Shown piece after piece: positions 1-64,000 of a stretch of 64,000 bases of DNA. This DNA comes from Nitrospirota bacterium. GTDB taxonomy: Bacteria; Nitrospirota; Nitrospiria; Nitrospirales; Nitrospiraceae. Both the position numbers and the translations under genes were made by a program. The notes below the pieces were generated by a model. The model ran no database searches, had not been told where the DNA came from, and saw only the letters and a program-made list of their open reading frames with translations. Within the stretch, counting starts at the first letter, position 1, and each line of letters begins with the position of its first letter. The stretch lies in contig CAVPBK010000010.1 of NCBI GenBank assembly GCA_963701855.1, positions 1-64,000 of the forward strand, in the 5' to 3' direction.

Positions 1-591
1 GTCGAACCCCTCCCGGTTCAGTTGGTCGCGCAGCATACGCGCGCCCATGAACGGGTGCTCCAAGTGCAACGCGTCCAGGCGACGCATCAGGAGCAGATCG
101 GTCGCGCTGACAGACTTGGGCACATAGTAGACGCTGCCCCGGCTGATCCCTGCCAGCTGGGCCTGGCGGCTGATCGGCAGGGCGTGGGTGGCGTCCATCA
201 TCGCTTTGCGCTCAGCAATCCCACCTTGATGAGCGCCCCTTCTAAAAAATCATTCTCCAGCGTGAGCTGCCCAATCTTGGCATGCACGGCCTTCAGATCC
301 ACCGGCGGCTCCGTTGCCGCGGTTCCACCGCCAAAGATTTCGGCGGCTCGCTCGCTGAGTTGCCGTTTCCACTCGGTAATCTGATTGGGATGCACCTCAA
401 ACCGCTGTGCCAGTTCGGCCAACGTCTTGTCGCCGCCCATCGCGGCTAACGCCACGGTGGCTTTGAACACCGCTGAGTGCGTCCGTCTCGTTCTCTTTGT
501 CATTCTCTGCTCCCTTTCATTGCCCAGTAGGGCCATTTACGGTAGCAGATTCTCCACTTAGCGGCTTGTTCAAATTTCTGGGGCCACTTCT
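1..591 (-). mobile_element. IS3-family insertion sequence, left end (runs off window start)
   Basis: OrfA 503..198 ([21 protein letters not shown]...[12 protein letters not shown]) overlaps OrfB start at 201 via ATGA ([26 protein letters not shown]). Terminal repeat-like GAAGTGGCCCCAGAAATTTGAACA at about 567-590. Confidence 0.9.
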
Positions 592-944
592 TTGCTGAAG
601 CTCTGGAGCTAACCAAACAGTGCGTTGGTCGCAAGATACCCTTCAAGATGATGGGGAAGGACTATGACAACCGCGCACTTGGACAACTTATAGACGTATT
701 CAAGAAACTGAGCGATGACGAGGCCCTTGTAAAGAAACTCCACATTTTCAAGAAGAAACGAAACTTCCTTAGTCACCAAGGCATCACACATTGCATTGAT
801 CGAGATGGCGAGCTTGACGACGACAGCATGGCCAAAATCGAGTGTGCGCTTGCTACCATAGCGCCTGAGGCTCAAAGACTGACGCGTGCGATTTTTGAGA
901 AGTCAGCAGTTCTCGGCTTTGATGATCTCACGGATGCGAACTAG
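591..944 (+). pseudogene. 5'-truncated HEPN-like protein (RxxxxH)
   Basis: Frame is open from the IS end at 591 (FAEALELTK...). Contains LGQLI and RNFLSH motifs typical of HEPN domains. Confidence 0.6.
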
Positions 945-1358
945 CCGTTCCATGGGGCGGACAGCCATCTGCGGCTGCGCCTCAACTGTGGCCCTTGCGC
1001 CTTCCTTCGTTCCACTCCTACAATGGGCCTCCCTGCGAGACTGCTTATGCCTTTCTCGCTTCGTCCCTCTCGTCGCTCCCTATGCACTGCGCGTAGAAAC
1101 ACGAAACAAGGTGAGTGTTATTGGTACGTATATCTAGGTAACCCCAAAGAGGGATTACATTTAGAGGGCATCTAAACGCAGAGTGCAATCCATTGTGTGA
1201 GGTCAATTAGACGTTGTAAACACTGCAAACCAGGGTTGAAGGCATATGACTGTCACGCAACCCCGGGTGGCTGATTGAATGGCTACAGCGATGGTTGTAG
1301 CAACACGTATCGAGGGGCCAGCGTTTTTAAGCACCACAGTCAACAGAAGTGATCACAC

Positions 1359-2036
1359 ATGACAGCAAGAGGTCGGATACGAACAAGTCTTCTCACGGCA
1401 CTAGCCGCAAGCGTCGTCTCTATGGCCATAGGTTCAATGGCCTTTGCTCTCTCCATTGATTTCACAGATGGGTCGTGGGATGCGGCTCAAGGCGTAAATG
1501 CGTTTACTACGCATCCGAGCAACATTGATCTGATCGCGTCGGGTGGTGCTATCACCGTCAATTACATGAATGGGCCGAGCGGCGATAACTCAGGCAATGA
1601 TGGGCTGGGGATCAATGACGATGAAATCACCCAAGGTGGGGTCGAGCAGCTGAGCATTGCTTTCTCGACCCCGGTGATGCTCAATTCGGTGGGAATTACC
1701 GACCTTTATTTGAGCGAAGTGCCCACTGGCCAACCCGAACGGGGCGAGTATAGTTTGAATGGGGGAGCGTTTACGTCTTTTGTTTCAGTGGGAGGCACCA
1801 ATGGTGCCCTGACGCTCAATATTTTCCAGCCCGGTATTCATTCAATCCTCTTCCAATCAAAAGCCGGGTACTCGTCGGACTTCTCTGTAAGGGGATTGAC
1901 GTACCAAGTTCAATCGGCAGTCCCAGTTCAATCGGTGGTTCCTGAACCCTCTACCCTTACGCTTCTCCTCTTCGTCGCAGGCTTCGCGGGAGTGATCTGG
2001 TGGTGGTGGACAGACGGGCACAGTACGCCGCGCTAA
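1359..2036 (+). CDS. PEP-CTERM sorting domain protein
   Basis: Signal peptide, then C-terminal VPEPSTL followed by a hydrophobic helix. Confidence 0.85.
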   Translation: MTARGRIRTSLLTALAASVVSMAIGSMAFALSIDFTDGSWDAAQGVNAFTTHPSNIDLIASGGAITVNYMNGPSGDNSGNDGLGINDDEITQGGVEQLSIAFSTPVMLNSVGITDLYLSEVPTGQPERGEYSLNGGAFTSFVSVGGTNGALTLNIFQPGIHSILFQSKAGYSSDFSVRGLTYQVQSAVPVQSVVPEPSTLTLLLFVAGFAGVIWWWWTDGHSTPR

Positions 2037-2090
2037 GGTAAATTCCCAATCCGTCTGACGTGTCTCAGAGCCGCTCACGGGCACAGTGCA

Positions 2091-2120
2091 TTGCGCCTTC
2101 CTTCGCCACTTTCCTACAAT
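2091..2120 (+). promoter_or_regulatory. putative sigma70 promoter of the AlbA_2-like gene
   Basis: TTGCGC-N18-TACAAT upstream of GAGG and ATG at 2142. Confidence 0.5.
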
Positions 2121-2150
2121 ACGCCTTCCTGCGAGGCCCCGATGCCACGT

Positions 2151-3359
2151 CGTAAGCTCCCCGGAAAAGTAGACAGGTCAAAAGGAGAATCTTCTGGCAC
2201 AATAGCCACCTTAGCCAGGAGGTTCCCATGCGCCAATCGAAATTCACCGAGACCCAGATCGTGTCGATCCTGAAAGAGGCCGATGCTGGGCGCCCCGTCA
2301 ACGAGATCTGGCGGAGCTACAGCATCAGTTCCGCGACCTACTAGTAAGTGGAAGGCCAAGTATCGCGGGTTGGAGGCGTCGGACATCAAACGGCTCAAGG
2401 AGCTGGAGCACGAGAACAGTAAGCTGAAGCGTCTCTATGCTGACATGGCGCTGGAGAATGCGGCGCTGAAGGATGTTCTCGCAAAAAAGCTCTAAGGCCT
2501 GTTGAGCGGCGGGAGGTCGTGACCCACCTGGTCACGCAAGGCGGCCTTCCGGTTCAGCGGGCCTGTCAGGCTGTGGGACTCAGCCGGGCCACGTACTATC
2601 GACCTCTGGTGGACTGGGCACGCCGCGATGCGGCGGTGATGGAGGCGCTGACCAGCTGGGTAGCACGAAACCCCGCTGGGGGGTCTGGAAATATGGGGAC
2701 TGGTTACGGAACACCGGCCATCGGTGGAACCACAAACGGCTGTGGCGTGTCTATTGCCAACTTCGGCTCAATGTGCCACGCCGGACGAAGAAGCGGGTTC
2801 TGGCTCGGGTGGTCCAGCCACTGGATGTGAGCCCGAGACCGAACGTGGGCTGGGCGGTGGACTTCATGAGCGACACATTGTACGGCGGGCGGCGGTTCCG
2901 GACCTTCAACATTCTGGATGAAGGGGTGCGCGAAGTCTTAGCGATCGAAGTGGACACGTCGTTACCCGCCGAACGGGTCATTCGGGTCTTGGAGCAAGTC
3001 ACCGCCTGGCGGGGCCAGCCGCAGGCGATTCGGCTCGACCATGGCCCAGAATTCCTCGCCGATCGCGTTGCGAGGTGGTGTGCGGACCGAGGGATTGCTC
3101 TGCGGTATATTCAGCCGGGCCAACCGAATCAGAATGCCTTTGTGGAACGGTTCAATCGGACCTTCCGCCACGAGGTGCTTGACGCCTACGTGTTCGAGTC
3201 GCTGGATCAGGTGCGCGAGATCAGTGCGGAGTGGATGCGGGAGTACAACGAAGAGCGGCCCCATAATACGTTGGACGGGTTGCCCCCGACCAGCTTCCGG
3301 GTCCGCATGACTGCTGGAAGTTCTCCTTTGATACTGTCTCCTTGACGGGGGAGCTTACG
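2151..3359 (+). mobile_element. IS3-family (IS407-like) element, degenerate
   Basis: Inverted ends CGTAAGCTCCCC / GGGGAGCTTACG. OrfA MRQSKFTETQI from 2228 is frameshifted near 2342. OrfB integrase core (WAVDFMSD, PNQNAFVERFN) is frameshifted near 2670. Flanks are ACGT/ACTT. Confidence 0.92.
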
Positions 3360-3360
3360 A

Positions 3361-4533
3361 CTTGATGCGATACCGATCGACGCCCTGTCCGAACAACATC
3401 TCCAGGAATTAGTCCCAAATCAAGAACGGGAAAATAAGTCCATTGAATTTAAGCTGATGCTCCCTGGCAATAGCTATGATGACAAGAAGGAATTTCTGGC
3501 AGACTTCACATCCTTCGCTAATACCGTTGGAGGCGACCTCATATACGGAATTCGCGCCCCAAATGGCGTGGCCGAAGAAGTCGTGGGACTCAGCGATGAT
3601 CTTGACGCAGAAACCAATCGTCTTGAAAACCTCATACGGACAGGAATTCAGCCTCGCATTACCGCGTATGTCGTGAAGGCTGTGCCGCTAATGACCGGAA
3701 GAAAGGTCCTGGTCTTTAGGATTTCCAGGAGTTGGGCCTTGCCGCATCGTGTGACGATCGGCTCTCACGACAAGTTCTACGGCAGAAACTCCACGGGCAA
3801 GTACGCACTCGACGTTCCAGAACTCCGTTCCCTCTTCTTGCTCTCGGAAAGCACGGCGGATCGTGTCAGAAATTTTCGCGCCGAACGTGTATCGCTCATC
3901 CTGTCACATCAGACGCCAGTACCTCTTACACCTGGACCGAGAACCGTGCTTCATGTCGTTCCCTTTAACGCGTTTGGGGCTACCCAGGCGTTTGACGTTT
4001 CAAGAAAATATGACCGCGACTTTTTGCCTCTTCTACCTATGGCCCATTCTTCCGGGTATAGCTATCAGCATAATTTTGATGGCATCGTTACGTTCAATGC
4101 TTTTGCCAAAAATGAAACTTCCCTTTCGTACTTACAATTATTCAGGAGCGGAATAATTGAGTCGGTCGATGCACAGATGGTTAGGATGAACCATGGGACA
4201 TTAATGATGTCCGGACAATCATGGGAAGATCAGATGCTAAGTGCGGTGGAGCAGTGCTTCAACATTCAATCCTCTCTTGGAGTTGTCCCGCCCATTCTCG
4301 TCATGCTCAGTCTCTTGAGCGTAAAGGGGGCAACGATGTACACGGGTCCTTTTTCAAGCAGCGGTGACGCTGTTAACCGCGACCATCTGCTTGCCCCAGA
4401 GGCTCTGGCGGAAAGCTTTACCTCAGACCCAGGGCAGCTACTCAAGCCTGCTTTTGACGCTATTTGGAACGCTTTCGGATACTCCGGGAGTTTTAACTAT
4501 GGGGCTGATGGAAAGAGGAGGAAGCAACCATAA
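3361..4533 (+). pseudogene. Schlafen/AlbA_2-like domain protein, separated from its start codon by the IS
   Basis: ERENKSIEFK...SFANTVGGDLIYGI motif. The frame is open from 3361, and the first codons (ATG CCA) lie at 2142-2147. Confidence 0.8.
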
Positions 4534-4650
4534 GGTTTGTTTGGTTAATTTACATCAGCGGCGTGGCTTCGAGTATGCAAACCATAGACTACCTTGTCAT
4601 GTTTATCGTTCTCTTGTAGCTTCTCCTCTCCGAGAACCAGAGGTCGAACC

Positions 4651-6915
4651 ATGACTTTGCCGAATGACCGTGCTCATATACATGATGAACGCTGGGGAGA
4701 TCATGTACCATGGTCTCTCCGCTACGACATTCTTTCTGGAAAGGGAGACTACAACAGATTCTTTTCATTGCTTTCCGTACGACTTTTCCATCTGTTCCAC
4801 CACGATGAAGCTGGCCACATGGATCTCGGTCATTTCGGAGATCGATTAGTTACAGAGTCCTTGGGTCTGTTTTTTCGGATGGCTCATAAACATTTTGATG
4901 AGGAGATCTTCACTTTCTTCTCCACCAAATCACTAGATGACGCAGCCACAGGCAGAAGGAGTGCAGACCCAGAGGAAAGAGAAGTCACTCGCTTGACGCG
5001 ACTTTCTAACCTGAATGCCGTAAACACCCCTGAACTTCTCAAGGCCACTGCGAGCGCGGACTCCACGAAAAAATTACGTCAAGAAGCTCATTGGCATGCC
5101 GTGATTGCTGAGCGCCTTGAAGTCTTGCAATCCCTCTTCGTTCTCCTCCCTCAACATCAGAAACGTGACTGACCTTCCCCCAATTCCGTGGACACCGGGT
5201 TAAGCCACCGCTGTCCTCGCTTCGTACTCGGTCGGGGAGTTATAGCCAAGAGTCGAGTGCTGGCGCTTCCGATTATAAAACACCTCAATGTATTCGAAGA
5301 TGTCCTGTGTCGCGTCTTCACGGGTCGCGTAGTGCCGATGGTACACGAGCTCGCGCTTGAGCGTCCCGAAGAAACTTTCGACGCAGGCGTTGTCCCAGCA
5401 GTTGCCTTTTCGGCTCATGCTCGGAGTGATGCCGTAAGTGGTGAGCACTTGCTGGTAGTGGGTGGCGGCATATTGGCTGCTGCGATCGGAGTGGTGTAGC
5501 AGCCCCGCCCTGGGCTGCCGGTTCGTGAGCGCCATGAGGAGGGCCTGCTCGGCCAGCTCCCCGGTCAATCGCTGGCCCATCGCCCAACCAATCACGAGGC
5601 GTGAGTATAGATCGAGCACCACGGCCAGGTAGAGCCAGCCCTCCGTGGTCCACACCTAGGTGATGTCCCCGGCCCATACTCGGTTGGGATGCGTCACTGT
5701 GAACTGACGATTGAGCGCGTTGGTGGCCACGGGGAGCCGATGATTCGACTGGGTGGTGGCGCGCCACTTCTTGACAGTCTTGGCCCGGATCCCATCCTGC
5801 CGCATCAACCGGGCCACGCGGTGCTCGCCGACGTCGTGCCCTTGCTTGATCAAGGCATCCCAGATGCTGGGACTGCCGTAGGTCTCTCGGGACTCTCGGT
5901 GGATCACCCGGATTTTCGCGACGAGCGCACGGTTGACCGCCCCGCGCACACTCTCAGGCCGCACCCGCCAGGCATAGTCGCCGGCGGGTGAGACCGCAAG
6001 GGCGCGGCACATGAGCCGGATCGGATAGCGACGGTCGTATGCCTGGATCGCACGGAATCTCACTGCGATTCCCTCGCGAAGAACGCCGCCGCACGTTTTA
6101 AAAAATCCCGCTCCTTCCGCGAGCAACTCGTTTTCCCGTTTCAGTCGTGTCAATTCGTCCTGCTCCGCACGCACGCCCTGGCGTGTGCGGCCCTGAGATT
6201 CTACGTGGCGCTGCTCGGTCCTCCAGCGGTACAGCACATTATCTGAAATCCCGAGTTCCCGCGCCACCTGGGCCACCGGTCGACCCGATTCCCGCGTAAG
6301 CCGAACCGCCTCGGACTTGAATGCATCGGTGAACTGACGTCGCGTTGTCTCTGGCATGCTGACCTCCAATTTCATCATTCTCCCACTTATGGAGGTGTCT
6401 ATGAAATCAGGGGAGGGTCAGACGCCACGAAGCCGCTAGTAAGGGATATTAGAAGATTCGCAGCTGACGCGGGTTTGTTGATTGATCTTAGAGGCGATCC
6501 GCCAACAGTGGTGCCTATCGAAGAGCCACTCTTACAAAAAGAGGTCATCGATAAGCTCTTGCCACGCCTTGAAGAGAAATACCCCAAACGGGCGGCAGAT
6601 TTGATAAAGGCATACCACGACCTTCTCAAGGCCTTAGAAGAACTCGCCAGAGAAATCAGCGGAGAGATGAAGCTTGAGTTGAGCGAACGACCAGCCATTG
6701 AGAAATGTTTCCCTAAACTCCACGGAACTATTCGAGAAACGATCATCAAGCTTGCAGGGCACCGCGGTGATGAGGGCGGCCATGGACGTAAGGGGCCTGA
6801 TGAGTATGAGATTCGGTACCTGCTTTTATCTATCTGCAACATTGCACTCCTGCTGCTTGAGTACAAAGAACAGTGGCTAAACTGTGGCAGAACTATCGTG
6901 CGCGATCGGGGTTGA
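4651..6915 (+). pseudogene. Abi-C/HEPN-like protein interrupted by an IS3 element (4651-5169 + 6424-6915)
   Basis: The halves rejoin in frame after removing the IS and one GAC copy (336 aa). C-terminal HRGDEGGHGRKG resembles the abortive-infection C-terminal/HEPN R..GDAHG motif. Confidence 0.65.
5170..6420 (-). mobile_element. IS3-family element, degenerate
   Basis: TGACCTTCCCC...GGGGAGGGTCA ends with a 3-bp GAC target duplication. OrfA MPETTRRQFTDAFK starts at 6357. DDE core ([13 protein letters not shown]) carries a premature TAG at 5656-5658 and there is an indel near 6120. Confidence 0.93.
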
Positions 6916-7102
6916 CCAGGAAGAAAGGTCCACCAAAAGGCGTAGTGGATCCCGTAGTGGAATAGGCGAGTAAAAGCGGGTAAGTACGGGTAACGTCCCG
7001 TGTGCCGTCTCTTCAGGCCTAGCGCGGTGATTTGCATCTTTTCAAGAGGTTTCGCACTTCCATCAAAACGGTTTCCTTGTATCTTGAATCTGTGTGGCGT
7101 CT

Positions 7103-8237
<1,135 letters not shown>

Positions 8238-8624
8238 CAATCAAGACGGTTGCTAAACCGCTGTTCCTAAGACTAGACCTGTGCTCCAAACCTCTGTTTT
8301 GTGACCGTACCTGCTCCTAGGTCACCCTTTATCTCCCCTTTATATGCAGGTAAGAGTTACGGGCTTACCTTACAAAACTACCCATTTACCATGTGTTTTC
8401 GTAAGGTCTTCGCTCTGCCTATTACTTTCCTTTTTTCCCGCAAGGAACACCTCTAGTTTAGGTTGGCCCACCACAATTCAGGTGTCCACATGGAATGATT
8501 CCCACTGACGTAAAATCCTTGACGGTCCTATAGGCGAGGGGGGATATTTCGCCTTTGGTAGTCGTGGCACCCACTCATTGATGGAAGCATGCAGGTAGCC
8601 AATGGCTATTCAACGACAGGGTTC

Positions 8625-9581
8625 CTACCCTAAGGGTGCCGATACTCTGCACAACTGTGTGATATGTTGCTGTACGCCCGGACGTACTTTGGTGAAAGCC
8701 AGGCCGAACTCCTTAGGACGGGTCCAGCACACCGTTGCGGCTTCGATGGTGAACGGGTTCCCGGCATCCTGCGAGAAGATACAACATTCCAACTCTACTC
8801 CCACGGGGACAGCCACGAGACTCCTGATTCGACAGCCTCCAAGGGAGAGGTCGCGCAGCTCTCCGTCACCGGCCACCCTCCGCTCCTTTGATGAAAAGTG
8901 GCCCTTCAATCGGACGGCGACGCGAACGTGCCGACGTGTGTCGCTCTTCCTATCTCTGGATACCGATGGACTGCATCGCGTCGAAGCAGGCTCGCGCTTT
9001 CCAGTCGTATGGCCCACGTCTCGGAAAGTAGGACTCTGTTTTTGGCCCTCTCCAGCGGACCCCGGCCTGTCCGTATACTGGCCCAATGAGGCCCAGGCTT
9101 GCCCCAGGAAACTTAGCACCTGAGGCGTGAGTTGTTCCCCAAGTCTGAGCATGTTTCCGACCACGGATCGGGAGGCCGGTCGACGTCGTGGGAGCATGCC
9201 GCGTCCCCCGGCGAGCAGATGTTTAATCCGCTGCGTCACGTCCTGGAAACCGGGGACCTCGTTTCTGGTCCAGCCATACGCCTCCAGCGCTTCGGCAACT
9301 CGACCGAGTGCCTCCAATGTCTTGCCGAGCATATACAGAATCTGTGCTTTTTCTGTGGAGGAGAACGTCCCCACGTCCAGGGCTTGGCGGTATGCCACGA
9401 CCGCATCGTCATAGCGCCCCGTCGCCAGCAAGCACAGCGCGATCTGCACATGGGCATTCCCAGCATACTCCGGGTCGTTAGCCACGTGTTGGAACTCTTC
9501 GCGCGCTTGGTCATACATGAGGGCGCGTTTGAGTGTACGACCGCGTTCATAGTGGTCGTGCGCGGACTTCGGTTCTTCCAT
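8625..9581 (-). CDS. TPR + PilZ domain protein
   Basis: N-terminal TPR-like helices; RRHVR...DLSLGG PilZ motifs. Confidence 0.8.
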   Translation of the reverse strand: MEEPKSAHDHYERGRTLKRALMYDQAREEFQHVANDPEYAGNAHVQIALCLLATGRYDDAVVAYRQALDVGTFSSTEKAQILYMLGKTLEALGRVAEALEAYGWTRNEVPGFQDVTQRIKHLLAGGRGMLPRRRPASRSVVGNMLRLGEQLTPQVLSFLGQAWASLGQYTDRPGSAGEGQKQSPTFRDVGHTTGKREPASTRCSPSVSRDRKSDTRRHVRVAVRLKGHFSSKERRVAGDGELRDLSLGGCRIRSLVAVPVGVELECCIFSQDAGNPFTIEAATVCWTRPKEFGLAFTKVRPGVQQHITQLCRVSAPLG

Positions 9582-10179
9582 GCTTCGATCCTCCCCTCCG
9601 TAATTCGGGCACTAGAGACAAATTCCGACTGAGGAGGAGAGCAAGAACAACACCCACGCGGTCGATCAATGGTGACCGACATATCAAGCAGTTATCAGCT
9701 CCGCGTGCGGTTCGGCTGATGGGAAGGATCGACAAGGTGGTCGAAAAGGTACGGGAGATAGTAGACAGCACGCTACCTGTGAAATGGCTCTGCGTAAGCC
9801 TTACCACCTTTGTGCGGTAAGAATGGCTGATCCGTCCGTGATTGGAATGATCATGGTTAGCGGCATCATGTCACGATGGAAACTGGAGCGAGAATCTGGT
9901 GCGCCTTCTCTTGGATCTTTTTCCCCAACTCAGAAAAATTCACGAGAATCTCCTTTTAGCCTGATACTGTCACCCGGTACAGCTACCCCCCAGGGGCCCC
10001 ATTGCCATGGGGTACGGGCACGCAAGTGTACCCACCCTGCGCCAGTCATCTATCTGGGCAAGGCTAAGCCACAACACAGGTGTTATTACAGTGTTAGAAA
10101 AGGAAACAAATCAGGCAGAAATGTGGTCAAGAGAACTGAAGCGGAATGACTGGAAGAATTGAGGATCTCCAGGAATGAC

Positions 10180-10221
10180 AAGGGGATTGCCCATGTCATC
10201 AAAGACTTGAGCAACCCCCTT
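10180..10221 (-). terminator. hairpin immediately downstream of the tRNA half
   Basis: AAGGGGATTGCCCATGTC...GACTTGAGCAACCCCCTT imperfect inverted repeat. Confidence 0.45.
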
Positions 10222-10228
10222 CATATTC

Positions 10229-10267
10229 ATCCGTAGTCTGGTGCTCTATCCATTGAGCTACGGGCGC
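10229..10267 (-). tRNA. 5' half of tRNA-Arg(ACG); 3' half absent
   Basis: Minus strand reads GCGCCCG TA GCTC AATGGATA GAGC A CCAGA CTACGGA T, then non-tRNA sequence with no T-arm. Confidence 0.85.
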
Positions 10268-10347
10268 GTGAAGAAATGATATAGAGAAACTGTCTCCACG
10301 GTATTTGGGCAAGATCCTCGATGGATGAACCCATTAGGAGCACGCTT

Positions 10348-10377
10348 CTTATACAGGCGATGCAATCGTGGGGTCAA
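10348..10377 (-). promoter_or_regulatory. putative sigma70 promoter upstream of the tRNA fragment
   Basis: TTGACC-N18-TATAAG on the minus strand. Confidence 0.5.
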
Positions 10378-10522
10378 GCTGGCTGTAGTTGAAGATGAGT
10401 GCTGAGTAAGGCCGATTCGCCGAGATGGGGAAGTCTCTAATGTGAAGCGGAAGATTGCTCGATCGTGTAAACGTGCGAGGGTTCGAGCCCTTCCGCATTT
10501 ATTCCCCTTGCAGGAATTCCGA

Positions 10523-12458
10523 TTAAAAAATACTCTTACTCACTTCGTTGGAGTATGTACTTTCATTGCCAGCACTATCGTACGCTGTGATGACGAAGAA
10601 ATATGTGGTCCCGTTCTGCAATCCTGTCGCAGTAAAGCTTGTCGTCGTCTTGGGTAGCGTCGAGAGGGGTGCTCCATAAGTTCCCGACCCCGTCCCTCGA
10701 TACACCTTGTATCCTGCTACATCTGATTCGGTGTTGGCATTCCAGGTGAGATTGGCCGTGCCGGCTACTGTGGCGCTGAGTGTTAACGACACAGGAATCT
10801 GACGTGGGCTATTGGTCGATCCGGAAGCCGTTATAGTGACGATGCTGTTGTAAGTTCCGGCGGCTAACCCTGTCATGTTCACGCTTGCAGTTATGGATCC
10901 GCTGTTGGTGCCGGACACAGGACTCAGGGTCAACCACGCTGCGTTGTCCGAGGCCGCCCAGGACAAGGTGCCGCCGCCGGTGTTGGAGATGCTAATGGGC
11001 TTAGCTACAGGGTTCGTACCTCCCACTGTTCCGGTGAATGTGAGGTTGGTCGGGCTGAAGTCGATCGTCGCACCAGCCGTTGTTGCCGTAATTGTTAACG
11101 TGACCGGCAGGCTTTTGGCTGGAGCCCCTGAGGCGGTCACAGTAACGATGGCGTTGTAGGTTCCGGCGGCTAACCCCGTGAGGTTCACGCTCACGGTTAC
11201 GGTCCCGCTGTTGGTACCGGACGCGGGACTGAGGGTCAGCCACGCTGTGTTGTCTGATGCTACCCAGGATAAGGTGCCGCCGCCCACATTCGAAACAGCG
11301 ATAGTTTGGGCAGAAGGATTCGTCCCTCCGACCGTTCCGGCAAAGCCGAGAGTTGTTGTGTTGAGCCTGATCGCGGGCGTGGCACTGCCGGAAGTGACAC
11401 TCATGATGATGGGCACTTGCTTGGTGATTCCACCGCCAGAGATGGTCGCAGTTCCACTGTAGGTTCCGGCGGTGAGTCCGGCGGTAGAGGCCGTGTGCGA
11501 GATCGTGGCCGATGCCCCTGGCGACCATTGTGACGTGTCGCCGGAGGTCGCGACGAGCCAGTTGATGGAATCGGCCCAGGTTACCGTAAGGGCCGTGCTC
11601 CCTGTGTTCGTCACGGTCACGCTACCGGACTTGTTTGGCGATCCCACCGTGGCGCTGTAGGCCAGCGTGGGCGGCGAGAGGCTGAAGCCGGTAGCGGACC
11701 CGGCGGTCGTGAGAGTGAGGGTGATGGGCACTTGCTTGGTGATTCCACCGCCAGAGATGGTCGCAGTTCCACTGTAGGTTCCGGCGGTGAGTCCGGCGGT
11801 AGAGGCCGTTAGTGCGAGATCGTGGCCGATGCCCCGGGCGCCATTGTGACTGTGTCGCCGGAGGTCGCGACGAGCCAGTTGATGGAATCGGCCCAGGTTA
11901 CCGTGAGGGCCGTGCTTCCTGTGTTCGTCACGGTCACGCTACCGGACTTATTTGGCGATCCCACCGTGGCGCTGTAGGCCAGCGTGGGCGGCGAGAGGCT
12001 GAAGCCGGTAGCGGACCCGGCGGTCGTGAGAGTGAGGGTGATGGGCACTTGCTTGGTGATTCCACCGCCAGAGATGGTCGCAGTTCCACTGTAGGTGCCG
12101 GCGGTGAGTCCGGCGGAAGAGGCCGTGTGCGAGATCGTGGCCGATGCCCCTGGCGAATCATTGTGACTGTGTCGCCGGAGGTCGCGACGAGCCAGTTGAT
12201 GGAATCGGCCCAGGTTACCGTGAGGGCCGTGCTTCCTGTGTTCGTCACGGTCACGCTACCGGACTTGTTTGGCGATCCCACCGTGGCGCTGTAGGCCAGC
12301 GTGGACGGCGAGAGGTTGAAACTGGTAGCGGATTGCGCGAATGCGCTGGTGACACGGAGTCCTCCATCAAGTGCCAGCAGTCCAAGTAGCGCGAAGACAA
12401 CGCTTTTTCCGACGAGCCATCGGATTACAGGAAAAAATGGAATGCAGTACGAGTTCAT
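10523..12458 (-). pseudogene. secreted BACON-like repeat + FN3 protein with frameshifts
   Basis: Signal peptide (MNSY...AFAQ), three 315-bp Ig-like repeats, two further BACON-like repeats (WLTLSP.SGT) and a C-terminal FN3 (YFFVITAYDSAGNES). Net +4 nt of indels. Confidence 0.8.
11408..12332. repeat. intragenic tandem repeat, about 3 x 315 bp
   Basis: GATGGGCACTTGCTTGGTGATTCC recurs at 11408, 11723 and 12040. Confidence 0.95.
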
Positions 12459-12541
12459 GTTGTGATTCCTCTGCTCACGTTCATAGTGAAGCTGTGCGGT
12501 GTTCCAGCTGTTGTCTTCGAATACAGTGCGCCCTGTCACCT

Positions 12542-12564
12542 GAGCAATGGCTGTGCCATTGCTC
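12542..12564. promoter_or_regulatory. palindromic sigma54 (-24/-12) site
   Basis: Minus strand TGGCACAGCCATTGC (12544-12558); plus strand TGGCTGTGCCATTGC (12548-12562). Confidence 0.65.
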
Positions 12565-12824
12565 TAAAGCAAAACCATACGGCATAAAGCTCCGCCAATG
12601 ATTGGTTTGTCACCATGCTGTTTGGAGTAGCCTACAGATTGGATTTGCGAGCAATTGTAGGCGGGGTCATGCAGCGTGGAGGGAAAAATAAAACTTCTGT
12701 CCGACTCGAGCTGTTAACTGAAGTTCTCAAACGATCAGTCCCATAGAAAGAAGAACGGCAATATTCTGTTCAGGCGTATAGTCATCAGGTATGATTCCCC
12801 AGTGATGACTCTGGAGTGATCCAA

Positions 12825-13124
12825 ATGAATTCGAATCGTTCCTTCTCACAGGAAATAGATAAGGCTGTTCCGAAAATCGTTTCACAGGAGCAAGCGCCGC
12901 TCTCTGCGGCTGGTTCAATCGGTCCATGGTCGGTGTGGGGCAGCATCGCAGTGGGAGCGGTGCTCGCGGCTGTGATCGGCACGTGGCTGGTCTGGTTTTC
13001 GGTTTCCTTACAGCGAAAGTTTCAAGTAGAAGATATACAAGCCGCCTGTCAGCGTGTGATGCCTGAGACCGTGGAGCGTTGTGTGGACACAGTGATTATT
13101 CAACGCGGGGGAGCGAGGCGATGA
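12825..13124 (+). CDS. small single-TM hypothetical protein
   Basis: Hydrophobic helix; ATGA overlap with the next gene. Confidence 0.55.
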   Translation: MNSNRSFSQEIDKAVPKIVSQEQAPLSAAGSIGPWSVWGSIAVGAVLAAVIGTWLVWFSVSLQRKFQVEDIQAACQRVMPETVERCVDTVIIQRGGARR

Positions 13125-14135
13125 AGGGGTGGAGTCGACGAACATCCGCAGCAGTCCTGTGTGGGTGGCTCATGATCGTAGGCATTGCATGCGGTACTCA
13201 GGTTGCAGCGGCGCAAGAATCCATTACAGAGTCACGTCAAAAATTCGATTTGGCGATTGGAACGTGGATCAGCACAGGAAATACGCGCTGGGAGCACAAT
13301 GCGTCGTCCACAGCTGGGTTGGGGAATCCGACGTCAAAGCTTAAATATGAAGACGTTGGGACGAATGTGGTTGAACTCACCGGAAAGGCTTGGGTGACAC
13401 CGAAGTGGTTTGGCCGACTCAACGTGGGCGTCGCCGGGATCGGAGGCGGCAGACTCACGGATGACGATTATGGATCAAACGGAGGGCAGAGGCTGTTTTC
13501 GAGTACCAATAGCAACCTATCTGGTGACAACATGTGGTACCTGAATGCGGACGGCGGCTTCAGAGTACTTGAATATCCAAATCATCGGGGTTGGCTGGAG
13601 GCATTTGGAGGATTTCAGTATTGGTATACAAAATATGAAGCCACAGGAGTGGCGCAGGTGGCCTGCGACAATTCGGCTGTGCCTGGGTCGTTGGGACTTG
13701 CTTGTAATCCAGTGGGAACCATGACGAATCAAGGGCAAACAGTTATCACTAATACCACAAATTGGTACTCGATTCGTGTCGGGGCTTCCACAGAATATCG
13801 ACTGACGCGGAGATTAAGCCTAATGACAACTGCGGTTTTTCTTCCGCTGACCATCATCGATAACAAGGATGTTCATCATCTGAGATCTGATCTTCAGCAA
13901 AATCCGAGTATCTCGATGGAGGGATGGGGGGTTGGAGCCAATGCAGATGTCGGATTAAAGCTGATGCTGGTCAAGAATATATTTCTCAATGCCGGCTACC
14001 GTGTCTGGTGGAACTATGCAATTGATGGTAACGTGACGTTTCATAATGTCGAGTGCGCCATCCGATTCTTTTCCCCTTACGCAGTTTCAATCCTTCCGAC
14101 AAGGCCTCACGGCCGGTCTCAACTTTACGTTTTAG
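13121..14135 (+). pseudogene. outer-membrane beta-barrel (omptin-like) protein with a +1 frameshift near 14050
   Basis: Signal peptide and amphipathic strands. The shifted frame ends FQSFRQGLTAGLNFTF* (terminal Phe beta-signal). Confidence 0.7.
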
Positions 14136-14156
14136 TATCCGATCAGCGGGAAAAGA

Positions 14157-15221
14157 TTACCGACGGCGTCCCGACGGCAGCGTTTCGTCTTCGTATTGGG
14201 CAAAGAGCCGTTTGGCTTCCGGATGGAGGTAGCTTGGATGGCCGTGTGGAATACCGACCGTGCGGAAGAGCGGTGCGAGTTTTCCGTTCGGATGCAGGTA
14301 GCCGGCGCGAAGCGGCACGGTGCGTGTGCTGTGTCGGATCAAGTGGCAGGGAGTCGGTCTGATTGAGGTAATCCACTCGGCGATGTCGTGGGGGTTGCCG
14401 ATCGAGGCAGAAAGCAAGAGCATCCGTGCTTGGCTCGGACAGAAGATGATCGTTTCTTCCCAGACGACGCCCCGCTCCGGGTCGGCGATATATTGAGACT
14501 CATCCAAAATAACCAGACCTAACGTATCCAACCGTACGTCGATCTCACCACCACCTGCGTCGTAGAGCAGGTTCCGCAAGATTTCCGTCGTCATGATCAG
14601 CAGTGGTGCTTGTCCGTTGTCGCGCCGATCGCCGGTCAGAATGCCGACCTGGTCCGCCCCGAAAATTTTTGAAAACTCCGTGTACTTGGTGTTCGAGAGG
14701 GCCTTGAGAGGCGATGTATAGATGACGGTCCGATTCTCCGCGATTGCGCGGCGGGCCGCTTCGACTGCCACATAGGTTTTTCCGCTTCCTGTGGGAACGC
14801 TTACGACCACGTCACCTTCTCTTAGTTTGGCGATGGCGTCTTCTTGCCAGGCATCCGGGACAAAGGCCTTCGACGGCGGCACTCCCAGTCCCTCCAACCA
14901 ACTGGAGAGAGTGACACCTGGCTCATGGGACTCCGGCTCAACCGGTCTGGGCATGGTGTGCCGCTGCGGCGCCGCTGATTTCTGTTTTCGCGCGGCAGGG
15001 GCTTGAGGAGGAGGTGGTGTAGGGCGAGCCTGTTTCTCGCCAATCAATATCATCAGGTCGGACTCAAAACCTGCGCGGTTCTCTGCTGAGTGGCGCAATA
15101 AAACCTCGATCAAGCGGCGTTTGCCTGCGCGGAAATGTCGTTGAACACGCCCACGCGCCAGGCGGTGCAAGAGCGCGATCGGTTGTTGGGCCAGAAGTTG
15201 TTCGAGCTCTTCGGTGGTCAT
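14157..15221 (-). CDS. Ski2/HelY-like SF2 helicase, N-terminal (RecA1) half
   Basis: PTGSGKT, YTSPLKALSN, TTEILRN, DESQ, SAS motifs; motifs IV-VI are absent. Confidence 0.85.
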   Translation of the reverse strand: MTTEELEQLLAQQPIALLHRLARGRVQRHFRAGKRRLIEVLLRHSAENRAGFESDLMILIGEKQARPTPPPPQAPAARKQKSAAPQRHTMPRPVEPESHEPGVTLSSWLEGLGVPPSKAFVPDAWQEDAIAKLREGDVVVSVPTGSGKTYVAVEAARRAIAENRTVIYTSPLKALSNTKYTEFSKIFGADQVGILTGDRRDNGQAPLLIMTTEILRNLLYDAGGGEIDVRLDTLGLVILDESQYIADPERGVVWEETIIFCPSQARMLLLSASIGNPHDIAEWITSIRPTPCHLIRHSTRTVPLRAGYLHPNGKLAPLFRTVGIPHGHPSYLHPEAKRLFAQYEDETLPSGRRR

Positions 15222-15324
15222 CTCGATGCCGTTATCCGTGAATCGTTTATCGTGAAACGTCCAGCCGAAAAATGGTCGTACGGTGTTCTTGCAGTTAACG
15301 TACAACGTTGAACGGTTAACGTCG

Positions 15325-17184
15325 TCAAGGTAATTCCTCCAGTACGCCACGTCGTAGGGCGGCAATCGCGCGTGACGCGGTGTCTGCCAATCCTGGGTGT
15401 GTGGCCTTGAGCGTATGCAACTGTGACAGAAATTCCAAGGTTCGTGCTAATAGGCGATAGATATCCCCTTCAGCCATCGTTGTGCTCTTACAGAGACCGA
15501 TCCATGTGAGTGTGGGGTCGCCGATCCACCGTTCAGTCACTGCGGCGATGTCGGCACGTAAAAGTGGAGGATCTTCATGCGGTGAGAGCGACGCAGCCAA
15601 TTTTCGAACCTGTCCGAGCAATGAAGCCAGTCCGGAACTGACGCGAGGGAAGGCGCCGGGGCGATCGTCGTCGTGGGCGATGCTCGACATGACAGCGGCC
15701 AGCATAGCGGGATCGGCACCGCTGAAAGCATCGGCTCGGAGCAATTCTGTAATGAGCAGCGAGTGGTCGATGCGGATGAGCCTAGCCCATTCGCCGTCAT
15801 CGGTCAGATGGGCTGTTGGCGTGAGATAGCCGAACTGTTGCAGGACGTCGATTTTTTCCTGGAAACGGTGCCAGAGACTCGTCCTCAGGGCCTGGATCGA
15901 TTTGACATGCCGATGTTGTTCCTGCCGAAGTTTAGCAGCGAGAGGATAGTCTCTCTGACAGGCGGAACGTGAAGGACAGGTCGGACAGGCAAAGTCGCCC
16001 AGGGTTTGCACGATGGCGTCAGGAATCGGCTCATCGTCCTTCGGAATCAAAATGGGTAGCTCCGGCAGCCGGCCCGGCAACTCTTCCAGCTGATGGAGTA
16101 ACTCTTCCACGCTCTCCGGCGTGCACCAGGGATAGACGGGTGCGTCCACGCAGTCAAGGACACGGTCAGATACTTCGGTCACCGTGGAAGCTGGAGATTC
16201 GGTAATGCCTCCGTCGAGTCGCAGTGCCGTGATCATCGGGCTCTTCTGGCCCTTGCTGCGATATTGTCGCAGGACCACGCCTCGGCTGCGGCCGAAGCCC
16301 ACCACGCGACCGGGGGTGAGGAAATGAAAGCGTGCGGCAACTTCCGGTGGTTCATGCCTCCTGACAGGGGCACGGTGCGATTTCTGCCGGCGGACCTGGT
16401 CGAAGGTCTGCCATTCTGTGATCCAATCGGTGCACACACGCGGCCCAAACGGTTCCATCTGATTGCGCAGATCGTCCAGCTTGCGTTCCAAGACTTCGGC
16501 ACGCTGGTTGAGCTGAAATTGTGCAAAGCTTTTGGCGAGGATCGGTTGGATTTGATCAAGGGGATGGGCTTTCAAGAGATTCAAGACCATCGGATAGCTG
16601 ATGAGGAATTGGCTGTTGATTGCTTCTGGATGGCCGGTGAAGCCTTTGGTCAGCACGTTGAGATCGATATAGGGTGAGGGGGTGACGATGGCAAAGCCCA
16701 CGAGATCTTTTCCTCGGCGTCCCGCGCGGCCTGCGATCTGCTGCACTTCGCCGATGGTCAAATCCGTGAAGTCGCGCGACTTGCGAATGCTCGACTGCGT
16801 GATAATGACGGTGCGCGCAGGGAAATCGACTCCGGCGGCCAGTGTGGTTGTGGCAAAGACGGCATCGAGGCAGCCATGACGCATCAGTTCTTCAACGGCG
16901 ATTTTCCACGAGGGAAGATGGCCTGCGTGATGTGCAGCCACGCCGATGCGCTGAACAGTCGGAATGAGGGGGTGCTCGGCGATACTGGGGTATTGAGTGA
17001 TCACCTTGTCCAGCACTTCCGCGATGGCTTGCTGACGAGGTGGCGGGAGAAGGATGTGGCTATGGTCAAATGCCTGCATCGCCTCATCGCAGGCACGGCG
17101 AGACGTGAGGAACACGATGGCGGGGGTCAAGTGTTTGTCGCGAAGAGCGAGAATCAGATCAACCGGATGAATCGAGGGGGGCAT
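15325..17184 (-). CDS. Ski2/HelY-like SF2 helicase, C-terminal (RecA2 + DSHCT) half
   Basis: PAIVFLTSRRACD, HHAGHLP, ATTTLAAGVDFPA, QIAGRAGRRG, SFAQFQ, EGDIYRLL motifs; no Walker A/B. Confidence 0.85.
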   Translation of the reverse strand: MPPSIHPVDLILALRDKHLTPAIVFLTSRRACDEAMQAFDHSHILLPPPRQQAIAEVLDKVITQYPSIAEHPLIPTVQRIGVAAHHAGHLPSWKIAVEELMRHGCLDAVFATTTLAAGVDFPARTVIITQSSIRKSRDFTDLTIGEVQQIAGRAGRRGKDLVGFAIVTPSPYIDLNVLTKGFTGHPEAINSQFLISYPMVLNLLKAHPLDQIQPILAKSFAQFQLNQRAEVLERKLDDLRNQMEPFGPRVCTDWITEWQTFDQVRRQKSHRAPVRRHEPPEVAARFHFLTPGRVVGFGRSRGVVLRQYRSKGQKSPMITALRLDGGITESPASTVTEVSDRVLDCVDAPVYPWCTPESVEELLHQLEELPGRLPELPILIPKDDEPIPDAIVQTLGDFACPTCPSRSACQRDYPLAAKLRQEQHRHVKSIQALRTSLWHRFQEKIDVLQQFGYLTPTAHLTDDGEWARLIRIDHSLLITELLRADAFSGADPAMLAAVMSSIAHDDDRPGAFPRVSSGLASLLGQVRKLAASLSPHEDPPLLRADIAAVTERWIGDPTLTWIGLCKSTTMAEGDIYRLLARTLEFLSQLHTLKATHPGLADTASRAIAALRRGVLEELP

Positions 17185-18397
17185 GCAGTTTCATTCCCTT
17201 TGCAATCACAACCAAGCCGGACTCAGTGACGGTAAATCGTTGGGCGTCGGCCTCTCGGTCATATCCGATTTCCGAGTTGGGCGGAATGATGACATCCTTG
17301 TCGATGATGGCCCGTCTGATCCGGCTGTGTGCGCCGATAACGACATTTTCCATGATGATCGATTCACGCACGTCCGCATTGTCTTGCACACGGACGTTCG
17401 GCGACAGCACTGAGTTTTGTACCCGGCCACCGGAGAAGATGCAGCCGCCGCAGACGATGGAATCCAGGGCCACGCCCATCCTGCCGCCCTGATAGTCTTG
17501 CGCGAAGACGAATTTGGCCGGTGGAAATTGCCCTTGATAGGTTCGAATCGGCCAGTGCGGGTCGTAGAGATTGAAGAGGGGATCCACCGCGACGAGGTCC
17601 AGGTTCGCTTCCCAGTACGCGTCCAATGTTCCGATGTCCCGCCAATACTTCACATCTTTTTTATTCGCGTCGACAAATTTGTAGGCGCAGACACGCCGAT
17701 CGCGAAACATTCGCGGAATGATGTTTTTCCCGAAGTCGTGACTCCCGCCATCCTGAGCGTCGGCAGTCAAGTACTCCCGGAGGACTTTGGTGCGAAAGAG
17801 GTAGATGCCCATTGAAGCAAAGGCATGGGTCGGGTCGTTGGGGATCGACGGCGGCTGCGCCGGCTTTTCTTCAAATTTTGTAATCCGGAAGTCCTCATCC
17901 ACGCCGATCACGCCGAATCGATGGGCCTCTTCAATCGGAATATCGATCGCGCCCACCACGGCATCGGCGTTTTTGGCGATCAGCCAATTGAGCATTTCCA
18001 TATAGTTCATCTTGTAGATATGGTCGCCGGCCAGGATGAGCACATAGTCCGGCTGATCGCTGTCGAGCAGAAACAGGTTTTGATAGACCGCGTCGGCGGT
18101 GCCTTGGTACCATTCTTCACTGATCCGCTGTTGGGGTGGCATCGAGGCGATGTACTCGCCGAGTTCGGCGTTCAGGATGTTCCAACCTGTGCGGATGTGA
18201 CGGTCGAGCGAATGGGATTTGTACTGGATGAGGACTGCGACTTTTCGAAGCCCTGAGTTGAGACAATTGCTGAGCGTAAAATCGATAATGCGATATTTCC
18301 CGCCGAAGGGAACCGCGGGCTTGGCCCGATGTTCGGTGAGGGGATAGAGACGCTCGCCCTTCCCGCCAGCTAGCACCATGGTGAATATGTTCTGCAT
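17159..18397 (-). CDS. glgC: glucose-1-phosphate adenylyltransferase
   Basis: LAGGKGERLYPLTEHRAKPAVPFGG, GTADAV, WRDIGT. Confidence 0.95.
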   Translation of the reverse strand: MQNIFTMVLAGGKGERLYPLTEHRAKPAVPFGGKYRIIDFTLSNCLNSGLRKVAVLIQYKSHSLDRHIRTGWNILNAELGEYIASMPPQQRISEEWYQGTADAVYQNLFLLDSDQPDYVLILAGDHIYKMNYMEMLNWLIAKNADAVVGAIDIPIEEAHRFGVIGVDEDFRITKFEEKPAQPPSIPNDPTHAFASMGIYLFRTKVLREYLTADAQDGGSHDFGKNIIPRMFRDRRVCAYKFVDANKKDVKYWRDIGTLDAYWEANLDLVAVDPLFNLYDPHWPIRTYQGQFPPAKFVFAQDYQGGRMGVALDSIVCGGCIFSGGRVQNSVLSPNVRVQDNADVRESIIMENVVIGAHSRIRRAIIDKDVIIPPNSEIGYDREADAQRFTVTESGLVVIAKGMKLHAPLDSSG

Positions 18398-18526
18398 TGA
18401 GGCGAATTGTAACAGGACGCTGAGAAAATAGAAAGAAAGCAGAGTCGTTGACATCGCGAGAATCTGAGATGATACTACGCTGTAGAGTCGAAGAAAGCCG
18501 GTGAGGATTCGAGCAAAGGAGTGAGC

Positions 18527-18814
18527 ATGAAGCGGGATGTACTGGTCACGTCGCTGGTGAAACAGAAGGCGGCTCAGAAGCCGGTCGTGGATCCTAGTGC
18601 CGATGCGCTCAGGCGGGTCGAACATCTTGAAAGCCAAATGGCAAAGTTGTCCGAATTGGTCCGCGAGCATGCGGAGGATGTCGATCGGTTGGTGCGCATC
18701 GTGGCCGAAGATCGCGATGCCATCCGGCGACAGCTATTGCGCAAACATCACGAGCAAGTTCGGGTCCGCAAACATCTTCGCGACTCCAATTCTAAGGTAG
18801 GACTCGACTTCTAA
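18527..18814 (+). CDS. coiled-coil hypothetical protein
   Basis: AAGGAG RBS; helical, charged ORF. Confidence 0.6.
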   Translation: MKRDVLVTSLVKQKAAQKPVVDPSADALRRVEHLESQMAKLSELVREHAEDVDRLVRIVAEDRDAIRRQLLRKHHEQVRVRKHLRDSNSKVGLDF

Positions 18815-18969
18815 GCCTGTGTCCGGTGGTCTCGTGCCGTGGATCCCGCCCGCGAGTCTATCTCCGCAGGATCGTACACAAGCCCGCCTCTATTGTTGGT
18901 CGTCTTGCCGGTGTTGTGCGAACTCGCCTATCAGCGAAATGCGAGTCATGGCAAAGGGAAAGAAAGGAG

Positions 18970-19773
18970 ATGACCGTGCAGCAACGATACTCTTATTCCT
19001 GGGGAATCGTCTGTTTGGTTTTGTTGGTGGGGACGGCTCAAACCCTGTGGGCTGAGGCCATTGGGAAGAGATGGGCTGTTCCGGTCCAGATGCCCTACGA
19101 GGCGCCTCCGAAGGGACAGAATTTTTCGGCTGAAGCAGTCCCGCAGAATACGAAACCGTTGACAGCAGAAGAGGTTCAACGGGCAGAAGCCCTCCTGCCT
19201 TTGCTCGAAGGCAAACAAGAGTTTTGGGCGATGGGAGAATTCGTGCACCTCGGCGAACCATCCGTGCCGGTCCTGGTCAAAGGGTTGACCATGCCTGGGC
19301 CGCGCATTCGCTATAACACCATTGAAACGATTTCGATGTTGAAGGCGCCCTCGGCAGTTCCGGCCCTCATCGCTGCGGCCAAGGAACCGAACGAGATTCC
19401 GCGTGTACGTGAACATGCTCTGCGGGTGGCGGTCCGATTGGACGCGGTCAAAGTCGTAGATGCGATCGAGGTGTTGGCAAGAGATCCGAATTCGTCGATT
19501 CGAAAGGCCGCCGCATTCGAGGCTCGATACGTCAGAGAGAAGCCGGTGGTACCGGTATTGATCGGGATGATTACCGATGAGGAACGTTTTGTCGCACTCT
19601 CAGCGGTGCAGTCGCTTTGGATTCTGACCCGGCATGAATCGGAGTTCCACGATTGGGAGACATCGACCAAACAAGACCGTCAAGAATGGGCGACCGAGTG
19701 GTTGGAATGGTGGAACACCCAGAAGGATAGCTTCGAAATGTCAGATCCGAAACGGCCAGCGAGGACTCGCTAG
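18970..19773 (+). CDS. exported HEAT-repeat protein
   Basis: Signal peptide; repeated AVPALI/VVPVLI helices. Confidence 0.75.
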   Translation: MTVQQRYSYSWGIVCLVLLVGTAQTLWAEAIGKRWAVPVQMPYEAPPKGQNFSAEAVPQNTKPLTAEEVQRAEALLPLLEGKQEFWAMGEFVHLGEPSVPVLVKGLTMPGPRIRYNTIETISMLKAPSAVPALIAAAKEPNEIPRVREHALRVAVRLDAVKVVDAIEVLARDPNSSIRKAAAFEARYVREKPVVPVLIGMITDEERFVALSAVQSLWILTRHESEFHDWETSTKQDRQEWATEWLEWWNTQKDSFEMSDPKRPARTR

Positions 19774-19776
19774 CGG

Positions 19777-19870
19777 CTGGTTGTTCTTGTCTGTTTGGTC
19801 TATCTGGTTTGTCTTGTCTATTTGGTTGAACCTGATAAACCAGATGAATCAGACAGACCAGATCAACCAG
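19777..19870. repeat. palindromic 9-bp-unit repeat (family D)
   Basis: TCTRTYTGG-like units inverted around GGTTGAACC; similar to 24807-24886. Confidence 0.7.
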
Positions 19871-19970
19871 TTTTGCCTTGCCTTGCAGGGACAAAAAATC
19901 CTGTGTTATATTTTGTGAATCTGCGCGCTCATCGTATTAATTGATTGACTAATATAAGTAGGTACGGTCT

Positions 19971-20501
19971 ATGCCCAAGCTTCCGATTGCAAAGCTCGGT
20001 AATCCTGTCTTGCGTCAGATGGCCACCACGGTTGATCCTCGCGACATTCGCACGTACGACCTGCAGCAATTCATCGACAATCTGATTGAGACGATGCTGG
20101 ATGAGCCAGGGATCGGCTTGGCGGCCCCCCAGGTGTCGCGTTCGATTCAACTGGTTGTGATGGGATGTGAAGGGGAAGATGGATTTCCCAGAACAGTCCT
20201 CATCAACCCCAAGATTGTCTTCTATGGTCCGCAACAAGTCGAAAACTGGGAGGGCTGTTTAAGCGTGGATGGGTTGCGGGGAAAGGTGACGAGGCCGTCA
20301 GTCGTGAGGGTTCAGGCGCTGGATCGTCATGGCAAGTCGTTAGATTTCGAAGCAACCGGTCTCTATTCCGTCTGTATCCAGCACGAGATGGATCACCTGA
20401 TCGGCAAGGTGTTTTTGGATCGGATGACGGATATGTCTACGCTCACACAGCTTCCAGAGTTTTCTAAGTACTGGCAACACGATCCCGTTCCCGTCATATA
20501 G
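19971..20501 (+). CDS. def: peptide deformylase
   Basis: GIGLAAPQ, EGCLS, QHEMDHL. Confidence 0.95.
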   Translation: MPKLPIAKLGNPVLRQMATTVDPRDIRTYDLQQFIDNLIETMLDEPGIGLAAPQVSRSIQLVVMGCEGEDGFPRTVLINPKIVFYGPQQVENWEGCLSVDGLRGKVTRPSVVRVQALDRHGKSLDFEATGLYSVCIQHEMDHLIGKVFLDRMTDMSTLTQLPEFSKYWQHDPVPVI

Positions 20502-20528
20502 CTAACCTGCCGTGAAGATCCTGCGCTT

Positions 20529-20790
20529 GCCCACATTATTCATGAATGTTTCTGCTCCAATCGCCGATAGGAAAATCAAAACTCATTGCGGTATTCTTTC
20601 TTCCCGCCAGGATCATACAAAGGACGCTCGACCTCGCAAGCGCGGTGACGACGCACCTGTCGGCCGGCGGACTCGCCCATCGAACCTTCAACATACTGCA
20701 CGAGTACGCCTCAGGTCCTTTGGGCTCCGTGCGTCGGTCTCGCGACGCGGCTCCGCCATTTCTCGACGAACCATCATGAATAATGTGGGC
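20529..20790. mobile_element. MITE-like element (family B)
   Basis: Terminal IR GCCCACATTATTCATGA / TCATGAATAATGTGGGC. Confidence 0.75.
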
Positions 20791-20792
20791 TT

Positions 20793-22517
20793 GTGAAAAC
20801 CCTGCTTCGAGTGCTCCAGTACCTCAGCCCGCACCGTTCCATGGTGGTCGGCACGTTCCTATTCGCCGGGTTGGCGACTGCGTTCGAATTGATTCCTCCA
20901 TGGCTGATCAAAGTCATCATCGATGACGTAATCCAGGCCGGTCAGACCGAGCTTCTCGCGTGGGTATTTCTCGCGCTTTGTGCCGCCTATGTGCTGCGAA
21001 ACCTTTGCGGGTCGATTCGGATTCGGTTGAACAATGGGTTGGAGCAGCAAGTTGTGCATGACCTGCATGTCCAGGTATTTTCCGCGCTCCAGCGATTATC
21101 GATCAGCTTCTACGAGAATCGTCCGACGGGCGAGATCATGTCGCGGGTTTTGAACGATACCGAGCACATGCAGCGCATCTTCGTCGACGGGCTCGAAGAA
21201 ATCATTACGGCCGGGCTGACGCTGGTCGGGATCATGATCATGCTGTTCATGCTCAATTGGAAACTGGCGTTCTTGGCGCTCGTCCCCATTCCCTTCTTAG
21301 TGGTGGGAGCGGCGCTGTTCACCAAACGTGTCCATGGGCACTATCGCGCGATTCGAAAAGGGGCAGCCGAGCTGAACGCTCTCTTGCAAGACATGCTGGC
21401 AGGCATTCGGGAGACGATGGGGTTCAATCGCCAGCCCTACGAGCAGGGGCGATTTGACCGAAAGAGCGATCGTTGCAGGCAGGATACCTTGAAGGCCATG
21501 TATCTCTGGTCCTACTACTCCCCAGGCATGATGCTGATCGGGAGTCTTGGCGGGGCCATGGTGCTCTGGTTCGGTACGGCCGAAGTCTTGCAGCATCGTC
21601 TTTCCGTGGGTGAACTCGTAATGTTCATCTCGTACCTTGCGCTCTTCTATGTGCCGATCAACCAGATTCACTCCGTCAATCACATGCTGCAGCATGCCTT
21701 GGCCGCAAGCGAACGAGTGTTCGAAGTACTGGATCTTGTTCCAGAGGTCAAGGACCGGTCAGACGCGCACCTGCCAGTCACTCGATTGCGGGGAGAGGTC
21801 GCCTTTCATCGTGTCGGGTTTCACTATCGTGTGGATGCGCCGATCTTGACCAACGTCACGATATCGGTCTGTGCAGGAGAGCGCGTCGCGCTGGTCGGTC
21901 CGAGCGGAGCGGGAAAGAGCACCACACTCAAATTGCTGATGCGTTTTTATGATGTAACGCAGGGAGCCATCACCATCGATGGGTACGATATCCGCGAGCT
22001 GCCGTTAGCCTTTCTTCGAAGTCAGATTGGCTTGGTCCAGCAAGAGCCCTTCTTGTTCAATGGCACGGTGCGAGAGAATATTCTGTATGGTGATCTCTTG
22101 GCTGGACAGGACGAGGTCGAGGCGGCGGCGAAAGTGGCTCGGGCGCATGACTTCATTATGGCTCTTCCAGATGGGTACGATACTTGGATCGGAGAGCGCG
22201 GCGTCAAGCTCTCCGTCGGGCAGCGGCAACGTGTGTCGATCGCCCGTGTGATTCTGAAGGACCCTCCCATCGTCATGTTCGATGAGGCTACATCCAATAT
22301 CGACACAGAGACCGAAGTGAAGATTCGGGAGGCGCTGGACGATCTTACCAAAGGGCGGACGACCATCATCATTGCCCATCGCCTCTCCACTATCCATGGC
22401 GTCGATCGAATCATTGTCCTGGACCATGGGCGTGTCGTCGAAGACGGAACCCACGAAAAGTTGATTGGGCATGAGGGAGTGTATGCACGGTTATACGACG
22501 CCCAATTCCAGGTGTAG
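20793..22517 (+). CDS. ABC exporter, fused permease/ATP-binding
   Basis: TM domain, GPSGAGKS, LSVGQRQR, FDEATS. Confidence 0.92.
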   Translation: MKTLLRVLQYLSPHRSMVVGTFLFAGLATAFELIPPWLIKVIIDDVIQAGQTELLAWVFLALCAAYVLRNLCGSIRIRLNNGLEQQVVHDLHVQVFSALQRLSISFYENRPTGEIMSRVLNDTEHMQRIFVDGLEEIITAGLTLVGIMIMLFMLNWKLAFLALVPIPFLVVGAALFTKRVHGHYRAIRKGAAELNALLQDMLAGIRETMGFNRQPYEQGRFDRKSDRCRQDTLKAMYLWSYYSPGMMLIGSLGGAMVLWFGTAEVLQHRLSVGELVMFISYLALFYVPINQIHSVNHMLQHALAASERVFEVLDLVPEVKDRSDAHLPVTRLRGEVAFHRVGFHYRVDAPILTNVTISVCAGERVALVGPSGAGKSTTLKLLMRFYDVTQGAITIDGYDIRELPLAFLRSQIGLVQQEPFLFNGTVRENILYGDLLAGQDEVEAAAKVARAHDFIMALPDGYDTWIGERGVKLSVGQRQRVSIARVILKDPPIVMFDEATSNIDTETEVKIREALDDLTKGRTTIIIAHRLSTIHGVDRIIVLDHGRVVEDGTHEKLIGHEGVYARLYDAQFQV

Positions 22518-22519
22518 CG

Positions 22520-22778
22520 GCAAGATGCTGAAAAGGGGGTGGGGTAGCTGGGACGATCCCCGTGCTCGCGCAACGCGTGGCTTGAGAAAGCCCTCGTTGG
22601 ACGCGCGCAGTTGGGATCATCCCAGCCACCCATTATAAGGTAAGAATTCGCTGCGGCCTTGCTTTGGGACAAGGCGCGGCCCTGAGTAAAGGGGCTGTCT
22701 TGGTAGACTCAGGGCGGGAGGGTGAAATAGTTGCCAGGGTTGGGCGGGTGAGAAGTCTGGCCTTTCTGAGCATCCTGC
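22520..22778. mobile_element. MITE-like element (family A) with a nested family C motif
   Basis: GATGCTGAAAA...TTTCTGAGCATC ends; CTCGTTGGACGCGCGCAGT inside. Confidence 0.65.
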
Positions 22779-22853
22779 TGACAAATGCCTGACCGTTGCG
22801 GATGTATCTGATCCACCGGTATACTCAGATTTATTCGTTGGGAGAGTCGCCTG

Positions 22854-23048
22854 ATGGTGCTGATATATGAAAGCGATCCTTTAGATGACGAAGACGCGCG
22901 CGGGCGGTTTTATCATGTCTGCCGTGGGCGAATCGATCGGACGGAAATCCAACTTCCGGCGGACGCGAAGGTCTACGAGTGTGCTGTGTGCGGCATCGAC
23001 CTCGAAGCTGAAGATTTTTGGCTGGCGCGGCAGAAAGGGTCGGTTTAG
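22854..23048 (+). CDS. small zinc-ribbon-like protein
   Basis: HVC...CAVC; GGAGA RBS. Confidence 0.55.
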   Translation: MVLIYESDPLDDEDARGRFYHVCRGRIDRTEIQLPADAKVYECAVCGIDLEAEDFWLARQKGSV

Positions 23049-23115
23049 GAGTCTTCAGAAAAACTGTTGTGGCACAGTGAAAATTCGATGGTCCCCATTT
23101 ATAGGACAATGCCAC

Positions 23116-23240
23116 GCAGGGTGCTCAAAAAGGCCGTTCAGCGCGGTCGCAGCGAGCGCAGAGGCGAGGCGTACCCTTGTGGTACGTTGAGTCTCTAAGC
23201 GATGCGAGAACAAAGCTGGCGGACTTTTTCAGCATCCTGC
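23116..23240. mobile_element. MITE-like element (family A)
   Basis: GCAGGGTGCTCAAAAA...TTTTTCAGCATCCTGC. Confidence 0.75.
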
Positions 23241-23251
23241 TAGGAGACATC

Positions 23252-23461
23252 ATGGCTGGGAGCACCGGAAGAAGGACCGTAGGCGTATCGCGTGGGCTGA
23301 TGATGCTCTGCGAAACCTGCTACGCCCAGGTGATGGCCGATAAACTCACCGACGAGAAGAATTTTGTCGCGGATGCCGAGACCCTCTTCGATACCATCTG
23401 CTTCGGTTGCACCGACATCAACAGGCCTCTTATCGACGACATGGCTGGTAGTGGAGAGTGA
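23252..23461 (+). CDS. small CxxC...CxxC protein
   Basis: CETC and CFGC; AGGAG RBS. Confidence 0.6.
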   Translation: MAGSTGRRTVGVSRGLMMLCETCYAQVMADKLTDEKNFVADAETLFDTICFGCTDINRPLIDDMAGSGE

Positions 23462-23584
23462 GGATGTTGAAAAATCCTGCCAGCTTTGTTCTCGCATCGT
23501 TCAGATCCTCAACGTACCCCAGAGGCTACGCCTCCGGTGCTTCCATCGGCTGCGGCCTCGCTGAACGGGCTTTTTGAACATCCT
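23461..23584. mobile_element. MITE-like element (family A, opposite orientation to 23116-23240)
   Basis: AGGATGTTGAAAAA...TTTTTGAACATCCT; internal sequence resembles the reverse complement of the previous copy. Confidence 0.75.
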
Positions 23585-23614
23585 CATTTTACACCCTCAT
23601 TAGTTATAATCGCG

Positions 23615-23890
23615 ATGAATAAAGACGAAGCGAAGGCGATTCTCTCTGATCAATTGAAGTCTTTTACGAATCGCTCCTATTCCGAACTTGCCGCTTTCAT
23701 TGATAAGCCTGTCGATGTCGAGATCGCGGGTCCTTCTGGCACGAAGTATGGGATCGAGATTAACGTTTTCTTCGATAGTAAACCAGGTGGGGACTTACGT
23801 ATCATTGGTTCTATCGATGACGGTGGATGGAGAGCGGTTGTTCCACTATCCGATACTTTGATTATGAAGCCGGATGGAAATCTGGTGTAA
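23615..23890 (+). CDS. hypothetical protein
   Basis: Globular 91-aa ORF with lower GC. Confidence 0.6.
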   Translation: MNKDEAKAILSDQLKSFTNRSYSELAAFIDKPVDVEIAGPSGTKYGIEINVFFDSKPGGDLRIIGSIDDGGWRAVVPLSDTLIMKPDGNLV

Positions 23891-24070
23891 CCACCCGCGT
23901 GCGGAAACAAAGGGGGCGACAAAGAGGGACATTTTATCGAGCGACTGCGAAGGATTTACAGAAATAAAACTGAATGTTTCTATAAATTCCCCCGCGGTGG
24001 CCGCTAATTGCCACATAATTACCCGTTGCCGGATTTAATATTTGGTGGGGGAGAAGGAAGAACAGCAAAT

Positions 24071-24367
24071 ATGAGCCAGATCAGAATTTTTAGAATGATC
24101 GCGTTAGCTGAAGGCAGCTCATTTCTTACCTTGTTATGCATTGCGATGCCGATGAAGTACTTCATGGGGATGCCGGAGGTCGTGAGAGTAGTGGGTTCAA
24201 TACACGGAGGATTGTTTGTGCTCTATGTCGGCCTGTTGGCCGTGATACATTTTAGACAACGATGGTCTTTCATGTTCTCACTGTATGCATTTGTTGCGTC
24301 TATTATTCCGTTTGGAACATTTGTGTTGGACAAACAACTTCGTGAGAAAGAGGTAGTCACGAACTGA
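24071..24367 (+). CDS. DUF3817-like membrane protein
   Basis: FRMIALAEGSS...GSIHGGLF...SIIPFGTF. Confidence 0.8.
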   Translation: MSQIRIFRMIALAEGSSFLTLLCIAMPMKYFMGMPEVVRVVGSIHGGLFVLYVGLLAVIHFRQRWSFMFSLYAFVASIIPFGTFVLDKQLREKEVVTN

Positions 24368-24384
24368 TCAGGAATGAAAATTCT

Positions 24385-24723
24385 TTACTTGCAGGTTTTT
24401 CCATCGAAGTACTTGCAGCTGGTTTCCCCGGATTTCACTTTCCAGGTTTTCAGCAGGGGCGCTTGCTCGTTCCCTCTCATCTCGACGATGAAATCCACGA
24501 GGCCTGAGACCGGGAGTTTCTCAATGTGCGGTTTGGCCGCGTCTGGAGCATCGATCCAAAAAACGGATCCAAAGGTGGAAATCAAGACTCGGTGGTTCTC
24601 CATATCGACTTGAATGACGGGACTGTAGAAACTTTTATCTTCGGCAACGCTAGGGGACGCGAGTAACCAGAGGAAGAAAAAACTGAAAAAGACGGCGGGA
24701 AGAGTTGTACGCATGAATGACAT
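24385..24723 (-). CDS. exported hypothetical protein
   Basis: Signal peptide ending SVA; C-terminal Cys pair. Confidence 0.65.
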   Translation of the reverse strand: MSFMRTTLPAVFFSFFFLWLLASPSVAEDKSFYSPVIQVDMENHRVLISTFGSVFWIDAPDAAKPHIEKLPVSGLVDFIVEMRGNEQAPLLKTWKVKSGETSCKYFDGKTCK

Positions 24724-24806
24724 GACGAGCCCTCTTTCTTACGAAAGAAATAACGCAGTCATTATCGCACCGAGGCCAAGGGGAAACAATTCAGAAAGTA
24801 CCACAG

Positions 24807-24886
24807 GGTCTGTCTGGTCTGTTCAGTCTGTCTGGTTCATCTGGTTCAACCTGATAGACGAGACAGACCAGATCACCAGATAGACC
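24807..24886. repeat. palindromic 9-bp-unit repeat (family D)
   Basis: TCTGTCTGG units inverted around GGTTCAACC. Confidence 0.7.
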
Positions 24887-24890
24887 GTAC

Positions 24891-25421
24891 TTAGGCAAGC
24901 GTCGTGATGTGCGTCGGCGTGACCGTCCCACCCTTGATCCAGTATCCTCGAATATCCGGCTTCGATTTCTCCATGAGGGAGATGAGCAGGTAGGCAGGGA
25001 TGGGCAGATTGATCTTTGGCCAGATTTCTTCATAGTCGGTGGCAATCTTGATGTCGGTGATGGAGGGGCGCGCTGGGTCGTGGGGATGGGAGTGGTAGAC
25101 TACTTGCAAGTCGAGACCTTTATTTCGAATATCCTTCTTTGCAACGGAAAAGTCCTGCATATCCATCACGAAGGCGATCTCGGCGCGCTCTGCCGGCGAC
25201 AGTCGTTCCAGATGCGCAATCTTGGCCGGGTCAAAGGAAGACAATTTCTCGGCTCCTTCGAGCGCCACGATATTTTTGATCCGATAGACATGGGTGACGG
25301 TTCTATTGGTTCCGGCCAGGAGTCCACAACACTCGTAGGGATCGAGTTCCCTGGCGTGGGCCACCATGTCGTCGAGGATTGATTGAGGGATGATGAGATC
25401 AGACACGGCTATATGGTGCAA
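24891..25421 (-). CDS. mec: JAB/Mov34 metalloprotease (Mec-like)
   Basis: ECCG and YHSHPHDPARPSITD JAMM motif. Confidence 0.85.
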   Translation of the reverse strand: MHHIAVSDLIIPQSILDDMVAHARELDPYECCGLLAGTNRTVTHVYRIKNIVALEGAEKLSSFDPAKIAHLERLSPAERAEIAFVMDMQDFSVAKKDIRNKGLDLQVVYHSHPHDPARPSITDIKIATDYEEIWPKINLPIPAYLLISLMEKSKPDIRGYWIKGGTVTPTHITTLA

Positions 25422-26212
25422 GTAACGGTGTAATCATTCTTCAGATTGGTGATCGTCGGTGTTGGTCCACAGAGGCGGCAGACCGGATCTTTGGGACGAC
25501 GGACTTTTCTGAATTTCATCTCCAGAGCGTCATAGATCAGTAGGCGGTCGGCCAGGGTTTCGCCGATGCCGAGAATTTCCTTGATCGCTTCCGATGCTTG
25601 AAGAATGCCCATGGTGCCAGCGAGGGCTCCTAAGACACCGGCTTCTTGGCAATTCGGAACGAGTCCAGCCGGTGGTGGCTCCGGGTAGAGGCAGCGGTAG
25701 CAGGGATAGCCTGCATGGGGCTTGATCGTCGTGAGTTGGCCTTCGAAGCGGAACATGCTGGCGGAGATGAGCGTCTTCTTGGCGAAGAAGCAGGCATCGT
25801 TCACGAGAAAACGAGTCGCAAAGTTGTCGGATCCGTCCAGCACCATGTCGAACTCGGATATCAGTGGAAGAATATTGTCGCTGTCGACGTTCTGGTGATA
25901 GGTCTTGATCGTGATCTCCGGGTTGATCGCAGACAGGGTTTTTTTGCCAGACTCCACTTTTGGCAGGCCCACTGTGGCAGTAGAGTGCAGGATTTGCCGC
26001 TGCAGGTTCGAAAGATCGACGACATCGCCATCGACCAGACCGATGGTGCCGACACCGGCGGCAGCGAGATAGAGCCCGGCAGGGGAGCCGAGTCCCCCGG
26101 CGCCGATGAGCAAGACCTTCGCCTTGGTCAGCTTCATCTGGCCCTTGCCACCGACGTCGCTGAGAATAATCTGGCGGCTGTATCGTTGAATCTGTTGTTC
26201 AGTGAGTTCCAT
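25409..26212 (-). CDS. moeB: ThiF/MoeB E1-like adenylyltransferase
   Basis: GAGGLGS, SNLQRQ, CYRC, PNCQEAG, CRLC. Confidence 0.92.
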   Translation of the reverse strand: MELTEQQIQRYSRQIILSDVGGKGQMKLTKAKVLLIGAGGLGSPAGLYLAAAGVGTIGLVDGDVVDLSNLQRQILHSTATVGLPKVESGKKTLSAINPEITIKTYHQNVDSDNILPLISEFDMVLDGSDNFATRFLVNDACFFAKKTLISASMFRFEGQLTTIKPHAGYPCYRCLYPEPPPAGLVPNCQEAGVLGALAGTMGILQASEAIKEILGIGETLADRLLIYDALEMKFRKVRRPKDPVCRLCGPTPTITNLKNDYTVTCTI

Positions 26213-26300
26213 CTTGAAGACGTTCTACGTTAATCGTTACTCGTAAACCGAAAATCTACTTGTTTTTCGATTAACGATTCACGTTTAAGGGGCACCATTT

Positions 26301-26540
26301 CTACTCCACCACATTCAATTCGATTGGGTCGACGACGACGCCTTTCTTGCGAAGGCCCGCGATCGCCCGTTCGATTTCCGTGCTGTCTCCGGTCAGCTCG
26401 AGGTCCATCCACCCTGTGGTTTCACGCACGTCGGCTCGCCGGACGTTCGTGACGACCTTGAATTCGTGACCGATCTGATAGATGACCGGTTCTTTGATCT
26501 TGTCTTCTGGAAATCGAATGTGAACCTTCATGTTTGGCAT
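26301..26540 (-). CDS. stand-alone NIL domain protein
   Basis: EPVIYQIGHEFKVVTNVRRADV...GWMDLELTG. Confidence 0.8.
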   Translation of the reverse strand: MPNMKVHIRFPEDKIKEPVIYQIGHEFKVVTNVRRADVRETTGWMDLELTGDSTEIERAIAGLRKKGVVVDPIELNVVE

Positions 26541-26815
26541 GGTAAGCCTCCAGCAATAGCGGGCACAATAGAGACCTCGTTGCCATTTTTGAGCAGGGTG
26601 TCTTTGCCCTTGAGAAATCGAATATCTTCCTCGTTGACATATATGTTCACGAATCGGCGAAGCTCACCGGTTTCGTCGCAAAGGCGATCCTTAATTCCAG
26701 GGTAAGAGGCGTTCAAGGTGTCGATCATCTCGACGATCGTGTGGGCCTGTACTTCGACCTCTCCCTGCCCCTTCGTCAACGGACGGAGCGGAGTTGGAAT
26801 GCGAACTTTAATCAT
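26528..26815 (-). CDS. moaD: MoaD/CysO-like sulfur carrier with C-terminal extension
   Basis: VRIPTPLR...FVNIYVNEEDIRF...VPAIAGG followed by LPCQT. Confidence 0.88.
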   Translation of the reverse strand: MIKVRIPTPLRPLTKGQGEVEVQAHTIVEMIDTLNASYPGIKDRLCDETGELRRFVNIYVNEEDIRFLKGKDTLLKNGNEVSIVPAIAGGLPCQT

Positions 26816-28062
26816 GCGTCACCACCACCGTGTTTCCCTATCTTAAAGGTTTGCTCAAAACTGACCAGACTCGGCTGAATGCGGTGGGGCTTGCCGACGG
26901 CATCGATCACGGCTTCCTGCGTCTTTAAGCCATTGCCAGTAATATAGGCAACTGTCACGTCACTTTTCTTGATGGTGCCTTGTTTGACCAACTTCTGGAG
27001 CACGCCGATCGTCACACCGCCGGCAGTTTCTGCAAAGATCCCCTCGGTTTGTCCCAATAGCTTGATCCCTTCCACGACTTCATCGTCCGAGACCATGTCC
27101 ATGGAGCCCTTGCTCTCGGCGGTCGCTTTGAGGGCGTAGTACCCGTCGGCAGGATTGCCAATGGCCAGCGATTTGGCGATCGTCTTGGGTTTCACCGGCT
27201 TGAAGAAGTCCCGCCCTGACTTGAAGGCTGTGGAAATAGGGGAGCAGCCCTCGGCTTGTGCCCCGTTAATTTTCGTCCGCACGTCATCGACAAGACCCAA
27301 GTTTTTCATTTCATGGAGGCCCTTCCAGATCTTGGTCAGGAGCGAGCCAGACGCCATCGGGATGACCACTTGGTCCGGCGTGCGCCAGCCAAGTTGCTCC
27401 ACGGTTTCAAACGCCAGCGTCTTCGAGCCCTCCGCATAGTAGGGGCGAATGTTGATATTCACAAAGGCCCAGGCATGTTCTCCTGCGATCTCGCTGCAGA
27501 GACGATTGACGTCGTCGTAATTGCCTTCGACCTCGACGACGTTTGGCTTATAGATCAAATTCCCAAGAACTTTGGCGGCTTCCAAATCGCCTGGAATGAA
27601 GACGTAGGCGCGCATTCCTGCGGCAGCCGCGTGGGCGGCGACGGAATTGGCCAGATTGCCGGTTGAGGCGCAGGCAATGGTTTCAAATCCCAATTCGCGA
27701 GCCCTGGTGATGGCCACGGCCACGACCCGATCTTTGAACGAGAGCGTGGGATGGTTCACCGTATCGTTCTTGATATACAGCTCGTCCAATCCGAGGTAGG
27801 CGCCGAGGTTCTTGGCGCGCACCAGTGGAGTCATCCCGGCATGCGTGCCGAGAAAAGTCGGCCCTTCCACCGGCAGAAGATCGGCATAGCGCCAGATACT
27901 GTGTGGACCGTCCTGGATCTTCTTGCGGGAAATGCGCTTCTTGATCTCCTCGTAGTTGTACTTCACTTCGAGGGGGCCAAAGCACATCTCGCAGACATGG
28001 ATCGCCTTCGTCGGATATTCTTTTCCGCACTCGCGACAGACTAGGGCTTTCATTGTGGCCAT
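26812..28062 (-). CDS. thrC: threonine synthase-like PLP enzyme
   Basis: N-terminal CRECG/CEMC; PTLSFKDR; ASTGN; TGNGLK. Confidence 0.88.
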   Translation of the reverse strand: MATMKALVCRECGKEYPTKAIHVCEMCFGPLEVKYNYEEIKKRISRKKIQDGPHSIWRYADLLPVEGPTFLGTHAGMTPLVRAKNLGAYLGLDELYIKNDTVNHPTLSFKDRVVAVAITRARELGFETIACASTGNLANSVAAHAAAAGMRAYVFIPGDLEAAKVLGNLIYKPNVVEVEGNYDDVNRLCSEIAGEHAWAFVNINIRPYYAEGSKTLAFETVEQLGWRTPDQVVIPMASGSLLTKIWKGLHEMKNLGLVDDVRTKINGAQAEGCSPISTAFKSGRDFFKPVKPKTIAKSLAIGNPADGYYALKATAESKGSMDMVSDDEVVEGIKLLGQTEGIFAETAGGVTIGVLQKLVKQGTIKKSDVTVAYITGNGLKTQEAVIDAVGKPHRIQPSLVSFEQTFKIGKHGGGDA

Positions 28063-28092
28063 GGCGATTCCACCTTGCTCTGTCAATAATAA

Positions 28093-28905
28093 TTATGGCC
28101 GGACGGCACAGCCGGCAAACGGATCACCGTCATCGAACACTTCAGTAATCGTCGGGTGCGTTCCGCACAGCGCGCAGTCAGGATTGCGTTTCACTTTGAT
28201 TTCTCTGAACTGCGTCTTGCGTGCATCGAAATCCAGGAACCGGTTCGTGAGAGGATGACCGATTCCCAGAATGAGTTTCAATGCCTCAGTCGCTTGAATC
28301 GTTCCAATGATGCCGGCTAATACGCCGATCACGCCCGCCTCCTGACAGGAGGCAACCAGCCCGGCCGGCGGCGGAGTCTTGAAGACGCAACGATAACAGG
28401 CCGACTGCTTTGGCACAATGGTCGTCACGCGCCCATCGAAGCGGAGGATGCCGCCGTGGACCAAGGGTTTTCCGGCAAAGAAACAGGCGTCGTTGATTAA
28501 GAATTTGGCCGTGAAGTTATCGACTCCGTCGATGATAACGTCGTACCCGCTGACGATCTTTAGGGCATTGCCGGCTGTCAGCCGCTCTTCGTACGTCGAG
28601 ACCTGGACATCGGGGTTCAATGCCTGAATCTTTTCTTTACCCGAGAGGACTTTGGGGCGGCCCACGTCCGATGTATGGTGCAGAATTTGCCGGTGAAGAT
28701 TGGTCAGGTCCACTACATCGCTATCGATGAGGCCAATGGTACCGATACCGGCTGCGGCCAAATAGAGCGCCGCCGGTGAACCAAGGCCTCCCGCGCCGAC
28801 CAGGAGAATCTTGGCCTTGGCGATCTTCTTTTGCCCCTTACCGCCGACTTCCGGCAAAAGAATATGCCGGCTGTAGCGGGATATCTGATCGTCAGTAAAT
28901 TCCAT
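28093..28905 (-). CDS. moeB: second ThiF/MoeB E1-like adenylyltransferase
   Basis: GAGGLGS, TNLHRQ, CYRC, ASCQEAG, CALC. Confidence 0.92.
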   Translation of the reverse strand: MEFTDDQISRYSRHILLPEVGGKGQKKIAKAKILLVGAGGLGSPAALYLAAAGIGTIGLIDSDVVDLTNLHRQILHHTSDVGRPKVLSGKEKIQALNPDVQVSTYEERLTAGNALKIVSGYDVIIDGVDNFTAKFLINDACFFAGKPLVHGGILRFDGRVTTIVPKQSACYRCVFKTPPPAGLVASCQEAGVIGVLAGIIGTIQATEALKLILGIGHPLTNRFLDFDARKTQFREIKVKRNPDCALCGTHPTITEVFDDGDPFAGCAVRP

Positions 28906-28912
28906 GTTTGCC

Positions 28913-29035
28913 GGGATGCTGAAAACGGCCTCCAGCTTCGTTCTCGGTTCGAAGAAATCCTCAACGTACCCCAGAGGGTACGCCTCCGGTTTCTTCTCGC
29001 CTGCGGCCTTGTTGGCCGGCCATTTTGAGCATCCC
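28913..29035. mobile_element. MITE-like element (family A)
   Basis: GGGATGCTGAAAA...TTTTGAGCATCCC. Confidence 0.75.
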
Positions 29036-29061
29036 TCCTCGATTAATTCATGAAAGAGAGC

Positions 29062-29991
29062 TTAAATATTAAAATACTTTTCGATGCTGATATATCGCTC
29101 ACCGGTGTCGCAGAGGATGGTCACCACGTTTTTTCCTGGTCCAAGTTCCTGGGCCACTTTCTGTGCGGCGAACACGTTGGCTCCGGCGGATATGCCAACC
29201 AGGAGGCCTTCTCTTTTTGAGAGCTGCTTGGCCGTTTGATAGGCCTCGTCGTCGGTCACGGTCATCACACGATCGAGAATGGCCCGGTTCAACACTTTCG
29301 GGATGAACCCCGCGCCGATGCCTTGAATTTTATGGGGTCCAGGCTCTCCACCGGATAAGACCGGCGATCCGGCCGGTTCAACCGCAATTACTTGCACCTC
29401 GGGATTCCGTTCCTTGAACAGTTCCCCGCATCCGGTAATGGTGCCGCCCGTGCCGACAGCCGCGACAAACGCATCGATCTTTCCATCGAGCGACTCGAGA
29501 ATTTCGATCGCCGTGGTCTTTTTATGCATGGCCGGATTGGCCGGGTTTGAAAACTGATTCGGCATAAAGTACGACGGATTCTGCGCGATGATGCTTTCCG
29601 ATTCGCGGATCGAACCCTTCATGCCTTCCCAGGCCGGCGTCAACACAAGCTGTGCGCCATAGGACGACAAGAGACTCGCCCGCTCCATGCTCATGCTCTC
29701 CGGCATCACGAGAATCAGCTTATAACCACGGACGGCGGCGACTAATGCCAATCCGATTCCTGTGTTTCCACTGGTCGGTTCAACGATCGTGCCGCCCGGC
29801 TTTAATGCGCCCAGTCGTTCCGCTTCGTCGATCATATTGAGGCAGATCCGATCCTTGACACTTCCACCTGGATTAAAAAACTCGACTTTTCCATAGATCG
29901 TCGCCCCGCCTATTGGAGATAACCGGTTTAGACGTACAAGGGGAGTTCGTCCAATCAGTTCGGTAATGTCTTTGTGCAAGGTCATCGTCAC
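29062..29991 (-). CDS. cysK: cysteine synthase
   Basis: PGGSVKDR, EPTSGNTG, GTGGT, HKIQGIG. Confidence 0.93.
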   Translation of the reverse strand: MTMTLHKDITELIGRTPLVRLNRLSPIGGATIYGKVEFFNPGGSVKDRICLNMIDEAERLGALKPGGTIVEPTSGNTGIGLALVAAVRGYKLILVMPESMSMERASLLSSYGAQLVLTPAWEGMKGSIRESESIIAQNPSYFMPNQFSNPANPAMHKKTTAIEILESLDGKIDAFVAAVGTGGTITGCGELFKERNPEVQVIAVEPAGSPVLSGGEPGPHKIQGIGAGFIPKVLNRAILDRVMTVTDDEAYQTAKQLSKREGLLVGISAGANVFAAQKVAQELGPGKNVVTILCDTGERYISIEKYFNI

Positions 29992-30188
29992 CGGCCACCT
30001 CCCATATAAAACAAGAACTCAACCCGATCGCCGTCGCTTAGGCTGGTGGTGGCGAGGTGATTTCGGTCCAACATGGTGTCGTTGACCTCAACTGCAACCA
30101 TTTGCGGTTCAATCTTTTTAGCCTGGAGAAGATCAAGGATCGTTCCCCCTGAAACCTCTTCTGCCTTGCCATTGATTTTGACCTGCAT
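29988..30188 (-). CDS. thiS: ThiS-like sulfur carrier
   Basis: MQVKING...VAVEVN...FLFYMGGGR. Confidence 0.88.
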   Translation of the reverse strand: MQVKINGKAEEVSGGTILDLLQAKKIEPQMVAVEVNDTMLDRNHLATTSLSDGDRVEFLFYMGGGR

Positions 30189-30338
30189 GAAGACTCCTAA
30201 GATGGCCTAGAGATTAAACAATTTCAACACGTTATCAAAGCAACTTCGCCAATGTCAAGGCAGCAAAACCGGCTGCCTCGTGGCTTGACTTTGTCCGCGA
30301 TCCATCGCCACTATGCCATCTTTTGGATGAACGATAAC

Positions 30339-30716
30339 ATGTGGAAGCGCAATTTCATGTTCAGGTCCGTCGAGGCCATTCCGCTCAAAGAATCTGAAAA
30401 TGAGCTGTTTCACGATACCGATCCCGCTTTGGATAGCACGGGACTCCAGTTAGAGAAGTTTCTATCGGTTTGGATTCAAGGCGATGGGGAGGACGAGACC
30501 CCGACGGCCTTCACCAACATGTATGTCCGCACAGCGACGTTGGATTTTCAGAAGCGGGTTGGGTTTTTGCAGCCACTCCAAGGCCGCTCGCACCAGATCA
30601 AACAATTGCTCACGCCGGGCCAAAAACAGTTTCTGCAACAGTGGCTCGCCACATCGGCTCCTCAGGCTTGGGAGGCCACAGACGATCATTTCAAGATGCT
30701 GTTTGAACTCGAATAG
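30339..30716 (+). CDS. hypothetical protein
   Basis: Protein-like ORF divergent from thiS; start uncertain. Confidence 0.65.
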   Translation: MWKRNFMFRSVEAIPLKESENELFHDTDPALDSTGLQLEKFLSVWIQGDGEDETPTAFTNMYVRTATLDFQKRVGFLQPLQGRSHQIKQLLTPGQKQFLQQWLATSAPQAWEATDDHFKMLFELE

Positions 30717-30718
30717 CC

Positions 30719-30976
30719 CTAGCCCGCATGATTCATGAACACTTCTGCTACAATTGCCGATCCGTTGCTACGACAAGCCTTCGGCCAGCGGGCTCGCCCT
30801 TCGGACTCTCACCGTACTGTTGGGGCTGGCGCCCTTCTTTTTGGCGCCTGTCCCCGTTCTGGAGGCGGGACAGGCACCGTCGCAGACGGCGGAGCCAGTC
30901 CCCTGGGCTCTGCGCGCTGGTCTCGCGACGCGGCTCAGCAATTTCGAGACGAACCGTCATGAATAATGCGGGCTAG
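30719..30976. mobile_element. MITE-like element (family B)
   Basis: CTAGCCCGCATGATTCATGA...TCATGAATAATGCGGGCTAG. Confidence 0.78.
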
Positions 30977-30989
30977 CTGTGTTTTAGCT

Positions 30990-31535
30990 ATGAGAGCTGT
31001 CCTATCCTACTCCCTCGCGCGGTTGTTCTGTCTCGTCGTGCTGATGCTCGCGGTTCCGATCGGGTCCGGGTGGAGCGCGACGGTGGAGATCTACTACGGG
31101 CCAGACGACGCGCCACTCGATCGCCTGACGACGCTCTATCGACAGGCGACACGGTACCTCTATGTAGCGGTCTATGGGTTGACCTCTCCCCGTGCGGTGG
31201 AGGCAATGGTCGCGGCGAAGAAACGAGGGGTCGATGTGCGCCTGATTACCGATCTGAAGCGCATTGAGGACGTCAAGCAGCGTACCGCGCTGCATACGCT
31301 GCAGTTGGCCGGCATTCCTATTCTCGTGAACACCCATGATGGGCTAATGCATCTGAAACAGGTGGTGATCGACGATGAAGTGAACGCCTCCGGATCGATG
31401 AACCACACGACGAGCGGTAACCGCTATAACGATGAGCGGCTCGATGTCATTACCGATCATGCGATCACGGCCAAGGCTCGAGAGAAGTTTCTGACAATGT
31501 GGAACGATCACGATCGATATCGGGAATGGAAGTAA
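30990..31535 (+). CDS. exported phospholipase D-like (Nuc-type) protein
   Basis: Signal peptide; single HLKQVVID HKD motif; GSMN. Confidence 0.82.
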   Translation: MRAVLSYSLARLFCLVVLMLAVPIGSGWSATVEIYYGPDDAPLDRLTTLYRQATRYLYVAVYGLTSPRAVEAMVAAKKRGVDVRLITDLKRIEDVKQRTALHTLQLAGIPILVNTHDGLMHLKQVVIDDEVNASGSMNHTTSGNRYNDERLDVITDHAITAKAREKFLTMWNDHDRYREWK

Positions 31536-31634
31536 ATGGGAAGATTGAGGTCAAGGCTGAGGAAGAGAAAGAACTGTCAATCTTTGTGCAACCTCGACCT
31601 TAATCTCGGCCTTGGCCTTTCTCTGTGAGGTACG

Positions 31635-32909
31635 ATGACTGAGCAGACCGATGTCGTGGTGGTGGGGGCAGGGGGCGGCGGAGCCGTCTTGGCCCTGGCG
31701 CTGGCGAAGCAAGGGATCAGCACGGTCGTGTTGGATCAGGCCGTCGGTCCACCTAAGGGCTTGCGAGGAGAAATTCTCCAACCGAACGGGCAGCGCGTGC
31801 TCGATCGCTTGGGCGTGTTGCAATCGTTGCCGGCCGATGCGACGAGGTCCGTGCGGCATTTTCATTTTTGCCGGACCGGAGGGACGCGCCTCTGTAGCAT
31901 CGATTATGGCGATCTGCCCGCACCCTATAATCGTGCGATCGTGACCCTGCCGAACGTCGCGCACCACGCCATTGTCGCGGCGGTGCAGCAACAGAAAAGC
32001 GTGACGCTCCGCTACGGGACGACCTTTACAGGACTCTTGCGTGAGGGAGACCAGGTGGTGGGGTTATCCTTGCAGGGGCCAGATGGCACACACACTATCC
32101 GTGCGAAGATTGTCGTCGGCGCCGATGGCGCTTTCTCGAAAGTGCGTGAGGCACTGAAGATCCCCGCCGATCTGTACCTCTATCCTGACGGGTATCTGAT
32201 CGCGATTCTCGAATCGGCGGAACCGGTATCGGAATCGTTCTACTACGTGGGGCACAAGACTATTTTGGGAATCTTTCCGGCGACGGGGAACAAGGTCTAT
32301 CTCTTCTACATGATCCCTAAGGATTCGATGGAGGCCGTGAAGCAGCGGGGTATTGCTGCGCTTCAGCAGACGTGGAGCCAGATTGCGCCGCAGTTTGCCG
32401 GGCTGTTTCGGCATCTGAGTGATTGGAGCCAGACAGCCTATATGCCGACCGGGCGGGTGCGAACACCGACATGGGTCGCAGACGGAGCCGTGTTGATCGG
32501 CGATGCCGCCCATGCGATGAATCCCCATGCCTCGCAGGGGCGCATGCAGGCGATGGTCGATGCCATGGCGCTGTCCGATCTCTTGCCGGGTTGTCTTGCC
32601 GATCAGGACTATTCTGCCGTCAGACTGAAAGAATTTGAACGGGCCAGGCGTCCGCAAGTCACCATGTTGCAGCAATTGGCCGATCAACAAGTATTTTATT
32701 GGAATACAGAAAATCCAATGGTGGCCTTCCTGCGTGATCGCGTATTTCAGACGCTGGATCGGAACGCACGGCTGCGCTATCAGGTCCTATCCACCACGGC
32801 GGGGTTGCGGACGATGCCGCCGTTTAATCTGATCGATCGAGTGATTGCCACGGGGTTTCTCCCTGATATTCGTGGGCATGAGAGATCTCCACATCCGATG
32901 TCGTCATGA
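31635..32909 (+). CDS. FAD-dependent monooxygenase
   Basis: VVGAGGGG, GADG, IGDAAHAMNP. Confidence 0.9.
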   Translation: MTEQTDVVVVGAGGGGAVLALALAKQGISTVVLDQAVGPPKGLRGEILQPNGQRVLDRLGVLQSLPADATRSVRHFHFCRTGGTRLCSIDYGDLPAPYNRAIVTLPNVAHHAIVAAVQQQKSVTLRYGTTFTGLLREGDQVVGLSLQGPDGTHTIRAKIVVGADGAFSKVREALKIPADLYLYPDGYLIAILESAEPVSESFYYVGHKTILGIFPATGNKVYLFYMIPKDSMEAVKQRGIAALQQTWSQIAPQFAGLFRHLSDWSQTAYMPTGRVRTPTWVADGAVLIGDAAHAMNPHASQGRMQAMVDAMALSDLLPGCLADQDYSAVRLKEFERARRPQVTMLQQLADQQVFYWNTENPMVAFLRDRVFQTLDRNARLRYQVLSTTAGLRTMPPFNLIDRVIATGFLPDIRGHERSPHPMSS

Positions 32910-33679
32910 GGGACATGGGCACGGCTGAACGTCTGATCGAGGGATTGCCGGACGACACGCAGAAGTTGCTGCAGACCTATGTGAAGGAAGTCACAGGTGC
33001 GTTCGGGGAGCAGATGGAAGGCCTGCTGCTCTATGGCAGTGCCGTCCGTGGGGAGTTTCTCCGAGGCCGCTCCAATCTGAACATCCTTCTCTTGGTGTCC
33101 TCGTACGACAGCGCCGTGCTCAAACAGTACAGCGCGTTGCACCGCCGATGGAGCAAGGAACAAATTATGGTCCCCCTCTTTCTGACGGAAGAGGAGCTGC
33201 ATATGTCGGCAGCAGTCTTCCCACTTGAGTTTCTGGAGATCCAGGAACAGCATCGCGTTCTGGGTGGGCGCGATCCCTTCATCGGCTTTCATGTGAAGTC
33301 CGATCGGCTGAGAGAGGCCGTGGTCCAGGGTCTCGCGAGCCACTTGTTACGCCTGCGCCAACGCTATGTCGAAGGGGGCGCAGGCGACGAAGCTACGACG
33401 ATGTTGTTGCCGCTCTCGATCACCTCGATTCTTCCGTTGCTGCGCGGGGTGCAACGTCTTCTCGGGCGTCCGCCCCTCGCTCATTCCGATGCGGCGATCT
33501 CGGACGTGGCCGAGCAGCTGAAATTAGATCTGCAAGGTTTGCTGGACACCTGGTTGCTCAAGCGCGGACAGATTTCTCCCGGCCCCCACGAAGTGCCTCG
33601 TCTCTTTGACCGGTATCTGCAAGCCGTGACGCGGCTCACTCGCGCAGTCGAGCAACTGCCGCAGTCGGGGCAGCGATGA
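32906..33679 (+). CDS. nucleotidyltransferase-fold protein
   Basis: LLYGSAVRGEF...SNLNILL; VFPLEF. Confidence 0.7.
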   Translation: MRDMGTAERLIEGLPDDTQKLLQTYVKEVTGAFGEQMEGLLLYGSAVRGEFLRGRSNLNILLLVSSYDSAVLKQYSALHRRWSKEQIMVPLFLTEEELHMSAAVFPLEFLEIQEQHRVLGGRDPFIGFHVKSDRLREAVVQGLASHLLRLRQRYVEGGAGDEATTMLLPLSITSILPLLRGVQRLLGRPPLAHSDAAISDVAEQLKLDLQGLLDTWLLKRGQISPGPHEVPRLFDRYLQAVTRLTRAVEQLPQSGQR

Positions 33680-34404
33680 CGAAGACCGTCCATCTGGCGA
33701 TGATCCTCTGTCTCGTCCTCTTCGAGGGGATAGCCCAGGCGGTGTCCTACGAACGGCCCAAGATCCAGTTGCCGGGGCCTCAAGGTTATGTGAGCGACCA
33801 TGCGCAGGTGATCGATGGAGATTGGAAAGAACGCATCCGCTCCGTCTGCCAGGATCTTGAGCGGAAGACCGGCGTAGAAATGGTTGTGGTGACCGTTCCG
33901 ACCATCATGCCATTCGAGTCGGCCAAGGAGTATGCGACGGCGCTCTATGAAAAGTGGGGCATCGGATCGACGCAACAAGAACATGGCGTGATGGTGTTGG
34001 TTGCGGTGCAGGAACGACAAGCCGCGATTACACTGGGCCGGCAGATGTTGCCGGTGATCACTCCCACGGTTGTGAGTCAAGTCGGGCGCGACAGTCTGCA
34101 GCCGTCGATTGAGTTGGGGCATTTCGGCGAAGGTCTCTATCTCACGGTGGTAGCGTTGGCCTCTCCCGCGCAGGAGGTGCGTGTCGGAGTCATCGCGAAG
34201 ACCTATTCCAAGGTTTTTGCTTTTGGGCTTGCCCTCTTTAGCAGCATCGCGGCGCTCGCATTCTTTTGGTGGATCACCCGTCCAGACCTCCGGCATCCCT
34301 ACAAACGGATTCAAAAAGGCGAGTATTGGGGAACCGGCCAGGGAGGGTTTGGCGGGAACTTCGGAGGATTCGGAGGGGGGACAAACGGAGAGGGGTATAA
34401 GTAA
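33676..34404 (+). CDS. TPM domain protein
   Basis: YVSDHAQVI...EMVVVTV...WGIG; TM helix; Gly-rich GGFGG tail. Confidence 0.85.
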   Translation: MTKTVHLAMILCLVLFEGIAQAVSYERPKIQLPGPQGYVSDHAQVIDGDWKERIRSVCQDLERKTGVEMVVVTVPTIMPFESAKEYATALYEKWGIGSTQQEHGVMVLVAVQERQAAITLGRQMLPVITPTVVSQVGRDSLQPSIELGHFGEGLYLTVVALASPAQEVRVGVIAKTYSKVFAFGLALFSSIAALAFFWWITRPDLRHPYKRIQKGEYWGTGQGGFGGNFGGFGGGTNGEGYK

Positions 34405-34555
34405 GCGCTTTTTAGGTTGGCCCAGTCATGTGACGCGCAAGGAGTCGCCTCATATTTAAGGAAGTGTCAGTGTGTCCCCCCCTCCATACATTCTCGGTTT
34501 GATAATTCCAGTACAATGAGTGAGCTAAAGACCAATTGAACAAAGGAGGGGGGCC

Positions 34556-35083
34556 ATGCTTCGCAAGATATGTTCGATCTTCATGCTCTTCATCATACCC
34601 GCTGTCGTGCAGATGACTCCTCTGGCCGCCCAATCGGATCCGATAAACCCCGAAGAGGTCGCTCATATGAAAGCCGGGCATAAAAAGGTCGAGGGAGTGG
34701 TGACTGAGGTGAAGTCCGGTCTCATTATCGTCAAGGCGTCGACCGGCGCCACACTCACTCTGACCGAGAATACGGCCGCTCGCATCGGCAGGACCGTCCC
34801 GAAAGTCGGTGATGAAATGACGCTCTGGGTCAACGAAGGCAACATGGTTATGGATGCCCGTCTGAAGGGGCAACCAGACAAGGGTCCTCGTTTCATTACC
34901 GGTACGCTCGCTTCGATTGATAATGGCAAGTCCAAGATGACGCTGTCGACGTCAGGAGGGGAGAAGAGCTATAACCTCAGACCCGAAAGCCGCATGTTCA
35001 GGGATATCGCTGTCGGCTCTGAGGTGACGATCGAAGTCAATGACACGGGAGAGGTCATCGACATTCATAAGGACAAAAAATAA
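34556..35083 (+). CDS. exported hypothetical protein
   Basis: GGAGG RBS, signal peptide, two beta-rich repeats. Confidence 0.7.
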   Translation: MLRKICSIFMLFIIPAVVQMTPLAAQSDPINPEEVAHMKAGHKKVEGVVTEVKSGLIIVKASTGATLTLTENTAARIGRTVPKVGDEMTLWVNEGNMVMDARLKGQPDKGPRFITGTLASIDNGKSKMTLSTSGGEKSYNLRPESRMFRDIAVGSEVTIEVNDTGEVIDIHKDKK

Positions 35084-35087
35084 GGGT

Positions 35088-35415
35088 GAGGAAGGAGCGG
35101 CCAGGTGCCCTTCTTGATCGCAGAACGCGCACGATAGGAATGTGCTCGTTCGATGCGCGCAGTAAAGGGCAGCCTTGGCCACTCCTTTGAAGAGAGGTAG
35201 AAAGCATCGAAAGAATCTCGTTGAACGCGCGCAGTAGAAGATCATTCAGCCCCCATCCTTGAAGAAATTCCAAAGAGAGCTATAGAGAATTGGAAGACCC
35301 TCTTTGGACACGCGCAGTGGAGATCACGCCAGCCGCCTCGCTGATACGGGTGCTGGTGAAGGTGAAGAGTTGAGTTAGTCCTCGGTGGAAGCGCACAGCC
35401 GAGGATCAATCAAGC
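35088..35415. repeat. family C dispersed repeat, here as a four-unit degenerate array
   Basis: GCGCGCAGT-like cores at 35155, 35227, 35310 and 35391. Confidence 0.65.
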
Positions 35416-35459
35416 GATCGTGATAGGAAAACGGTTCCTGGCACCGTTCTCTTGACCCA

Positions 35460-35978
35460 TCCAGTACAAACAGCTACAAGTATACGGGCCGGGAGGACGA
35501 TGGCTCAGGGCTGGACTACTATCGTGCGAGATACTATCATCCACGATTGCAGCGGTTCATCAGTGAAGATCCGATCAGATTCCGTGGTGGGATCAACTTC
35601 TATGGCTACGTGCGCAATAATCCAATCAACCGAACTGACCCATCCGGACTTGGCCCGAAGAGTTTTATTGCGTGTTCGATCCTGAATGGGTTGTATCAAC
35701 TCAACGACTTTCGCCGTTACCTAGCCATCTTGGATGAAAACACGGAAATGACGGAAGCTCTGTTGACTACGGTGCAGTCGGAGATTAAAACTTGTCCGTC
35801 AAGAGACACGGAACGACTGGCGGCATTATGGGAGCTCAAAGGTCAGCTTACATCACAGTTGACTCAGTTGATAAGGGATAATGCAGGTAATGTCGGTATG
35901 ACGGGGTTGCTTCAGGTCTCGGAAACAATGGCCGCGGAAGGAGTTTGTTCAGTGGTAGGCATACTGCGGCTATGGTAA
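35460..35978 (+). pseudogene. orphan Rhs core end plus C-terminal toxin tip
   Basis: YKYTGREDDGSGLDYYRARYYHPRLQRFISEDP...NNPINRTDPSGL, then about 108 aa of helical tip. Confidence 0.88.
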
Positions 35979-35990
35979 AAATATTTGACT

Positions 35991-36356
35991 ATGCTTAGAG
36001 ACATTCGTTCGACGACGTATGTCTTGATGTATTTCTTGGTTGCTCTTTCTCTAATGGGCATAGTCGTCGCTAGCCAGCAGTATTTCATTCTGCAATCAGA
36101 AAAAAAGATGATGTCGGCTCGACGAACGCTAGACGAGTCATTCATCATCGTTATGAAGGCGATAGGGGGTGAATCAAATCCGAACATGGCCAAAGAGCTG
36201 ACTCATCAGAAATCGATACTCGAGGGAAGCTACTCGAGTGCAGCGGCTATGATCCATCAACTTGAGATTCGTGCGATCGCCGACTTCATTGCTTGGTGTG
36301 TGGTCTTCATGATATCCGGGTTGGCGCTTATCCTTAACCACCGTAAGCAGGCATAG
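35991..36356 (+). CDS. putative immunity protein (two TM helices)
   Basis: Directly after the Rhs tip; low GC. Confidence 0.55.
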   Translation: MLRDIRSTTYVLMYFLVALSLMGIVVASQQYFILQSEKKMMSARRTLDESFIIVMKAIGGESNPNMAKELTHQKSILEGSYSSAAAMIHQLEIRAIADFIAWCVVFMISGLALILNHRKQA

Positions 36357-36401
36357 AGGGAGAAAAAGAGGTCGAGAGTCTTTTCTTGAAAATGTTGGGG
36401 T

Positions 36402-36565
36402 AATGATGCCACGGGCAATCTCATGGCGACCATCAATCACCACTCTCCTGAGCAAAACGACCACGACTACCGTGAACAACGCGAGCTAGCCGTTCACCAT
36501 CACGGATTCCTTCGAGAAACATGACACTATTCAGCCACGCGCTGGGCCATCTGGCAAGTCAGGTG
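36402..36565 (+). pseudogene. decayed YD-repeat (Rhs) remnant
   Basis: DATGNL...PLSKTTTTTVNNAS*PFTITD...FSHALGHLASQV across shifted frames. Confidence 0.5.
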
Positions 36566-37188
36566 GTTCATGGAAGAGCGGATGCGCTCGTGCCTTGGAC
36601 ACAGCACACAGCGAGCACAACCCCTTATGTATCGAGTCGTATCTCCAGAGGAAATCATCGGTTTAGATCTCGACCCGCGGAGGGGCAACCTGAGTCCCCG
36701 ATTGTGTGGCAATCGGAGGCATCCGTAGGTGCGCGGATCTCACCGTGGTATACTCGGCCCCGTCGCGCACATCTCTGTACCAGCACCGCGCCGAAACCTG
36801 GCGTGAACCGGTACGTCTCCTCGCCGTAGGGGGTCTCGTCGGCCCCCTCGTTATGATTCTGTACCAACCTGTCTTCCACATAGCCAACTCCATCCAGTAA
36901 CACTCCGTTACGGTTCGGACTGCTCGCTCGGTTATCTCCTTAGGCCGACCAATCAGTCTTCAGCGTATCTAGGTAGCACGCTACGGGAATGGAATGGCTG
37001 CATGCTCACCGTTCCAGTTTCTATGTCCGCCATCCGTTCGGAGGTCTTGAGTTCTCTCTAGGTAGCCGTGCTCCCCTCCGATGTGCTAGCACACAAGAGG
37101 GGATTGCACGGCAGTGGCGGCGCTTGCATCATGGTCCCGCATCGAGAGCGAACGTATGCTCCGACACAGGGGGCGGAACTGAGCAGCC

Positions 37189-38323
37189 GTGGCGACGTTT
37201 ACCTATAAGGCGGCGAAACCCAGTGGCGCGACGCTCGACGGGCAGATCGACGGAGAGGATGCGCGTACGGCACGAAGCCAGCTGGAGAGCAATGGGTACA
37301 TCGTCCTCGCGCTTCGGAATCGAGACAAAACAGCGACGGCGCGTTCCAGCAGATTTCGATTCGGCGGTCCAGCTGCCGTTGCATGAGGTGTTGGTCTTCA
37401 ATCAGGAACTCCTGGCCTTGCTCAAGGCCGGGCTCGCGGTGTTGCGCGTCTGGGACCTGCTGATCGAGCGCACAAGCCAGGTCAATTTCAAGCAGGCTCT
37501 TCGTACCGTCCGGGAAGACATTCGCAGCGGCAGTGCCATGTCCGAAGCCATGAGCAAACACCCTCAATACTTCAATGAGCTCTACGTCGCCACGATCCGA
37601 GCGGGTGAGCAGTCCGGCAATCTCCCGGAAGTGTTGCAGCGCTATATCAGTTACCTCAAGCTGATGATGGAGTTGAAGGCGAAGGTCACAAAGGCCCTCG
37701 CCTATCCGGCATTCCTGGTGATCGTCGGCGTCGGGGTGATTGGCTTCCTGGTCGGCTATGTGATGCCCACATTCGTCAGCGTGTACGGGGAATCGTCGCA
37801 AGCCTTGCCTGTGGCGACACAAGTCTTGCTCGACCTCATCAGGGGGATTAATCAGTACTTCATTCCGGGGTTCGTGCTCTTCGTCGGAGTGAGCATCGGC
37901 TTAAAATCCTATCGCGCCACGGATGCAGGGCGACTCACAACTGATCGGTTGCTGCTCTCAGCGCCGGGCCTTGGTGTGGTGTTGACCTACCACCATACAA
38001 TTCAACTCATGCGCACATTGGGCACGGTGCTCGCCGGGGGGATTCCCGCCGTGGAAGCGGTACAGATTGCGGGCGTGGCCGTGTCGAACCGTTACATGGC
38101 CCGGGGATTGGCCAAAGCGGTCGAGCGCATCCGCGAAGGCACCACGCTCGCGTCAGCCATTGAGGCACAGCACGTCTTGCCGAAGCTCGCGACCGAAATG
38201 ATTGCCGTCGGTGAAGAGACCGGCTCGCTCGAAACCATGCTGCGCGACATCGCCGAATTCTACGAAGGCAGTTTAGATTTGAAACTCACGCGCATGACTA
38301 AGTGGATTGTGGACGAAAAATAG
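37189..38323 (+). pseudogene. PilC/GspF-family platform protein, frameshifted and 3'-truncated
   Basis: MATFTYKA start in one frame, AGEQSGNL/VGEETGSL in another. Ends at KWI before the expected EP and final TM helix. Confidence 0.82.
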
Positions 38324-38403
38324 GGACATCGCACTTTTTCAAGACCTTCCTGGTCCATGCGCACCGTGTGTGTCCCTTGATCACTGTCTTTCCATCAGTA
38401 TTA

Positions 38404-38626
38404 GGCGGCCTGGCGGTTTCCCAACGTGCGCGCGTCCAACGAGGGGAGTCCTCGACCGCGCGTTGCGCGAGCACAGAAACTATCTGGTCTATCCTCTTTC
38501 CCTTAAGCTCGCACGCGTTCTCTCTCCAGGAATGGCACCCGTGCTGGTCTCACTGCGGCCGTCGAGCGAGCACATTCTGATCGTGCGCGCTCCGGGAGCA
38601 AGGGACCAGCACGAGTGCCATTCCTC
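38404..38626. repeat. family C repeat, inverted relative to 35088-35185
   Basis: GTGCGCGCGTCCAACGAG and CGAGCACATTCTGATCGTGCGCG. Confidence 0.65.
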
Positions 38627-38628
38627 AT

Positions 38629-39387
38629 TTACTGCTGAATCGCGGAGAGCCGCCACTTCCCTTCTTGGATTCGCATGAAGGTCCAGGCTTCGCCGGATTC
38701 GGTCGGTATCTCTTCGCTGCCTTCGACGAGATAGCCTGGTTCTCCGCGCTGCTTCGTCAGAGACAGGTTGTAGTCACGGGCACTCCAGCGAAGCCCTGCC
38801 GTCACGTACTGCCTCGCCTGTTCGGTCCAGACTTCTAGGATTTCAGCACGGAGGAGTACCACATCTTCGACATGGTTCTGGATGTCTTGACTGGTATTGT
38901 CGGCGAGGGCGGCGCTGAAATAATTCAGCATCTCCGGCGTGACGAGCTGCCGCAACTCGGTGAGATCCTGATTACTCCAGGCCTTCTGAACATCTATCAG
39001 GAGTTGTTGAAAGTCTGCTTTGTCAGTGGAGGTCACACTATCAACCGATAATTTCTGTCTGGTTGTGGCGGACCGCTTTGTCGGCGGATTGTCGTTGGAC
39101 GGGTCGCGGCCTGTGATCCCGGAAAAGTCAGGGAGGGAGGGCCGTTGTATTTTCAGGAAATAAAAAACCGTCACAGCCGCCACGAGCAGGAGGATCAGCA
39201 GGATTCCGGCAGAGCTGAAATCTTGAGTGGTGTGGTTGGTTTCTGGAGCAGGCGTGTCGGCATCGGTGGTCTGTGCGCTGCTGTTCGTCGCTCTGAAGAG
39301 CAGATCGCCGATCAATAATCCGGCGACTCCAGCTACGAGGCCAGCCGGCAGGGGAGAACCTTGTAGAATGAGTGTCGTTGTGTTCAA
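38629..39387 (-). CDS. Tim44-like domain protein
   Basis: Two TM segments; VQKAWS...VTPEM...EAWTF...WRLSAIQQ; TTG start after GGGGAG. Confidence 0.82.
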   Translation of the reverse strand: MNTTTLILQGSPLPAGLVAGVAGLLIGDLLFRATNSSAQTTDADTPAPETNHTTQDFSSAGILLILLLVAAVTVFYFLKIQRPSLPDFSGITGRDPSNDNPPTKRSATTRQKLSVDSVTSTDKADFQQLLIDVQKAWSNQDLTELRQLVTPEMLNYFSAALADNTSQDIQNHVEDVVLLRAEILEVWTEQARQYVTAGLRWSARDYNLSLTKQRGEPGYLVEGSEEIPTESGEAWTFMRIQEGKWRLSAIQQ

Positions 39388-39573
39388 GGCAAGCTCCCCG
39401 TTATCGGTATCGTTGCCGACCCATGCGCCCGCATCATAATCCTAGCAGCAATGGTCCCTTGAAAATGAAAAATTCGAAGATAGAGACCGGAGCGTGAGTT
39501 ATTGGTGCCGGAGGGATCAACTACATTGATAAATTACTTGAGGTATCTATGCGAAGTGAATTGAAATAATAGA

Positions 39574-40320
39574 TTATTGTGTTACGGATTTTTGGGCAGC
39601 ACGGATGGCAAGCTCCTCGGGTATGAGGTAACGTCTTGGTCCTAAAATCGCAGTACCGACGCGGACCAGGGTTGCACCTTCGGCAATGGCGATATCCATA
39701 TCTTCTGACATTCCCATGGAGAGTGTGTCGAGTTCGTATCCATCCCGCTTGAGCTGATCATACAGTTTCCAGAGCATATGGAACTGGCTGCGTTGCAAGG
39801 CTGTGGCAGTGGTGAGCTCAGGGACGGCCATCAACCCGCGCAATTTCAGGCGGGGCAGGCGAATGACATGGGCCGCCAGCTGGGCCAGCTCTCCAGGCGC
39901 CACACCGCTTTTACTATTTTCTCCACTTACGTTTACTTGCAGGCAGATTTGCAAGGGCGGCAGTGATTCGGGCCGGTCTTTCGCCAGGCGGTCGGCAATT
40001 TTTATTCTATCGACACTGTGAACCCAGACGAAATTTTCCGTGATGCGTTTGGTCTTATTACTTTGTATCGGGCCGATGAAATGCCATTCAATCGGCAAAT
40101 CGGTCAGGGCGGGCATTTTTGCCAGCGCTTCCTGCAGATAGTTCTCGCCAAAAATCGTTTGTCCAGCCTGCCAGGCTTCCCGCACTCGCTCGGCAGGGTG
40201 AGTCTTACTCGCGACCAGCAGCGTGATCTCATCCGGTGACCGGCCGACTGATTGCGCGACTTTGGCAATGCGGTCTCTGACTGCCTGTAAGCGTGAGGCG
40301 ACTGTTGCGATCTGCTCCAT
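39574..40320 (-). CDS. yggS: PLP homeostasis protein
   Basis: LLVASKT, FGENYLQE, WHFIGPIQSNK, SMGMS, VRVGTAI. Confidence 0.93.
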   Translation of the reverse strand: MEQIATVASRLQAVRDRIAKVAQSVGRSPDEITLLVASKTHPAERVREAWQAGQTIFGENYLQEALAKMPALTDLPIEWHFIGPIQSNKTKRITENFVWVHSVDRIKIADRLAKDRPESLPPLQICLQVNVSGENSKSGVAPGELAQLAAHVIRLPRLKLRGLMAVPELTTATALQRSQFHMLWKLYDQLKRDGYELDTLSMGMSEDMDIAIAEGATLVRVGTAILGPRRYLIPEELAIRAAQKSVTQ

Positions 40321-41507
40321 TAGCGGTACAGGTGCTCGCGTGTGAGGGGCAAGGTATTGTTTAGACCGTTTGTAAACAGGACATGGTAGAGCCGCATGTC
40401 CCCATAGCGAAAATTGGCGGCACATCCATTGAGAAACATCCGCCACATGCGAACGAAGGAGGCATCGTACATCGCCTCGACCTTTTTGACGTGGACCTCG
40501 AATCGTGCGCTCCACTCCTCAAGCGTTCGTGCATAGTGCAGGCGAAGGTTTTCGACGTCCGTCGGAATGAGTTTGACTTCGCACATGGTCCGTACGATTT
40601 CGTCGAGCGAGGGAATGTATCCACCGGGGAAAATGTATTTCAACGTCCAGGGATCGCCGGGTATTGGCAGCTCTTGTCCGATGGTGTGGAGTAGCCCAAT
40701 GCCGCCGGGATTCAAGATCGACCGCACCTTCTCCATAAATGTCGGAATGAATTGCTTTCCCACATGTTCAAACATTCCAATAGATACGAATTTATCGAAC
40801 TTGCCTTGGAGGTTCCGATAATCCTCAAACACGATCGAAATCTCTTTGGACAGACCCTGGCGCTTCACGAGATCGACCGCATACTCAATTTGCTGTTTCG
40901 ACAATGAGCATCCGACGCCTCGTACGCCGTAGTGTTTCGCCGCGTAGATCAGCATCCCACCCCAGCCGCAGCCGACGTCGATCAGTGTTTCCCCGGCCTT
41001 TAACTGAAGTTTCCGGCAAATGTGTTCATACTTCTGTTGCTGTGCTTGCTCGAGCGTGTCGTGCTCATAGCGGAAATAGGCACAGGAATACGCCATGCTT
41101 TCGTCAAGCCACAGCTTATAGAAGTCATTCCCGCGATCGTAATGGTGGGCCACGTGTTTCGTCGAACGCGAGAGCGTGTTGAGCGATGTCTTGCGTAGGT
41201 GCGTAATGGCGAGCTTCGCTTTCAATCCGAGAGGCAGATTGAGGAACGCGGCGTCCGCTCCGAACCGGAGTAGTTGCCTGAAATCGCCCTCCACCTGAAT
41301 ATCTCCTGCCATATATTCTTCGCCAAAGCCCAACGAGCCGCTTTCGAGGATATGCTCTGCCGAGCGCTTCGTAACAAAGGTGAGAATGAACTGTGGCTCA
41401 CCGGCGCCGTACGATTTTTTCACTCCATCCCAAAACTGCACCTGAAATGAAACGTCCCGGGTGTGATTGCTCAATTGTTCGAAGAGTTGCTCGAATGTTT
41501 TTCGCAT
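40320..41507 (-). CDS. cfa: cyclopropane-fatty-acyl-phospholipid synthase family methyltransferase
   Basis: HHYDRGN, YSCAYF, DVGCGWGG, YIFPGG. Confidence 0.92.
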   Translation of the reverse strand: MRKTFEQLFEQLSNHTRDVSFQVQFWDGVKKSYGAGEPQFILTFVTKRSAEHILESGSLGFGEEYMAGDIQVEGDFRQLLRFGADAAFLNLPLGLKAKLAITHLRKTSLNTLSRSTKHVAHHYDRGNDFYKLWLDESMAYSCAYFRYEHDTLEQAQQQKYEHICRKLQLKAGETLIDVGCGWGGMLIYAAKHYGVRGVGCSLSKQQIEYAVDLVKRQGLSKEISIVFEDYRNLQGKFDKFVSIGMFEHVGKQFIPTFMEKVRSILNPGGIGLLHTIGQELPIPGDPWTLKYIFPGGYIPSLDEIVRTMCEVKLIPTDVENLRLHYARTLEEWSARFEVHVKKVEAMYDASFVRMWRMFLNGCAANFRYGDMRLYHVLFTNGLNNTLPLTREHLYR

Positions 41508-41647
41508 AATCCTCCTCTACCTGTTGATAGGGCTTTGCGTTGAGGGGCAGCCCGAACCGCCTCAAGAGGCCCTGTCAGGTGCCTGTGATAAGCTCTTTTC
41601 CCAGCCCTTGTCAAGATGCTCCTGCGGAAGGGGGCAAGCCGATTAAT

Positions 41648-41809
41648 CCGCATGAGTCATGAGCGCTTCTGTGGCAATTGAGAGTGTTCTGGCGCAAGGC
41701 AAGGGGAGAAGACTTCCGGTCGGGAACCACGGATCTTTTCTCTAGCTCCTAGCCTGGCGCTCCTTGCTGGGTTTCCACACGATTTGGCGGCGAACCGTCA
41801 TGAAGAATG
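41648..41809. repeat. degenerate family B MITE
   Basis: CCGCATGAGTCATGAG...CGAACCGTCATGAAGAATG. Confidence 0.5.
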
Positions 41810-41961
41810 AAAGTGAGACCGGTGTGAATATGCAAGATGAACAGCATTGCTTGTCTCAATCGCGTGGGGGTTGTTTTTTATCAAAGAATAGCTGAGAATG
41901 CAGTTCGGTCATCGCTTAGCAATAATTGGTCAATTCACTCAATAACCACACAAGAGGCACA

Positions 41962-42354
41962 ATGATGAAGTTGCAAAATATAATGTGGGTAGCAGCAGTG
42001 TTGGTTATCCCTGCCAACGTCTGGGCTTATGGTGACAACAGTGCTGGCGGCAGTGGTGCAGGGATTTGTAAAAAAGTGAATTTTTCTGAATTTTCGCCGG
42101 TGAATAATTCGGAAACGGCCCCACGATCGGAGTTTTCATTTTATGCGTCAGAGTCAACCTTTCCGAAGAGTATTAAGGTGACGATAAAAGGCCAGTCCGT
42201 ACCACTCACCGTGGTCCAAAAACAAAGTGGGTATAAGGTCTCCGGCAAAATTCCTGACTCAGTCAAAGGGACCTACGCGAAAATTAACATTGATGCTAAA
42301 GGCATCGCTCAATGTGAAGTCAGCGACGGATGGCTGGTAAAAGTCACTGAATAA
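41962..42354 (+). CDS. exported hypothetical protein
   Basis: Signal peptide ending VWA; two Cys; low GC. Confidence 0.7.
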   Translation: MMKLQNIMWVAAVLVIPANVWAYGDNSAGGSGAGICKKVNFSEFSPVNNSETAPRSEFSFYASESTFPKSIKVTIKGQSVPLTVVQKQSGYKVSGKIPDSVKGTYAKINIDAKGIAQCEVSDGWLVKVTE

Positions 42355-42548
42355 TACCGGCAGCGGACGTATGTAGCGATTTGGTTCTGCCCCAGAAGTG
42401 AATTGTCTGGCGGGATACTTTCGTAGGTAGTATGTGAGGGGGTCAGGTCAACCTGACCCCCTCACAGTTTTCTGGATGGTCTTCAAAAGCATTTCTTGCT
42501 GAGGTTGTTGGCATCACCCTTCTGGTCCCATCGCCGAAAGGCAAAGCA

Positions 42549-42677
42549 CTGGCCAGCATTATTCATGATGGTTCATCGCGAAATCGCTGAGCCGAGTCGC
42601 GAGCCCGCTGGCCGCTGGCTTGTCGAAGCAGCGGGTCGGCGATTGCAGCAGAAGTGTTCATGAATAAGGCGGGCTAG
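42549..42677. mobile_element. MITE-like element (family B)
   Basis: GCATTATTCATGA...TCATGAATAAGGCGGGCTAG. Confidence 0.72.
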
Positions 42678-42717
42678 ATCGGTCAACATTTTCTTGGGGG
42701 ATGCGGTCGAACGCAAT

Positions 42718-42756
42718 CAGGGCAGGTTCCGACCATAACGGTCGGAACCTGCCCTG
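42718..42756. terminator. perfect 17-bp-stem hairpin between convergent genes
   Basis: CAGGGCAGGTTCCGACC-ATAAC-GGTCGGAACCTGCCCTG. Confidence 0.55.
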
Positions 42757-42845
42757 GTCTTGTCTTGTATCTTGTCCAGAGAGAGGGATGGTCTCAACGG
42801 CTGCAGGTGATCCGCTTGTAGCGGATCACCTGTGTTGTTCCAGTT

Positions 42846-43931
42846 CTATTGAGGGTAGGATGTTGGCGGTATGACATGTTGCCACCCTTCGCCATTCAGC
42901 GTGCGAAGAAACGCCAGGAGATCCTGCTTCTCTTGGTCCGTTAGTTCGAGCGGAAGGATCAACGGATCTTGGTGAGGATTCTTGACGCCGCCCTGATTGT
43001 AAAAGTTCACGACGGCTTCAAGCGTTTTGAAGCGACCATCATGCATATAGGGTGCGCTTCGTGAAATCTCCCGCAAGGTCGGGGTTTTAAATGCGCCGAG
43101 TTCCTCAGCGTTCTTGGTCACCATGTAGCGGCCAAGATCCACTTTGTTGTCGTCCCAGCCGATGCCGAGGTTGTGAAACTTTTCGTCAGTGAAGTTGAAT
43201 CCGGAGTGGCACTTTGTGCACCGTGCTTTATCCCGGAATAGGAGGAGGCCTCTTTGAGCCGCTTCTGGGATTGCTGCTGCTTCCTGTCCCTGATCGAACT
43301 TGTCTGCCGGGCTGTTGCCGGAGAGGACGGTGCGCTGGAAGCTGGCGATAGCCTTGCCCACATTGCCAATCGTGATGTCTTCGCCGAAGGCTTGCATGAA
43401 GAGGGTTTTATAACCGGGGATCTTTTTCATTTTCGCAATCATGACATCGTAATTGACAAAGCCGTGTTCGATTGGATTCGTAAAGGGGCCGATGGATTGA
43501 TCTTCCAAAGTGGCGGCCCGTCCGTCCCAAAATTGAGCGCTGCTGAACACTCGGTTAAAGGACGCCGGCGCGCTACGTCCGCCCTTTTGGCCCTTGATAC
43601 CTGCGGAGACTGGTTGGCCGTCGGTAAAACCAAATTTCGCCAGGTGGCAACTCGCACAGGCGATCGTGTTGTCATCCGATAACCGCCTGTCGAAGAACAA
43701 GAACCGGCCTAACTCGACTTTCTGAGTCGTCATGGGATTATTGGGAGGAATGACCACGGCACTCTCTTCCAGGCCAAAAGGAAGCTTGAGTTTGTAATCG
43801 GTCGCCGTTGCGACCCAGGGCGACAGCATCGCCACTGAGCTGATGGCCAAGGCTCCGAAAAAGCACTTGCGCAACAGCGAAGAACCTCCGACTGTCTGTC
43901 GGAGTTCTGGTTTCGGTACGGCTGGCTTCAT
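42846..43931 (-). CDS. di-heme cytochrome c peroxidase (CCP/MauG family)
   Basis: Signal peptide; CASCH and CTKCH; QFWDGRA; FKTPTLR; PYMHDG. Confidence 0.9.
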   Translation of the reverse strand: MKPAVPKPELRQTVGGSSLLRKCFFGALAISSVAMLSPWVATATDYKLKLPFGLEESAVVIPPNNPMTTQKVELGRFLFFDRRLSDDNTIACASCHLAKFGFTDGQPVSAGIKGQKGGRSAPASFNRVFSSAQFWDGRAATLEDQSIGPFTNPIEHGFVNYDVMIAKMKKIPGYKTLFMQAFGEDITIGNVGKAIASFQRTVLSGNSPADKFDQGQEAAAIPEAAQRGLLLFRDKARCTKCHSGFNFTDEKFHNLGIGWDDNKVDLGRYMVTKNAEELGAFKTPTLREISRSAPYMHDGRFKTLEAVVNFYNQGGVKNPHQDPLILPLELTDQEKQDLLAFLRTLNGEGWQHVIPPTSYPQ

Positions 43932-44449
43932 TGTGGCTCCTTTCGTTTGGGTTGTCATGGCATGTGGCCTATGCCCTTGATAGGCTTTCAGTCGTTTTTC
44001 GTTATTTTCCGCACGGGATCGAATCATTCGAGGCTCGGAGCGTTTGGGGAACTTTTCATGGCGCGAATCGTAGCTATCACGCTCTTTCTTTGCAAGTTCT
44101 TTTTTCAGCAATCCCGCACCTGCTCTCCTGATCTGTGAAGCTGCTCTTCGGCATGTTGATTGGTGCTGATCCTGCTGGGCTCTAAGATTAGACCCAGGTA
44201 CGCAGTCTCGAATGTTTTTTCGACCGTGAGGCATCTCGTTGCAGAAGCCTAGCTGGTATGTCGGGGTAAGGCGCGGCTGTTTGTGGAGGCTAGTGAGGGT
44301 GGAGAAAACTCCAGTTCGATGAAAAATAATTTCGTAAGCTGTTGATTGTTCAAGGAGTATGCTTTTGATGGAGGGCTTCTCTACGGCATTAACGACAGAA
44401 GTGAGCAGCATGTCAATTAGGCCAGTCCACTCGACCCACCATTTGGCCG

Positions 44450-44818
44450 TTATCTTATCGAAGTACGCGCTTCTTCTATCAGCGCTGCAAGCTCAGGTGG
44501 AATCGGCATGCTTTTCAATGGGGTGACGTTTGTACCGCCTGTGTTTCCCTGAGGCACCAGACCAATAGCAGTGCCTATGGCTGCACCAGCGATGCGCAGC
44601 AGCTGACCCAGAGACTCTCGGACGTCACGCTGACGAATCCCCCAGAGGAACATATGCCAATGCACGCGAACATGCTCAACTGTTGATGTTTGCCCAAGTA
44701 TGTGGGCACGCTCCAGGTGCGAGAAGGCGACATCTGGTTGCCCTTGTGCTTCAGCTTGATATGCAGCAAGAATTTCCCGCTCCACGTACGGGCGGATGCG
44801 GCGACCGAACTCGCTCAC
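44450..44818 (-). CDS. DUF3703-like protein
   Basis: FSHLERAHILGQ...HVRVHWHM...PQGNTGG. Confidence 0.78.
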   Translation of the reverse strand: MSEFGRRIRPYVEREILAAYQAEAQGQPDVAFSHLERAHILGQTSTVEHVRVHWHMFLWGIRQRDVRESLGQLLRIAGAAIGTAIGLVPQGNTGGTNVTPLKSMPIPPELAALIEEARTSIR

Positions 44819-44922
44819 TCACCTCTCCTTGGTGCCCACCTCATGACACATGAGATGATTTTGCTTTTATAGTCTAACTGTCTTCATTGTGGTTTCTGTC
44901 CGCCCAATTACTTGTGTGCGCG

Positions 44923-45342
44923 TTAAGCCGCCACAAATTTCAGTGCCACGCCGTTGATGCAGTAGCGCAGGCCAGTCGGCTTGGGGCCGTCCTTAAAGAT
45001 ATGGCCTTGATGCCCCTCGCAGCGGGCGCAGTGGACTTCGGTCCTTGGGAAAATCAGTTTGTAATCGGTCGTGCTTTCGACCACACGAGGATCGATTGGT
45101 TGCCAGAAGCTGGGCCAGCCGGTTCCACTGTCGAACTTGTGTTCTGAAGAATAGGCCGGGAGGTCACAGCCTGCGCAGTAGTAGATGCCGGTTTTTTTGT
45201 TGTCATGCATGTTGTCGGTAAAGGGGCGTTCGGTATTCTCATGCCGTAGGACCCGGTAGGCCTCCGGCGCGAGAAGTTTCTTCCACTCCTCGTCGGTTTT
45301 TACGACTTTAACCATCTGACCGATCTCAACCTTTGGCGGCAT
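44923..45342 (-). CDS. msrB: methionine-R-sulfoxide reductase
   Basis: TERPF, GTGWPSF, GHIFKDGP, RYCING. Confidence 0.93.
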   Translation of the reverse strand: MPPKVEIGQMVKVVKTDEEWKKLLAPEAYRVLRHENTERPFTDNMHDNKKTGIYYCAGCDLPAYSSEHKFDSGTGWPSFWQPIDPRVVESTTDYKLIFPRTEVHCARCEGHQGHIFKDGPKPTGLRYCINGVALKFVAA

Positions 45343-45563
45343 GGCGTTGCTCCTTTCTTGTCTGGTCGCTCCCACGTAAGTCGAGGGACTTGAAGTATCC
45401 TTACACAGGGATTGGTTTGGGAGCAAGGATGCGGAAAAACACAGCGCGAGACATGCGGACTCGCTAGACTGGCGGGACAGGCGGCATACTCGAAATCAGA
45501 GTTTGTGTGTGATGCTTGTCGCGCCTTTCTCGCACATCTCGCGAGTCACGCGTTGCAGTCCGT

Positions 45564-47957
45564 TCACGCTGAGGCTGGGGCAATGCCCATTCCGAAGCGG
45601 AAGCTTCCGTGAGCCGCTGTATCATGGTTGAACGCAGCGGGGAGGACCTCCTCGATCCGTTCCACCAGAATGAAGGTCAGATCTTCGCGCACTTCTTGCG
45701 GGACCTCCTTCAAATCCTTTTCGTTGGATTTTGGCAGAATCACCCGCTTGATGCCGGCGCGATGTGCCGCCAGCACTTTTTCTTTAATCCCGCCGACTGG
45801 AAGAACCAATCCGCTCAGGCTGATCTCGCCGGTCATGGCCGTATCGCTGCGGACTGCTTCTCCGATATACGAAGAGGCAAGGGCCGTGGCCATTGTGATT
45901 CCAGCCGAGGGTCCGTCTTTCGGAATGGCTCCGGACGGCACATGGATATGCACCCCATTTCGTTTGAAACGGGAAATATCGAGTCCCATGCTTTCAGCAT
46001 GTGACCAGAGGTAGCTTCGTGCAGCCCTGGCTGACTCTTGCATGACGTCTCCCAGCTGACCTGTGAGGGTCAGCTCGTGGCTGCCGGGGAGCAGCGTCGT
46101 TTCAATGTAGAGGACATCGCCTCCTGTGGGAGTCCAGGCCAGGCCGGTCGCCACACCCGGAGGCAGCGTCTTGCGCGCCTCTTCCGGCATGAACCGTTCA
46201 GAGCCCAGCCATTCTTCGAGAACCTGAGGGCGTATGATGACGGGCTGTCGCTCTTGGCCATCCGGCAGGTCGGCGAAGGTCAACGCAATTTTTCTCGTGA
46301 GCCGCCCCAGCATCTGTTCGAGCTGGCGGACGCCGGCCTCTCTGGTGTACCGGCTGATGATGAGATTCAACACGTCATCCGACAGCAATGCCTGGCTCGC
46401 ATCGAGCCCTGCTTCCTTCAGCCGTCTCGGCCACAAGTAGCGGCGGACAATCTCGGCCTTTTCCCTCTCGCTGTAACCGTGGAGGTGGATTATTTCCATG
46501 CGATCCAACAAGGGCTGGCTGATCGTGTCGAGGGTGTTCGCCGTAGTGATGAAGAACACCTTCGACAGATCGAACGGAAGATCCAAGTAGTGGTCGCGGA
46601 ACGTGTGGTTCTGCGCCGGATCGAGAATCTCCAAGAGTGCCGCAGCGGGATCGCCACGGAAGTCACGGCCCATCTTGTCGACCTCGTCGAGCATTAAGAC
46701 CGGATTGTTCACACCTGCTCGTCGCACGGCCTGAACAATACGTCCAGGCAGCGCACCGACATAGGTCCGGCGATGGCCGCGCAATTCGGCTTCGTCATGT
46801 ACGCCGCCCAAGCTGAACCGTTCGAACGTTCGACCCATGGCTCTGGCAATGGACTGGCCTAGGCTAGTCTTGCCGACGCCTGGTGCTCCGACCAGGCAGA
46901 GGATCGGCGCCTTGGCCGTTGGGTTCAATTTCAACACGGCTAGATGCTCGACGATCCGCTCCTTTACTTCTTTAATGCCGTAGTGATCCTCCTCCAGCAC
47001 CTGACGAACCTTGCTCAACTCCAACCGATCTTCAGAGGCTTTCCTCCAAGGGAGTTCAAGCACCAGTTCGAGATAGGTCCTGAGGACCTGATGGTCAGGC
47101 GAGGAGGGTGGCACCTTTGCCAATCGGACAATCTCTCGCTCTACTTCCTTTCGCACATGGTCGGGAAGGTCGGCTTCTTGAATCTGTTTCTTGAGTTTGG
47201 TGATCTCGTTCTCTTCTCCCTCACCCTCCCCAAGCTCCTGTTGGATCGCCTTCAACTGTTCACGAAGGATATATTCCCGCTGGGTCTTGCCGATCTTGGC
47301 TTGGGCATCGTTGGTGATTTTGTCCCGCAACTGTAAGATTTGAATTTCTTTCGAGAGCGAGCCATATAGCGCTCGCAACAGCTCGATTGTGGAGGAACTT
47401 TCTAGCAGCTTCTGCTCCTCCTGCACGGTGAGATTGAGGAGCGAGGCCACGCGATAGGCCAAGGTTACGGGATTGTCCTCATTACTGAAGGCCGCCGCGG
47501 CTTCCTGAATACCGGGGGCCTGAATCAATCGAGGAAGATCGGTGACCAATTCCTGGATGGCTCGGTGGAGGGCCTGGATTTCGGTGCCGTGGCCCTCGGG
47601 GTGATCGAGTCGTCGAGCCTGTACGAGAAGGCACGGATTCGTTTGTTCGACTTTGAGTAACGCGACACGCTCGAGCCCTTGCACGAGCACGTGGATCATG
47701 CCTTCTTCTGACCGACCAATCTGTTTCACGATGGCCTTCGTGCCGATCGTGTACAATTCTTCGAGTCCCGGCTCTTCTGTCTGAGGGTCGCGTTGTGCGA
47801 CCACGAGAATCGTCTTCTCTTCAGTTTTCGTCGCCGCCTCTACGGCGGCAATCGACCGTGCACGCCCAACCGTCAAGGGCATCATCACCCCAGGGAATAG
47901 CACGGTGCGTTTAATCGTGAGTACTGGTAGCGTGACAGCCATTGTCCCATTATTCAT
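45564..47957 (-). CDS. lon: Lon protease
   Basis: LON N-domain, GAPGVGKT, PKDGPSAG. Confidence 0.96.
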   Translation of the reverse strand: MNNGTMAVTLPVLTIKRTVLFPGVMMPLTVGRARSIAAVEAATKTEEKTILVVAQRDPQTEEPGLEELYTIGTKAIVKQIGRSEEGMIHVLVQGLERVALLKVEQTNPCLLVQARRLDHPEGHGTEIQALHRAIQELVTDLPRLIQAPGIQEAAAAFSNEDNPVTLAYRVASLLNLTVQEEQKLLESSSTIELLRALYGSLSKEIQILQLRDKITNDAQAKIGKTQREYILREQLKAIQQELGEGEGEENEITKLKKQIQEADLPDHVRKEVEREIVRLAKVPPSSPDHQVLRTYLELVLELPWRKASEDRLELSKVRQVLEEDHYGIKEVKERIVEHLAVLKLNPTAKAPILCLVGAPGVGKTSLGQSIARAMGRTFERFSLGGVHDEAELRGHRRTYVGALPGRIVQAVRRAGVNNPVLMLDEVDKMGRDFRGDPAAALLEILDPAQNHTFRDHYLDLPFDLSKVFFITTANTLDTISQPLLDRMEIIHLHGYSEREKAEIVRRYLWPRRLKEAGLDASQALLSDDVLNLIISRYTREAGVRQLEQMLGRLTRKIALTFADLPDGQERQPVIIRPQVLEEWLGSERFMPEEARKTLPPGVATGLAWTPTGGDVLYIETTLLPGSHELTLTGQLGDVMQESARAARSYLWSHAESMGLDISRFKRNGVHIHVPSGAIPKDGPSAGITMATALASSYIGEAVRSDTAMTGEISLSGLVLPVGGIKEKVLAAHRAGIKRVILPKSNEKDLKEVPQEVREDLTFILVERIEEVLPAAFNHDTAAHGSFRFGMGIAPASA

Positions 47958-48144
47958 GTGGAAGCGTCCTTTCGCTCGGCCTGTGAAAAGACAGGAGATA
48001 TACGTCTGAATAGGTAGATAGCTTTCGCCTTACACAAGTCAAGGGAGAGAGACGAGGGAGCCGCGCAACTACGTGTAATCGCTAGGGAGGCCGAGAGTTA
48101 GTCTCTCTTCATCGATCGACAGCGAGCCCGAAGGCAATAAGGCG

Positions 48145-49329
48145 TCATCCGTTACTTTTTGGCGCGGGATTCGTCTTGCGCATCGATCCTGACACAATCT
48201 GAAATTCATATAACCGGCATTCCAGCGGACCGTTGAAGAGGGGAATGCGTTTCGACGGCGCGAGACCGATGAGTTTGGGGACCCGTAAATCGCCGGTGAA
48301 GATATAAGCCCGCCATCCGCTGAATCGTTGTTTTAACCAATCACCCAGTAGGGGATAGAAGGCATCGAGTTCTTCCGGCCTACTGAGCCTGACTCCGTAG
48401 GGAGGATTGATCATCAGAACACCCTGTTCAGCCGGAGCTTCAAGGGCAAGCACGTCGCTCTGCCGCAGGCGAATATCGACGGCGACTCCCGCCCCCTGAA
48501 ATGTCCGCTGCGCGATCTTCACCGCGGCAGGGTTCTGGTCTGAGGCATAGATGGCAGTCGGCACCTCTGCGAGTTGTTTCAGTAGAGAGACTTCGCGCAG
48601 ATGGCTCCAGCGTTGGGCATCGTGAATCAGCAGGCGTTCAAACGCAAAAGGCCGAGACTGTCCTGGCGCGATCCGGCGCCCCATCAGCGCGGCTTCGAGC
48701 GGAATCGTTCCGCTGCCGCACATGGGGTCGAGCAGTACGTCGTTGGGTGTCCATCCAGCGAGCCGCAGCAATCCCGCCGCCAGGTTTTCGCGCAACGGTG
48801 CCTCGACGGACAGGACACGATGTCCCCGCTTGAAGAGTGGCTCGCCGGAGGTGTCCAGATAGAAGGTCACCGTTGACTCATCGAGAAAGGCGTCGAGCCG
48901 GATGTTCGGGCGATGGGTGTCCACGCTAGGACGCCTATGGCGTACCGACGTAAACTTATCGCAGACGGCGTCTTTGATCCGCAGCGTGATGAAGTCCAGG
49001 CTGGTGAGTGGGCAGCGGCGTGCGCTCACTTTCACCTTGATGGTCTGTGAAGGCGTGAACCAATCTGGCCAGGGCAGACTATAGGCCGTGCGGTACACAT
49101 CGTCTTCCGAGCGATAGGGAGCCTGTCCGACTTCCCAGAGCACGCGGCTGGCAATGTGACTTTTTAGATTGACCCAATACATCGTGGACCAGGGAGCCTG
49201 GAAGGCGATCCCTCCGTCCGACTTCGTGGTCATAGGCACCCCAAGGTCGTGGAGCTCCTGCTCCAGAACCCCCTCCAGCCCACGCGGGCAGGGTGCAAAG
49301 AACCGTAGTTTTGTGCTATCCATGCTCAT
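48145..49329 (-). CDS. THUMP-domain RNA methyltransferase (RlmL-like)
   Basis: LFKRG, APLRENLAA, DPMCGSGT, NPPYG. Confidence 0.9.
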   Translation of the reverse strand: MSMDSTKLRFFAPCPRGLEGVLEQELHDLGVPMTTKSDGGIAFQAPWSTMYWVNLKSHIASRVLWEVGQAPYRSEDDVYRTAYSLPWPDWFTPSQTIKVKVSARRCPLTSLDFITLRIKDAVCDKFTSVRHRRPSVDTHRPNIRLDAFLDESTVTFYLDTSGEPLFKRGHRVLSVEAPLRENLAAGLLRLAGWTPNDVLLDPMCGSGTIPLEAALMGRRIAPGQSRPFAFERLLIHDAQRWSHLREVSLLKQLAEVPTAIYASDQNPAAVKIAQRTFQGAGVAVDIRLRQSDVLALEAPAEQGVLMINPPYGVRLSRPEELDAFYPLLGDWLKQRFSGWRAYIFTGDLRVPKLIGLAPSKRIPLFNGPLECRLYEFQIVSGSMRKTNPAPKSNG

Positions 49330-49399
49330 ATAACGTTTCGCGAGACATGCGGCACAGGCAAGACGCGCGAGCCCTTCTTTTCTCGCGCATTACGATCCT

Positions 49400-49939
49400 A
49401 TGAACTATTGCAGCGCCTGCGGCGCCTCAGTTACGAAGAAAGTTCCTGCCGGCGACAACTTGCCACGGTTCGTTTGCGATACCTGTCGGGCCATTCATTA
49501 CCATAATCCAAAGATCGTCGCAGGCTGCATTCCCGAGTGGGGCGGCCAAATTCTCCTCTGTCGGCGTGCGATCGAGCCCAAGTCCGGCCTCTGGACCTTT
49601 CCTGCTGGCTTCATGGAAATCGGCGAGAGCACTGAGCAGGCGGCCGTTCGCGAGACACTGGAGGAAGCGCAGGCTCAGGTGGAGCGTATTTGCCTCTTTG
49701 CGGTCTTGAGTCTTCCCCACATTGGCCAGGCCTACCTGGTGTTTCGAGGGCCGATGCGTTCACCAGATTTCGGGGTGGGTGAGGAAAGCCTCGACGTGCA
49801 GTTATTCTCACTCTCTGCAATTCCCTGGGACAAGATCGCATTTCCCGTGGTGAAGGATGCTCTGCGCCGCTATGTCGGCGATGTGACGCGGGGTGAGTTT
49901 CAGGTGCATGTCGCCAGCTTGCCGGACCGACTCACCTAA
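49400..49939 (+). CDS. Nudix hydrolase with N-terminal zinc ribbon
   Basis: YCSACG, CDTC, PAGFMEIGES...RETLEEA. Confidence 0.9.
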   Translation: MNYCSACGASVTKKVPAGDNLPRFVCDTCRAIHYHNPKIVAGCIPEWGGQILLCRRAIEPKSGLWTFPAGFMEIGESTEQAAVRETLEEAQAQVERICLFAVLSLPHIGQAYLVFRGPMRSPDFGVGEESLDVQLFSLSAIPWDKIAFPVVKDALRRYVGDVTRGEFQVHVASLPDRLT

Positions 49940-49944
49940 TCCCT

Positions 49945-50183
49945 CAGGATGCTCAAAAAGTCTGTCCAGCAAGGCCGCGGCGAGTGAAGGCCCGAGGAGG
50001 TACATACCAAGCTTCGCTTGAACCGCTCGCTTCGATCACATGCGAGCGGATAGGTACTGTGCCTCCAGTACACTTAGACCGGTACGTTGAGGGTCTGAAC
50101 GATGCGAGAACGCCGCTTGGGGAAAGGCGCGTCTCGGCGCGCCGGGGTCGGGCGGGTGAGAAAAGCGGCTTTTTCAGCATCTG
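49945..50183. mobile_element. MITE-like element (family A, long form)
   Basis: CAGGATGCTCAAAAA...TTTTTCAGCATCTG. Confidence 0.72.
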
Positions 50184-50188
50184 CTCCG

Positions 50189-50503
50189 TCAATTGAGTGT
50201 GGGAATTGTCAGGAGTGGCAGGCTGCGGTTCTCCTCATCGTGTAGAAAGCGAAACCCATCGGCCTCAGTGTAGTCGACTGTCACCCGTTCCATCCGTGGC
50301 GCACTTCGCCGATCCACCGCAATTGTGAGGCCATCGATCTGCTGAACGTCATCGTCAGGCTGGTGCGTTGCTTCCAACGTAATGCTAAAGTTTAAGCGTG
50401 AATCTTCCAGGTCGCGCACGGAAACCCGGACGACCGGATCCTCTGGATGATGGGCTTGAATCGCTTTCAGTTTTGCGATGGCGGCAACGGTGATGGCAAT
50501 CAT
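50189..50503 (-). CDS. HesB/IscA-fold protein lacking cysteines
   Basis: IAITVAAIAKL...DDVQQIDGLTIAVD...TVDY...GFRF. Confidence 0.6.
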   Translation of the reverse strand: MIAITVAAIAKLKAIQAHHPEDPVVRVSVRDLEDSRLNFSITLEATHQPDDDVQQIDGLTIAVDRRSAPRMERVTVDYTEADGFRFLHDEENRSLPLLTIPTLN

Positions 50504-50763
50504 GAACGGAGCTCTCTGTGGCGAACGATGCCGTGAATATCGACCATGTGATCGTTACGGTCAATAGAGTATAAAATTCGCCAGTCCTCGACCGCATATT
50601 TGGAAAGGCCTGGCAGGTCCGGCGTGATCGGTTCGTGGCGCAAGTTGTCGATGTTGGAGGCGATCCATTTGGTTTTGTCCAAGAGCCGCTGTGCCATGGA
50701 CGGCTCAAGGCCCGCAAGGTCTTTGAGAATGATTGGGCGATAGGCTACACGATACCAGGCCAT
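50500..50763 (-). CDS. RelE/ParE-family toxin
   Basis: YRVAY...KDLAGL...DWRILYSID...VRHRE. Confidence 0.75.
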   Translation of the reverse strand: MAWYRVAYRPIILKDLAGLEPSMAQRLLDKTKWIASNIDNLRHEPITPDLPGLSKYAVEDWRILYSIDRNDHMVDIHGIVRHRELRS

Positions 50764-50770
50764 GTTGTTC

Positions 50771-50974
50771 TTACCAGCGGAGACCGAGCTGATCTGCGAT
50801 GTCCTCGCCGGACAGTCTCACCGTACTGGATAAGGACTCTTTCAGGCGGGCGCGCAGGCCATCGCCAAGCTGTAGTCCAAGGTCAGGATCGCCCAGTAAC
50901 TCGCGCAGACGATCGTCGACGATGCCGCGCACGAGCTCTTTGAATTGTTCCTGGGAAAGTTGTGAGAGGTCCAT
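50771..50974 (-). CDS. putative antitoxin
   Basis: Small acidic ORF directly upstream of the toxin (GDPDLGLQL motif). Confidence 0.7.
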   Translation of the reverse strand: MDLSQLSQEQFKELVRGIVDDRLRELLGDPDLGLQLGDGLRARLKESLSSTVRLSGEDIADQLGLRW

Positions 50975-51028
50975 GAAGACGGAGGATACGGAGGCGAGCG
51001 CCTAAAATGCAACTATAGCGAAGGTCGT

Positions 51029-51397
51029 CTACTGAAGGCTGGTCTTAGGCTGGAGTTGCTGGATCATACGGTCCAGTCGGTCTTGATGCAGAGGAGCTAT
51101 CGTCAAGAACTCTAGACCGATGCCGGCGGACCCGGACCAGCGGACTGTGGCATTGTCGATTAAGATTGGCTTCGACTCACCAGGAATGTGTAACTGCACG
51201 GTGAGCTGCATGCCGGTAAAGGGACTGATGATGCTGTCTACGCGGCATCCATTGGCCGAAATGTTTCGTACAGATCCAGTATGGCGGAAGTGATCCTTCT
51301 GTACCAAGGTGCTGGAGAGCGACACGGAAAATCTGGGATGCTTTCTGGTGACCATAGCTTTGTAAAGAGGCCTCGCTGATGAGACTCCCGCTGTCAT
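51029..51397 (-). CDS. PilZ domain protein
   Basis: RKHPR...NISANG...VRW...GIGLEF. Confidence 0.82.
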   Translation of the reverse strand: MTAGVSSARPLYKAMVTRKHPRFSVSLSSTLVQKDHFRHTGSVRNISANGCRVDSIISPFTGMQLTVQLHIPGESKPILIDNATVRWSGSAGIGLEFLTIAPLHQDRLDRMIQQLQPKTSLQ

Positions 51398-51467
51398 TGT
51401 CTTGCCTCAGAAGAGGCTAGTCGGTGAACAAGTGGTTGTCAAAGAAATTGAGATCTTTGGAAATTTC

Positions 51468-51510
51468 CAGCCCGCATTATTCATGGCGGTTCGTCGCGAA
51501 GTGGCGAAGC
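51468..51510. repeat. partial family B MITE end
   Basis: AGCCCGCATTATTCATGGCGGTTCGTCGCGAA. Confidence 0.55.
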
Positions 51511-51690
51511 TTCGCGCGACAAGCGCAATGAGCAGGACTTGCGTGACGTATGAGCCCTGTCCCTACTTGTCTCGCTTTTCCCGCCAGTCTCGCTTAAGTC
51601 AGGCATCGTCCGCAGCACGTGTTTCGCATGGTCGCCATTTGATTTTCTGTGGGCGCACTTCTAGAATGCCGCCATTGGATTGACGTTGCA

Positions 51691-52431
51691 ATGCCCACCA
51701 TCTCTAGCTCACGAATATCCTCTCAGCGCAAGAAGAGATCGAAGAAGTTCTCTGTCATCAACGCCTCGCAGAAACGCCGTTTTCAAACCCGGTTGCTGAA
51801 GTGGTACAAGGAGCATGGCCGTGACCTACCTTGGCGGAAGACCTCCGACCCCTATCACATTTTGGTCTCTGAGGTGATGTTGCAACAAACACAGGTTGAT
51901 CGGGTGATTCCAAAGTACCACGAATTTCTAGACCGTTACCCAAGCTTTGAAGAGTTGGCTGATGCGCCAGTCTCGGATGTGAAGAAGACGTGGTACCCGC
52001 TAGGCTACAATATTCGGCCGGAGCGGTTACATAGTATCGCGTGTGAGACAGTAGAGCGGTATGGGGGCCGTCTTCCGAGCGATGCGGAGGAATTGCTATC
52101 GTTCAAGGGAATTGGACGGTACACGGCAGGCGCAATTCGATCGTTCGCATTCAACGAAGATGCGCCGATCTTGGATACGAATGTCATTAGGGTCCTTCAT
52201 CGGGTGTTCATGGCAAAGGGCGACCCCAAGGCTCAAAAGGCGAAGCTCTGGCAATTGTCGGGAGCCTTAATTCCAAGTGGGAAGGGCTATGACTTCAACC
52301 AGGCGATTATGGATTTTGGTGCGACCTGCTGCACGGCAAGAAATCCCTTCTGCAGGCAATGTCCGATGAAATCATTTTGCAAGACGTACCCCTTCGATCA
52401 GAAGTCGCGAAGAGTGACGGTGCGGCATTGA
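51691..52431 (+). CDS. mutY: A/G-specific adenine glycosylase (short, no C-terminal domain)
   Basis: RDLPWR, SEVMLQQT, GIGRYTA, DTNV, Fe-S Cys cluster. Confidence 0.9.
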   Translation: MPTISSSRISSQRKKRSKKFSVINASQKRRFQTRLLKWYKEHGRDLPWRKTSDPYHILVSEVMLQQTQVDRVIPKYHEFLDRYPSFEELADAPVSDVKKTWYPLGYNIRPERLHSIACETVERYGGRLPSDAEELLSFKGIGRYTAGAIRSFAFNEDAPILDTNVIRVLHRVFMAKGDPKAQKAKLWQLSGALIPSGKGYDFNQAIMDFGATCCTARNPFCRQCPMKSFCKTYPFDQKSRRVTVRH

Positions 52432-52832
52432 AGGTCGTTGAGGTTGCTGCCGGTCTTGTTTATCGTGAGGGCCGCTACTTGATTGCCCGACGGAATCCGG
52501 GCGTGCACTTGGCGGGTTTCTGGGAGTTTCCAGGCGGAAAGCGCGAGACGGGTGAAACATTGGAAGAATGTCTGCGGCGGGAGCTGTTCGAGGAGTTGGG
52601 CATTCGTATCGACGTGCCAATACCCTTCCAGATCGTTCGGCATGAGTATGCAGAGAAAGCAGTGGAGCTGCATTTTTTCCACTGTAGAATTGAAACCGGG
52701 CATGCCACAGCCATCGACTGTGCGGAAATTCGATGGGTCTGGCCACACGAGTTAGGTGACTTTGAGTTTCCTCCAGCGGATCGTCCGATCATCGAGGCCT
52801 TACGGCGGCAGAGCATAGAGCAGACTTTATGA
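52428..52832 (+). CDS. mutT: 8-oxo-dGTP diphosphatase, MutT-like
   Basis: WEFPGGKRETGETLEECLRRELFEELG; FPPAD. Confidence 0.85.
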   Translation: MKVVEVAAGLVYREGRYLIARRNPGVHLAGFWEFPGGKRETGETLEECLRRELFEELGIRIDVPIPFQIVRHEYAEKAVELHFFHCRIETGHATAIDCAEIRWVWPHELGDFEFPPADRPIIEALRRQSIEQTL

Positions 52833-53545
52833 AGGTTGTGCTGGATATTGAGACTATTCAAGCGCCTCGGGATGAATGGTCTCGGCTGGCGGGGAAGCTT
52901 CCGTCAAATGCTGACTCTGCGCCGGCAGGTGAGGGCTACGATTTGTTTACGGCGGGAGCTGCCGAAACTCAACGACGTGCAGAGGATGAACAATATGCGA
53001 AGTCGGCCTTTGACGGCACATTCAGTCAGATCGTCTGTATCGGCCTGTTGGAATTTTCAGACCAGCTCGAGCCCCGTGGATCGGTGGCCTGGTATGGCGG
53101 GGATGAGCGGGAGTTGCTGCAACAATTCTGGAGCCGTTTGGGTCAGAACCGCCCCTCGCTCTTCATCACCCATAACGGTCTGGGCTTCGACCTCCCGTTC
53201 ATTAAGAAGCGATCAATTATCCACCAGGTTAAGCCAAGCCTGGATGTCAACCTCGCCAAGTTCCGTACGGAACCGGTATACGACACAATGGCGATCTGGA
53301 GCAATTGGGATACACGCGGGTGGGTGAAACTCGACGTGCTGGCGCGAGCCCTGAACGTCGAAACGAAATCGGGTAGTGGGTCTCAGGTGGCTGAGATGTG
53401 GGGGAAAGGACAGGGACTAGAGTTGGCTCGGTACTGCTTACAAGATACCTATGTGACCTATGCCTGTTATTGCCGGATGAATTTCCGACAACCCCTGTCC
53501 AGTGAAGTGGTCTTGCTCCAGCCAGAGTTACTGAGTGTCGGCTGA
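52829..53545 (+). CDS. PolB-related DEDD 3'-5' exonuclease
   Basis: LDIET, HNGLGFDLP, YCLQD. Confidence 0.82.
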   Translation: MKVVLDIETIQAPRDEWSRLAGKLPSNADSAPAGEGYDLFTAGAAETQRRAEDEQYAKSAFDGTFSQIVCIGLLEFSDQLEPRGSVAWYGGDERELLQQFWSRLGQNRPSLFITHNGLGFDLPFIKKRSIIHQVKPSLDVNLAKFRTEPVYDTMAIWSNWDTRGWVKLDVLARALNVETKSGSGSQVAEMWGKGQGLELARYCLQDTYVTYACYCRMNFRQPLSSEVVLLQPELLSVG

Positions 53546-53551
53546 GGCAGG

Positions 53552-54484
53552 CTAGCGAGTTCGTGTCGCCTGTGCCGATTTCTTCTTCGGTGCGGGTTTA
53601 GCAGATACGTTGGTTGACCTGAGCGCTTTCATTTCCTCGTCTCGGTTCCGCAGTTCGCGCTTCATCCATTCCGACTCCTTGCGAAGCATAGTAATCTCGG
53701 AATCTTTTTTGGCGAGCGCCTCTTTTGCTATTTTTAAGTCACTGAGCTTCTGAACCAAAAATTCGTCCTGTCCCGTCTCCTGGCCCACACTGGCGGAGAT
53801 CGCCTGAGCTTTCACTGGAACGGCCGCCATCGAGGATGCAGTCGGAACGATCGACGTGGCGTTTGCGATCGGCATGGCGGCGGGCATCGGCGACATGGCC
53901 AGTGCATGATAGTCGATGATCATTGTCATAGCGCCGAGTGCACCACCGGCGGCATAGGCCGGAGCCGGTTCGATGCGTACAGCCGACTCAGGCATAAACC
54001 CGGTCGGTTTGGCGCCCTTCCCAATGGTCAAGTAGATCGATCCTTTCTGCATATAAAGACTGCCCGTGGTGGGCTCAGAGCCTGACCCTGCCGATGAGGA
54101 TACGCGGAACCCAACAAGCTGTTCGGGTTTCGCCCTTGATAAGCCTTGTGCGAGCAGGGGAGAGAGAAATTCTGCATCCTCATCGCTGAAAATTCTCATC
54201 GGCTTGCTGCCACCAGCGGACATTCTCGAAGATCCGCTCATGTCGTCGTTACGATATAACCCTTTTATGATCTTTGTGATGGTCAGTTGATCGATCACAG
54301 CAGGATGGCCGGCTTCAAATGACCAATCAGTCACTTCTTCCAGGTAAACGCTGCCCTTTGCATTGTGTGCGAGCTTTGTCCCACCGGCACAACCGCTAAT
54401 GACGAGGGCACAGGCGGCGATTCCAACAAGGCCCTGCATGACCGGATTTCTCACATTCGTTAGCGCGAAGTAGTTCTTTATCAT
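53552..54484 (-). CDS. lipoprotein with C-terminal coiled coil
   Basis: Lipobox ISGC; coiled-coil tail. Confidence 0.72.
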   Translation of the reverse strand: MIKNYFALTNVRNPVMQGLVGIAACALVISGCAGGTKLAHNAKGSVYLEEVTDWSFEAGHPAVIDQLTITKIIKGLYRNDDMSGSSRMSAGGSKPMRIFSDEDAEFLSPLLAQGLSRAKPEQLVGFRVSSSAGSGSEPTTGSLYMQKGSIYLTIGKGAKPTGFMPESAVRIEPAPAYAAGGALGAMTMIIDYHALAMSPMPAAMPIANATSIVPTASSMAAVPVKAQAISASVGQETGQDEFLVQKLSDLKIAKEALAKKDSEITMLRKESEWMKRELRNRDEEMKALRSTNVSAKPAPKKKSAQATRTR

Positions 54485-54737
54485 AACGACTCTCTTTCTA
54501 TTCAGTAGGGGGTGTGACTATCCGTGGCGAGATGCAAGGTCGATGCATCTCGGGGGATTACCAGATTCCCAGGCCCATCAGCGCCATGCTCAGTGCAATC
54601 CATCCGAAGAGTCCCATCGCGATGAGGGTTTCCAGGCTCATGGAGGTATCGGTTTTTTCTTTCACATCGGGTTCTTGATTCTGGATCATGTCTCGTCTCC
54701 AAAGAGTGCGCGCGGTTACGTATAGGTGCATCAAATA

Positions 54738-54752
54738 GCAAAGATTATGCCT
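54738..54752 (-). promoter_or_regulatory. putative sigma54 promoter
   Basis: AGGCATAATCTTTGC (GG-N10-GC) upstream of the lipoprotein gene. Confidence 0.45.
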
Positions 54753-55100
54753 CTAGTTAGGGTGAAGTAGACGTAGTGAAGTACTAGGGCAATATCATGA
54801 GAAGATGGGAATTGGTGCAACGGGACTGCCTAAACATAGACAAGGATAAGCACAGGAGATAATGAATCTAATCATATGATAATGCAGCACTTAATTGGAG
54901 CATTGTTCCGGCTATTTCATGGGCTCCTGAAAAGAGAACTCCCGTTCCACGAAGGGTCATCACGCGGATTGCTATCCCCTATTACTACTTGAGAGGTGTG
55001 AGGGAAGAGGGACTCACAAACAGTTCTTGTTCAGAAGTGTACTTTTGGGAGCGTATGACGCAGAAATAATTCTTGGGGAAGGAGGGTAGGCACCAACGAT

Positions 55101-56447
55101 TTAATTCAGCGGCGGACGTTCCGCATACAACGTCGTGGACGATGCATCGTAGATGGCGAGGGAAACCATGTTTCCCGGTTGAGAGGGTATCGCACGCTTG
55201 TCCCAGATGACGGTGATGTTGCCATCCGATTTTCCCATGCCTTGCGCGGCCGATCGCTTCGCATCCCCTTCGACCAGGACGGGGACTATCGTCTTCAGAT
55301 ATTCCCGGTTCCGCTCGTAGGAAATGTTCCGTTGGAGGTCGAAGAGTCGTGTCACCCGCTCGGTCTTTACCGTCTCAGAGACATCGTCTGAAAACTTGCG
55401 TGCGGCGATGGTGTTCTTTCGCTCAGAGTATTTGAAGATAAACGCTGAGTGAAACCGTGTTTCCTCGACAAGCCGGTACGTCTCATCAAAGTCCGCATCG
55501 TTTTCCCCACAGAAACCACAAATGATATCGGTGCTTATGACGATGTCCGATCGCAGAGTGCGGATACGGTCGACTAAGGCGCGATACTCCGCATTAGAAT
55601 AGGTGCGATTCATCAAGCTGAGTATACGGTCGCTGCCGGATTGCAGTGGTAAATGGACTTGCTTGCAGATGTTGGGATGGGATACGACGGCTTCCAACAA
55701 TGCAAGCGGAAAGTCTTTGGGGTGTGGGGACGTGAAACGCACGCGTTCGATGCCGGGCACGTCCGCGACCGCCGTGATCAATCGTGCAAAATCCCAGTCG
55801 CCGAATTGGTACGAATTGACGTTTTGCCCCAGGAGCGTGATTTGCTTGAATCCTCCCTCGGCGATCCGGCGAGCTTCCTGAAGAATTCCCTCTGGATTGC
55901 GGGAACGTTCACGTCCCCGAGTGTAGGGGACCACACAGAAGCTGCAGAAGTTGTCGCAGCCTCGCATGACAGCGATCCAGGCATTCACCCCGTCGGTTCG
56001 ATCCGGTATGACATCGTGATAGGTTTCATATTCCGAAAGGTCGACCGCGAGTCCCTTCTGATCCAACCCCTCCTCTTGCGAAAGCATCGCGTTGCGGATC
56101 AACATCGGCAGCTGGCGATAGGCATCAGGGCCGGCGAGTACATCGACCAGCGGCTGAAAGTCCGTCAACTCCTCTTTAAGATTTTGCGCCATACAACCCA
56201 AGACGCCTACGACCAACGGACGTTGCCGCTTGAGTTTCTTGAGCTCAGACAAGTGCTTATAGACCTTATTGTGGGCATTCTCGCGAATTGCGCAGGTGTT
56301 CATCAAAATCACGTCTGCACGTTCTCGTTCATCGGTAAACACAAATCCGCTCTGTTTCATCAGCGAGCGAACGAGTTCCGAATCGTATTCGTTCATCTGA
56401 CAGCCGAAGGTTTCAAGATGCACATGAGTTGCGGATTTGGCTTTCAT
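55101..56447 (-). CDS. miaB: tRNA ms2i6A37 methylthiotransferase
   Basis: TFGCQMNEYDS, NTCAIRENA, GCDNFCSFC, LLGQNVNSY. Confidence 0.92.
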   Translation of the reverse strand: MKAKSATHVHLETFGCQMNEYDSELVRSLMKQSGFVFTDERERADVILMNTCAIRENAHNKVYKHLSELKKLKRQRPLVVGVLGCMAQNLKEELTDFQPLVDVLAGPDAYRQLPMLIRNAMLSQEEGLDQKGLAVDLSEYETYHDVIPDRTDGVNAWIAVMRGCDNFCSFCVVPYTRGRERSRNPEGILQEARRIAEGGFKQITLLGQNVNSYQFGDWDFARLITAVADVPGIERVRFTSPHPKDFPLALLEAVVSHPNICKQVHLPLQSGSDRILSLMNRTYSNAEYRALVDRIRTLRSDIVISTDIICGFCGENDADFDETYRLVEETRFHSAFIFKYSERKNTIAARKFSDDVSETVKTERVTRLFDLQRNISYERNREYLKTIVPVLVEGDAKRSAAQGMGKSDGNITVIWDKRAIPSQPGNMVSLAIYDASSTTLYAERPPLN

Positions 56448-57775
56448 AGAACCAGCAGCTTTCGCACGGGCTGATGTTCCGCCGTGAGCTGACCTACCGC
56501 CCAACGGTCTGATGCTCCAGTAATACGCACCTCTTTTAGATGATTGGTGAGGTCGATGCTTGAGGGCACACCCACTTTCAAGAAGTTTACTGTCACCCCC
56601 AACCTGAATCCATCTATTTCTCCTGACTCGAAGAGGACGGACACGGTGGATCCGATATATCGTTCCGCAAAGGCCAGGCGTTTAAGACGGGACAGCTCGG
56701 CAAGTTTCTTCGCCCGTTCCCGACCGACTGCGATCGGCACCTGGTCAGGCAGCTTCGTGGCAGCAGTGCCGGGCCGTTGCGAATAGGTAAAGACATGGAA
56801 ATAGGAGAAGGGAAGCTCGTGCGCGAGGCTCAGAGTATGCGCGAATGCTTCCTCAGTTTCTCCTGGAAATCCAACCATCAGATCGGTTCCCAGTCCAAGG
56901 TGAGGAACCGTCGCCACGGCCCGCTGGATCAGATGGGTAAACTCTTCTGCATTGTATGGACGATTCATGGACGACAATATGGTGTCGTCTCCGCTCTGTA
57001 AGGGGATATGGAGATAGGGACATAGCTTCGACGAAGAAGCCATCCGATCTAAGAGGGCGTTCGTGATCGTCGTCGGCTCAATAGATGAAATTCTGATTCG
57101 TTCGAGTCCTTCAATTTCCTCTAATTGTGTGATCAACCCGACCAGATCGAACTTGTCTTGGCGATACTGCCCGATGTTGACGCCGGTCAGCACAATCTCC
57201 CGGTAGCCCCCTGCTACAAGTATCTCGGCTTCTCGGATTATGTCATCCCGGAGGCGGCTCCGCTCATGTCCGCGTGCGAAGGGAATAAGACAGAAGCTAC
57301 ACATCACATTGCAGCCATCCTGGATTTTGAGCAGCGCCCTGGTGGAATCCGGTTCGCCATACTCCGGCAGGGTGAAATCTTCCCGGTCGATGGCGCGAGT
57401 ATGGAGAATTTCCGGGTCTGGTTGCTTCTTCAGAGCATGGGGAGCCGGAAGAAATGACGGTAAGTCCCATTTGAATTGATTTCCGACAATGAGATCGATT
57501 CCAGGAATGGTGCGCAGCTCTTGAACGCCGGTCTGGGCGTAACAGCCCGTTATCGCCACAAAGGCATCGGGGGAATGTCTTAATGTCTTGCGGATCACAT
57601 ATCGGCAGGTCCGTTCTGATTCCTCTGTCACCGAGCAGGTATTTACGACAAGCAAGTCCGTCGGTTCGCCGAACTCGACGACGTGGTAGCCATCGCGCCG
57701 CAAGCGAGCTGTGAGCACCGCTGTCTCTGCCTGGTTCAGCCGACAGCCGAGTGTATGGAGTGAGGCACGTTTCAT
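56444..57775 (-). CDS. mtaB: tRNA ms2t6A37 methylthiotransferase
   Basis: TLGCRLNQAET, NTCSVT, KIQDGCNVMCSFC, RISSIEP. Confidence 0.9.
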   Translation of the reverse strand: MKRASLHTLGCRLNQAETAVLTARLRRDGYHVVEFGEPTDLLVVNTCSVTEESERTCRYVIRKTLRHSPDAFVAITGCYAQTGVQELRTIPGIDLIVGNQFKWDLPSFLPAPHALKKQPDPEILHTRAIDREDFTLPEYGEPDSTRALLKIQDGCNVMCSFCLIPFARGHERSRLRDDIIREAEILVAGGYREIVLTGVNIGQYRQDKFDLVGLITQLEEIEGLERIRISSIEPTTITNALLDRMASSSKLCPYLHIPLQSGDDTILSSMNRPYNAEEFTHLIQRAVATVPHLGLGTDLMVGFPGETEEAFAHTLSLAHELPFSYFHVFTYSQRPGTAATKLPDQVPIAVGRERAKKLAELSRLKRLAFAERYIGSTVSVLFESGEIDGFRLGVTVNFLKVGVPSSIDLTNHLKEVRITGASDRWAVGQLTAEHQPVRKLLVL

Positions 57776-57920
57776 ATTAGCCAGGCCATTATAGGGAGAT
57801 CTTTGTTCCTATCGCAATGATCTCCCTCGAGTTCTTCTGCCGCTCACGATCATCGCTTGAAGGCCCTGAAAGGCCATGGTAGAGTTCGCTGCCTGCCCAC
57901 CCCATCATCGTGAGTCTGTT

Positions 57921-58331
57921 GTGACATCTTCACAGTCGGCGGCTTCCATCTTCATTGTCTCTCTTCTGCTCCTGCTCTCTGCGTCCGGTGGATGGACGAA
58001 GGAACTTTTGCCGCACGAACCTGACCTCGAGACAAGAATTGACGAGCACTACGATCACGAAGTTCGGCTCTTTCTCACGCTCTATTCATTGCGCGGGAAC
58101 GGCCAAGTCGACTATGTCACAGGTCGTCTCGTTCAGGAGTATTCCAGAAGCATCTATGGTAATCCTGTCTACAGGACGGAAGCCTATCCCTTGTTCTACT
58201 GGTGGAACCACACCATGTATAACGATCCGGAGCAGGATGGCGTGAATGGCAACGAACGGGTCTACCAGGAAAACGTGGAGTTCGATATTTCGCGCTACAA
58301 GCCCTGCACCTTCAATGGACAACCCTGCTGA
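57921..58331 (+). CDS. exported hypothetical protein
   Basis: Signal peptide; DPEQDGVNGNE; C-terminal Cys pair. Confidence 0.65.
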   Translation: MTSSQSAASIFIVSLLLLLSASGGWTKELLPHEPDLETRIDEHYDHEVRLFLTLYSLRGNGQVDYVTGRLVQEYSRSIYGNPVYRTEAYPLFYWWNHTMYNDPEQDGVNGNERVYQENVEFDISRYKPCTFNGQPC

Positions 58332-58480
58332 GTTTCTTATGTACTGCTTTGCTGGATGGTTCTTCGATGCCGTTTCGACCCACTCCTTCTCCCTCTCGAC
58401 AGATTAGATTTCAAGAATGTCCTGCGCGGTCCCTGCATTCCGATGATATGCTTCTCCCGCATGTGTGCTAAAACGGCTCA

Positions 58481-59749
58481 ATGAAAGCTGCATCTTTCAC
58501 TCAGATCCTTGCGAACCGTCGCATCGGCATCATGCTGCCCCTGGGCTTTGCCTCGGGTTTGCCGTTGGCCCTTACCGCTGGGACACTCCAAGCTTGGCTG
58601 ACGGTTGTCGGGCTCGACCTGAAGACCATTGGTGTTTTTACGCTCGTCGGTCTCCCGTACACGCTGAAATTCTTGTGGGCCCCCTTGATGGATCGCCTGG
58701 TCCCTCCCTGGCTGGGACGCCGGCGTGGATGGATGCTAGTGATGCAGCTCTGTGTCGCGCTCGGCTTGGCGGCCATGGCGGTGACTGGGCCGGGCCAGCG
58801 TCCGGAAATACTTGGGATCCTGGCCCTCGTGGTGGCCTTCCTCGCTGCCTCACTCGATATCGTCTTCGACGCCTATCGGACCGATGTGCTCTTACATCGG
58901 GAACGGGGCTTCGGTGTAGCTGTGTGGGTGAATGGCTATCGATGTGCGCTGCTGCTTGCGAGCGCCGGCGCCCTTCTATTGGCCGATCGTATTGGATGGC
59001 AAAACACCTATTTGCTGCTTGCCGCGCTAATGTTGGCAGGCGTTATCACGATCCTCGTCAGTCCGGAACCATCAGCGCCAAGTGCGATACCGGCAAGTCT
59101 GGCCGATGCGGTTGGTGGGCCGCTGAAAGAATTCTTTACGCGTCCAGGGGTGGTTGGGCTTCTCGCTCTCGTCGTCTTTTATAAAATCGGAGATGCCGTC
59201 GCAGCGTCGCTTCAAACGGCATTTCTGATTGGAGGGATGGGCTTCTCTGTCAGCGAGGTCGGGTATGTAAAGGGTCTTGGGATTGGAGCGACGCTCATCG
59301 GCGCATTGGCCGGGGGTGTCGCAATGGCTAAGCTCGGGATGGTTCGGTCATTACTGCTCTTTGGTTTGCTGCAAGCGGTTTCAAACTTGGGATTCATGTG
59401 GCTCGCCTGGATAGGCAAAAGTTATGGAGCACTCATGACATCTATTCTCGTCGAGAATGTGACTGGTGGCATGGGCACTGTAGCGTTTGTCGCACTGATT
59501 ATGTCGCTATGCGACCATCGATTTACGGCAACCCAATTCGCGTTGCTCTCCTCCCTTGAAGCACTCGGGCGGGTATTCTCTGGCCGTCCGTCGGCTGAGT
59601 TGGTCGAAATGGTCGGCTGGGCACAATTTTTCTTCTGGTCGTTTCTGGTCGCTCTGCCAGGCATCTGGCTGGTGTGGGCTCTCCGAGCACAGTTGCATCG
59701 AGAAGCCAGCCGCGATGTGCAAGCCAAAGTTGGCTCAGCCGATCTATGA
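58481..59749 (+). CDS. ampG: muropeptide permease (MFS)
   Basis: LGFASGLP, KFLWAPLMD, GRRRGW, DIVFDAY, ATQFALLSS. Confidence 0.92.
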   Translation: MKAASFTQILANRRIGIMLPLGFASGLPLALTAGTLQAWLTVVGLDLKTIGVFTLVGLPYTLKFLWAPLMDRLVPPWLGRRRGWMLVMQLCVALGLAAMAVTGPGQRPEILGILALVVAFLAASLDIVFDAYRTDVLLHRERGFGVAVWVNGYRCALLLASAGALLLADRIGWQNTYLLLAALMLAGVITILVSPEPSAPSAIPASLADAVGGPLKEFFTRPGVVGLLALVVFYKIGDAVAASLQTAFLIGGMGFSVSEVGYVKGLGIGATLIGALAGGVAMAKLGMVRSLLLFGLLQAVSNLGFMWLAWIGKSYGALMTSILVENVTGGMGTVAFVALIMSLCDHRFTATQFALLSSLEALGRVFSGRPSAELVEMVGWAQFFFWSFLVALPGIWLVWALRAQLHREASRDVQAKVGSADL

Positions 59750-60040
59750 CGGACGTATACGTCTTTGGAGGAACAAGACAAACAGCATTAATGTTGGAAG
59801 GGGTGCCAGGACGAAGGGGACAAGCCAAACCCAGAAATTTTTCCCACGCATGCGAGCTTGATCGATCATCCAGACAAAGACCCACACAATCAAGCCAAGA
59901 TAGTTAATGGCCATCTATCCGGCTATATAAATCTTGAGGCCGTTCGTGTTGTCCGATGCCGTATTGAGGAAAAAGACTCCCAAGGTGAGCACAAATAGTC
60001 CTAATAAGACTGCGACAAGGCGTTTGCTCCAGATAGACAT
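59744..60040 (-). pseudogene. small membrane protein with an internal TAG
   Basis: MSIWSKRL...KIYIAG*MAINYLGLIVWVFVWMIDQARMRGKNFWVW...RIRPS* in one frame. Confidence 0.55.
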
Positions 60041-60202
60041 GAGGGTCTTTCTGATAGAAGCAATGTGAGCAGCATGGTTGCCGCCACAACCTAACGGGCG
60101 TAGGCTAGTCATCCGTCTGTTGTTTGTCAAAGGGGAGCTGCGCGCCTCCATTTTTCTGTCGATTCTGGTGCAACATCGGTTCGGCAACAAGTATTGGCTT
60201 GT

Positions 60203-60574
60203 ATGAGTCTTTTGCGTTTGAGCCTAGTCGTGGCGGTATTGGCCTTGAGTGTTGTGTTGGCACTGACCAATCCCACCATTGATGAATATTTGGCCTTTGT
60301 GCAAGCCGAACTCACCAAGGCTCTGGATCGAATGGATCAATCCACACCTGAACGGGAGGGAGCGGTGGTCAGAAGTATTTTTCGTAGGCACAGTCAGGAG
60401 TTGCTCAATAGTATGGTGCGTCCTCATACCATTCGGAAAAACTGGGGAATCCTCAGCCGATTTGAAACAACGGTCCTGGGTACTAAGGTTGTGGTTATCG
60501 GCATTGGCAACCAATTCATTCCCGTTGAAGGAGTGGATGAAGCCGTTCTGACTCTCGGTCGCCGCGTTTTTTAG
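60203..60574 (+). CDS. DUF4359-like protein
   Basis: N-terminal TM, LALTNP, RKNWGILS, IGIGNQF. Confidence 0.65.
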   Translation: MSLLRLSLVVAVLALSVVLALTNPTIDEYLAFVQAELTKALDRMDQSTPEREGAVVRSIFRRHSQELLNSMVRPHTIRKNWGILSRFETTVLGTKVVVIGIGNQFIPVEGVDEAVLTLGRRVF

Positions 60575-60625
60575 TCCAGAGGCATTCTGGTGGGCGTTTA
60601 CATCCGCTCTTTTTCATAAAAATAT

Positions 60626-60688
60626 TGTGGATAAGTCGGTATAAATTGCTGAAAGCTGGCGTTTCTCAATCATTTGCAGTTATCCACA
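60626..60688. promoter_or_regulatory. two perfect DnaA boxes
   Basis: TGTGGATAA at 60626-60634 and TTATCCACA at 60680-60688. Confidence 0.7.
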
Positions 60689-60714
60689 GATTTTCCTCCG
60701 TTTCCCCAGCCAAC

Positions 60715-60762
60715 CCACTACATTTGGTATTGACAATTCATCCTGATCGCTATATGTAGATA
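60715..60762 (+). promoter_or_regulatory. tandem NrdR boxes overlapping the promoter
   Basis: CCACTACATTTGGTAT and TCGCTATATGTAGATA start 32 bp apart; TTGACA at 60730-60735. Confidence 0.7.
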
Positions 60763-60906
60763 GCCCTCAGTGGATTGATCCGTCAAGCAGCAAAAATCAG
60801 GGCGCCCAAAGCACATTTTATATTGGTATTGAAGACAAATTATTCCTGTTTGGGATTAAAAGCAGTCCCATACCACATACATACGCAGACTGGGGGAGGA
60901 GAAATC

Positions 60907-63900
60907 GTGAGAATAGAACGCCGCTTTACACGTCGTGGGCAAGGTCCCTATGAAAATCTGCCGTTCGTGAAGCGTTCATCGGAAATTCGTAATCCCGACG
61001 GATCGACGGTGTTTAAGTTGGAAAATATCGACATTCCCGAACCCTGGTCCCAGCTCGCGATCGATATTCTTGCCCAGAAATACTTCAGAAAAGCCGGGGT
61101 GCCGCAGCAAGATGAGCAAGGGAATCCGATCGTCGGGCCGGACGGCAAGCCACAGCTGGGAGGAGAGCGTGACTCTCGACAAGTGTTTGAACGGCTCGCC
61201 GGTTGTTGGACTTCTTGGGGGAAAAACTTCGGCTATTTCAAGACTCCAGAAGATTCCGATGCCTTCCATGATGAGCTTTGTTACATGCTCGCGCATCAGA
61301 TGGCCGCGCCCAATTCACCCCAGTGGTTTAATACCGGGCTTCATTATGCCTATGGACTCTCAGGGCCCGCGCAAGGGCATTTTTATGTCGATCCCAAGAC
61401 CCGTGAAGTTGTCAAAGCCACCAATGCTTTTGAGCATCCGCAGCCGCACGCCTGCTTCATCCAGTCCGTTGACGATGACTTAGTCAGCGAGGGTGGCATC
61501 ATGGATCTCTGGGTGCGAGAGGCGCGCTTGTTCAAATACGGATCAGGGACCGGCACCAACTTTTCCAAGCTTCGCGGCGATGCCGAGCCGTTGTCCGGCG
61601 GCGGACGCTCGTCTGGATTGATGTCGTTTCTTCGCATCGGCGATCGAGCGGCGGGCGCCATTAAGTCCGGTGGGACGACCAGACGAGCTGCCAAAATGGT
61701 CTGTCTCGACTTGGATCATCCTGACATTGAAGAATTTATCAATTGGAAGGTGGTGGAAGAACAAAAGGTTGCCGCCATGGTGACTGGTTCGAAAATCTGC
61801 GCACAGCGTCTCAACGCCGTTCTCAAGGCGTGCCACGTTGTTGACGAAGCCGGTCAGATGAAAATCGAGATTGACGCCAAGCAGAATTTGATCCTCAAGG
61901 AAGCCCTGGCCGCTGCGCGGCGTGATGCGGTTCCAGAGGCCTACGTCCAGCGGATGTTTTCCTATGCGCAGCAAGGGTTCACACATTTTGTGTTTCACGA
62001 GTACGACACGAATTGGGACGGCAAGGCCTACCAAACAGTGTCCGGTCAGAATTCAAACAACAGCGTGCGCATTTCCAACGAGTTTTTTGCGAGGTTGGAG
62101 GCGGATGGCGACTGGCAGCTCAAGCGACGGATCGACGGTAAAGTCTCCAAGACCATCAAGGCGCGGGATCTCTGGGATCAAATTGCTTGGGCCGCCTGGA
62201 TTTGCGCGGATCCGGGCACGCAATACGATACGACCATCAACGAGTGGCATACCTGTCCGGAGGATGGCCGTATCAATGCCTCTAATCCTTGCTCCGAATA
62301 CATGTTCCTCGACGATACAGCATGCAATCTGGCGTCGCTCAACCTCGCCCAATTCTTTTCGGATGATGCTCAATTTGAACTGGAGAATTTCCGCCATGCC
62401 GTGCGCCTCTGGACGATCGTGCTGGAAATCAGCGTCCTCATGGCGTCGTTTCCCAGCCGCTCCATTGCTGAAAAGAGTTATCAGTTCCGAACGCTGGGGC
62501 TCGGCTATGCCAATTTAGGCACGGTGCTGATGCGACAAGGCATTCCCTATGATTCACCCAAAGCACGGGCCATCTGTGGTGCGCTGACCTCCCTCATGAC
62601 CGGCGAGGCGTACGGCACATCGGCAGAAATGGCCGCAGAGCTGTGGCCATTCCCGGGCTATGCCAAAAACCGCGAAGCCATGTTGCGTGTCGTTCGTAAT
62701 CACCGGCGAGCCTCGTATAATGCCGCTTCGGAAGAATATGAAGGTCTGACGATTACACCGATAGGGATCCAGCCGGAGCATTGTCCTCCTGACTTGCTCG
62801 TGGCAGCACGTCGTGCCTGGGACCGAGCTCTCGAATTGGGAACGGCCTATGGATATCGCAATGCACAAGTTACGGTAATTGCTCCTACCGGCACGATCGG
62901 ACTCGTAATGGATTGCGATACGACGGGCATCGAACCGGATTTCGCGCTTGTCAAATTCAAGAAACTGGCCGGCGGAGGGTATTTCAAGATCATCAATCAA
63001 AGTATACCCGCTGCCCTCAGAACATTAGGGTATGCCGAGTCTCAGATTCAGGACATCGTGAACTATTGTGTCGGCCGGCAAACCTTGCAGACCGCACCAT
63101 TCATTAACCATGAGACCCTAAGACAAAAGGGATTCGATGATGCCGCGCTCGGACGAATGGAAGGTGGTTTGTCCCAAGCCTTCGAAATTCAATTTACGTT
63201 TAATAAATATGCGTTGGGTGAAGACTTCTGCCGAGAGAAGTTAGGATTGACCGACGCGCAATTGAATGAGTCCAACTTCAACATGCTGAAAGCGCTAGGA
63301 TTTACACAAGAAGAAATCGCCGCTGCCAATGATTATTGCTGCGGGACCATGACGGTGGAAGGCGCCCCACATCTCAAAACCGAGGATCTTCCGATCTTCG
63401 ATTGCGCCAACCGCTGCGGTCGGATTGGTCAACGATATATCGCCGTCGATGCGCATATCCATATGATGGCGGCGGCACAACCATTCATCAGCGGCGCCAT
63501 CAGCAAAACGATCAACATGCCAGCCGATGCGACGCTGGAAGGAGTGAAATCGGCCTATTTGCTTGCCTGGAAAAGCATGGTCAAGGCCGTGGCTCTATAT
63601 CGTGACGGCTCGAAGTTGAGCCAGCCATTATCAGCTTCAACGGATAGCGGCAAGACCATTGAAGCCTCATCGGAAATATTGACGATAGCTGAAAAGTTTA
63701 CTGAACGAGTGCTAGTACGGTACCTGGCAAAGCGCCGACCACTCCCGGCCAGACGCAATGGGTACACGCAGAAAGCCGTCGTTGGGGGGCATAAACTCTA
63801 TCTCCGCACTGGTGAGTATGAGGACGGTACATGCGGAGAAATTTTCCTCGATATGCACAAAGAAGGGGCCGCATTCAGAAGCCTCATGAACTGTTTTGCC

Positions 63901-64000
63901 ATTGCTATTTCACTGGGTCTCCAGCATGGCGTCCCGCTGGAGGAGTTTGTCGAAGCGTTTGTATTTACCCGCTTCGAGCCGAACGGGCCGGTCAAATTGA
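60907..64000 (+). CDS. nrdJ: class II (B12-dependent) ribonucleotide reductase, runs off window end
   Basis: GTG start MRIERRFT after [47 protein letters not shown]. Absent from the ORF track because it is open-ended. Confidence 0.95.

Follow-up and report, generated by a model that had tools for sequence, protein, structure and literature searches.

Nitrospira and its relatives carry an order-wide two-gene helicase in which the gene for the C-terminal half (C-half) stands before the gene for the N-terminal half (N-half). The pair is most likely a working SF2 helicase of the Mtr4/Ski2/HelY family whose gene was fissioned in the RecA1-RecA2 linker, giving two subunits that would assemble into the active enzyme. 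In the window, a stretch of 64,000 nucleotides of the Nitrospirota contig CAVPBK010000010.1, glgC, the C-half gene and the N-half gene are consecutive on the minus strand, and both helicase open reading frames are intact (15325-17184 and 14157-15365). A first-pass annotation of this DNA had proposed a helicase split over two genes in swapped order. Our analysis bears this out: neither frame is broken, the products correspond to complementary parts of Mtr4, and relatives keep the arrangement.

The glucose-1-phosphate adenylyltransferase-type gene glgC (17159..18670, minus strand; Pfam NTP_transferase, E 3.1e-62, and Hexapep_GlmU, E 1.4e-38) lies directly upstream of the C-half gene, and its last 26 nt overlap the C-half start as originally described, with the C-half ATG at 17184 and the glgC stop at 17159-17161. 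The listed start of the glgC frame is probably too early, the conserved protein beginning near MQNIFTM. The N-half gene was first read from a TTG at 15365; comparison with orthologous sequences indicates that it most likely begins at ATG 15221 instead, which yields 354 aa (14157..15221, minus strand). The 48 codons upstream of this ATG hold stops or mismatches in relatives, the ATG codon is the start of 47 distinct orthologous N-termini, and most of the best 120 clusters listed for the N-half measure 349-358 aa, about a dozen others falling outside this range (334 to 392 aa). Given this start, the two genes do not overlap and are 103 nt apart. The spacer (15222..15324, minus strand) contains two GTTAAC palindromes, no terminator-like or promoter-like site was seen on its minus strand, and an Rfam search of the spacer region gave no match. 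Across 53 related loci the spacer length varies between -4 and 233 nt (median 91), six of them having a 4-nt overlap, and wherever the C-then-N order occurs in f1-f3, three families of the Nitrospira order, the two genes are probably one operon. Two RNA libraries from a single study yielded contigs that fill 30 of 30 bins of both genes; no contig crosses the spacer. As a sign of expression this coverage is a weak hint, since the contigs may include DNA. The neighbours of the pair are glgC, an outer-membrane-type frame and a HEAT-repeat frame, and no exosome partner genes were seen nearby.

The C-half gene (15325..17184, minus strand) encodes 619 aa: most of RecA2, including motifs IV, V and VI, then a winged-helix region, a probable arch carrying a beta-barrel and, at the end, the helical bundle/DSHCT. 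The description of the upstream gene as motifs IV-VI, a Cys-rich insertion and a DSHCT end is thus confirmed by Pfam, by alignments and by four invariant Cys residues. Pfam reports Helicase_C (E 7.2e-06) and DSHCT (PF08148, 15340..15810, minus strand; E 7.6e-25, 88.1 bits against a cut-off of 22.7), the latter being the sole DSHCT match in the whole genome. Motif IV lies in AIVFLTSRR (17095..17121, minus strand; P21-R30 invariant in 10/10 orthologues) and motif V in ATTTLAAGVDFPART (16810..16854, minus strand; A111-T125 invariant in 10/10 aligned orthologues). Residues 145-169 belong to the predicted interface, and in the model the conserved motif VI, QIAGRAGRRG (16711..16740, minus strand), would supply the arginine fingers for an ATP site formed with the N-half. 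Motif VI is followed by the beta-strand GFAIVT (aa 163-168; 16681..16698, minus strand), which is predicted to pair with N-half strand 302-309. Modelled alone, the C-half reaches a mean pLDDT of 67.8, with values below 50 across aa 129-193. Long helices at 220-246 and 406-434 flank five strands at 293-342 in the modelled arch, and the alignment with Mtr4 extends into FLTPGRVVG of this region; the Pfam MTR4-like_stalk model scores 16.8 bits, below its cut-off of 24.2.

The four Cys of the former "Cys-rich insertion" are C251 (16432..16434, minus strand) and C400, C403 and C409 within CPTCPSRSAC (15958..15987, minus strand), a CxxCx5C motif at the return arm of the predicted arch, and all four are invariant in 10/10 aligned orthologues. 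The pattern C…CxxCx5C suggests a candidate metal site, [4Fe-4S] or Zn, with Zn equally simple. Four conserved Cys with CxxCx5C spacing are the signature of iron-sulfur helicases and nucleases, and at the level of sequence the C-half has it, which would make a cluster a candidate; we take the spacing to resemble that of AddB/Dna2/Cas4-type clusters (C-Xn-C-X2-C-X5-C). The CxxCx5C motif occurs in 20 of 66 full-length representative matches, in all 34 members of a group of 1123-1146 aa, and in one of 86 mostly eukaryotic Ski2-type proteins.

The N-half comprises an N-terminal extension, RecA1 with motifs Q, I, Ia, Ib, II and III, the strand RTVPLRAGYL and a conserved basic tail, so that the content first ascribed to the downstream gene, motifs I-III plus an extra N-terminal region, stands while its start moved. 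Pfam finds DEAD (E 4.7e-22, 78.9 bits). F120/Q126, PTGSGKT, TSPLKALSN, TTEILRN, DESQ and SAS are invariant or nearly so in 12/12 N-half orthologues; motif I, PTGSGKT (14775..14795, minus strand), is invariant in all 12, and motif III reads SAS (14403..14411, minus strand) where fused relatives have SAT. As initially reported, motif II translates as DESQ (14493..14504, minus strand), with Gln replacing the usual His. It is DESQ in families f1-f3, DEAQ in the fourth family, f4, and DEAH in fused relatives. The pair thus departs from the DExH class at the fourth place of the motif; we treat the Gln as a lineage-specific substitution within a clear homologue, and file the pair as a variant rather than a typical member. 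Gln in motif II is tolerated in Suv3, a DExQ-box helicase, and the Pfam model DEXQc_Suv3 does match the N-half (34.8 bits, cut-off 27); Suv3 differs in that the DEAD model scores higher on the N-half, the C-terminal part of the pair is DSHCT-type, and the best solved relatives are Mtr4/Ski2. The substitution could mean altered coupling.

The break had been placed between the two RecA domains. It does fall in the linker region, but it is not clean, since the N-half retains a RecA2 strand. This strand, RTVPLRAGYLHP (aa 300-311; 14289..14324, minus strand), aligns to RPTPLQH-YLFP of Mtr4 and is predicted to complete the RecA2 sheet of the C-half. The conserved C-terminal tail that follows (…LHPEAKRLFAQYEDETLPSGRRR, with the stop codon; 14157..14288, minus strand) is the counterpart of the inter-domain linker in fused relatives, and its residues 324-348 lie within the predicted interface. 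At the other end, aa 1-65 (15027..15221, minus strand) model as a four-helix unit (AlphaFold2 on 22 sequences, pLDDT 83.8), joined to RecA1 by a Pro-rich, poorly conserved linker of aa 66-112 (14886..15026, minus strand). Over aa 1-112, 10 of 11 in-genus comparisons give a dN/dS of 0.06-0.18; the remaining one, a partial comparison, gives 0.31. The best Foldseek matches of the extension, the Rho N-domain, FAN1 and the PIAS1 SAP domain, are not significant (E 2.5-9.2), and its atlas feature scores of 0.75-0.76 serve as leads only; the modelled fold is possibly SAP/HeH (Rho-N-like). The suggestion that this extra domain is a docking module is not supported. It is absent from the N-half of f4 (273-274 aa) and from fused relatives, its best matches, non-significant as they are, are Rho N-terminal and SAP domains, and no residue below 109 appears in the confident interface, although a residue left unlisted there is no evidence against contact.

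Mtr4/Dob1 is the best solved relative of both halves. Residues 15-296 and 442-592 of the C-half match Mtr4 327-606 and 808-966 (E 1.7e-34), and residues 119-311 of the N-half match Mtr4 72-257 (E 3.1e-40); because these parts of Mtr4 adjoin, the two genes are complementary parts of one helicase, and only C-half and N-half together reach the full motif set. Foldseek retrieves Mtr4, FRH and Ski2 with the C-half model at E 1.7e-22 and weaker. The same fused proteins rank highest for both halves (Spearman 0.79 over 186 fused proteins), and by these sequence comparisons the halves are of common ancestry. The pair has the winged helix, the helical bundle (DSHCT) and the RecA1/RecA2 motifs of Ski2-like helicases. 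It does not have both RecA domains on one polypeptide, these being encoded by two genes in 39 of 41 related genomes.

Conservation of the split and of its order, put forward at the outset as a check, is extensive. Of the 41 related genomes, 40 carry the C-half and 39 an N-half orthologue; complete C-half matches are stand-alone frames of 618-709 aa. One exception (83% complete) is without both halves, and another (71% complete) holds a 182-aa C-half piece and no N-half. Among the 34 genomes of families f1-f3 holding both, 33 have them adjacent, C then N, and the last is broken by contig ends; in f4 the genes are unlinked in 5/5 genomes. The larger order glgC - C-half - N-half was found in 12/12 loci checked in the window's own family and in 0/7 in the other three families. 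Helicase motifs are all invariant across the order in orthologue alignments of both halves, and none of 42 C-half matches has internal stops. Compared with the window, 11 in-genus loci give a dN/dS of 0.025-0.042 (C-half) and 0.038-0.092 (N-half), and three more distant loci 0.095-0.164 and 0.102-0.242, respectively. Both genes are under strong purifying selection. The genome of the window has no fused copy (one DSHCT match, one C-half match), and among 186 fused relatives none comes from the Nitrospira-like clade. Joint retention, purifying selection and divided catalytic residues are what characterizes a naturally split enzyme, and the pair combines all three.

We predicted the complex of C-half and N-half in three runs, which returned ipSAE values of 0.83, 0.83 and 0.82 against 0.00 for the best of three controls, a pass possibly owed to likeness to one chain. 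The runs share at least 84% of contacts, with a partner pLDDT of at least 77; the mark of this test is reached by 116 of 157 solved complexes and by 2 of 215 mismatched pairs. Halves of split genes tend to pass through their likeness to solved single-chain structures, so the pass shows that the halves still resemble one helicase and does not by itself show binding. The predicted interface includes N-half motifs I, Ia, Ib, II and III and C-half motifs V and VI. In the model, N-half strand RTVPLRAGYL enters the RecA2 sheet of the C-half, its residues 302-309 beside strand 163-168, and the lowest-error contacts are at this pairing (expected error 0.5-0.8 A). The heterodimer in trans that the first-pass annotation envisaged accordingly has computational backing from conservation, co-occurrence, selection, divided motifs, shared fused relatives and complex prediction.

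In the enzyme we propose, subunit N (354 aa) would contribute RecA1 with ATP-binding motifs Q, I, II (DESQ) and III, the first RecA2 strand and the basic tail, and subunit C (619 aa) would add the remainder of RecA2, with motifs IV-VI and the arginine fingers, as well as the winged helix, the predicted arch/beta-barrel with its four Cys, and the DSHCT bundle. Neither the ATPase site nor the RNA channel would exist outside the heterodimer, which is presumably held together by strand complementation in the RecA2 sheet and also by the usual RecA1 contacts with the winged-helix and bundle domains.

The swapped order could raise the suspicion of a misassembly, or of a rearranged helicase near loss, and the 71%-complete genome with its C-half piece and no N-half would fit such decay. 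This reading has next to no probability and is refuted: dozens of independent assemblies share the arrangement, as do 47 of 80 metagenome loci, and since several of the assemblies are closed single contigs, misassembly is excluded; the in-genus dN/dS and the lack of internal stops speak against decay. Joining of the products into one chain by a split intein, RNA trans-splicing or ribosomal bypass is very improbable, even though protein trans-splicing is indifferent to gene order and so compatible with the swap; there is no segment of intein size, the halves end and begin at adjoining linker positions with nothing extra, Pfam shows helicase domains only, and Rfam is silent in the region. The genes might instead have separate jobs, for example the C-half as an RNA-binding adaptor and the N-half as a stand-alone P-loop ATPase. 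The unlinked genes of f4 are compatible with this, as are at least four metagenome loci of other lineages that show no N-half although each side has over 3 kb of clear flank, and the extra domain that the N-half acquired in f1-f3. We nevertheless consider separate jobs unlikely. Motifs IV-VI, arginine fingers included, are invariant in the C-half and motifs I-III in the N-half, a pattern to be expected only under retention of a composite ATP site; the halves co-occur or are jointly missing throughout the 41 genomes, the one C-half piece apart; and the predicted interface is the canonical one.

How the order came to be swapped is a separate matter. Fission followed by relocation of one gene is the origin we lean towards. 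The classical path to a circular permutation, in which a fused gene is duplicated in tandem and its outer halves are then lost (N1-C1-N2-C2 -> C1-N2), would yield C then N directly, adjacent and co-oriented as in f1-f3, and retains an appreciable though lesser chance. Against it, tblastn of both halves on the window gave chance rows only (E 0.9 or more) and thus no relics beside the pair, none of the 186 fused relatives is permuted, and unswapped fission at the same linker is common in other lineages. In addition, f4, with its unlinked genes, is sister to f1-f3 (support 82/86), which leaves the ancestral state either way.

A split at this linker is not peculiar to Nitrospira. With an acidobacterial query on species genomes, 18 of 21 loci were split in normal order at the same linker and three were fused; 20 of the 21 bear the name Acidobacteriota, Blastocatellia or Pyrinomonadaceae, and the remaining one, a split locus, is labelled "uncultured bacterium". 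The split Pyrinomonadaceae/Blastocatellia genes share the fission position and have a C-half of 618-623 aa, but their order is N then C, and the C-half match starts 40-735 nt after the N-half stop. One metagenome locus of this N-then-C type has 865 nt between the two BLAST matches, and other acidobacterial-type loci have no N-half within about 4 kb. The acidobacterial genes are without the Cys motif (P0253), have only 33% identity to the Nitrospira C-half and form a separate clade; the sister genus Pyrinomonas has a fused gene. Stand-alone C-half genes occur in at least four clades of the tree, and the swapped order was found only in Nitrospira-like loci. Fission at the same linker thus recurs in other lineages and is tolerated there. 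The split does not require the swapped order, real as that order is: elsewhere the same fission occurs in normal order or unlinked.

Mtr4 (Dob1), FRH and Ski2 have the same domain order, RecA1, RecA2, winged helix, arch with beta-barrel (a predicted one in the pair) and helical bundle/DSHCT, but each is a single chain of about 1000 aa in which motif II is DExH and the four-Cys site is missing, whereas the Nitrospira pair is two chains with DESQ. Among full-length relatives the nearest are fused bacterial HelY-type proteins of about 890-930 aa, whose identity is 27-33% with the C-half and 42-50% with the N-half core. They share C…CxxCx5C, but each is a single gene, motifs II and III read DEAH and SAT, and the SAP-like N-extension is missing. 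The closer long relatives also include a red-algal "DExH15 chloroplastic" protein of the plastid DExH15/ISE2 type, a single chain of more than 1200 aa that matches 35% of the C-half at 43% identity (E 8.4e-51). PADLOC matches to Hachiman HamB and other defence helicases reach at most 51 bits, cover the helicase core only and come with no HamA partner among the neighbours, and we rejected this assignment. A natural SF2 helicase on two genes is also described for the Nanoarchaeota "large helicase-related protein" Lhr (NEQ003/NEQ409 and Nst 172/239; PMC3655853). Split Lhr differs in belonging to another SF2 family, in occurring in archaeal symbionts with reduced genomes, and in having unlinked genes with split sites unlike between the two species. 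A full-text search, largely of literature outside subscription journals, returned no report of the Nitrospira split or of the Cys site.

M. smegmatis HelY reportedly unwinds RNA in the 3'-to-5' direction. Streptomyces HelY increases among ribosome-associated proteins under antibiotic stress (PMC7157823). By homology, the two-gene enzyme would most likely be a 3'-to-5' RNA helicase of RNA decay or of ribosome-associated quality control. Where the genes are unlinked, as in f4 and some metagenome loci, the two could be regulated independently or serve distinct roles. A far-reaching version, in which fission is a recurrent selected design rather than a neutral accident and the RecA1 subunit is a "key" that switches the motor on, jointly with order-aided strand capture and [4Fe-4S] sensing, is speculative and rather improbable. 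If it were true, the ATP site would exist only in the heterodimer, so that activity could be set by subunit ratio or timing; the unlinked genes of f4 and several other lineages would be regulated separately; with adjacent genes in C-then-N order, a completed C subunit could capture the strand of the nascent N subunit that is synthesized last; and a [4Fe-4S] cluster on the four Cys of the arch would add redox or iron sensing to an RNA-surveillance helicase.

SF2 helicases work as two RecA domains, usually parts of one chain, close and reopen the cleft that separates them. A natural, order-wide and strongly conserved split therefore offers a test system for the role of the linker in coupling ATP hydrolysis to translocation, and raises how the cleft holds without it, for which a donated beta-strand is predicted here, and whether subunit supply can regulate a helicase. 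The shared C…CxxCx5C points to a putative, unreported metal site in the bacterial Ski2 branch. Nitrospira is a key nitrifier group, and its halves currently go by "DEAD/DEAH box helicase", "helicase-related protein" or "hypothetical", so surveys for full-length HelY/Ski2 would score Nitrospira and some Acidobacteriota as without the enzyme; the JGI name of many Nitrospira C-halves is "ATP-dependent RNA helicase HelY".

The window encodes its Ski2/HelY-type helicase in two minus-strand genes whose order is swapped, a layout that the first-pass annotation had read correctly: by Pfam and structure matches, the first-read gene (C-half, 619 aa, 15325-17184 (-)) carries motifs IV-VI and the C-terminal domains (Helicase_C, E 7.2e-06; DSHCT, E 7.6e-25), and the second (N-half, from ATG 15221 (-)) carries motifs Q-III on a DEAD-type RecA1 domain (E 4.7e-22). 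Both are co-oriented with glgC (17159-18670 (-); Pfam NTP_transferase, E 3.1e-62), whose end overlaps the start of the C-half by 26 nt, and motif II reads DESQ, as had been noted in both cases. Mtr4/Dob1 is the top solved-structure match of both genes, which cover adjoining parts of it: N-half aa 119-311 align with Mtr4 72-257 (E 3.1e-40), and C-half aa 15-296 and 442-592 with Mtr4 327-606 and 808-966 (E 1.7e-34). When a C-half model with a mean pLDDT of 67.8 is searched with Foldseek, Mtr4, FRH and Ski2 come out as the top folds (E 1.7e-22 and weaker). The break had been placed between the two RecA domains, which is roughly right but not exact, as the N-half retains RTVPLRAGYL, a strand at aa 300-311, together with a conserved tail; fused relatives, where one gene encodes both halves, carry this strand and tail directly before the segment that opens the C-half. 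For the N-half, ATG 15221 (354 aa) is the most likely start, in place of TTG 15365. The 48 codons ahead of this ATG contain stops or have no match in relatives, 47 distinct orthologous N-termini start at its codon, and N-half length in the best 120 clusters listed is mostly 349-358 aa, with a dozen or so outliers of 334-392 aa. With this start, a 103-nt spacer separates the halves.

The split arrangement is real, old and under selection. Among 41 genomes of the genus and order, several of them closed, 40 contain the C-half in a stand-alone frame uninterrupted by stops, and 39 contain an N-half orthologue. Both halves are missing from one genome (83% complete), and another (G021, 71% complete) has a C-half piece of 182 aa only (C15:226283-226828, the first 182 residues) and no N-half; it may represent a lineage losing the system or an effect of assembly completeness. 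We compared four families of the order, f1-f4, the window's own family belonging to the f1-f3 group. The split and the swapped order are kept in f1-f3, where the C-half is followed by an adjacent N-half in 33 of the 34 genomes with both genes, the remaining one being cut by contig ends. In f4 the halves are unlinked in all five genomes, separated by 13.6 kb or placed on separate contigs, and the N-half is only 273-274 aa long. A draw across the phylum recovered the gene in 26 of 151 genomes, all 26 in f1 or f2, and at E 1e-20 in none of the 125 genomes from 20 other families. Selection acts on both genes: against the window, 11 in-genus loci give dN/dS values within 0.025-0.092 (C-half 0.025-0.042, N-half 0.038-0.092), and three distant loci give 0.095-0.164 and 0.102-0.242, respectively. 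Within the N-half, the in-genus values are 0.014-0.073 for the core and 0.06-0.18 for the first 112 residues, with one partial comparison at 0.31. One Nitrospira record names the gene 'putative Helicase (C-terminal)', so the truncation had been noticed by annotators. Two C-half proteins 84-85% identical to the window's (P0017 and P0033) are named as the cyanobacterium Petrachloros mirabilis; so close a match to Nitrospira suggests that they come from contaminant contigs.

Several other accounts of two adjacent half-genes were weighed. A local misassembly or a pseudogene would also yield a broken helicase, but both are excluded by the conservation across 41 genomes and by the dN/dS values. An intein or a recoding event would join the halves into one product; neither end of the junction carries an extra segment, and there is no Rfam match. 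A circularly permuted one-chain form, which would share the C-then-N order, occurs in none of 186 fused proteins, and the window retains no relics of a tandem duplication. The window's genome contains a single DSHCT domain, and no fused copy of the helicase is present in it. The halves instead appear to derive from one ancestral gene. In a library-wide HMMER search, the matches of the C-half beyond its own clade are ordinary fused proteins, ~890-930 aa long and ~27-33% identical, and the two halves rank the 186 fused proteins alike (Spearman 0.79). Motifs II and III read DEAH and SAT in the fused relatives and DES/AQ and SAS in the Nitrospira clade.

The motifs for a composite ATP site are all invariant and are divided between the two genes. 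Complex prediction of the pair gave ipSAE values of 0.83, 0.83 and 0.82, against 0.00 for the best of three controls; of 157 solved complexes, 116 reach the ipSAE mark, as do 2 of 215 mismatched pairs. The runs have at least 84% of contacts in common, with partner pLDDT of at least 77. The predicted interface is canonical, with motifs I-III opposite motifs V-VI and RecA1 against the winged helix and bundle, and its tightest contacts, between N-half 302-309 and C-half 163-168, suggest that the RecA2 sheet takes an edge strand from the N subunit. The heterodimer proposed at first pass thus passes its controls in the model, but the pass does not extend to evidence for binding: by the prediction tool's own warning, when one-chain structures of a family are solved, its split halves can succeed in such a test through likeness to them, so what the predicted complex shows is preserved complementarity. 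Modelled alone, the C-half has low confidence at aa 129-193, which fits an incomplete RecA2; as the complex was modelled with another program, this is not counted as evidence. All evidence for a two-subunit motor is computational.

The split is not unique to Nitrospira, whereas the swapped order is confined to the Nitrospira lineage. Using P0253, a stand-alone C-half of 621 aa with 33% identity, as a query retrieved 26 loci in species genomes, 21 of which contain both halves or a fused gene. Twenty of these 21 records are assigned to Acidobacteriota, Blastocatellia, Pyrinomonadaceae or the one Desulfobacteraceae, and the split locus L034 is an 'uncultured bacterium' record. Eighteen of the 21 (within loci L021-L045) are split at the same linker in the normal order, N then C, with 40-735 nt between the N-half stop and the start of the C-half match; the other three are fused (two Pyrinomonas, one Desulfobacteraceae), and the cultured Pyrinomonas methylaliphatogenes K22 has a fused gene of 904 aa. 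A metagenome scan yielded 80 loci: 47 have the order C then N, all with 58.9% or more identity to the C-half of the window, three are fused, one is N then C (865 nt between the two BLAST matches), and 29, many of them cut by contig ends, lack an N-half within the locus. For P0250, the closest stand-alone C-half from outside Nitrospira, the first metagenome scan found no locus; a related locus, L047, came from the alignment-based scan and shows no N-half over the 3.1 kb upstream and 4 kb downstream. L047, L097, L125 and L126 each hold a complete C-half gene that stands alone and belongs to another lineage, some of them short-arched (431-460 aa), with at least 3.1 kb clear of any N-half on both sides; one f4-like metagenome locus has ~4 kb clear. 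A tree built from 32 C-parts distributes the stand-alone C-halves over at least four well-supported clades that interleave with fused forms, the links between the clades lacking resolution. Fission at this linker has thus occurred several times, or been reversed. A small tree did not resolve the base of the Nitrospira clade; the larger one places f4 as sister to f1-f3 with support of only 82/86, so the genes of the Nitrospira ancestor may have been adjacent or unlinked.

Two features set on this core deserve separate description. In the C-half, C251, C400, C403 and C409 are invariant (16432-16434 (-) and 15958-15987 (-), the latter encoding CPTCPSRSAC), and the model places all four at the base of the arch, where it leaves and re-enters the core. 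CxxCx5C occurs in 20 of 66 full-length representative matches, among them most of the closest ones, which are fused and bacterial, in 34/34 of a group of 1123-1146 aa, and in 1 of 86 mostly eukaryotic Ski2/Mtr4-type matches. The residues may bind a [4Fe-4S] cluster or, equally possibly, Zn; their spacing presumably resembles the [4Fe-4S] sites of AddB/Dna2/Cas4-type nucleases. Our literature search found no paper on a Cys or Fe-S site in the Ski2/HelY family. The N-half opens with a four-helix unit that is modelled with confidence (first 65 residues, pLDDT 83.8), and a Pro-rich linker comes after it. This extension had been taken for a docking module between the halves, a role that the analysis does not support: it is limited to f1-f3, absent from f4 and from fused relatives, and outside the confident interface of the complex model. 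Its nearest Foldseek folds, the Rho N-terminal domain and the SAP domains of FAN1 and PIAS1, are not significant (E 2.5-9.2); Atlas scores of 0.75-0.81, with SAP/Rho_N at 0.75-0.76, are leads only, and the Pfam matches, none better than E 0.15, are not meaningful. It is possibly a nucleic-acid or partner-binding add-on.

By homology, the pair is a Ski2-type RNA helicase, and many C-halves are labelled HelY by JGI. In Streptomyces, translation stress reportedly induces HelY along with ribosome-associated proteins, and deleting it has only a marginal effect (PMC7157823). A role in defence was rejected, as defence models match weakly and only over the helicase core. Nanoarchaeota Lhr genes are a precedent for split SF2 helicases (PMC3655853); our literature search found no paper on a split Ski2/HelY helicase or on that of Nitrospira. 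The interest of the system lies in what would be a conserved two-subunit Ski2-type motor in free-living bacteria, in an apparent fission recurring at one site, and in a swapped gene order restricted to the Nitrospira lineage.

Across 53 related loci the spacer ranges from -4 to 233 nt (median 91), with a 4-nt overlap in six. The window's spacer (15222-15324 (-)) contains two GTTAAC palindromes inside 28 nt; on the minus strand it has no promoter-like or terminator-like site, and the counts of such sites do not exceed those in shuffles (3, shuffle mean 2.1; 5, shuffle mean 4.4). Rfam returned no match in the region. RNA-library contigs from one study cover both genes in 30/30 bins (run X1 in only 13/30), but the libraries may contain DNA and no contig in any run bridges the spacer, so they show neither transcription nor co-transcription. 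Upstream of the pair, glgC is present in 12/12 loci of the window's own family and in 0/7 elsewhere; conserved partner genes were rejected, as the neighbourhood outside the pair differs between families, and its inspection revealed no linked exosome, PNPase or nuclease gene.

Downstream, a convergent ORF (13079-14362 (+)) overlaps the N-half 3' end by ~200 nt as listed and probably has an earlier true end; its match to the Protochlamydia outer-membrane protein family is sub-threshold (E 0.00029, 20.7 bits against a cut-off of 22.4). The neighbouring ORFs 10523-11731 (-) and 11934-12539 (-) encode Thr/Ser/Gly-rich repeat proteins that look like surface or adhesin-type proteins. They have a near-identical stretch of ~48 aa in common (LSPSTLAYSATVGSPNKSGSVTVTNTGSTALTVTWADSINWLVATSGDT in the second; PP replaces PS at residues 3-4 in the first), and the first contains an internal repeat of a ~95-aa module.
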